Part shown: piece by piece, positions 1-28,148 of the stretch | Layout: each line of letters starts with the position of its first letter | Position numbering within the stretch: the first letter of the stretch is position 1 | Source of the DNA: Gammaproteobacteria bacterium | GTDB lineage: Bacteria; Pseudomonadota; Gammaproteobacteria; Natronospirales; REEB76 | NCBI GenBank assembly: GCA_027317045.1 | Contig: DAHVFI010000303.1 | Coordinates: forward strand, 1 to 28,148 | Direction: 5' to 3' | Length of the DNA stretch: 28,148 bases | Notes under the pieces: generated by a model | Databases searched by the model: none | Told to the model about the DNA's origin: nothing | What the model saw: only the letters and a program-made list of their open reading frames with translations | Made by a program: the position numbers and the translations under genes

Positions 1-519
1 GTGCATGGCGATGCGTTCGAGGCCATAGGTGATTTCGCCGGACACCGGACGGCATTCGAGTCCGCCGACCTGCTGGAAATAGGTGAACTGGCTCACTTCC
101 ATACCGTTCAGCCATACTTCCCAGCCAAGCCCCCAGGCGCCCAATGTCGGCGATTCCCAGTTGTCTTCCACAAAACGGATGTCGTTGATCAGCGGGTCCA
201 GGCCCAGGGTCTTTAGAGACCCCAGATACAGTTCCTGAATATTATCCGGGGAGGGTTTGAGTATTACCTGGAACTGATAGTAGTGCTGCAACCGGTTGGG
301 GTTTTCGCCATAACGGCCGTCAGTGGGCCGGCGGCAGGGCTGCACGTAGGCGGCCCTCCAGGGCTCCGGGCCGATGGCTCGCAGGAAAGTGGCGGGGTGG
401 AAGGTGCCCGCGCCCACGGGCATATCCAGGGGCTGCAGCAGTACGCAACCCTGACGGAGCCAGTATTGCTGCAAGGCGAGGATAAGATTCTGGAAGGTCG
501 CGGGGGTTCTGGCGCTCAT
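1..519 (-). CDS. glyQ: Glycyl-tRNA synthetase alpha subunit, 5' part (runs off the window start; absent from the supplied ORF track)
   Basis: Manual translation from ATG at 519: [20 protein letters not shown]...[63 protein letters not shown]...[41 protein letters not shown]...[11 protein letters not shown], the GlyQ signature sequence. Confidence 0.97.
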
Positions 520-624
520 TATCTTGTACGGTCGGCGTCCCGCCCGGCTTGAAGGCCGCCAAGTATAGCTTCTTCAATAAGTCACTGACACAAATCCGGG
601 AACTGGCTGCCTCAGGATCAGTTT

Positions 625-641
625 TGCACCATTGTGGTGCG
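625..641. promoter_or_regulatory. NtrC-binding enhancer site upstream of glnA
   Basis: TGCACCATTGTGGTGCG closely matches the NtrC consensus TGCACY-N5-GGTGCA and lies about 60-80 bp upstream of the sigma54 element. Confidence 0.85.
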
Positions 642-702
642 GTTCAGGTCAACTAAGAGGATTCGGCTTTGAAGAAATGCCTGATTGACAGGGGGTTTCG
701 TT

Positions 703-717
703 TGGCACGCGGATTGC
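703..717 (+). promoter_or_regulatory. sigma54 (-24/-12) promoter of glnA
   Basis: TGGCAC-GCGGA-TTGC is an exact TGGCAC-N5-TTGC match, 46 bp before the glnA ATG (SD GGAG just upstream of the ATG). Confidence 0.92.
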
Positions 718-763
718 TGCTCTTTAAAGGTAATTTCCGCAATTCTCACCTCCGGAGTTTCCC

Positions 764-2173
764 ATGCCCTCCAAAGATGTCTTGGATCTGATTGTCAAAG
801 AAAACGCGAAATTTGTGGACTTTCGCTTCACTGACAGCCGCGGCAAGGAGCAGCACGTAAGTGTGCCGGCGCATACCGTGGACGAAGAACTGTTTGAGGA
901 TGGCAAAATGTTTGACGGCTCTTCCATTGCCGGCTGGAAGGGAATCAATGAGTCCGACATGATCTTGATGCCCGATCCCGGCAGCGCGATTATCGACCCG
1001 TTCTTCGAGGAGCCTACCGTCAATCTGCGTTGCGACGTTATCGAACCGGCCACCATGCAGGGCTATGGGCGTGATCCACGCTCCCTCGCCAAACGTGCCG
1101 AGGCCTATCTGAAATCCACCGGCATCGCCGATACCGCTTACTTCGGACCGGAGAACGAATTTTTCATCTTTGACGACATCCGCTGGGGCGCCGATATCAG
1201 CGGCTCCTTCTACAAGATTGATTCCAAGGAAGCCGGCTGGAATTCCGAGCGCGTTTACGAGGGTGGCAATATCGGCCACCGTCCCGGCATCAAGGGCGGC
1301 TATTTCCCGGTGCCGCCAGTGGATGCCTTGCAGGACATCCGCTCCGCCATGTGCATGGCGCTGGAAGACATGGGCTTGAAAACCGAAGTGCACCATCATG
1401 AGGTGGCAACCGCAGGTCAGTGCGAAATCGGTGTGGCCTTCGGCACGCTCGTCAAGAAGGCCGACGAAGTGCAGATCCTCAAGTATGCGGTCATGAACGT
1501 GGCTCACGCTTATGGTAAAACCGCCACCTTCATGCCCAAACCCCTGGTGGGCGACAACGGCAGTGGCATGCATGTACATCAGTCGCTGGCCAAGGATGGT
1601 AAAAACCTGTTCAGCGGCGACCTCTATGGCGGGTTGTCGGAACTGGCGCTCTACTATATCGGCGGCATCATCAAGCATGCACGCGCGCTGAATGCCTTTA
1701 CCAACGCCAGCACCAACAGCTACAAGCGCCTGGTACCGCACTTCGAAGCACCGGTAATGCTGGCTTACTCCGCCCGCAACCGTTCTGCCTCCATCCGCAT
1801 TCCCTACGTATCCAGTCCCAAAAAGCGCCGTATTGAGGTACGTTTCCCGGATGCCAGCGGCAACCCCTATTTCGCCTTTAGCGCCATGATGATGGCCGGC
1901 TTGGACGGCATCCAAAACAAGATCCATCCGGGCGAAGCCATGGACAAGGATCTTTATGATCTGCCGCCAGAGGAGGAAAAAAATATTCCCCAGGTTTGCT
2001 ATTCACTGGATATGGCGTTGGAATATTTGGACAAGGACCGCGGCTTTCTGAAAGCCGGCGGTGTGTTCACCGACGATGTGATTGATGCCTACATCGGGCT
2101 CAAGATGCAAGAAGTCACGCGTCTGCGTATGACCACGCATCCGGTGGAATTTGACATGTATTTCAGCTTGTAA
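764..2173 (+). CDS. glnA: Glutamine synthetase type I
   Basis: 469 aa; [74 protein letters not shown] and adenylylation-site [10 protein letters not shown] motifs. Confidence 0.99.
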
Positions 2174-2198
2174 CGCTGAACAGAAGCAATCGTGGTGT

Positions 2199-2756
2199 AT
2201 GCCGATTCGTTTTGCGATACCCGGTGACGTGCCCGGCATAAATGCTATTTATGGGCCGTTTGTCACTGACAATGCCGTATCGTTTGAGTTGGAACCACCT
2301 TCCGATGAGCGCATGGGAGAGCGCATCACAGGTACGTTGCAACAATTTCCCTGGCTGGTGAGTTATTCCGGCGATCGGGTGCTCGGCTATGCTTACGCAA
2401 GTCAGTACCGGCAAAGAGCTGCGTATCAATGGACCGTTGAGACAACGGTGTATGTGGACGCGCAAAGCCGGCGAACCGGTATTGCACGCGGACTATATCA
2501 ACGGCTGTTTGCGATTCTGCGGCAACAAGGTTATTACACAGCCTACGCCGGTATTGCCTTGCCAAATCAGGGCAGCATTGCCCTGCACCAGGCCTTGGGG
2601 TTTGAGTCCATCGGAATTTGTCGAGCTGCAGGTTATAAGCTCGGTGCTTGGCATGATGTCAGTTGGTGGCAAAGACCCCTGGGCAATTACGATTCACCGG
2701 CAAGGCCGCCAAAACCACTCCCGCAGTTACGCGCCGCACTGGGTGAGTTGACGTGA
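2199..2756 (+). CDS. GNAT N-acetyltransferase, phosphinothricin acetyltransferase (PAT)/ArsN1/MddA-like
   Basis: 185 aa from ATG 2199: AVSFELEPP, FPWLV, GYAYASQYRQRAAYQWTVETTVYV, AGIALPNQGSIALHQALGF, GYKLGAWHDVSWWQ. Starts 25 bp after the glnA stop. Confidence 0.85.
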   Translation: MPIRFAIPGDVPGINAIYGPFVTDNAVSFELEPPSDERMGERITGTLQQFPWLVSYSGDRVLGYAYASQYRQRAAYQWTVETTVYVDAQSRRTGIARGLYQRLFAILRQQGYYTAYAGIALPNQGSIALHQALGFESIGICRAAGYKLGAWHDVSWWQRPLGNYDSPARPPKPLPQLRAALGELT

Positions 2757-2771
2757 GCGGTCGGCAGGCAT

Positions 2772-2967
2772 AAAAACTCGGCGTATCGGGGGGATGGGAA
2801 ACGGTACGCTGGCAGGCTTCCGGGCGTTGGGGAGACACCCGGCCGGTCACGAAAGGGAGAGACGGGGCCAGTTCAGCGCAGCGGGGAGGTGCGCCGTTGG
2901 GACCTGTTGGCCAAGTATCCGGGTTACCGGGGACTTAAGCTTGGCGGGTCTGCACGGGTCAGGCCAC
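2772..2967 (-). ncRNA. Candidate multi-hairpin sRNA with C-rich (UCCC) loops
   Basis: Intergenic run of 4-5 hairpins; minus-strand loops CCUCCCCGC, UCUCCCUUUCGU, CUCCCCA and UUUCCCAUCCCCC; U5 tract at the minus-strand 3' end (2772-2776); TAATCT -10-like hexamer at 2974-2979 (-). Ends are approximate. Confidence 0.5.
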
Positions 2968-3138
2968 ATACTGAGATTAGACTGTCCAGTCCATTTTTGC
3001 AGGCGCCAGTGAGAAAGCTAGCCGCGCTTTCATTGTAATGACTCGAGGTCATCCCGATGCCGTGATGAGCTGGTAACCCCCGACTTTTTTTAAAGACTGG
3101 TACTTGTCCGCTCCCCGCAAACTGGCTAGGCTGCCCTC

Positions 3139-3672
3139 ATGTACAAAGCCGTATTTCTGATCTTATTGGCCCTGGTTCTTGGTGCTGGTTTGGCCAAGGC
3201 CGACGCCGTCTACAAATGGGTGGATGCTCAGGGCAATGTGCATTACACGGACTACCCGCGCCCGGGTGCCGAAAAAGTACAATTGCCCAAGACCCAGACT
3301 TACCAGCCACCCTCCATGACTGATACGCCAACACCCACTCCCGGCGCATCTAGCGCAGCTCCCATGACAGGCTATAAAGAATTCACCATTGCTTCGCCGG
3401 CGAGCCAGGCGAATCTTTGGTATGTGCATGAGGTCCAGGTTGCAGTAAGCCTGTCTCCCGAATTGCACTCCGGCGACACCCTTACCTATCGGCTGGATGG
3501 TCAGAGTATCGGCCCAACCACACAGACCAGTGTTACCTTCAAGAACATTGCCCGGGGTGAACACACAGCTTCAGTCACCCTGAACAGCGCCAATGGTGCC
3601 ACCTTGTCAGCCGGCCCCATCACCTTTTTTGTGCACCAGAAGACCATCTTAAGTCCGAAACCGCCCCGATAA
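3139..3672 (+). CDS. Exported DUF4124-domain protein with Pro/Thr linker and C-terminal beta-sandwich-like domain
   Basis: Signal peptide (..GLAKA), DUF4124-type motif VYKWVDAQGNVHYTDYP, TPTPTP linker. This type of gene is commonly found between glnA and ntrB. Confidence 0.85.
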   Translation: MYKAVFLILLALVLGAGLAKADAVYKWVDAQGNVHYTDYPRPGAEKVQLPKTQTYQPPSMTDTPTPTPGASSAAPMTGYKEFTIASPASQANLWYVHEVQVAVSLSPELHSGDTLTYRLDGQSIGPTTQTSVTFKNIARGEHTASVTLNSANGATLSAGPITFFVHQKTILSPKPPR

Positions 3673-3673
3673 A

Positions 3674-3704
3674 GAGCATTTGCACTATAATGGTGCAAAT
3701 GCTC
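3674..3704. promoter_or_regulatory. NtrC box with an embedded -10 hexamer, inside a perfect 12-bp inverted repeat at the ntrB start
   Basis: GAGCATTTGCAC-TATAATG-GTGCAAATGCTC; NtrC core TGCACTATAATGGTGCA at 3681-3697; TATAAT at 3686-3691. Confidence 0.88.
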
Positions 3705-4773
3705 GACTTAGAGCTTTCAAATTTTTTCGCTTTATTGCTGGAAAATCAGACCACCGGTCTACTCTGGCTGGATGCGACGTTCCGTCTGCGTTATCTGAAC
3801 CCAGCCGCGGAAACCCTTCTGGATCTGGATGGGAGGCGTTGCATCGGCTCGGCCCTGACCAGCAGTCTGCCTGAAGCCGACGATCTCACAGCCATTCTGC
3901 AACGGGTGCTGGATACCCGGGAAACCGTAACCCGGCGAGAGTTGGGCTTGGTAGTCGGCGCTGCCAACGCACGCCGCACCGTTACCGCGGACTGCACCGT
4001 CAGTCCCATGGTAGACAAGCAAGGCGATGTCAAACTGTTGGTAGAACTGGTTCCTCAAGACCGGTACTTGCGTATCAGCCGCGAGGCAGCCCTCAGCGCC
4101 CAGAGCGCAGCCAATCGCTCCTTGGCTCTAAAGCTGGCTCATGAAATCAAGAATCCTCTGGGCGGTCTACGGGGGGCGGCTCAATTATTGGCACGCCGGT
4201 TGGATGACCCGGGGCTTTTGGAGTACACCCGGGTCATCGTAAGTGAAGCGGATCGTTTGACGGCGCTGGTGGATTCTCTGCTCGGACCGCCCCAAGCACT
4301 CAGGCGCGTGGAGACCAACATCCACGAATTACTTGAACATGTGGTACAGCTTTTGCAAGCCGCTGCACCCGGCAAATTCAAGATCAATCGCGACTACGAT
4401 CCCAGTCTGCCGATGCTGCAGCTGGATCGAAACCAAATCATTCAAGCCCTGCTCAATCTCGCCAAAAACGCCTGTGAAGCATTGGGTGAGCGCGGCATCA
4501 TTGTTTTCAGGAGTCGTGCTTTGCGGCAGTTTACCCTCCATGGCATCCGTCATCGGCTGGTAGCTTGCGTGGAGATTGAGGATAACGGTCCCGGCATCCC
4601 GCCGGAATTAGCGCTGCAGCTGTTCAGTCCGCTGGTAAGTCGCAAACCCAATGGTGCCGGTCTTGGCCTTAGTATCGCTCAGGAACTGGTTAGCCGCCAT
4701 GGCGGACTCATCGAATGCGCGAGCGTACCGGGGCGCACTGCCTTTTCCATTCTGCTTCCCATCGGGGGCAACC

Positions 4774-4793
<20 letters not shown>
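3699..4793 (+). CDS. ntrB: Nitrogen regulation sensor histidine kinase NtrB (GlnL)
   Basis: PAS region, H-box LAHEIKNPLGGLRGAAQLL, N-box NLAKNA, DNGPGIP and GAGLGLSIAQ. ATG 3699 is preferred over ATG 3690, which lies inside the NtrC box/-10 element. Confidence 0.96.
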
Positions 4794-6186
<1,393 letters not shown>

Positions 6187-6197
6187 TTTATGCATCG

Positions 6198-6662
6198 CTA
6201 AAAGGTCACGGTGGCGAAAATACTATCGGTGTAGCTTCCTGGAACAATATTTTCCAGAGCCGGAATTTGGCCATAGATCCTGATACGCACAGTATTGTTT
6301 TTGAAGTTTCTGCTGACGGTCTGGGTACCGCCGGTGCCGTCACCAAAGATGATCACCCGTGCTGCCGTGGTGTACAAGTTGTAATTTAGTTGGTCGCTGG
6401 TGGTACCGCTAGTCATGTAACGGGGATTGTAGGAACCGCTCTGACCGGAACTGAGTGCCGCCGTAAGCGTGCCTTTGCCATTGCAGATGACGGTAATACG
6501 CCCCGTGCGGTTGAGCGGACTGGTTGAAAACGGATTATAGTTGCCGTATGCAATCGGTTGAGCCGTGACGGTGCAAGTTGCGGCCCATAGCATATTGGGT
6601 AAGGGGAAGGCTATGCCTGCGCATAGCAGCAACATGATTGTGGGACGATTAAGCTGTTTCAT
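6198..6662 (-). CDS. Spore-coat-U (Csu-type) single-domain fimbrial subunit, no N-terminal donor strand
   Basis: Signal peptide ending ..LWA, mature start ATCTVT; YGNYNP, ITVIC, LNYNLY, IYGQIP and C-terminal PGSYTDSIFATVTF. Confidence 0.9.
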   Translation of the reverse strand: MKQLNRPTIMLLLCAGIAFPLPNMLWAATCTVTAQPIAYGNYNPFSTSPLNRTGRITVICNGKGTLTAALSSGQSGSYNPRYMTSGTTSDQLNYNLYTTAARVIIFGDGTGGTQTVSRNFKNNTVRIRIYGQIPALENIVPGSYTDSIFATVTF

Positions 6663-6664
6663 GA

Positions 6665-7123
6665 TTAAAAATTCACCGTTACTGTAATCGAGTCGCTATA
6701 ACTGCCTGGTATCACATTTTGCTGAGCGGTACTCTGTCCGTAAACACTAAACGTTGTGGTGCTATTATTTTTGAATGTCTGGACGATATCACCCGTGCCA
6801 CCGGTACCGTTCCCCCATACGGTGACCAGGCTGGCCGTGGTGTAAAGATTATAAGTCAGGATATTCGTGCCACTTTTCATGACGCGCGGGAAATAACTAC
6901 CGTTGCCACCGGTGCTGAGGTCCACAGTCATGGTGCCCTTACCACGGGTGCAGTTCACGGTAATGAGATTAGTCCCAGTACCAATCGTGGGTGCTGTACT
7001 CATCGGATCGTAATTGCCGAAATTAAAATTATTGGTAGCTACGGTGCACGTCGCCGCATAAGTTATGGAGGACGTGAGCAGTGCAATACTCACTAAAACT
7101 AGAATGCAAAGACCACGCATCAC
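6665..7123 (-). CDS. Spore-coat-U (Csu-type) single-domain fimbrial subunit, no N-terminal donor strand
   Basis: Signal peptide ending ..TYA, mature start ATCTVA; FGNYDP, ITVNC, LTYNLY, VYGQ and C-terminal PGSYSDSITVTVNF. Its start overlaps the usher stop. Confidence 0.9.
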   Translation of the reverse strand: MMRGLCILVLVSIALLTSSITYAATCTVATNNFNFGNYDPMSTAPTIGTGTNLITVNCTRGKGTMTVDLSTGGNGSYFPRVMKSGTNILTYNLYTTASLVTVWGNGTGGTGDIVQTFKNNSTTTFSVYGQSTAQQNVIPGSYSDSITVTVNF

Positions 7124-9696
7124 AATTTTATTCCTTTACAGATATACGTACCCAAATCAGGTAGTGGATCCTTGGTTTCCGGCATGTTCACATTCAATTC
7201 GCAACTCTGCTGATCCCAGCTTGCGCGCAATTTGTTATGCGCCGCAAGTCCGGTGATATATGTCTCGCCATCAAGGCCCACGGGGAAAATCTGCGGCTGT
7301 CCTTCAATCCGGACTATGGCGCCCGCCGGCAGCGGCTTACCGTCTTGCAGGTTGATGCTCAAGGTCGCGCCGCGGGTGGAGGTAATGGGAAATTTCACGA
7401 TTACACCGCTGTTGTAGCGGGGGACCGCGTTCTGCTGGAGGCTGTTTACCTGCGAGCTCAGAGGCAGACTGCCGGCGCCAAGACTGATGGGGTTGTTCTG
7501 ATAGGGCCGCATAATGGGCACGAGGGCGTCGCCGTTTTTGTCGGTGGTGCCTATGGGTTGGTTGTCGGCGTACACCGTCACGTTGGGGATTCCCGGCACT
7601 TGCACCAAACCGAACGCACCCTGAATCTGGCGGGTGGGGAATACTTCATCACCGATGAACGCCAAGCCACCCGCCGCTTCTCCCTGGTAACTGGTCTGGC
7701 CGCCGGTATTGAGCGCGCCCATGCGATATGTTCCGACATTATTCTGGTAATCGTATTCCGCCTGATTGATGGGATCAGGACCTACTTGAGTGCTGATGCG
7801 ATAACCACTGCCGGTACCGGGAGGCAGATTTTCCTGCACCTGGGCGAAGGCTTGATCCACGTTGTTCTGACGCGTGGTGCCGACACTTACGTTGCTGCGC
7901 TCCCCGAAGGGCAGCGTGAACATCAAGATCACGCCGTTATTGCTGCCGCCGGTCAGCGCATGAAACGCATTGGCGGTGAAAAAGCCATTGCGGCCCACGT
8001 TGACACTGTAGTTCGCAGTCAGGAGGCGGGCACGGCCGAACAGCGGACTGTCCTGATCCACATAGGCAAGAGAGGCTGAACCTCCCCGGCCCAGAAAAGC
8101 GCCAACACTCGCCGTGATCTGTTTGCGGGGGGCTGGCAGGCCGTTGTAGCCCAATTCGGTGAACTGGGGGCTGGCCAACTGGACATTTGTCCCGACATTA
8201 AAGGTTTGCCATTGCCGCTGGTATCCGATGAGCCCCAGGGCGCCTTGACCGAGACTGCCGTGACTCACAGCCAGAGCTGTATTGAACACGCCGGAGTCAG
8301 GTGTCGCGTAGGCGCCGCCTACGCTCATGTCCTTAAGATCCGTGGAGAGCTCACCCCGCAATTCACCGGTAAAATCATCCGTAAAGCCGTAGCGGAAGAT
8401 GCCGGTGGCGATGGACGGGCCGTAGTCGTTGCTGTCCAGGCCATAGTTCTCCCGCAGCTTGCCGATGGAAAAGGAATAATCATCCAGCCCTGATTTCAAT
8501 AAATTCGAGGTGGCGTAGAAGGACGAGGAGATCACTTGCTCGCGCCCCAACATGTCGCGCACCACTAGCGTGGCGGTGCCCGGGCCGGTGACCACGGGTA
8601 CGGCGGGAATGGAAAATGGGCCGGGGGGTACTTGCTGCGATTCCTTGAGTATCCCGTTTACATACAACTGCACCGTGGACGGCAGCGCCGCTTGGCCGCC
8701 GATTACCGGCAGAGGAAAGGTTATGAAGTACGGGCGTGTGGCGAAATTGGTGCCGTATTGGAGGCCGCCCATGCGCACCGCCAGTCCGGTCATGCCGCCG
8801 TCGGTGATGCTGTCGCCGAGTTGCAGCGTGGTCATGGTATCGGGATCGTCATGCGTCCATGTGGTGTCCAAACGGGTCCACTGGCTATGGGCATGGTTGA
8901 TGTTCTGGCCGATGAAACTGCTGGTGCCCACACCCCAGTCGTTGAATAGACCGGCTTCGAGTAAGCCATTAATGGCCGTGAGTCCGGGACTACGGCTGCC
9001 CAGGAAATCGTAGTTCAGAAAACCACCCCAGGGGGTATGTTGCGCTCGCGGATTTTGCGGAAAAAGTCCATCCACGATAGTGCCGGTGAATTCCGCCGCC
9101 GGTGCGGTGATCCACAGGGTTTCGGTGGATGGCTTCAGCTGGTAAGTGAGACCCGGGATCGCGTCCAGTGGATAATATTGTTTACCCTGGTACAGATAGG
9201 GTGTCACGGCAGGCAGGCGCAGGCGCCAGCGTTCCAAGTCGGAGCCTTTTGCGTACAGGTTGTTATTCGGTGTGTTGCCGAAACCCAGAAATAAATCGGT
9301 TTCATGCCAGGGTTGCTGGTTGATGTGCACCCCCAGCAACAGCTCGATGGGTGCGGCCACGTTTGCCGGCAGGTGTGCGACGGATGACGGAGCTGCAGCG
9401 GCGGATGCAGTCGTGCCTGCCGGAGGCGCCGTCTGTGGCGATGGCATGAGCGTGGTTGCTTGGCTATGTCCTCCCCTGCGGGCCGGGTGTCGAGGAGAAT
9501 TTTTTTTGTGCTGAACCGGGGTCATTAACGTTGCTTCAGGAACCACAACAGGTGCCGGTTTTGTCGCAGCAACAGCAGAAGATGGACGCGTCGTGATTGC
9601 CCCTGAAGGATACGAGTTGCAGCGGCTGAGTAGCAGCATGAGGGCCATCAGTCCGGCCGCCAGCCAGCGCGCCCGGCTTTTGAGGAACCAGCTCAT
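7120..9696 (-). CDS. Fimbrial outer-membrane usher (CsuD-like)
   Basis: 858 aa; FLNYDF, RLDTTW, LGDSIT, MGGLQYGTNF.TRP, VQLYVNG, VPPGPFSI, VVRDMLGRE, LLKSGLDDYSFSIG, YRYGFT-like (FRYGFT) and C-terminal LPDLGTYIC. Confidence 0.95.
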   Translation of the reverse strand: MSWFLKSRARWLAAGLMALMLLLSRCNSYPSGAITTRPSSAVAATKPAPVVVPEATLMTPVQHKKNSPRHPARRGGHSQATTLMPSPQTAPPAGTTASAAAAPSSVAHLPANVAAPIELLLGVHINQQPWHETDLFLGFGNTPNNNLYAKGSDLERWRLRLPAVTPYLYQGKQYYPLDAIPGLTYQLKPSTETLWITAPAAEFTGTIVDGLFPQNPRAQHTPWGGFLNYDFLGSRSPGLTAINGLLEAGLFNDWGVGTSSFIGQNINHAHSQWTRLDTTWTHDDPDTMTTLQLGDSITDGGMTGLAVRMGGLQYGTNFATRPYFITFPLPVIGGQAALPSTVQLYVNGILKESQQVPPGPFSIPAVPVVTGPGTATLVVRDMLGREQVISSSFYATSNLLKSGLDDYSFSIGKLRENYGLDSNDYGPSIATGIFRYGFTDDFTGELRGELSTDLKDMSVGGAYATPDSGVFNTALAVSHGSLGQGALGLIGYQRQWQTFNVGTNVQLASPQFTELGYNGLPAPRKQITASVGAFLGRGGSASLAYVDQDSPLFGRARLLTANYSVNVGRNGFFTANAFHALTGGSNNGVILMFTLPFGERSNVSVGTTRQNNVDQAFAQVQENLPPGTGSGYRISTQVGPDPINQAEYDYQNNVGTYRMGALNTGGQTSYQGEAAGGLAFIGDEVFPTRQIQGAFGLVQVPGIPNVTVYADNQPIGTTDKNGDALVPIMRPYQNNPISLGAGSLPLSSQVNSLQQNAVPRYNSGVIVKFPITSTRGATLSINLQDGKPLPAGAIVRIEGQPQIFPVGLDGETYITGLAAHNKLRASWDQQSCELNVNMPETKDPLPDLGTYICKGIKL

Positions 9697-9787
9697 GGCT
9701 TAGCCCGTTGTGGCCGAGAGCCGGCCTTTATACAGAGCGTATTGACCGACTGTTGCGAAAACCAAGCCCGCCGTCAGGACTGCTGCG

Positions 9788-10495
9788 TTATTTTCCCAGG
9801 ACCAGCTGCGCATGGAGCGTGCCCCGGTCGGTATCGGCGGTGATTTCCAGAGGAGCGCCTACAGTGAGTGGTGACGCCAATTTGAGAGTCCAGGCATGTT
9901 GGGCGCCCGGCAGTACATAGTTGCTGGATACCTGCGCCAGCGGCTGGGTCCGATCGTGTGCCTTTAGTATCCACTTCAGGATTTGCGCGTGCGCATTGCC
10001 AATATTGACGGCGCTCACTTGCAGTTCAGTCGCTGTCAGTCGCTTTGCCGACCATTTCAGTGCAGGCTCGGTATCCATCGCCGGCTCCACAAACACCGGG
10101 ATCCCCACGCGTAACGCGATCTGCACGCCGCGGAAACCCGGAGTGGGTACCGGCGGCACTTCAGTCAGGAACAAGCGATAGCAGGTTTCTTGCTTGGCAT
10201 CCGGTTTAGTACGCATGCCCACGCGCACCACCTGCCGATTCCCCGGGGCAATCGTGAAAATCGGCGGCGTGGCCAGGAGGTTGCGGCTGGGCGTATACAC
10301 GTCCTTGCCATCCTCCTGGGACCACGCCACGATCTGCAGCTGCACTACTGTGGGAGTGTCGCTGCTATTGATCACCCTCAATACATCGGTGGACCGATCG
10401 GCGGAGAGCGTCAGGCGCACGGGATTCACCTGGAATGAAGCTGCTTGCGCCCATAGGGGCATGAGCAACAACATCAAGATCAAAATCCGGCGCAT
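9788..10495 (-). CDS. Periplasmic fimbrial chaperone (CsuC-like)
   Basis: Signal peptide, SFQVNPVRLTL, ATPPIFTIAPGNRQVVRV, ETCYRLFLTEVP, IPVFVEP, NIGNAH and YVLPG. Confidence 0.95.
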   Translation of the reverse strand: MRRILILMLLLMPLWAQAASFQVNPVRLTLSADRSTDVLRVINSSDTPTVVQLQIVAWSQEDGKDVYTPSRNLLATPPIFTIAPGNRQVVRVGMRTKPDAKQETCYRLFLTEVPPVPTPGFRGVQIALRVGIPVFVEPAMDTEPALKWSAKRLTATELQVSAVNIGNAHAQILKWILKAHDRTQPLAQVSSNYVLPGAQHAWTLKLASPLTVGAPLEITADTDRGTLHAQLVLGK

Positions 10496-10528
10496 GACGA
10501 TACCCCGCGTTTGACACGATGCCTGTTA

Positions 10529-11047
10529 TCAGAAGTTTACAGTAACCGTAATGGTGTCACTGTAGCTGCCCACCGGCGCATTCTGTCCCGCCGGAAGCTG
10601 GCCGTACACCGTGTAGGTTTGCTGGTTAGCGACGCCTGGACCCGCGCCTGTGCCGCTGTCGCAGTTGTTGCCGGCAACACAGGTGCTGTTCCAAACCTTG
10701 GTGTAACCGCTGTCGACATACAAGTTGTAATTGAGGGTATCCGTGCCGGCATCTTGCATGATGCGGTTGGCCGCGGTGCCACCATGAATGCCATAATCGA
10801 GAGCAACGGTGTACGGTGAACCCTTGGTGCAATTCACATTGATGGTGCTGGTACCCGCCAGGGCGGTGGCAGCATTGGGGTCGTAGGCTCCAAACCCCAG
10901 GGCACCAACGGAATTGATCACGCAGGACGAAATCACATTCGCGGTCACCGCGAAGGTGCTGGTCGTAGTACCCGCACGGGCCGTTACGCTGGCGATGGCC
11001 AGGATGGCGATGCCGGTGATGGCGAAGGTGCGTATAAGCTTCAACAT
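10529..11047 (-). CDS. Major Csu-type pilin (CsuA/B-like, spore coat U domain) with donor strand
   Basis: Signal peptide ..ARA, donor-strand-like GTTTSTFAVTANVISSC, FGAYDP, INVNCT, LNYNLY, VYGQLPAGQ and GSYSDTITVTVNF. First gene of the operon, with SD GGAG. Confidence 0.93.
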   Translation of the reverse strand: MLKLIRTFAITGIAILAIASVTARAGTTTSTFAVTANVISSCVINSVGALGFGAYDPNAATALAGTSTINVNCTKGSPYTVALDYGIHGGTAANRIMQDAGTDTLNYNLYVDSGYTKVWNSTCVAGNNCDSGTGAGPGVANQQTYTVYGQLPAGQNAPVGSYSDTITVTVNF

Positions 11048-11115
11048 GACATTTCTCCAAAATGATTGAGGGTGGTTACAAAAGTTATTTCACATAAACA
11101 ACATGGTTACAGCAG

Positions 11116-11142
11116 GGCCACCCACCTCCGTGTTGGGCGGCC
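11116..11142 (-). promoter_or_regulatory. Leader hairpin carrying a consensus CsrA/RsmA site
   Basis: Minus strand GGCCGCCCA-ACACGGAGG-TGGGTGGCC; ACACGGAGGT (11124-11133) matches (A/U)CANGGANG(U/A) with GGA in the loop. Confidence 0.6.
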
Positions 11143-11232
11143 TTGGTCCCTGCACCCTTTCGGGTATTTCCCAGACCCCTTGGGGATTTCCCTAAGAAGG
11201 TGTCTAAGAATTTCTCCTACATTCATACCCAA

Positions 11233-11247
11233 GCAAGCCCTATGCCA
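11233..11247 (-). promoter_or_regulatory. sigma54 (-24/-12) promoter of the pilus operon
   Basis: Minus strand TGGCAT-AGGGC-TTGC(T) is an exact TGGCAY-N5-TTGCW match oriented toward the major pilin. Predicted TSS about 11221. Confidence 0.8.
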
Positions 11248-11307
11248 ATTCACTTGGCCCAAGCATTCCAGGCTTGTTAAGTGTTTCGATGCGCCCTTTC
11301 GATAGCT

Positions 11308-11330
11308 GAACCGACAAAAATTGTCAGTTC
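11308..11330. promoter_or_regulatory. Palindromic candidate enhancer (UAS) for a sigma54 activator
   Basis: GAACCGACAA-AAA-TTGTCAGTTC (9/10 inverted repeat) centred about 98 bp upstream of the predicted sigma54 TSS. Confidence 0.5.
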
Positions 11331-11452
11331 TTCATCAAAAATCTAGCCACAAGTGACACATTGCGGGCACTTGATACGCTGCTTTTGGAGGAACGTCAAG
11401 GAAAGCTTTGTGTGAGGGATATTCTTAATTTACATAAAGTTACGAATGGAAG

Positions 11453-12433
11453 CTAACCTGCTGCACAAAGTTCAAGCTGCCCGCCACCAGTGTCCAATGT
11501 ACCGACCAATTCGGCAACCGTCTGGAGACGATGCCGCGCGAGATAATCGGCGATGCCGGCGTTGAGTTTCTTGCAGACTAACGGGTCGTAGAACAAGGCT
11601 GTTCCCACCCCGATCGCCGCGGCACCGGCCACCAGGAATTCCAGGGCATCACTGACAGTGGTGACCCCCCCCTGGCCGATGATGGGGACCTGATGGGGCC
11701 GCGCGACCTGATAGACCTGGTGCACCTTGAGGAGGGCGATGGGTTTGATAGCCGGACCCGAAAGGCCCCCTTGGACGTTGCCGATGACCGGTCTGCGGGT
11801 TTCCGGGTCAATGGCCATGCCCATGAGCGTGTTGATGACCGCCAAACCGTCGGTGCCGGCCTCGATGCAGCGCCGGGCGTTATTCGCAATGTCCGTCTGG
11901 TTGGGAGAGAGCTTGGTGATCAGCGGCTTTTTGGTAACCCCGCGACAGGCGGCCACCACCCGTGCCGACATATCCGGGTCATTGCCGAAGGCCACGCCGC
12001 CGTGCTTCACATTCGGACAGGAGATGTTGATCTCCATGGCATCAATGGGCGAATCATCGAAGCGTCGCGTGACTTCCGCGTATTCCTCCAGTGTTGAACC
12101 CGAAACATTGGCGATGAAGCGGGTCTCGGAAAAATCCAGCGTCGGCAGGATTTTTTTCACCACGTGATCCACCCCGGGGTTCTGTAGACCGATGGCGTTC
12201 AACATGCCCGCCGGAGTTTCATAAATGCGGTGGGCTGGATTGCCGAGACGCGGTTTCAGGGTGGTGCCTTTAAGGCACACGGCGCCGGCGTCGCGGTTGG
12301 AAAACCCGGCCACGCGCGTATATTCTTCGCCGAACCCCACACACCCCGATAACAGCACCAGCGGCGAATTGAACTTGAGACCACAGAAGTCGGTTTTCAG
12401 AGAATCGGGAAGAGTGTGCTCTCCATCGTCCAT
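11453..12433 (-). CDS. pyrD: Dihydroorotate dehydrogenase, class 1 (cytosolic, 1B-like catalytic subunit)
   Basis: KGTT, MLNAIGLQNPG, EINISCPNVKHGG (catalytic Cys), KLSPN, INTL, GGLSGPAIKPIAL, IIGQGG and GVGTA. No N-terminal membrane anchor. Confidence 0.92.
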   Translation of the reverse strand: MDDGEHTLPDSLKTDFCGLKFNSPLVLLSGCVGFGEEYTRVAGFSNRDAGAVCLKGTTLKPRLGNPAHRIYETPAGMLNAIGLQNPGVDHVVKKILPTLDFSETRFIANVSGSTLEEYAEVTRRFDDSPIDAMEINISCPNVKHGGVAFGNDPDMSARVVAACRGVTKKPLITKLSPNQTDIANNARRCIEAGTDGLAVINTLMGMAIDPETRRPVIGNVQGGLSGPAIKPIALLKVHQVYQVARPHQVPIIGQGGVTTVSDALEFLVAGAAAIGVGTALFYDPLVCKKLNAGIADYLARHRLQTVAELVGTLDTGGGQLELCAAG

Positions 12434-12448
12434 ACGCGCCCCTGATTA

Positions 12449-12913
12449 ATGTTGTACGTCGTCCTTTACCAGCCGGAAATTCCGCCCAACACCGGCAATA
12501 TCATACGCTTGTGCGCCAATTCAGGCGCCACCTTGCACCTCATTCAGCCACTGGGTTTCGACCTTTCCGAGGCGCGGGTAAAACGTGCCGGCCTCGATTA
12601 TCGGGACATGGCCTGCGTACATGAGCATGCCGATCTGGATGCTTTTATGAAAAAGGTGATGCCTGCGCGGCTGTTTGCCGTCTCCACCCGCGGCCGTTAT
12701 CGCTACACACATGCAAAATTTCAAGCGGGCGATGCCCTCCTGTTCGGACCGGAAACCCGTGGTCTGCCGCAGACGATGTTGGCTTGCCTGCCGCCGGAAC
12801 AGCGGCTGCGGATTCCCATGCGGCCCGATAACCGCAGCCTGAACCTCTCCAACGCCGTGGCGGTAGTGGTGTACGAAGCCTGGCGGCAATTGGGATTTGA
12901 AGGCGGAAATTGA
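12449..12913 (+). CDS. trmL: tRNA (cytidine/uridine-34 2'-O)-methyltransferase
   Basis: [39 protein letters not shown] and [19 protein letters not shown]. Confidence 0.97.
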
Positions 12914-12936
12914 ATCAGCCCGGGATACCGCCGTGT

Positions 12937-13941
12937 CTATGATTCTGACCGGAGCGCACGCGTCATCAGGGCCTCGACCGCAGCCCGCGGTGCCAAACCT
13001 TGATGCAGGATGCGGTAGATCTGCTCGGTAATGGGCATGTCCACGCCGAGCCGGCGGGCCAGATGGTGCACGGCGGCGGCGGCATACACGCCTTCCACGA
13101 CTTGGCCGATGTCATGCTCGATGCCTTTCACCTCTTTGCCGGCGGCCAATGCCAGGCCCATGCGGCGGTTTCGCGACTGATCGTCGGTGCAGGTGAGTAC
13201 CAAGTCCCCCAAACCGGCCAAGCCCTGAAAGGTTTCGACGCGTGCGCCGAGTTTCAAACCCAGGCGCGTAATTTCCACCAAGCCGCGGGTAATGAGCGCG
13301 GCGCGCGCGTTGGCGCCGAATTTCAAGCCATCACTGATGCCGCAGCCGATGGCGATGATGTTCTTGACTGCGCCGCCCACCTCCACGCCGGTCAGGTCGT
13401 CGGAGGTGTAGGCGCGAAAACTGCTGCTGTGAAGGTTTCCCGCCAAGTCCTTGGCAAATTCCGCATCATTCGAGGCCACGGTCACCGCCGTGGGCATACC
13501 AGCGGCCACTTCGCGTGCAAAAGTCGGGCCGGAGAGTACCGCCAGCGGCAGTTGTTCACCCAGGACTTCACCTGCCACCTGGTGCAACAGTTTGCCGGTG
13601 TCGTGTTCGAAACCTTTGGTGGCCCAAGCGAGACGCAGATTTTCCGGTGGTAGGGCAGCCAGCAGCTTCAAGGTGGCGCGGAAACCATGACTGGGCACCA
13701 CCACCAGCACATCGCGAACCACGGCCGAGAGTTTTTCCAGTTGCGGTTCGATCACCAGTGTGTCGGGGAAACGGATACCCGGCAGATATTGGCGATTCTC
13801 GCGTTCCGCCATGAGCGGGACCAACTCATTCGTATCCACCGACCATAAACGCACGCTCTGACCATTGTGTGCCAACAGGATCGCAAGCGCCGTACCCCAG
13901 GAACCGGCGCCGAGAATACCGATGGGAGCCGCAGCGTTCAC
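12937..13941 (-). CDS. gpsA: NAD(P)H-dependent glycerol-3-phosphate dehydrogenase
   Basis: GAGSWGTALA, ATKG, LSGPTFAREVA, GVEVGGAVKNIIAI, GLGDLVLTCTDDQSRN and VVEG. GTG start. Confidence 0.97.
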   Translation of the reverse strand: MNAAAPIGILGAGSWGTALAILLAHNGQSVRLWSVDTNELVPLMAERENRQYLPGIRFPDTLVIEPQLEKLSAVVRDVLVVVPSHGFRATLKLLAALPPENLRLAWATKGFEHDTGKLLHQVAGEVLGEQLPLAVLSGPTFAREVAAGMPTAVTVASNDAEFAKDLAGNLHSSSFRAYTSDDLTGVEVGGAVKNIIAIGCGISDGLKFGANARAALITRGLVEITRLGLKLGARVETFQGLAGLGDLVLTCTDDQSRNRRMGLALAAGKEVKGIEHDIGQVVEGVYAAAAVHHLARRLGVDMPITEQIYRILHQGLAPRAAVEALMTRALRSES

Positions 13942-13955
13942 GGCCGGGCGTGAAC

Positions 13956-14447
13956 CTAAGCCGGAATGGCCGCATCACCCCGTTGGGCGGCGGCCTGTTC
14001 GATGCTTTGCATATAGACGGCGTCGAAGTTCACCGGCTGCAGTAATAACGTCGGCATTCCGCCTTTCTGCACCAGGTCCGAGACCGCCTCACGCGCGTAA
14101 GGGAACAGGATGTTGGGGCAGTAGCTGCCGAGCACCGCTGCCGTTTCCTGATCGTTGAAACCACGAATGTTGAACAAACCGGCCTGGTGCACTTCCACCA
14201 GAAAAATGCTGCGGCTTTCTGCCTGGGCCTCAATGGTAATGGTCAACACCACCTCGAAGTTGTCGTCCCCCAACTTGTTGGTATCGGAGCGCATATTCAC
14301 TTTCACGTCCGGGTTGACCGGCGTGGCAAATACCGCGGGTGCGCGCGGCGATTCAAAGGAACAATCTTTTATATAGATACGTTGCAGCGCCACCTGTTTG
14401 CCGGCGGCTTCTTCAGTATTGTTGGGAATAACGGGGGTGTCAGCCAT
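13956..14447 (-). CDS. secB: Protein export chaperone SecB
   Basis: QRIYIKDCSFESP, FLVEVHQAGLF and CPNILFPYARE..SDLV.KGG.P.LLLQPVNFDAVY. Confidence 0.98.
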   Translation of the reverse strand: MADTPVIPNNTEEAAGKQVALQRIYIKDCSFESPRAPAVFATPVNPDVKVNMRSDTNKLGDDNFEVVLTITIEAQAESRSIFLVEVHQAGLFNIRGFNDQETAAVLGSYCPNILFPYAREAVSDLVQKGGMPTLLLQPVNFDAVYMQSIEQAAAQRGDAAIPA

Positions 14448-14480
14448 GATGGTTCCTTGAATATTGAAAGTCGCGGTAAC

Positions 14481-14735
14481 TCAATCGGCGAGCAGCGTAT
14501 CCAGCCCACCCTTGCGGTCGAGAGCGTAGATCTCGTCGCAACCGCCGACATGCTGCTCGCCGATGAAAATCTGCGGCACGCTGCGGCGGCGGCTTTTGTT
14601 TTCCATTTCCTCGCGCCTGGCCGGATCCATATCCACCAGAAACTCGGTGTACGCCACGTGTTTGGATTGCAGCAAGGCCTTGGCGCGCATGCAATAGGGG
14701 CAGACGCGGGTGCTGTAAATGGTGACGGGTTTCAT
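14481..14735 (-). CDS. grxC: Glutaredoxin 3
   Basis: CPYC active site, SVPQIFIG and VGGCDE. Confidence 0.96.
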   Translation of the reverse strand: MKPVTIYSTRVCPYCMRAKALLQSKHVAYTEFLVDMDPARREEMENKSRRRSVPQIFIGEQHVGGCDEIYALDRKGGLDTLLAD

Positions 14736-14750
14736 AACTTACTGTTTGCC

Positions 14751-15173
14751 TCAACCACGTTCCAGCGGGAAATGCTCGTTCTGCCAAGCCCTGATACCGC
14801 CCTTGAGGGTATGCACGGCCTTGAAGCCGTGCTTTATAAGAATGCCTGCGGCCCTTTGGCTGGTAGGCCCGGTGTCGCAGTAGATGATCAGCGGCTGTTC
14901 CTTGAATTTATCCAGTTCCGTCACCCGGCTATCCAGTTCGGCCGCGGGAATGTTGCGGGCGCCGATCACATGGCCGTCGTCGAAGTCTTTGGACGGGCGA
15001 ATGTCCAGTACCGCAGCACCTTTATTAATGAGGAATACACTTTCCGCCGGCGCCAGCTCCCGGTACTTGCGCAGGCGACGCAGGACCTCATCACCGATGA
15101 ACAGCAAGATGATAAGGAGGGCGGCGGCAATGAGATAGGGGTGGTGACCCACGAATTCAAGCACACGTAACAT
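14751..15173 (-). CDS. yibN: Membrane-anchored rhodanese-like protein (YibN type)
   Basis: From ATG 15173: MLRVLEFVGHHPYL plus a TM helix, LDIRP..DF..GHVIGARNIP, IIYC and LKGGIRAW. Conserved yibN-grxC-secB-gpsA order. Confidence 0.88.
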   Translation of the reverse strand: MLRVLEFVGHHPYLIAAALLIILLFIGDEVLRRLRKYRELAPAESVFLINKGAAVLDIRPSKDFDDGHVIGARNIPAAELDSRVTELDKFKEQPLIIYCDTGPTSQRAAGILIKHGFKAVHTLKGGIRAWQNEHFPLERG

Positions 15174-15204
15174 GGATGCAGTGGAGGTCGCGCAAAGGGG
15201 GCGT

Positions 15205-15213
15205 AGTATAACA
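15205..15213 (-). promoter_or_regulatory. Extended -10 promoter for the yibN-grxC-secB-gpsA operon
   Basis: Minus strand TG-T-TATACT about 30 bp upstream of the yibN ATG. Confidence 0.55.
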
Positions 15214-15357
15214 GTTGACGCACAAGCCTTTGAGGGGCTGGATAAATCGCCTAGAATCACCGCGAAATCCGCGCCGGGAACCATCCATGTCAGCCCGCCT
15301 GCAGCAGCTCATCTGCATTGCCTGGCGCACAGCCTGCCGCCGGCCTTGCTTTTGCCC

Positions 15358-16521
15358 ATGACACGCGCACTGACGCTCGCCGCATTCGGCACGTTGCTGC
15401 TTCTCAGCATTGCGGTACCAGCCGCCGCCGGCGACGCCGCCAAGCAGGCGCAACTCAGGGAGCTGCGCGCGCGTATCACCCAGGTGCAGTCCAATCTGGA
15501 CCGCGACATCCAGCGGCGCAGCAAGATGCAGTTGGAGTTGCGTGCCAGCGAGCGGCAGATCGCGCAACTGAGCGGGCGCCTGCATGACCTAAATCTTTCC
15601 GTCAGCCAGGCACAATCACACCTCGACGCTCTGCAGCGCGAACAGGCGCAGAAGCAGGTGACGCTTGCAGCCCAGAAAGATGCGCTCGCAAAGCAAATCC
15701 GGGCCGCATATATGCAAGGCCGGGATTCGCAGTTGCAGCTGCTGTTGAACGCCCAGGATCCCGCCACTATCAGCCGGCTGCTGGCCTATTACGATTATTT
15801 CAACAAGGCACGGGCGGCGCGCATCCAAGCGGTGCGTGAGCAACTTGATGCCCTCGCAAAAATCAACGCCCAGGTTCAGCAACAGGTAACGCGGCTTTCG
15901 AATTTGCGCGCTCAGCGGGCACAAGCGCTGGCCAAGCTGGAACAGAACCGCACGGCACGCAAACAAGCGCTTGTACAGCTCAATGCCAGCATCCACACCC
16001 ACAGCCAGAAACTTGTACGCATGCAGCGCGACGCGCGCACCATTGAGGATTTGCTGGCGAATCTACAACAGACCCTGGCGGACATACCCGCAGATCTGGA
16101 AGGACACCATCGCTTTGCCAGCCTGCGCGGCCGTTTGCCCTGGCCGGTCTTCGGCCGGGTTATCCAGCACTTCGGCGAGCCGCTGGCCGCTGGCCGGTTG
16201 CGTGCCACGGGTGATTTGATCGCCGCACCGTTGGGCACACCGGTACGCGCCGTATCGTACGGGCGTGTGGTGTTCGCCGATTGGCTGCCGCATTTTGGCC
16301 TGCTGGTGATCATTGACCACGGCGACGGCTACATGAGCATCTACGCCCATAATCAGAGTGTCTATGCGCACGTGGGCGACTGGGTGCAGATGGGTGAGAC
16401 CATCGCCACTCTCGGCGACAGCGGCGGTCAGAATCAACCGGCGCTGTATTTTGAAATCCGCCATCGCAATGTGGCGCTCAGCCCTCGAGAATGGTGCCGC
16501 GGACATCTGCCGCGGGGATAA
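15358..16521 (+). CDS. envC: Murein hydrolase activator EnvC (coiled coil plus degenerate M23 domain)
   Basis: Signal peptide from ATG 15358, long coiled coil, LKLLLN-like LQLLLNAQDP, LRGRLPWPV, VVFADWL..FGLLVIIDHGDGYMSIYAHNQ and LYFEIR. Confidence 0.92.
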   Translation: MTRALTLAAFGTLLLLSIAVPAAAGDAAKQAQLRELRARITQVQSNLDRDIQRRSKMQLELRASERQIAQLSGRLHDLNLSVSQAQSHLDALQREQAQKQVTLAAQKDALAKQIRAAYMQGRDSQLQLLLNAQDPATISRLLAYYDYFNKARAARIQAVREQLDALAKINAQVQQQVTRLSNLRAQRAQALAKLEQNRTARKQALVQLNASIHTHSQKLVRMQRDARTIEDLLANLQQTLADIPADLEGHHRFASLRGRLPWPVFGRVIQHFGEPLAAGRLRATGDLIAAPLGTPVRAVSYGRVVFADWLPHFGLLVIIDHGDGYMSIYAHNQSVYAHVGDWVQMGETIATLGDSGGQNQPALYFEIRHRNVALSPREWCRGHLPRG

Positions 16522-16587
16522 TCGGGGCGCCGCGTGCTATCTTGACCGCGTAGTTCAGCAGGCTGCGCACAGCCGGAGAATATCTGC

Positions 16588-17913
16588 ATGTCCGCCACTC
16601 TCCCCAAGTCTGTCGCGTTTATATTCGGTTCCCTGCTGGGTGTCGTACCCGGCATCATGGCACCCGCAGTCGCAGCGCCGCCGGCGGCACCCGCCGCAAC
16701 AACACCAACGCAAGCCCCGCTGCCCTGGCAACAGGTGCGGCTGCTCGCCGATGTGATGCAACTGGTCAAGGAAGATTACGTGCAGCCGGTGGACGACAAC
16801 ACGCTTATCAACAACGCCATCAGTGGCATGCTGGCGGGGTTGGATCCGCATTCCGCATTTCTGGATAAGAGCGATTACCAGCAAATGCAGATCATCACCA
16901 GCGGACAATTCGGCGGCTTGGGACTGGAAGTCACCCAGCAAGCCGGGGCGGTGGTGGTGATCTCGCCGATTGACGGCACCCCCGCCGCCCAAGCCGGTAT
17001 CCAGACCGGCGACATCATCCTGCGGGTTAACGGTATCAGCCTGGACGGCATGAGTCTCGACAATGCCGTCGCACTCCTGCGCGGCAAGCCCGGCACCGCC
17101 GTTACCCTCACCATCCTGCGCCACGGCGTGGCCAAGCCCCTGGACTTCAAACTCACGCGCGCCGAAGTGCACATGGCGAGCGTGCGCGGCCGCCTGCTGC
17201 AACCGGGCTACGGTTACGTGCGCATCAGTCAGTACAGCGAGGACACCGGTACTGGCGTGATACAGGCGGTGCAAACTCTCGTTAAACAAAACCACGCGCC
17301 CCTCAAGGGCTTGATTCTGGATCTGCGCAATAATCCCGGCGGCCTGGTGGATGCGGCGGTGGACGTGTCCAATGCGTTCCTCAACAGCGGCATCATCGTC
17401 ACCGCCAAAGGCCGTGCGCCGGATTCCAACTTCGTGCGCCGTGCCACGCCCGGCGACATACTTTCAGGCGCACCGCTGGTGGTGCTGGTGAACGGCGGCA
17501 CCGCCTCGGCGGCGGAGATCAACGCCGGTGCGCTCCAGGATAATCACCGCGCGTTGATTCTCGGCACCCAGACCTTCGGCAAGGGTTCGGTGCAGACCGT
17601 GATTCCGTTGCCGGAAGGCACCGCCATCAAACTCACGACCTCCCTGTATTACACGCCGTCGGGCCATTCCATCCAGGCGGAAGGCATCAAGCCGGATATC
17701 GTGGTGCCGGAGTTCAATGTGGCGGTGTCCAATGACGCCAATCAAAACCTTGCGGAATCCAATCTGCAGGGACATCTTGCCAACAATGCACCGACGCCGG
17801 AAGCCGCCTCCGGCACGTCTGCCGCTGTACGGCTGGCACAGCAGGATTTTCAGCTGTATGAAGCCCTCAATATCCTCAAGGGGCTGAGCCTCACCGCCGG
17901 CGGTCCCGGATGA
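16588..17913 (+). CDS. ctpA: S41 carboxy-terminal processing protease with PDZ domain
   Basis: LDPHSAFL, FGGLGLEV, PAAQAGI, LDLRNNPGG, GGTASAAEI.AGALQD, TFGKGSVQ and YYTPSG.SIQ..GI.PD. Confidence 0.95.
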   Translation: MSATLPKSVAFIFGSLLGVVPGIMAPAVAAPPAAPAATTPTQAPLPWQQVRLLADVMQLVKEDYVQPVDDNTLINNAISGMLAGLDPHSAFLDKSDYQQMQIITSGQFGGLGLEVTQQAGAVVVISPIDGTPAAQAGIQTGDIILRVNGISLDGMSLDNAVALLRGKPGTAVTLTILRHGVAKPLDFKLTRAEVHMASVRGRLLQPGYGYVRISQYSEDTGTGVIQAVQTLVKQNHAPLKGLILDLRNNPGGLVDAAVDVSNAFLNSGIIVTAKGRAPDSNFVRRATPGDILSGAPLVVLVNGGTASAAEINAGALQDNHRALILGTQTFGKGSVQTVIPLPEGTAIKLTTSLYYTPSGHSIQAEGIKPDIVVPEFNVAVSNDANQNLAESNLQGHLANNAPTPEAASGTSAAVRLAQQDFQLYEALNILKGLSLTAGGPG

Positions 17914-18755
17914 CAAGTGGCACGCCGCGACGGCCCCGCGTAACAGTATTCACGTTACTGTTGTTGGCGCTGCTGATGTCAGTCAGCGGTGCACCGCGGT
18001 GCGCCGCCGCGCCCCTTACCCATCCGGTGGTGGCCATCGTCATTGATGACCTTGGCAATACCCTTGAGGAAGGCCGGCGCGCCGTGGACCTGCCGGGACC
18101 GGTGGCTTGTGCGGTTCTGCCGCAGACGCTGTATTCCGTGACCCTCGCCGATCTCGCTTACGCGCACGGCAAAGAGGTGCTGCTGCATTTGCCGATGCAG
18201 GCGATTGATGACGCGCCGCTGGGTCCCGGCGGCATCACGCTCGAGATGACCCGGCAGGAAATCCAGAATACGGTGCACGCAGACGTGGCGGCCGTTCCGC
18301 ACCTGGTGGGCGTCAACAACCACGAAGGCAGCCTCATCAGCATGCACCCCGGGGATCTTGCCTGGATCATGCAGACGCTGCACTCCATCGGGAATCTGTT
18401 CTTCGTGGACAGCTATACCACCGTGGACAGCATCGCCTATCAGATTGCGCGGGAGAACGGCGTGCCCGCCGCGCGCCGCGACGTGTTTCTGGATGATGTG
18501 AACACACCGCAAGCGGTGCAGTTCCAGTTCAACCGCTTGCTGGAGATTGCGCGCAAGCAAGGCTTTGCGTTGGCCATCGGCCATCCGCGGCCGGCGACGC
18601 TGGCGGTGCTCGCCGCGCAGCTGCCGAAGCTTTCAAGCCAGGGTATTGAACTGGTGCCGGTGGCCGAGATCGTGAAACTGCAGCAGGCACACCCGATTCC
18701 CTGGCCTGAATCCCTGTATCCTTTACCGGAGTTATCGAAATCCAAGCACTACTAA
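17910..18755 (+). CDS. yibQ: Divergent polysaccharide deacetylase (YibQ/DUF610 family)
   Basis: AIVIDDLG, EVLLHLPMQ, GVNNHEGS, FFVDS.T, RRDVFLD and AIGHP. Conserved envC-ctpA-yibQ order. Confidence 0.9.
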   Translation: MTSGTPRRPRVTVFTLLLLALLMSVSGAPRCAAAPLTHPVVAIVIDDLGNTLEEGRRAVDLPGPVACAVLPQTLYSVTLADLAYAHGKEVLLHLPMQAIDDAPLGPGGITLEMTRQEIQNTVHADVAAVPHLVGVNNHEGSLISMHPGDLAWIMQTLHSIGNLFFVDSYTTVDSIAYQIARENGVPAARRDVFLDDVNTPQAVQFQFNRLLEIARKQGFALAIGHPRPATLAVLAAQLPKLSSQGIELVPVAEIVKLQQAHPIPWPESLYPLPELSKSKHY

Positions 18756-19037
18756 ATATAGAAAAATGGAGAGATACCGGTGCGTTGTTCCCCATTACTT
18801 AACGTATCCACAAATTTCATGAAGCTCTCGTGGTTCGCTCAATTCGTGATGTGAGTACATTGAGCCCGTGCGTACTGTTGCATCCGCGGGAAAATCTGAT
18901 TCCAATCGAACCAGGACGGAAGCTTTGTACATAGCGCTTGTGTGCACAGCCGTTGTGCGAAAGGCGTGCCAGTGTACGTTTAACCTCGACACAGATACTG
19001 GCTGTTTGTCCCCCTGGCCAAGTTCCTGAATCGGCTC

Positions 19038-19046
19038 TGTTAAAAT
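19038..19046 (+). promoter_or_regulatory. Extended -10 promoter positioned for a leaderless uvrD transcript
   Basis: TG-T-TAAAAT followed by 6 nt and then the ATG at 19053; no SD in between. Confidence 0.6.
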
Positions 19047-19052
19047 AACTGG

Positions 19053-21209
19053 ATGGATGTCACCGCAATTCTTGATCCCTTGAATCCCGCCCAGCGCGAG
19101 GCGGTGACCGCCGAGGCCAAACCCATGCTGGTGCTGGCGGGCGCCGGCAGCGGCAAAACCCGCGTATTGGTGCATCGCATCGCCTGGCTGATTCAGGTGC
19201 AGCAGGTCTCGCCGTTCGGCATTCTGGCGGTGACCTTCACCAACAAGGCGGCCGCCGAGATGCGCGTGCGCATCGAACAACTCATCGGCGGCTCTGCGCG
19301 CAGCATGTGGGTGGGCACGTTTCACGGACTCGCCCACCGGCTGTTGCGTCAGCATTGGCGCGAGGCGAAACTGCCGCAGAGCTTCCAGATACTGGATTCC
19401 GAGGACCAATACCGTCTTATCCGCCGCGTACTCAAAAGTCTTGAACTTGACGAGGCCCGCTATCCGCCGCGTCAGTTGCAATGGTTTATCAATTCGCGCA
19501 AAGATGAGGGGCTGCGCGCCAAGCATATTCCCGAAAGCGACGACCCTACGCAACGGCAAATGTTGCGCGCCTATGCGGCTTATGAAAGCGCCTGTGAGCG
19601 TGGCGGGCTGGTGGATTTCGCGGAACTGCTGCTGCGGGCGCTGGAGTTGTGGCGCAACGATACGGCGCTGCTGACCCATTATCAACGGCGCTTCCACTAC
19701 ATTCTGGTGGACGAATTCCAGGATACCAACTCTATCCAGTACGCCTGGATCCGCTTGCTTGCGGGCCAACAGGGCGTGCCGTTCGTGGTGGGTGACGACG
19801 ATCAATCCATTTATGCCTGGCGTGGCGCCAAGATCGAGAACATTCTGAAATTCGAAAAGGATTTCCCCGACACCCGCATGCTGCGTCTGGAACAGAACTA
19901 CCGTTCCACCGGCAATATCCTCAAGGCCGCCAATGCCCTGATCGCCAATAACAGCACGCGGCTGGGCAAGAACCTGTGGACCAGCGGCGCTGACGGCCTG
20001 CCACTCCGTGTGTATGCCGCCTACAACGAGCAGGACGAGGCGCAGTTCGTCATGGATCAGATCAGGCACTGGCAGGAACAGGGCGGCGCGCGCCACGATG
20101 TCGCCGTCCTGTACCGTTCCAATGCCCAGTCGCGGGTATTCGAGGAACGCTTGCTTGCGGAAGCGATTCCTTACCGGGTCTATGGGGGCCCGCGCTTCTT
20201 CGAGCGCCAGGAAATCAAGGATGCGCTCGCCTATCTGCGCCTGCTGGAGAACCGCGACGACGATGCCTCTTTCGAACGCATCATTAACCTGCCGGTACGC
20301 GGTATCGGCACACGCACGCTGGATTCGCTGCGCGAAGCCAGTCGCCGCCAAAATCTGCCGCTGTGGCGCGTGTTGTGTCAGCTGCTGGACAGCAAGGATG
20401 CACCGGCGCGGGTGTCTGGCGCGCTCGGCGGTTTCACAAAGCTCGTGGATGATATGGACAAAGCCGTACGCGGGCTCGATTTATTCGAGCAGGTGGATCA
20501 TGTGATCCACGGCAGCGGGCTGGTTGAACACTATAAGGCGGAAAAAGGCGAGCGTGGCGAAGCGCGCGTCGAGAATCTGCAGGAGCTGGTAAGCGCGGCA
20601 CGCGGTTTTCAACCGGAAGATCTGCAAGGCATGACACCGCTGTCGGCGTTTCTTTCCCATGCCGCATTGGAAGCCGGCGAAGGCCAGGCACAGGAATGGG
20701 AGGATTGCGTACAGCTCATGACGCTGCATTCGGCCAAGGGCCTGGAATTCCCGCTGGTGTTTATCTGCGGACTGGAAGACGGCCTGTTCCCGCACGAGCG
20801 CTCCAGTGAGGATCTGGAAGGACTCGAGGAGGAACGGCGCCTGTGTTATGTGGGCATGACCCGTGCCAAGCAGGAACTGTATCTCAGCTACGCCGAGAGC
20901 CGGCGGCTGCACGGCATGGACAATTACGGCGTGCCATCGCGGTTTCTGCGGGAGATTCCGCCGGAGCTGGTGCAGGAAATCCGTCCGCGGGTGCAAGTGT
21001 CGCGGCCGTTCACGGCGGCCGCTGCCGGCCGGCTGCACGCCGCACCGGTGGGCTTGAGTCTCGGCCAGCGGGTGCGCCATCCGAGCTTTGGCGAAGGCAC
21101 GGTGCTGGATTACGAAGGCAGCGGAGCGCACGCACGTGTGCAGGTGAATTTCAGCAGCGCAGGCGCCAAATGGCTGGTGGTGGCTTACGCTAACCTCATG
21201 CCCATCTGA
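19053..21209 (+). CDS. uvrD: DNA helicase II
   Basis: 718 aa; AGAGSGKTRVL, TFTNKAAAEM, ILVDEFQD, VVGDDDQSIY, LEQNYRS, VLYRSNAQSR, MTLHSAKGLEF, EEERRLCYVGMTRA and C-terminal Tudor-like GQRVRHPSFGEGTV. Confidence 0.98.
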   Translation: MDVTAILDPLNPAQREAVTAEAKPMLVLAGAGSGKTRVLVHRIAWLIQVQQVSPFGILAVTFTNKAAAEMRVRIEQLIGGSARSMWVGTFHGLAHRLLRQHWREAKLPQSFQILDSEDQYRLIRRVLKSLELDEARYPPRQLQWFINSRKDEGLRAKHIPESDDPTQRQMLRAYAAYESACERGGLVDFAELLLRALELWRNDTALLTHYQRRFHYILVDEFQDTNSIQYAWIRLLAGQQGVPFVVGDDDQSIYAWRGAKIENILKFEKDFPDTRMLRLEQNYRSTGNILKAANALIANNSTRLGKNLWTSGADGLPLRVYAAYNEQDEAQFVMDQIRHWQEQGGARHDVAVLYRSNAQSRVFEERLLAEAIPYRVYGGPRFFERQEIKDALAYLRLLENRDDDASFERIINLPVRGIGTRTLDSLREASRRQNLPLWRVLCQLLDSKDAPARVSGALGGFTKLVDDMDKAVRGLDLFEQVDHVIHGSGLVEHYKAEKGERGEARVENLQELVSAARGFQPEDLQGMTPLSAFLSHAALEAGEGQAQEWEDCVQLMTLHSAKGLEFPLVFICGLEDGLFPHERSSEDLEGLEEERRLCYVGMTRAKQELYLSYAESRRLHGMDNYGVPSRFLREIPPELVQEIRPRVQVSRPFTAAAAGRLHAAPVGLSLGQRVRHPSFGEGTVLDYEGSGAHARVQVNFSSAGAKWLVVAYANLMPI

Positions 21210-21440
21210 TGTGTGCCCGCGCTGCCCGGCAACCCCGGCGGTATCCCACCCGCCATGATAGGCAGTGGCGTTGGCCCTGTTTCCGAATCCCGAGCGCAGC
21301 ACCTGCACGGGCTCGAGAATTTTGGACGGAAACTGGTGCCGGCGCCCATGATGGCCCTCAGTTGTTGATGGAAAGACAGATGCTTTTGGCACTTGCGTCA
21401 ATCAGATTCTCAGGCGAAGGTCCACCCATGGAGCAACATC

Positions 21441-22166
21441 ATGCAAGCTGACGATAAACGCCATTTACATCCGCAACGTGAAAATTTGGATGCCATGCAT
21501 GCCCGCGAGTCCTGGAAAATCTTCCGGATGATGGCGGAGTTCGTGGAAGGCTTCGAACAGCTGGCGTCCATCCGGCCTTCCGTAAGCATCTTCGGTTCGG
21601 CGCGCATGGCGCCAGACCATCCGTACTATGCACTCGCGGAACAAATCAGCCGGGCATTATCCGATGCTGGTTTTTCGGTGGTGACCGGCGGCGGACCGGG
21701 GCTCATGGAGGCCGCCAACAAGGGCGCCTACGCAGGAAAATCGCCGAGCATCGGTCTCAATATCCAGTTGCCCCATGAACAAGCTGCCAACCACTACCAG
21801 GATATTTCCCTTAAGTTCCGGCATTTCTTCACGCGCAAAGTGATGTTCGTGAAGTACGCTTCGGCTTACGTGGTGCTGCCGGGCGGTTTCGGCACGTTGG
21901 ATGAACTCGGTGAAATCCTCACGCTCATCCAGACCGGCAAGATTATGCCGATTCCCATCCTGCTGGTGGGTAGCGGATTCTGGCAAGGATTAGTGGATTG
22001 GTTGAAGGTACGCCTGGTTGCGGAACATATGATAGATGCGCAGGATCTCGAACTGTTCAAGGTCGTGAACGAAGCCCATGAGGTGGTGAATGCCATCCTC
22101 GAGTACTACGGAGCGCGCGGTTTCGAACCGTCGGCCCAGGAAAGGGAGACGCTGCTGGAACTCTAG
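21441..22166 (+). CDS. LOG-family nucleotide monophosphate nucleosidase / Rossmann-fold protein (TIGR00730-like)
   Basis: SIFGSAR, TGGGPGLMEAANKGA, SIGLNIQLPHEQ, FRHFFTRKVMF and LPGGFGTLDEL. SD GGAG before ATG 21441. Confidence 0.9.
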   Translation: MQADDKRHLHPQRENLDAMHARESWKIFRMMAEFVEGFEQLASIRPSVSIFGSARMAPDHPYYALAEQISRALSDAGFSVVTGGGPGLMEAANKGAYAGKSPSIGLNIQLPHEQAANHYQDISLKFRHFFTRKVMFVKYASAYVVLPGGFGTLDELGEILTLIQTGKIMPIPILLVGSGFWQGLVDWLKVRLVAEHMIDAQDLELFKVVNEAHEVVNAILEYYGARGFEPSAQERETLLEL

Positions 22167-22187
22167 CGGTCTTTAGCACACTGATAT

Positions 22188-22445
22188 TCAGATTTCCGGC
22201 TTGCCCACATCCACATCGTCGAGATCGCGGGAATAATCGGTGGCCAGGATATCGCGTGCCAAGGTCTCATCCGCACGCATGACGCGAAGCTTGATGCCGC
22301 CGAGAGCGATGGCATACAACCAGTCCATCTGCACCATGTTGTCATCGAACAGTAACGCGCGGATTCCCTCCGCCGCCAGCCGCCCCATGACGATATGTGC
22401 ATCGATGGTCTTGTCGAAGGTGGCGATGGTGACGTATTCGTCCAT
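22188..22445 (-). CDS. DUF2007-type small protein
   Basis: 85 aa, MDEYVTIATFDKTIDAHIVMGRLAAEGIRALLFD...LGGIKLRV....ETLARDIL, the typical DUF2007 pattern. The start site is inferred. Confidence 0.75.
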   Translation of the reverse strand: MDEYVTIATFDKTIDAHIVMGRLAAEGIRALLFDDNMVQMDWLYAIALGGIKLRVMRADETLARDILATDYSRDLDDVDVGKPEI

Positions 22446-22665
22446 GTCGGCAACCAAGTCGGCGTTGCAATCCCCGTCGTCTGTCGCTCTCGGCGGCGAG
22501 CGCAATGCCCGGCCGCTGTCCTCGGTGAGTGCGCCATACAGGCGGATTAACCAGACCGAAAACCGCCGGAATGCGGGGAATACCAGCAACGTTGTGTCCC
22601 GGAACTTGCGTCGCGCGGCGACTAAGCTTTGAGATTAGAGCACAAAACCGTGACGACGGCGGCAT

Positions 22666-22694
22666 AAAAAACCCGGCGGACGGGACCGCCGGGT
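22666..22694 (-). terminator. Intrinsic terminator
   Basis: Minus strand ACCCGGCGG-TCCCGT-CCGCCGGGT followed by a U tract; perfect 9-bp stem. Confidence 0.85.
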
Positions 22695-22813
22695 CAAGGC
22701 CTTCATGGCCAGAGGTGATTGAGTGTACCTAAAAGGGCGTAAGCATCCTTGCTGGTCCATACCCCGCCCCGGGTCCCTGATCCTATCCTTGTCCCGCCAT
22801 TCCTTGGCAGTGC
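22666..22813 (-). ncRNA. Candidate CsrA/RsmA-sequestering sRNA (RsmY/Z/CsrB-like), about 150 nt
   Basis: Seven GGA motifs in the first ~70 nt, at least two in hairpin loops (CUGCCA-AGGAA-UGGCGG and AGCA-AGGA-UGCU); 3' intrinsic terminator; GacA-type box upstream. The 5' end is approximate. Confidence 0.72.
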
Positions 22814-22874
22814 AGGCGAGTGTTACTCTGCCACGGGCAGATTGCCGGTACAGTCGGAGGACCCCGGCAGCCAG

Positions 22875-22892
22875 CGTAGGAAAAGGCTTACA
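22875..22892. promoter_or_regulatory. GacA/UvrY-type upstream activating sequence
   Basis: Minus strand TGTAAG-CCTTTT-CCTACG versus consensus TGTAAG-N6-CTTACA (10/12), about 60-80 bp upstream of the predicted sRNA start. Confidence 0.65.
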
Positions 22893-22956
22893 TCGAAAGC
22901 TGTCCCCCATTTGATTTTGCGGTAAAACCCAGTAACAAATCCCAAAACCAGCCGCC

Positions 22957-23913
22957 ATGCGCGAACTCTTCCCTCCCTTGGAACCCTTTGCCACCCGCCG
23001 CCTACCCGCGCAGGCGCCCCATGAGATTTATGTGGAGGAATGCGGCAATCCCGACGGCCTGCCCGTGGTGTTCGTTCACGGCGGTCCGGGCGGTGGCTGT
23101 ACCACCGACAACCGCAGGTTTTTCGATCCGGCGCGTTATCGCATCGTGCTCTTCGATCAACGCGGTTGCGGCCGTTCACGGCCACACGCGGAACTCACGC
23201 ACAACACCACCCAGGCGCTGGTGGAGGATATGGAGCGCATCCGGGAAACCCTCGGCATTGAGCGTTGGCTGGTTTTCGGCGGTTCCTGGGGTTCGACCTT
23301 GGCCCTGGTGTACGCCGAAACTCACCCACAGCGGGTCCTGGCGCTGATTCTGCGCGGCATTTTCCTGGTCACGGCGGCGGAACTCAGCTGGTTTTACCAG
23401 GACGGCATCCAGCATCTGTTTCCGGACTATTTTGAGGAGTTCGTGGCGCCGATCCCGGTAGCCGAGCGCAGCGACCTGATACACGCCTATTATCGGCGTC
23501 TCACCAGCGATGATCCCGCCACGCGCCAACGCGCGGCGGAAGTCTGGTCGTTGTTCGAGGCGCGCTGCTCAACGTTGTTGCCCAGCGAATCCGTCGTAGA
23601 TCATTTTTCCGAGCCGGATGTGGCCATGGCCATCGCCCGCATCGAATGTCATTACTTCGTGCATGATTGTTTCCTGACCCCCGGGCAGATCATCCGCGAT
23701 GCGCCGCGTATCCGGAATATCCCCGGCGTGATCGTGCAAGGGCGCTACGATGTGGTATGTCCGGCGTCCGCCGCTTGGCAGCTGCACAAGGCATGGCCGG
23801 AAGCGCAGTTTCGGTTAATTCCCGATGCCGGCCACGCCTCCAGCGAACCGGGCGTCTGCTCGGCCCTGGTGGAAGCGACCGATGAGTTTGCCGGCCGTTT
23901 CAAAACCCCATGA
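22957..23913 (+). CDS. pip: Proline iminopeptidase
   Basis: [28 protein letters not shown] (nucleophile Ser), [17 protein letters not shown] and DAGH. Confidence 0.96.
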
Positions 23914-24365
23914 TCGGACTGTTGCAGCGCGTCAGCCGCGCTTCGGTGGAGGTGGAAGGCAGGCCAGTGGCCGCCATCGGTCGGGGGCTACTGGTGTTCA
24001 TTGCTGTCGAGCGTGGCGACCGTGAAGCACAGGCCGAACGTCTGCTGCAACGCCTGCTAGCCTACCGCGTGTTCCCGGATACGGCTGGCCGCATGTACCG
24101 GGATGTGCGCGAGATTGACGGTGGCCTGCTGCTGGTGCCGCAATTCACGCTCGCGGCGGATACCCGCAGCGGCAACCGCCCGAGTTTCACGCCAGCGGCG
24201 CCGCCGGAACAGGGCAAATATCTGTTCACCTGTCTATACGAACAGGCTGTGCGGGCCCACGCCGCCACCCAGTGCGGCCTATTCGCGGCTGATATGCAGG
24301 TATCGTCGGTGAATGACGGGCCCGTCACCTTCTGGTTAGAAGTCCCGCCCGATTCGGAGAGCTGA
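23910..24365 (+). CDS. dtd: D-aminoacyl-tRNA deacylase
   Basis: [36 protein letters not shown] and FAADMQV..VNDGPVT. Confidence 0.95.
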
Positions 24366-24632
24366 GAGGACATGGATTGTTCCTGATCCCCGTCTGGATT
24401 AGGATTGAGCCGCCGGTAGTTTATAAACCATGAATAAAATACGCTGGCTTGCTTGAATATGGACAGCGCACTTGAATCCAGCTTCGTCATCATTGACCGG
24501 TCCGGATCCAATCCCATGTTTTCCATAACCACCAGATACCATATGTGCCGACGCTCCACAGCCCCTGCTTAATAGTTTGGCGGCGCGCACGGTCGGACGG
24601 GAAATAACGCAGACCAAAACCAGGCGACAACC

Positions 24633-25367
24633 ATGTTGCTGATACCTGCGATCGATATAAAGGATGGGAAATGCACACCTGCGACGGCTGTCCCTGGTGA
24701 TGGCAAGTCCGTGCCGACGGATAATCCGGTGATGGTTGCCCAACGCTGGGCGGCAGCGGGTGCACGCCGCCTGCAGGTGGCGGACATGGACAGTGCACAA
24801 CCCGGCAAACTGGCGAATGCCGCCGTAATCCGCGGCATTGTGGGCGCCTGTCCCGGCGTGCCGGTGCAGGTCAGCGGCGGAATGCGCAGCGATGCAAACG
24901 TGGAAAGTTATTTTGACGCAGGCGCGGACTACCTGATCTTGGGGACCAAGGCCGCGAGCACGCCGCATTACATCAACAACCTGTGCCTCGAATATCCCGG
25001 GCACATCCTGGTGGAGTTGGAGACCAAGGATGGCAAGGTGAACACCGAGGGTTGGTCGAAATTGGCCAACCACGAAGCCCTGGAGGTGGCGGAGCATTTC
25101 CAGCGCGAGGGTGTGGCGGGAATTCTTTACAGCGACAAACACCATGGCGGGATGCGGAATTTTAATCTCACGGCGGCTTTGTCACTGGCCCAGTCCCTGA
25201 CCATCCCGATATTTCTGGCCAACGGTCTGAACTCTCTTGAGGATATCCGCCAGCTGTGCGAAGCAGGCGGCGGTAGCCTGGCGGGCGCCGTGTTGTCCGT
25301 CCAACCCCTGGATTTTGCCAAAGCACAAAAACTTGCCGACGTGCTTCCCGGCGAGCCCTCGGAATAG
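24633..25367 (+). CDS. hisA: HisA (ProFAR isomerase) homologue, full length but active site degenerate
   Basis: LLIPAIDIKDGKC, AGARRLQVADMD, VPVQVSGGMRS, AGADYLILGTKA, ETKDGKV.TEGW, ILYSD and IPIFLA align with HisA along the whole length; the VRLxQG, KDG, SGG and GRA motifs are substituted. Confidence 0.85.
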   Translation: MLLIPAIDIKDGKCTPATAVPGDGKSVPTDNPVMVAQRWAAAGARRLQVADMDSAQPGKLANAAVIRGIVGACPGVPVQVSGGMRSDANVESYFDAGADYLILGTKAASTPHYINNLCLEYPGHILVELETKDGKVNTEGWSKLANHEALEVAEHFQREGVAGILYSDKHHGGMRNFNLTAALSLAQSLTIPIFLANGLNSLEDIRQLCEAGGGSLAGAVLSVQPLDFAKAQKLADVLPGEPSE

Positions 25368-25483
25368 GAAATGAAAGGCGCGGCAATAGGCGTAAAATAA
25401 GTTTCCACCGGCCTTGATGAATCAGGTTTCTTTTGAGCGAGCTCTGGTCCCCACCCATTACCCCGGAGCCGCGGGAGCAATTC

Positions 25484-25693
25484 ATGGAACTCAGTGTTGG
25501 CAAGATCCTGTTGATTCTTATCATCGTGGTGCTGGTGTTCGGCACCGCCAAACTGCCCAAGCTCGGCGAAGATCTCGGCAAGGCTGTGCGCAGCTTCAAG
25601 AAGGGCATGCACGATAGCGACAACGAACCTGCGGCCGGAGCGAAAGCCGCAGACGAAAAGTCCAAGCCCGGTTCCGACAACACTTCCAACTGA
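25484..25693 (+). CDS. tatA: Twin-arginine translocase subunit TatA
   Basis: TM helix plus [25 protein letters not shown]; SD GGGAG before ATG 25484. Confidence 0.95.
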
Positions 25694-25699
25694 CGTTCC

Positions 25700-26005
25700 A
25701 TGTTCGAAGGCAGCTTTTGGGAGCTGGCACTGATCTTCGTGCTGGCGTTGGTGGTGTTTGGTCCGGAACGTTTGCCGGGACTGGCGCGCACCGTTGGCCT
25801 GTGGGTGGGCCGGGCGCGGGCCGTGGTAAGAAATCTCACGGAACAGATCGAACGCGAACTGGCTGCCGAGGAAATGCGTAAGACGGCGGACAGCGTACGC
25901 CGGGCTATGAATGAGCCGATCAACCTCGTTGGCACCAAGACTGCCGGTACGGATACGGCGGACCGGGCGCAGGAAACAACCAAGCATGACCCCCCCAACG
26001 GATGA
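25700..26005 (+). CDS. tatB: Twin-arginine translocase subunit TatB
   Basis: MFEGSFWELALIFVLALVVFGPERLPGLARTVG. Confidence 0.95.
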   Translation: MFEGSFWELALIFVLALVVFGPERLPGLARTVGLWVGRARAVVRNLTEQIERELAAEEMRKTADSVRRAMNEPINLVGTKTAGTDTADRAQETTKHDPPNG

Positions 26006-26777
26006 TCCCGGCGGCGAAACACTGATCAGCAAATCCCTCATCGGGCACCTGCTGGAGTTGCGCCGTCGTCTGCTGCTGTGGGTGGGGACACTGTTGGCGC
26101 TGTTCTTGTGCCTGTTCCCGTTCCAGAACCGGGTGTTTGATTTCATCGCCTTGCCCATGATTCGGCGGTTGCCGTCGGGTTCCAGCATGATTGCCACCAG
26201 CGTCACCTCGCCTTTCATGACGCCCATGAAGCTTACGCTCATGCTGGCGCTGTTCCTGAGTGTGCCGGTGCTGCTCTGGCATCTGTGGCGGTTTGTGTCG
26301 CCGGCACTCTACAAGAGCGAACGCCGTATGTTTTTCCCGCTGCTGGTGTCCAGCGTGGTCCTGTTTTATTGCGGTGTGGCCTTCGCCTACTTTGTGCTGT
26401 TTCCGGTGGCGTTCGCGTTCCTTACCTCGGTGGTGCCGGCCGGGGTCAAGGTGATGACCGACATCAATGCCTACTTGGATTTCGTGCTCACGATATTCTT
26501 TGCCTTCGGTTTGGCCTTCGAAGTGCCGGTGGCCATCGTACTGGCAGTATGGGTGGGGTTCACGACACCCGGCAAGCTCAAGAAACTGCGCGCCTATGCA
26601 TTGGTAGCTTCCTTCATTGTCGGCATGATTCTGTCGCCGCCAGATGTGGTTTCCATGACCTTGTTGTCCGTGCCAATTTATCTGCTGTATGAAATCGGCA
26701 TGCTCATGGCGCGTATCCTGGTGCCGGGCTCGAAGCAGGTGGATGCGCAGCATGAACAAGGGCAAGCTGAACCATGA
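25986..26777 (+). CDS. tatC: Twin-arginine translocase subunit TatC
   Basis: LIGHLLELRRRL, TSPFMTPMK, FVSPALYKSE, YLDFV, FGLAFEVP and PPDVVSM.LL.VP.YLLYEIG. Start overlaps the tatB end. Confidence 0.96.
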   Translation: MTPPTDDPGGETLISKSLIGHLLELRRRLLLWVGTLLALFLCLFPFQNRVFDFIALPMIRRLPSGSSMIATSVTSPFMTPMKLTLMLALFLSVPVLLWHLWRFVSPALYKSERRMFFPLLVSSVVLFYCGVAFAYFVLFPVAFAFLTSVVPAGVKVMTDINAYLDFVLTIFFAFGLAFEVPVAIVLAVWVGFTTPGKLKKLRAYALVASFIVGMILSPPDVVSMTLLSVPIYLLYEIGMLMARILVPGSKQVDAQHEQGQAEP

Positions 26778-26965
26778 GCGATAGAGAGACACACGCCGCA
26801 CGCGATTATGCCTGCGAAGCAGGGTTCGCTCGTATTATTTGTGTCGCGTCATGTTAAAGGTCGCGAACTGAAGAATGATGAGCGAGGCTTGAAGTTATGT
26901 CAGCAACAGCAGGCATTTCTCCTGCCTATGTAGAATAGCGGCTTTTTCACTGCACAGGGAGCCAC

Positions 26966-27892
26966 ATGACTAGCGACGCTCGTCACCGGCTGCGGCTCAT
27001 GGCAGCCTTCGCGGTGGTGTATATCGTGTGGGGCTCAACGTATCTCGGCATCCGCATCGGTGTAGCGGATATCCCTCCGGCGTTGTTGTCCGGCATACGC
27101 AACACCGTCGCAGGTTTGGTGTTGATGGCGATCGCAGTCGCCCGCGACCAGACGCTGCCGAAACAACCGCGCGAGTGGTTGCACGCGCTGATCATGGGCG
27201 TGTTGCTGGTGACACTCGGCAACGGTTTGGTGACCTGGGGGGAGGTTTATGTGCAGTCAAATCAGGCGGCACTCATCGCCATCACCTCGGCCTTGTGGGT
27301 GGCGTGGTTCGGCACCTTCGGACCCAAGGGCCATCCGCTATCCGCGCGTGCCAAGAGCGGGCTCGCCATCGGCTTAGTGGGCGCGGTTCTCATGTTGTTG
27401 CCGGGGAAACAATTTACCTTTGAGCACTTCAGCGCGCAGCTTGCGATTCTGCTGTCCACCGTGTGTTGGGGTATGGGCGTGATCTACGGCCGCAACTACA
27501 GCGTGAGCGTGACGCCGCTGATGTTGTCGGGGATGTTGCTGTTCCTGGGAGGCGGGGTGTTGGTGATTATCGGCCTGGCTGCCGGCGAAGCCTCCCACTG
27601 GCATTGGAGCCTGCCGAGCATGGGAGCGCTTATCTATCTCACGGTATTTGGATCTTGCATCGCCTACAGCACCTACATATGGCTCATTCACCACACCACT
27701 CCGGACAAGCTCGGGACCACGGCCTACGTCAATCCCGCTATCGCGCTGGTACTCGGCTGGATGGTACTGGGCGAAAAGGTCGAGGCTGTCCGGCTTCTGG
27801 GCATGCTGGTGATTCTGGTGGGCGTGATCCTGGTGACTACCCGTTTCGGTTATCCCCGGAAAAAACCGCTAATCCAAGCAGATCGGCTATAA
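26966..27892 (+). CDS. EamA/DMT-family transporter (YedA-like)
   Basis: VYIVWGSTYLGIRIG, PPALLSGIR, about 10 TM helices, YLTVFGSCIAYSTY and AYVNPAIALVLG. SD GGAG. Confidence 0.9.
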   Translation: MTSDARHRLRLMAAFAVVYIVWGSTYLGIRIGVADIPPALLSGIRNTVAGLVLMAIAVARDQTLPKQPREWLHALIMGVLLVTLGNGLVTWGEVYVQSNQAALIAITSALWVAWFGTFGPKGHPLSARAKSGLAIGLVGAVLMLLPGKQFTFEHFSAQLAILLSTVCWGMGVIYGRNYSVSVTPLMLSGMLLFLGGGVLVIIGLAAGEASHWHWSLPSMGALIYLTVFGSCIAYSTYIWLIHHTTPDKLGTTAYVNPAIALVLGWMVLGEKVEAVRLLGMLVILVGVILVTTRFGYPRKKPLIQADRL

Positions 27893-27945
27893 CAGTATAA
27901 ACAACATAGTTGAGCCTTCTGTAGAAGAAATCGCGGAGATTACCA

Positions 27946-28148
27946 GTGGCCATGGTTGTGCCGCAATCCGAATTGGTTTGGCAACCCAACAGGGCTGCGT
28001 GTGTTGCGGCCAGCATACTTGCCACGGCCATGGTTCTGGCTGCTCTGATATTCATGTTCGACAGACCCCCCGAATCCGCAATTCGGGTCGCGCCTATTGA
28101 GATACGTTTGACTTCGGCCACGCCATCTGAACAAGCAGCTTCGAAGCC
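27946..28148 (+). CDS. Partial membrane-anchored protein (TonB-like N-terminus possible), runs off the window end
   Basis: Open frame from GTG 27946 (SD GGAG at 27935-27938): ..QPNRAACVAASILATAMVLAALIFMFDRPPESAIRVAPIEIRLTSATPSEQAASK, a TM helix followed by a low-complexity linker. Confidence 0.45.
   Translation, partial: MAMVVPQSELVWQPNRAACVAASILATAMVLAALIFMFDRPPESAIRVAPIEIRLTSATPSEQAASK

What the first reader, a model, noticed from the sequence alone, without database searches (positions are those of the whole stretch)
22666..22892. Unannotated GacA-box / GGA-hairpin / terminator unit: a new Rsm/Csr-type sRNA
Seen (minus strand): TGTAAG-N6-CCTACG at 22875-22892, a possible -10 near 22819-22825, then seven GGA motifs (loops at 22794-22810 and 22742-22753). 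An ~45-nt GGA-free segment containing CAAUCACCUCU follows, then a perfect 9-bp terminator. Established: GacA/UvrY binds TGTAAG-N6-CTTACA upstream of rsmX/Y/Z, whose GGA loops titrate RsmA/CsrA. Inference: a lineage-specific Rsm sRNA. The anti-SD-like CACCUCU segment raises the possibility of a dual protein-sponge and base-pairing RNA.
Basis: partly seen in the sequence, partly recalled or inferred. Interest (0 to 1): 0.75.

Follow-up and report, generated by a model that had tools for sequence, protein, structure and literature searches.

The report
CsrA-sponge RNA that pairs with csrA
This is an unannotated, well-conserved small RNA gene of the Rsm/Csr kind (a decoy for the translational repressor CsrA, switched on by GacA). 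Its most conserved stretch is also complementary to the leader of the csrA mRNA, so one RNA probably controls both the CsrA protein and its synthesis.

Summary
On the minus strand, 22892 to 22664, lie:
- a GacA/UvrY-type palindrome, the only one in this assembly;
- an extended -10;
- a structured RNA of about 155 nt with seven GGA motifs, two of them in hairpin loops;
- a 15-nt mostly unpaired segment;
- a small hairpin and an intrinsic terminator.

The genome encodes CsrA, a GacA/UvrY orthologue, a BarA/GacS-like kinase and Hfq. The RNA is single-copy. It is present in 51 of 66 genomes of this uncultured soil gammaproteobacterial order, with strong structural covariation, and it matches no Rfam family. 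Soil metatranscriptome contigs hold it as a discrete, adapter-flanked fragment.

New here: the invariant segment (UCAAUCACC core) has its best sense-strand complement in the genome just 5' of the csrA Shine-Dalgarno (15 bp). Both partners are conserved in 14 lineages, four of them outside the order. Their flanks co-vary (lineage permutation P = 0.0002). Both are missing where GacA is missing.

Best reading: a GacA-driven CsrA sponge that also base-pairs with the csrA leader. I favour repression, but the direction of the effect is not shown.

The scan had already filed this RNA family, on another genome, as a new Rsm-type sRNA. It had not noted the csrA pairing.

The parts
22875..22892 (-). GacA/UvrY-type upstream activating palindrome TGTAAG-N6-CCTACG
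   Evidence: Read. It is the only GTARG-N6-CYTAC site in the assembly. TGTA[AG]G-N6-CCTACA is invariant at the same distance in all aligned homologues.
22851..22857 (-). Conserved CCGACTG element between the box and the -10; function unknown
   Evidence: Conserved in the genus alignment. It recurs as CCGACTT or CCCGACTGG in homologues outside the order, G321 and G231.
22825..22833 (-). Extended -10 promoter element TGg-CAGAGT (consensus TGnCAnAnT)
   Evidence: TG, A2, A4 and T6 are conserved across the genus while the bases after it vary. The consensus scanner did not call it, because there is no -35.
22664..22818 (-). Predicted sRNA transcript, about 155 nt. The TSS is inferred at about 22818; RNA-library fragments end at 22810 and 22806.
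   Evidence: The covariance model R1 scores 174 bits, with a single copy in the genome. On 53 homologues, 94% of cells are paired and 26 of 33 pairs show changes on both sides. Metatranscriptome contigs are bounded by adapters at 22810 and 22699.
22794..22810 (-). Hairpin 1, CUGCCA-AGGAA-UGGCGG, presenting GGA in its loop
   Evidence: RNAalifold. All 6 pairs show changes on both sides and 97% of cells are paired.
22770..22793 (-). Unpaired GGA-rich linker inside the closing stem (stem arms 22814-22820 and 22763-22769)
   Evidence: Consensus structure. The motifs ACAAGGA and NAGGAC are conserved.
22742..22753 (-). Hairpin 2, AGC-AAGGAU-GCU; the loop CAAGGAUG matches the core of the CsrA SELEX consensus
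   Evidence: The SELEX consensus RUACARGGAUGU is from my own knowledge (Dubey et al. 2005, pmid 16131593, listed in the references seen).
22713..22727 (-). Seed UACACUCAAUCACCU (invariant core UCAAUCACC at 22714-22722), complementary to the csrA leader at G000 contig C73:138-152 (-)
   Evidence: Most conserved block of the RNA across the order. Mean unpaired probability 0.58 against 0.43 for the whole RNA. It forms a 15-bp ungapped helix with the csrA leader and its flanks co-vary with the leader.
22698..22710 (-). Small hairpin GGCC-AUGAA-GGCC
   Evidence: A-U to G-C compensation in 6 of 20 sequences. Three of its 4 pairs show changes on both sides.
22664..22695 (-). Intrinsic terminator (10-bp stem, 8 G-C pairs, U-run)
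   Evidence: Eight of 10 pairs show changes on both sides.

Best explanation
This is an independent sRNA gene transcribed from an extended -10 promoter that depends on GacA/UvrY bound to the upstream palindrome. The RNA has two modules.

The 5' two-thirds displays five to seven GGA motifs, in two hairpin loops and in an unpaired linker. It acts as a decoy that titrates CsrA dimers away from mRNAs, as RsmX/Y/Z and CsrB/C do.

The 3' third carries a largely single-stranded, invariant seed (UCAAUCACC plus lineage-specific flanks). The seed base-pairs, probably with Hfq's help, with the csrA mRNA leader. The target site lies between an upstream GGA motif and the Shine-Dalgarno, ending about 15 nt before the AUG.

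I think the most likely outcome is reduced csrA translation, through occlusion of an SD-like upstream ribosome-loading site or of the RBS region. The Gac signal would then lower CsrA activity twice, by sequestering the protein and by reducing its synthesis.

Shown here (computationally): the anatomy, conservation, RNA structure, complementarity, its covariation, the presence of the protein partners, and presence in RNA libraries.

Inferred: GacA dependence, CsrA binding, that the leader box lies inside the csrA transcript, and the direction of the effect.
For: Sponge module:
- GGA density is in the top 0.056% of genome windows.
- The GGA-bearing hairpins are supported by covariation.
- The GacA box is unique in the assembly and conserved.
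- The genome has a GacA orthologue at 298 bits against NF007018 (cut-off 280), a BarA-like hybrid kinase and CsrA.
- The sRNA is found where a GacA orthologue is found (f1, f9, f7, f4, f3). It is missing in f2, f6 and f8, which lack one.
- The terminator is real, and in family f3 the next gene is convergent, so the gene stands alone.

Pairing module:
- The best sense-strand complement of the seed in the genome is a perfect 14-mer (15 bp ungapped) 16 nt upstream of the csrA start. About 1e-6 such hits are expected by chance at that place.
- The box GGUGAUUGA sits in the csrA leaders of f1, f9, f7, f5, f4 and f3. It is absent from f2 and f8.
- Double compensatory changes are seen in g2, G022, f3, G263, G394 and G231. 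G231 has three in a row.
- Lineage-level permutation over 14 lineages gives a matched helix sum of 161.4 against 147.3 +/- 3.9, P = 1.7e-4. With flanks only, P = 5.7e-4.
- The seed is more accessible than the rest of the RNA, and Hfq is present.

Expression: three soil metatranscriptome runs hold the RNA, with contigs ending at 22806/22810 directly against sequencing adapter. One is a 112-nt adapter-flanked insert at higher depth than its flanks, while a DNA run bridges the site.
Against: - There is no experiment: CsrA binding, GacA dependence and the RNA-RNA duplex are all inferred.
- The csrA TSS is unknown. A TATAAC just upstream of the box in some genomes could be a -10, which would place the mRNA 5' end inside the box.
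- A crude RNAduplex test of matched against mismatched pairs was not significant (P about 0.2). The first anchored test, with 9 clades, gave P = 0.09. Significance came only with anchored helices over 13-14 lineages.
- The duplex mostly ends 15-30 nt before the AUG, so RBS occlusion is not obvious. The leader has no conserved inhibitory structure that would argue for activation. The direction of the effect stays open.
- The RNA-library evidence comes from contigs, which cannot prove transcription, strand or true ends.
- One f5 genome has the sRNA but no detectable GacA; that MAG is 87% complete.
- In five of the nine outside-order families whose csrA leader carries the box, no seed-bearing sRNA was found.
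Confidence: 0.6

Rival explanations
1. It is a pure CsrA sponge. The invariant 3' segment is kept for another reason, such as an RNase E or turnover-factor site, an Hfq site, or a generic mimic of the 16S 3' end. Its match to the csrA leader would then have no regulatory meaning.
For: AUCACCUCC is identical to the 3' end of 16S rRNA, and the leader's AGGUGAU is SD-like, so some complementarity would follow from that alone (my knowledge of the 16S 3' end; sequences). The RNAduplex matched-versus-mismatched test was not significant. In CsrB, an unstructured stretch before the terminator governs turnover (my own knowledge).
Against: The complementarity runs 5-8 nt beyond what 16S rRNA could pair with (UUGAGUG with CACUCAA). 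It changes in step in both partners, for example GCUUC with GAAGC in G231 against CACUC with GAGUG here. Both partners are lost together in f2 and f8. No other 5' region of the genome has a comparable match.
Confidence: 0.2
2. It is mainly an Hfq-dependent base-pairing sRNA that targets csrA. The GGA motifs would be structural or would only let CsrA modulate the sRNA, and it would not titrate CsrA to a meaningful degree.
For: There are only five to seven GGA motifs. The f3 version is about 80 nt with three or four GGA. CsrA is known to bind several base-pairing sRNAs without being sponged by them (reviewed in PMC7652899 and PMC10729762, listed; I did not read them).
Against: RsmX and RsmY work with similar numbers of motifs (my own knowledge). 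The GGA positions, two of them in covarying hairpin loops and one matching CARGGAUG, are conserved across the order. This is the only GacA-box target in the assembly, which is the role Rsm sponges have elsewhere.
Confidence: 0.08
3. The shared 9-mer is a DNA-level site: a transcription-factor or repeat-element motif present at both loci, not an RNA-RNA interaction.
For: At the DNA level, matching flanks would also be expected if one protein read both sites. In one outside genome (G154) TCAATCACC-GCA-GGTGATTGA is a REP-like palindrome with 25 or more copies.
Against: In the sRNA gene the motif lies about 95 nt inside the transcribed region, between structured elements. The two copies are always in opposite orientation relative to transcription. 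Several differences between partners are G-U compatible (G062, G055, G010, G019, G035). In this genome the 9-mer is not over-represented: about 50 hits to three overlapping 9-mers, close to the roughly 47 that random expectation would give (my estimate).
Confidence: 0.05
4. It is a cis-acting 5' leader of the downstream DUF2007 gene (22188-22589, minus strand), not a free sRNA.
For: RNA-library contigs run from 22810 through the terminator to beyond 22300. The DUF2007 gene is co-directional and this arrangement is conserved within the genus.
Against: The intrinsic terminator is strong and covaries. In f3 the downstream gene is convergent, and in other families the neighbours differ. The adapter-flanked 112-nt insert has higher depth than its flanks. 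A contig across two genes does not show a single transcript.
Confidence: 0.04

Closest known systems
RsmX / RsmY / RsmZ of Pseudomonas (Rfam RF02144, RF00195, RF00166)
   Same: A GacA box of the form TGTAAG-N6-CTTACA about 70 nt upstream of the start; 100-160 nt long; several GGA motifs in hairpin loops and linkers; an intrinsic terminator; CsrA/RsmA, GacA and GacS in the genome.
   Different: No sequence or structure homology: no Rfam hit even at E <= 10 for this copy or E <= 1 for 18 homologues. There is one copy per genome rather than two to five. It carries an invariant seed complementary to the csrA leader. I know of no such seed in RsmX/Y/Z, and found none in the papers searched.
CsrB / CsrC of Enterobacteria (RF00018, RF00084)
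   Same: Sponge logic driven by UvrY/BarA; GGA-loop hairpins; the loop CAAGGAUG fits the CsrA consensus.
   Different: Much shorter, with 7 GGA against about 9-22. No homology detected. CsrB and CsrC feed back on CsrA indirectly through BarA-UvrY, not by pairing with csrA mRNA (my own knowledge).
McaS of E. coli (dual-function sRNA: Hfq-dependent base-pairing plus CsrA titration)
   Same: One RNA combines GGA-mediated CsrA binding with an mRNA-pairing seed (my own knowledge of Jorgensen et al. 2013; McaS and CsrA are treated in PMC10729762, listed, which I did not read).
   Different: McaS is not under GacA/UvrY control. It has two GGA sites, and its base-pairing targets are csgD and flhD, not csrA. 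Here the mRNA target encodes the very protein that is sponged.
sRNAs or Hfq acting on the rsmA leader in Pseudomonas (srbA in P. aeruginosa; Hfq on the rsmA 5'UTR in P. stutzeri)
   Same: Precedent that the rsmA/csrA 5'UTR is a post-transcriptional control point bound by Hfq and an sRNA (PMC12203948, PMC11332353).
   Different: Those regulators are not GGA sponges and are not reported as GacA-box genes.

Membership tests
Rsm/Csr-type CsrA-titrating sRNAs (functional class) | Multiple GGA / A(N)GGA motifs, several exposed in hairpin loops or unpaired linkers | tested here: met
   Seven GGA in 95 nt, top 0.056% of genome windows. Two lie in covarying hairpin loops and the rest in an unpaired linker. 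The mean unpaired probability of the GGA motifs is 0.61.
Rsm/Csr-type CsrA-titrating sRNAs (functional class) | GacA/UvrY upstream activating palindrome (TGTAAG-N6-CTTACA) ahead of the promoter | tested here: met
   TGTAAGCCTTTTCCTACG is centred about 65 nt upstream of the inferred start. It is unique in the assembly and conserved in all homologues.
Rsm/Csr-type CsrA-titrating sRNAs (functional class) | Genome encodes CsrA/RsmA, GacA/UvrY and GacS/BarA | tested here: met
   CsrA: PF02599, 68 bits, gene cut by the contig end. GacA: NF007018, 298 bits against a cut-off of 280. BarA-like kinase: 459 bits over model positions 202-910, cut by the contig start and below the equivalog cut-off.
Rsm/Csr-type CsrA-titrating sRNAs (functional class) | Non-coding, 100-400 nt, ends in an intrinsic terminator, transcribed as a free RNA | tested here: met
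   Terminator found. The structure covaries. No conserved ORF covers it. An adapter-bounded fragment is present in three RNA libraries, which is contig-level evidence only.
Rsm/Csr-type CsrA-titrating sRNAs (functional class) | Binds CsrA and relieves CsrA-mediated repression; transcription depends on gacA | not testable with these tools
   Needs EMSA or co-IP, and genetics.
Curated Rfam families RsmX, RsmY, PrrB_RsmZ, CsrB, CsrC | Scores against the family covariance model | tested here: not met
   No hit at gathering threshold in the window. No Rsm/Csr family appears at E <= 10 on 22550-23000, at E <= 1 on 18 homologues, or at E <= 0.1 on loci from outside the order.
Dual-function sponge plus base-pairing sRNAs (McaS-like) | Accessible seed with conserved, co-varying complementarity to an mRNA translation-initiation region | tested here: met
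   A 10-15 bp helix with the csrA leader in 14 lineages. Lineage permutation gives P = 1.7e-4. Seed unpaired probability is 0.58.
Dual-function sponge plus base-pairing sRNAs (McaS-like) | Hfq-assisted pairing with a measurable effect on target translation or stability | not testable with these tools
   The hfq gene is present (99.6 bits). Binding and effect were not tested.

The most novel reading that the evidence does not exclude
A widespread and so far unrecognised class of GacA-controlled Rsm sRNAs in Gammaproteobacteria closes a direct RNA-level loop on its own partner. The same molecule sequesters CsrA protein and base-pairs with the csrA mRNA leader through an ancient 9-nt core: UCAAUCACC on the sRNA and GGUGAUUGA on the leader. 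The core is found in at least five orders or families. The pairing may tether the sponge to the csrA message, or it may set the rate of CsrA synthesis.
Probability: 0.55. Interest if true: 0.8.

Novelty: new variant of a known kind. Interest (0 to 1): 0.7.

Why it matters
Csr/Rsm is one of the main post-transcriptional switches of Gammaproteobacteria. Its known feedbacks are CsrA autorepression and indirect activation of the sponge genes.

An sRNA that both titrates CsrA and pairs with the csrA leader would add a direct RNA-RNA arm to the circuit. It would also explain why a sponge RNA keeps an invariant segment free of GGA.

The circuit could be tested in a heterologous E. coli two-plasmid assay with compensatory mutants. 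The 9-nt core also gives a simple handle for finding such RNAs in lineages where no Rsm sRNA is known. In practical terms, it annotates a conserved non-coding gene, absent from Rfam, in a common group of uncultured soil bacteria.

Tried and rejected
- Rfam scans at gathering and E-value thresholds found no Rsm/Csr family. The only hits were weak, below gathering score, and lay over the 3' segment and terminator: anti-hemB, sX13, the Betaproteobacteria toxic sRNA and BcKCsr7. I treat them as chance.
- Unrestricted RNAduplex energies for matched against cross-clade sRNA/leader pairs showed no significant excess (P about 0.2). Long G+C-rich sequences give many spurious duplexes. I replaced this with ungapped helices anchored on the core.
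- A second perfect 14-nt complement on contig C111 is antisense to a porin-like ORF, so it is not in an mRNA. I discarded it.
- Other 9-mer matches in the genome are at the random expected number and mostly lie inside coding regions. No second conserved target emerged.
- The ORFs overlapping the region (22635-22994, 22723-22914 and others) and the ORF that starts in the terminator U-run (22342-22665) have no family hits and are less conserved than the DUF2007 frame. I rejected them as genes.
- The search for sequencing runs with the G394 locus listed no RNA holder and only small shares, so it gave neither a name nor expression data for that lineage.
- No seed-bearing sRNA was found with my patterns in G422, G266, G176, G154, G190, G192 or G034. 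This does not show absence.
- The literature searches found no paper describing a Csr/Rsm sponge that pairs with csrA mRNA. The library is incomplete.

Full report
**What is there.** Read on the minus strand, the intergenic region lies between a divergent alpha/beta-hydrolase gene (22957-23913, +; Pfam Abhydrolase_1) and a co-directional DUF2007 gene (22188-22589, -). In order, it holds:
- the palindrome TGTAAGCCTTTTCCTACG (22892-22875);
- a conserved CCGACTG (22857-22851);
- an extended -10, TGgCAGAGT (22833-22825);
- an RNA of about 155 nt (about 22818 to 22664).

The RNA has a closing stem (22820-22814 with 22769-22763). The stem encloses hairpin 1 (22810-22794, loop AGGAA) and an unpaired linker with four GGA. 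Hairpin 2 follows (22753-22742, loop AAGGAU, i.e. CAAGGAUG). After it come an unpaired stretch containing UACACUCAAUCACCU (22727-22713), a small hairpin (22710-22698) and a 10-bp intrinsic terminator with a U-run (22695-22664). Only the -10 needs moving a few bases upstream.

**Is it more than chance?**
- Seven GGA in 95 nt is reached by 0.056% of windows of this genome.
- The loose palindrome GTARG-N6-CYTAC is expected about 14 times from base composition but occurs only here in the 2.06-Mb, 84%-complete assembly.
- The unit from box to terminator is conserved at 71-97% identity in 20 of 20 genomes of the genus and in a second genus. Many of the BLAST matches begin right at the box (query position 59-70), and most end at or shortly after the terminator.
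- A covariance model built from 20 homologues (A1, R1) finds exactly one copy in this genome (174 bits). It finds one copy in 51 of 66 genomes of the order, including 40 of 40 in the family.
- On 53 aligned homologues, 94% of cells pair and 26 of 33 pairs carry changes on both sides. The covariation score is 0.283, against 0.106 in shuffles (0 of 500 reach it) and 0.03-0.07 when the partners are slid. That alignment was fitted to the model, which favours the structure. The independent RNAalifold run on the MAFFT alignment gave the same helices.

**Taxon and partner genes.** A pattern scan of species-representative genomes for the seed plus small hairpin hit 36 contigs. All are uncultured Gammaproteobacteria MAGs from soil and sediment, two of them labelled Natronospirales. 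The window's genome has:
- CsrA;
- a GacA/UvrY equivalog at 298 bits, cut-off 280;
- a BarA/GacS-like tripartite kinase, truncated by a contig end;
- Hfq.

Across the order, CsrA is nearly universal. A GacA orthologue scoring 250 bits or more is present in families f1, f9, f7, f4 and f3, and absent from f2, f6 and f8. The sRNA follows GacA. The model finds it in f1, f9, f7 and f5 and, weakly, in two f4 genomes. A more sensitive run recovered two further f4 copies. In f3 there is an 80-nt version in the same neighbourhood (next to the proline-iminopeptidase-like hydrolase or dtd). The model missed it, and I found it through its GacA box. Nothing was found in f2, f6 or f8. One exception is a single f5 MAG, 87% complete, that has the sRNA but no detectable GacA.

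**Membership.** No Rfam family is matched at gathering threshold. At permissive E-values no Rsm/Csr family appears either for this copy, for 18 diverged homologues or for look-alikes outside the order. So it is not a member of RsmX, RsmY, RsmZ, CsrB or CsrC, although it has every sequence hallmark of how they work.

**The 3' segment.** The GGA-free block is the most conserved part of the RNA: CAAUCACCUCC is invariant across the order. I searched the whole genome for its complement. Apart from the gene itself there were two perfect 14-mers.
- One is antisense to a porin-like ORF, and I discarded it.
- The other lies on contig C73, 16 nt upstream of ATG TTG ATT CTG ACC AGA CGG, the start of csrA (MLILTRR).

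Ungapped, the helix is 15 bp: sRNA UACACUCAAUCACCU with leader AGGUGAUUGAGUGUA (C73:138-152, minus strand; SD AGGAG at 130-134; ATG at 122-120). The site sits between an upstream AUGGAAU motif and the SD. These are the two likely CsrA autoregulatory sites, about 35 nt apart. The genus leaders show no conserved secondary structure.

**Comparative test of the pairing.** I fetched csrA leaders from 40 genomes of the order. The box GGUGAUUGA lies 15-35 nt upstream of the AUG in f1, f9, f7, f5, f4 and f3. It is absent from f2 and f8, the families that also lack GacA and the sRNA.

Changes in one partner are matched in the other:

| Lineage | sRNA | csrA leader | Change relative to this genus (CACUC with GAGUG) |
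|---|---|---|---|
| genus g2 | CCAAUCACCUC | GAGGUGAUUGG | U-A to C-G |
| G022 | CUCAAUU | AAUUGAG | C-G to U-A |
| f3 (G044) | GCUCAAUCACCCG | CGGGUGAUUGAGC | 13 bp, several double changes |
| f3 (G038) | A at the varying position | U at the varying position | A-U kept, against G-C in G026 and G044 of the same family |

A class-wide pattern search for the box followed by the csrA start hit 11 of about 398 genomes outside the order, with no hits for the reversed-pattern control. In four of these lineages I then found a gene with a GacA box, 6-11 GGA motifs and the same core seed:
- G321: 9 bp, core only, and the same CCGACT / TGGCAGAAT promoter architecture.
- G263: GUCAAUCACC with GGUGAUUGAC, a C-G to G-C change.
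- G394: UCAAUCACCAA with UUGGUGAUUGA, a U-A to A-U change.
- G231: GCUUCAAUCACCU with AGGUGAUUGAAGC, 13 bp with three consecutive double substitutions.

For a statistic, I anchored each pair on the 9-nt core and counted contiguous pairs. Summed over 14 lineages, the matched helices total 161.4, against 147.3 +/- 3.9 when leaders are permuted among lineages (P = 1.7e-4). With flanks only, P = 5.7e-4. Earlier and cruder tests were not significant: free RNAduplex energies gave P about 0.2, and nine clades within the order gave P = 0.09. I report these too. The signal comes from the flanks and needs the more distant lineages.

**Expression.** Three soil metatranscriptome runs from three studies hold 42-46% of the sampled words of the 1,001-base query that spans the locus (window 22400-23400). 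Laid on the locus, their contigs break at 22806/22810 with Illumina adapter sequence directly attached. In one run, a 137-nt contig is a 112-nt insert (22699-22810) flanked by both adapters. Its depth is 217, against 91 and 43 for the neighbouring contigs. A metagenomic DNA contig bridges the site without a break. A second allele is assembled only over the sRNA. This fits an abundant discrete small RNA. The apparent 5' end lies 8 nt inside the inferred start, as is common for this type of library. These are contigs, though, so strand, true ends and transcription as such are not proven. Longer contigs also run through the terminator into the DUF2007 gene.

**Mechanism.** I commit to a GacA-activated sRNA with two modules: a GGA decoy for CsrA and a seed that pairs with the csrA leader.

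The leader part AGGUGAU is itself SD-like, being the complement of the 16S 3' end. So the seed may compete with ribosomes for an upstream loading site, or it may sterically hinder the nearby RBS. In this genome, RNAduplex extends the duplex, with a bulge, over the SD.

I therefore favour repression of csrA translation, a coherent double brake on CsrA, at roughly 60:40 over the alternatives. Those are activation or stabilisation of the message, for example by preventing a CsrA dimer from bridging its two leader sites, and tethering of the sponge to the csrA message.

**Rivals.** A pure sponge with a coincidental match, a pure base-pairing sRNA, a DNA-level motif and a cis-acting leader of DUF2007 are weighed in the Rival explanations section. 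None accounts for flank covariation, strict antisense orientation and joint loss taken together.

**Comparison and novelty.** It works like RsmX/Y/Z and CsrB/C but is not homologous to them. The dual design resembles McaS of E. coli. The differences are that this RNA is the Gac-controlled sponge itself, and that its mRNA target encodes the protein it sponges. The literature I could search describes Hfq binding to the rsmA 5'UTR and another sRNA (srbA) acting on rsmA. It describes no sponge that pairs with csrA.

An earlier follow-up in this scan (e1-2074980, on another genome) had already filed this RNA family as a new Rsm-type sRNA in about 45 MAGs. I agree with that.

I rate it a new variant of a known kind, with interest 0.7.

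Noticed in passing
L184 (G321), L185 (G263), L202 (G394), L213 (G231); csrA leaders L172-L182: Outside the window's order, 11 of about 398 sampled gammaproteobacterial genomes have GGUGAUUGA just upstream of the csrA SD. Four of them (four different families) also have a GacA-box, GGA-rich sRNA with the UCAAUCACC seed. The arrangement is therefore older and wider than this order.
   Followed up: partly
L161 about 1501-1650 (+), L162 (-), L203 (+): family f3 of the same order: A much shorter version, about 80 nt, in the same genomic neighbourhood: GacA box, three or four GGA (one in the terminator loop) and the same seed. The covariance model of the long form does not detect it.
   Followed up: partly
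L198 (G321 C39), forward from about 1501: G321 also has a second GacA-box, GGA-rich sRNA with a terminator but no seed. Seed-bearing and plain sponges can coexist in one genome.
   Followed up: no
G154, 25 or more loci (L200, L209, L212, L215 ...): A REP-like repeat, TCAATCACC-GCA-GGTGATTGA followed by a conserved tail, is present in at least 25 copies. Its arms are the same 9-mers as the seed and the leader box. Whether this is coincidence is not known.
   Followed up: no
window 22851-22857 (-): A CCGACTG element about 20 nt downstream of the GacA box is conserved across the genus and recurs in distant homologues (G321, G231). It is too far from the -10 to be a normal -35. It may be a second protein-binding site.
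   Followed up: no
window 22300-22810: RNA-library contigs continue from the sRNA through its terminator into the DUF2007 gene (22188-22589, -). This may be terminator read-through or overlapping transcripts.
   Followed up: no
G000 contig C111:9287-9300 (+): A second perfect 14-nt complement to the seed lies antisense to a 421-aa porin-like ORF. I judged it fortuitous.
   Followed up: partly
G000 contig C73:249-1529 (-): csrA follows an aspartate-kinase-like gene (the C-terminal ACT region can be read), as rsmA follows lysC in Pseudomonas. The intergenic leader is 126 nt. This reading is by eye only; no family search was run.
   Followed up: no

Follow-up and report, generated by a model that had tools for sequence, protein, structure and literature searches.

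The window, a 28,148 bp stretch of contig DAHVFI010000303.1 from a Gammaproteobacteria bacterium assembly, contains a single hisA-like gene situated between the genes for a pip-like hydrolase and a D-aminoacyl-tRNA deacylase on its left and the tatABC genes on its right, all of them transcribed rightwards (Table 1). An EamA transporter gene (eamA) is also among the flanking genes.

Table 1. Features of the hisA-like region, numbered by position in the window.
Feature	Coordinates	Strand	Evidence and remarks
pip-like alpha/beta hydrolase (S33 aminopeptidase type)	22957..23913	+	PF00561 and PF12146; conserved upstream neighbour by synteny
dtd (D-aminoacyl-tRNA deacylase)	23910..24365	+	PF02580, 159 bits; synteny
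P1, putative promoter-like element in the dtd to hisA-like spacer	24377..24405	+	TTGTTC, 17-nt spacer, TAGGAT
Putative 5′ leader of the hisA-like-tatABC transcript, ~220 nt	24412..24632	+	Contig starts in two metatranscriptome libraries
hisA-like	24633..25367	+	244 aa; HisA-derived (beta-alpha)8 barrel; ORF and translation, PF00977, AlphaFold2
P2, -10-like box upstream of tatA	25390..25398	+	G-GTAAAAT, invariant in nine genomes
tatA	25484..25693	+	PF02416, 51.7 bits; likely start ATG 25484 (MELS...), predicted from aligned orthologous spacers
tatB	25700..26005	+	PF02416, 38 bits
tatC	25911..26777	+	PF00902, 212 bits; start uncertain, Pfam match from residue 46

A first-pass annotation made from the nucleotide sequence had described this reading frame and a series of intact and altered HisA motifs, and every one of these is found in the translation: AIDIKDG (residues 6–12), TPATAVPG (15–22), RLQV (46–49), VADMD (49–53), SGGMR (81–85), LGTK (103–106), LETKDG (129–134), and EGW (139–141), followed in the C-terminal half by SDKHHGG (167–173), ANGL (196–199), and SVQ (222–224). 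The protein matches the Pfam His_biosynth profile PF00977 with 151.6 bits and is ~45–48% identical to the nearest canonical HisA proteins. Its best NCBIfam matches are the HisA equivalogs, both far below threshold (NF010112, 156.4 bits with a cut-off of 243; TIGR00007, 133.7 bits with a cut-off of 228.95); the operon-encoded HisA of a relative in the same order (G027) clears these cut-offs with 255.2 and 248.7 bits. Scores against PF00977 models for proteins outside histidine biosynthesis are 53 bits for TIGR03572 (cut-off 300), 48 for NF038364 (310), and 21 for TIGR00734 (180). An AlphaFold2 model built from 70 homologues, a check proposed at first pass, is a confident barrel of 8 strands and 8 helices (pLDDT 83.8, pTM 0.84) in which loop 1 and loop 6 are the only poorly defined parts, and the top PDB folds in a Foldseek search are PriA/HisA (E 1e-15, TM 0.8). 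The PF00977 match, the model, and the Foldseek result agree on the barrel fold expected of a HisA equivalog.

No other histidine gene or remnant is recognizable around hisA-like, as the first reading had it: tblastn searches of the whole window with HisB, HisH, HisF, HisI, and HisE queries from a relative return nothing significant, and a candidate HisH remnant in the dtd to hisA-like spacer (E = 4.1) is at chance level. By synteny, dtd is the upstream neighbour in all of the genomes with a lone hisA. An antisense ORF (24399–25145, minus strand) was considered as the selected frame, but among orthologues it stays open for anything from 102 to 246 codons; it is not conserved, and the HisA frame is therefore the selected one.

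Both hexamers of P1 lie within blocks that are invariant in a spacer alignment of nine genus members, and the element is below the threshold of a consensus promoter scan. The scan lists P2 as ATGAAA—16—TAAAAT, and a similar box (GGCGTACAAT) is kept in G031, a genome of the same order in which hisA-like is deleted. The putative leader has no Rfam match at E-values up to 5, the ZTP riboswitch included, and its folding is unremarkable (z-score +0.5); a riboswitch or other known RNA was rejected on these grounds. Three studies each provide one soil metatranscriptome library with RNA contigs from a ~96%-identical relative. In two of the libraries the contigs begin at position 24420 or 24428 and run through hisA-like, tatA, and tatB into tatC, and one contig starting downstream of P1 carries sequencing adapter at its end. 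Contigs covering dtd are separate and shallower (one ends at 24413), and the third library has a single contig spanning dtd to tatB. Assembled contigs from a relative are no proof of transcript start, strand, or a single transcript, and the pattern is suggestive of expression of hisA-like from its own promoter and of its being read together with tatABC, which was the co-transcription raised at first pass. The -10-like box before tatA similarly suggests a second promoter, for tatABC itself, which argues against hisA-like being kept only as a cis part of tat expression; with this box retained in G031 after the deletion, it is unlikely that tatABC needs hisA-like in cis.

Histidine genes and the origin of the locus

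The host assembly is a metagenome-assembled genome (MAG) of 2.06 Mb that is 84% complete; related MAGs (Gammaproteobacteria bacterium) come from soil and mine drainage. When all contigs of the assembly are searched with PF00977, hisA-like is the sole member of the family, in agreement with its description as solitary; the one other match, at 24.6 bits on contig C249, proves to be a Dus tRNA dihydrouridine synthase. Family searches of the MAG find no match to IGPD (HisB), HisD, or HisG. As a single MAG at 84% completeness proves little, the searches were extended to 40 relatives, 24 of them from the same family (f1; some 96–100% complete, and one in 4 contigs), and to 14 control genomes. Exactly one hisA-like orthologue is present in each of the 24 family genomes, and HisG, HisD, IGPD, true HisF, and HisI are each found in 0 of 24, the same searches being positive in 14/14 controls. 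A second sample of the order (41 genomes, each at least 85% complete) contains IGPD in six genomes, compared with none of the 24 in the window's family. The pathway context of a HisA equivalog (HisG, HisI, HisF, IGPD, HisD) was thus not found in the host or in the 24 family genomes. The first-pass annotation had called for a genome search for other his genes and had left the host as either a histidine auxotroph or the bearer of a second hisA; no second hisA was found, and the gene content fits a lineage that is auxotrophic for histidine.

Canonical TrpF is encoded in the host genome (PF00697, contig C309, 159.7 bits) together with TrpC, and the two are present in 22/24 and 20/24 family genomes respectively. 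The hisA-like protein is therefore not standing in for TrpF, and a PriA-like replacement is ruled out; in addition to the retention of trpF, the protein scores 74.5 bits against TIGR01919 (hisA-trpF), for which the cut-off is 306.

The slot occupied by hisA-like is that of a his cluster. At least 60 of the 76 nearest canonical hisA loci in other Gammaproteobacteria are organized as (hisB-hisH-)hisA-hisF-hisI-hisE-tatA-tatB-tatC, and dtd is directly upstream of hisB in two of the canonical loci, one of which also has pip. The proposal that a his cluster normally precedes tatABC at this position is borne out by these loci and by G027 (family f4), in which the order hisB-H-A-F-I-E-tatABC-eamA is complete and HisA scores above the equivalog cut-offs. 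The arrangement in families f5, f6, and f9 of the order is dtd-hisH-hisA-hisF-tatABC, with a degenerate HisA in f9, and families f2, f3, and f7 share with the window's family, in which it is seen in 24/24 genomes, the arrangement pip-dtd-hisA-tatABC. Family f8, represented by G031, has pip-dtd-tatABC, with hisA-like cleanly gone and dtd adjoining tatA. Seven of the eight other families sampled in the order have kept hisA. The order contains a graded decay series, from the full cluster through hisH-A-F and a lone hisA to none in one genome.

In a maximum-likelihood tree the tat-linked copies all belong to the clade of gamma-type HisA (SH-aLRT 98), with the f1 hisA-like copies on long branches, and they are apart from the E. 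coli-type HisA proteins of the extra his operons present in three genomes of the order. Tree and synteny together indicate that hisA-like is the orthologue of the operon hisA, left in place by two flanking deletions. It would have been inherited vertically from an ancestral pip-dtd-hisB-hisH-hisA-hisF-hisI-hisE-tatABC cluster, with the loss of hisB-hisH upstream and of hisF-hisI-hisE downstream leaving hisA alone. The order would have lost the histidine pathway, with a foreign E. coli-type operon taking its place in a few genomes.

Active-site residues and selection

In HisA the catalytic Asp carried by loop 6 (D176 in Salmonella enterica) acts with a base on beta1 (D7), ProFAR makes a stacking contact with W145, and the distal phosphate is held by R83 and S103 (PMC9088769). 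Alignment of the window's copy to PriA structures places H/G at the position of the loop-6 Asp, and alignment to 45 canonical HisA proteins shows that loop-1 VRLxQG, the loop-6 Asp, and the C-terminal SGG/GRA are missing; the loss of the catalytic and proximal-phosphate motifs noted at first pass is therefore confirmed by both comparisons. Of the catalytic Asp pair of a HisA equivalog, the window's copy has D8 and lacks the loop-6 member. The N-terminal Asp, which had been listed as retained, is indeed present in this copy but is not conserved among orthologues, the base position in 20 family copies being E in nine, D in four, Q in four, and otherwise T, S, or A. Similarly, the N-terminal phosphate site is kept in the window's copy (SGGMR, LGTK) and the C-terminal one is replaced (ANGL, SVQ), so that the two phosphate sites of a HisA equivalog are not both present. 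The statement that all of the damage falls on the reacting half-site thus describes the window's own sequence correctly but does not extend to the orthologues, where R85 is Leu in several copies, T105 is variable, and W141 is kept. As R85 and T105 both vary, the damage is wider than one half-site, and the option of AICAR/ZMP binding through a surviving half-site, which had been put forward at first pass, is weakened.

Site analysis of the 20 family copies against the 45 canonical gamma-type HisA proteins reveals 40-odd columns at which canonical HisA is invariant and the family unconstrained, including D8, D11, V15-R16-L17-Q19-G20, T105, G128, the loop-6 segment T167-D-I-R-D171-G172, A195-S196-G197, and Y222-E-G224. 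Loop 6 and loop 1 are both hypervariable with indels. Constraint has been gained at only three columns (A72, R158, A162), none of them at the catalytic face; whether the same substitutions are fixed in orthologues had been posed as a check, and the active-site positions prove to be unconstrained with no new invariant active-site residue. A His-His pair at 170–171, considered as a new catalytic dyad, was rejected since it is present only in the window's genome and in a 92%-identical relative. Still conserved in the family are P5, W39, AGARRL42-47, D51, Q79, H112, C118, E120, P122, H124, acidic residue 130 (E/D in 18/18 copies), GWSK140-143, G160, P192, and the alpha8 helix, with D51, Q79, and GWSK140-143 nearly invariant; position 48 is a conserved His that is Gln in the window's copy. 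This subset of ancestral constraints, in which no active site has been rebuilt, makes a role in binding or in structure more likely than a new enzymatic activity. Residues essential to the parent chemistry are lost by both the alignments and the site analysis, and to judge from these residues the hisA-like protein is probably no longer a ProFAR isomerase.

The reading frame is nevertheless maintained. All 32 copies examined are intact (233–251 aa), and the Nei-Gojobori dN/dS of 12 close pairs is 0.10–0.28, alike in residues 1–165 and from residue 166 to the end; corresponding values are 0.10–0.21 for dtd and 0.03–0.31 for tatB. Canonical HisA pairs at similar dS have a dN/dS of ~0.01–0.15 (median ~0.08), such that constraint on hisA-like is relaxed ~2.5-fold but is far from lost. 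Identity among hisA-like proteins is 55–57% compared with 80–86% for pip and tatC. The combination of intact frames and purifying selection is, at the level of sequence, that expected of a pseudoenzyme and agrees with the selection proposed at first pass, and a young pseudogene is ruled out by the intact frames and a dN/dS well below 1.

The tat-linked copies of the sister family f3 keep nearly all HisA motifs, although the catalytic base is changed from Asp to Asn. Crystal structures of HisA with substrate or product in place come from Asp-to-Asn variants at this position, D7N and D11N (PMC9088769; PDB titles). The f3 copies have a dN of 0.12–0.175, below that of dtd and tatC, and an omega of ~0.05–0.09 at saturated dS. 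Two of the three f3 genomes also contain a complete, separate E. coli-type his operon and the third has no his pathway; as the strong constraint is independent of the presence of the pathway, a function other than ProFAR isomerisation is suggested. Such a function may be older than the decay of the f1 copies.

Function of the hisA-like protein

From sequence and modelled structure, the hisA-like protein is probably a HisA-derived pseudoenzyme with a histidine-independent, non-catalytic function in ligand or partner binding through retained surfaces, a reading that we put at roughly 0.55. The surviving protein would still fold as a TIM barrel in which the base, the acid loop, loop 1, and the phosphate site of the reacting ribose are free to vary. 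Purifying selection maintains the gene, which appears to be read from a conserved promoter of its own along with tatABC. The ancestral surfaces that are still constrained might then bind a protein partner or a small ligand carrying phosphate. Three surfaces are candidates: one formed by beta2, beta3, beta5, and loop 5 (H48, which is Gln in the window, D51, Q79, GG82-83, acidic 130, and GWSK140-143); a predicted bottom face, placed from secondary-structure topology (AGARRL42-47, H112, C118, E120, H124, and R158); and helix alpha8. Some observations count against the pseudoenzyme reading. G031 has lost hisA-like cleanly, which means that the function is dispensable in at least one lineage, and the conserved residues are an ancestral subset with many Gly, Pro, Ala, and aromatic residues, for which fold maintenance alone could suffice. 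The variation of R85 and T105 within the family is evidence against a simple retained nucleotide half-site.

A related and more tentative proposal, which we hold as possible at less than even odds, is that the tat-adjacent gamma-type HisA has an ancestral second function, independent of histidine synthesis and of isomerase chemistry. Such a protein may sense a metabolite of the phosphoribosyl or ZMP-like kind, or may work together with the Tat system whose genes are co-transcribed with it. If true, this would explain the survival of hisA alone, in at least seven families, through deletion of the genes on either side, its persistence in f3 with a dead base and a very low dN beside a complete his operon, and the conserved promoter that hisA-like has to itself.

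The same conservation can be read as that of a neofunctionalised enzyme acting on a different, probably smaller substrate, either mono-phosphorylated or unphosphorylated, with E/D130, D51, K143, and W141 in its active site. The universal acidic residue at 130, the near-invariance of D51, Q79, and GWSK140-143, and purifying selection over the full length of the gene are all compatible with this, and HisA-family barrels shift substrate easily, as seen in PriA, subHisA, and subTrpF (PMC5404923) and in HisA-to-TrpF evolution (PMC7591586). We nonetheless consider a new activity unlikely: the newly constrained A72, R158, and A162 are away from the catalytic face, at which no new invariant polar residue has arisen, the indel-rich hypervariability of loops 6 and 1 is not usual where an active site closes over its substrate, and the His-His pair is restricted to the window's genome and its closest relative. 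It is extremely improbable that the protein retains ProFAR isomerase activity, or acts as a PriA-like HisA/TrpF, and that its pathway genes were missed in incomplete MAGs. The host genome is only 84% complete and the window's copy keeps D8, D51, SGGMR, and W141, but five his families were found in none of the 24 family genomes, including those that are 96–100% complete, under searches positive in every control; the protein has lost the Asp of loop 6, the loop-1 motif, and SGG/GRA at the phosphate site; TrpF and TrpC are encoded in the host and in most of the family; and the TIGR01919 score is far below its cut-off.

It is also quite unlikely that hisA-like is a functionless passenger in slow decay, held open because it lies within the tat transcription unit and because misfolding is costly. 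An omega of 0.10–0.28 in every close pair is far from neutral, and retention of the invariant -10-like box of tatA in G031 after the deletion indicates that hisA-like is not needed in cis. The flanking hisF-hisI-hisE and hisB-hisH were deleted cleanly, yet hisA was kept in 7/8 other families, and constraint on the f3 copies exceeds that on dtd and tatC. A passenger would account for the stepwise loss in the order that ends in the full deletion of G031, for evolution faster than that of the neighbouring genes, for an omega ~2.5 times that of canonical HisA, and for kept residues that are largely structural; the conserved polar surface residues R45, R46, D51, H112, E120, H124, K143, R158, and D236 are less readily explained by it.

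The pseudoenzyme reading sets the hisA-like protein beside several known relatives. With canonical HisA (EC 5.3.1.16; gamma- and beta-proteobacterial, hisBHAFIE) it shares fold, length, the slot upstream of tatABC, and clade, as well as the AGARRL, QVxGG, PH..N.LC.E.PGH, GWSK, and alpha8 motifs. It differs in having neither the loop-6 Asp, loop-1 VRLxQG, nor the C-terminal SGG and GRA (and, in orthologues, in lacking the N-terminal Asp), in scoring below the equivalog cut-offs, in the absence of other his genes found in the genome, and in a non-synonymous rate of evolution that is 2–3 times higher. The nearest parallel on record is that of the Actinomycetaceae, in which the HisA-family barrels PriA, subHisA2, and subTrpF are kept as his and trp genes are lost in genome reduction, with relaxed purifying selection (dN/dS 0.09–0.15) and active-site mutations (PMC5404923). 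PriA entries are also the best structural matches of the hisA-like protein. However, the PriA-type enzymes serve a surviving pathway and keep the catalytic Asp pair, whereas hisA-like has no such pathway left to serve, with no his pathway found and TrpF encoded separately, and its catalytic residues are gone.

Other members of PF00977 are used outside histidine biosynthesis, as proposed here for hisA-like, among them HisF2/WbuZ/AglZ and an archaeal HisA/HisF-related family. The hisA-like family differs in having neither a HisH-like partner nor glycan genes in its context, and by tree and synteny it is a HisA orthologue rather than a HisF paralogue. HisZ is an inactive HisRS paralogue that regulates the short-form HisG, and functions within the histidine pathway with a known partner. 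Both HisZ and hisA-like are pseudoenzymes derived from histidine-related enzymes in the reading preferred here; HisZ is kept for binding and regulation, and hisA-like would be kept without its pathway.

HisA is a textbook model of enzyme evolution, with the HisA/HisF duplication, the conversion of HisA to TrpF, and PriA as its examples; a literature search on HisA pseudoenzymes and on orphan and HisA-like homologues found no description of a HisA pseudoenzyme. The more than 30 genomes and the graded decay within one order would provide a case in which a barrel outlives its pathway, sheds its catalytic residues, and stays under selection. A ligand or partner, if found, would indicate the uses to which an isomerase with a TIM barrel can be turned, and might expose a hidden moonlighting role of canonical HisA in the many proteobacteria with hisA beside tatABC. 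Automated annotation names many of the hisA-like proteins as isomerase, and metabolic reconstructions that follow it would falsely assign a histidine-biosynthetic step to these organisms.

Persistence and loss of his genes at the tat locus

The gene order dtd-hisH-hisA-hisF-tatABC is present in families f5, f6 and f9 of the order, and the HisH proteins of two of these genomes (G028 and G032) score above the HisH cut-off. No HisG, HisI or IGPD was found in G028, G029, G036 or G040, and the search for HisD in the same four genomes recovered only a contig-end fragment, in G028. The f9 HisA is degenerate, with Ala at the base position and the loop-6 Asp absent; the HisF encoded beside it has intact catalytic Asp motifs and phosphate sites. 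Here an imidazole-glycerol-phosphate synthase apparently outlives its own pathway.

In three genomes of the order the tat-linked hisA relic is accompanied by a complete his operon belonging to another, E. coli-like type. These operons look like pathway replacement through horizontal transfer. In one genome of the order (G031) the hisA-like gene is wholly deleted, such that tatA lies ~75 nt after dtd, and the GGCGTACAAT box upstream of tatA is retained.

Positions of features at tat-linked and other his loci
Feature	Genome	Contig or locus	Coordinates
hisA-like deletion	G031	L121	1000-1275
hisH-hisA-hisF	G032	L030	3442-5579
hisH-hisA-hisF	G036, G040	L032, L033	
hisH-hisA-hisF	G028	L034	5397-7549
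E. coli-like his operons	G032, G034, G038	C19, C47, C42, respectively (loci L031, L037)	
Repeated blocks 3′ of dtd		window	24373-24409
Short ORF in inferred leader		window	24431-24457
tatA, longest ORF (start TTG 25433)		window	25433-25693
tatA, start indicated by alignment (ATG)		window	25484

Shared residues and public annotation of the relic

The relic copies share four invariant residues of the alpha4-beta5 segment (H112, C118, E120 and H124) with the 45 nearest canonical HisA proteins. Judging by Pseudomonas HisA, this set is probably not general to HisA; it may form a metal site or an interface of the subfamily. Many degenerate orthologues (e.g. P0005, P0012 and P0018) are named ProFAR isomerase in public annotations, so that this step could be counted wrongly when metabolism is reconstructed; the newer NCBI pipeline gives degenerate orthologues the fallback name 'HisA/HisF-related TIM barrel protein'.

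The putative hisA-like leader and the start of tatA

Immediately 3′ of the dtd stop codon are repeated TGGATTG / CTGGATTAGGATTG blocks that are invariant in nine genomes of the genus. We read these as -35 and -10 boxes, with a site for a regulator an equally plausible alternative. The inferred leader contains a short open reading frame of 8 codons (MNKIRWLA), which is open in the closest relative too, lacks conservation across the genus and is probably without meaning. The longest tatA reading frame begins with TTG, and alignment with relatives indicates that the real start is the ATG within it (MELS...), which is preceded by GGGAG.
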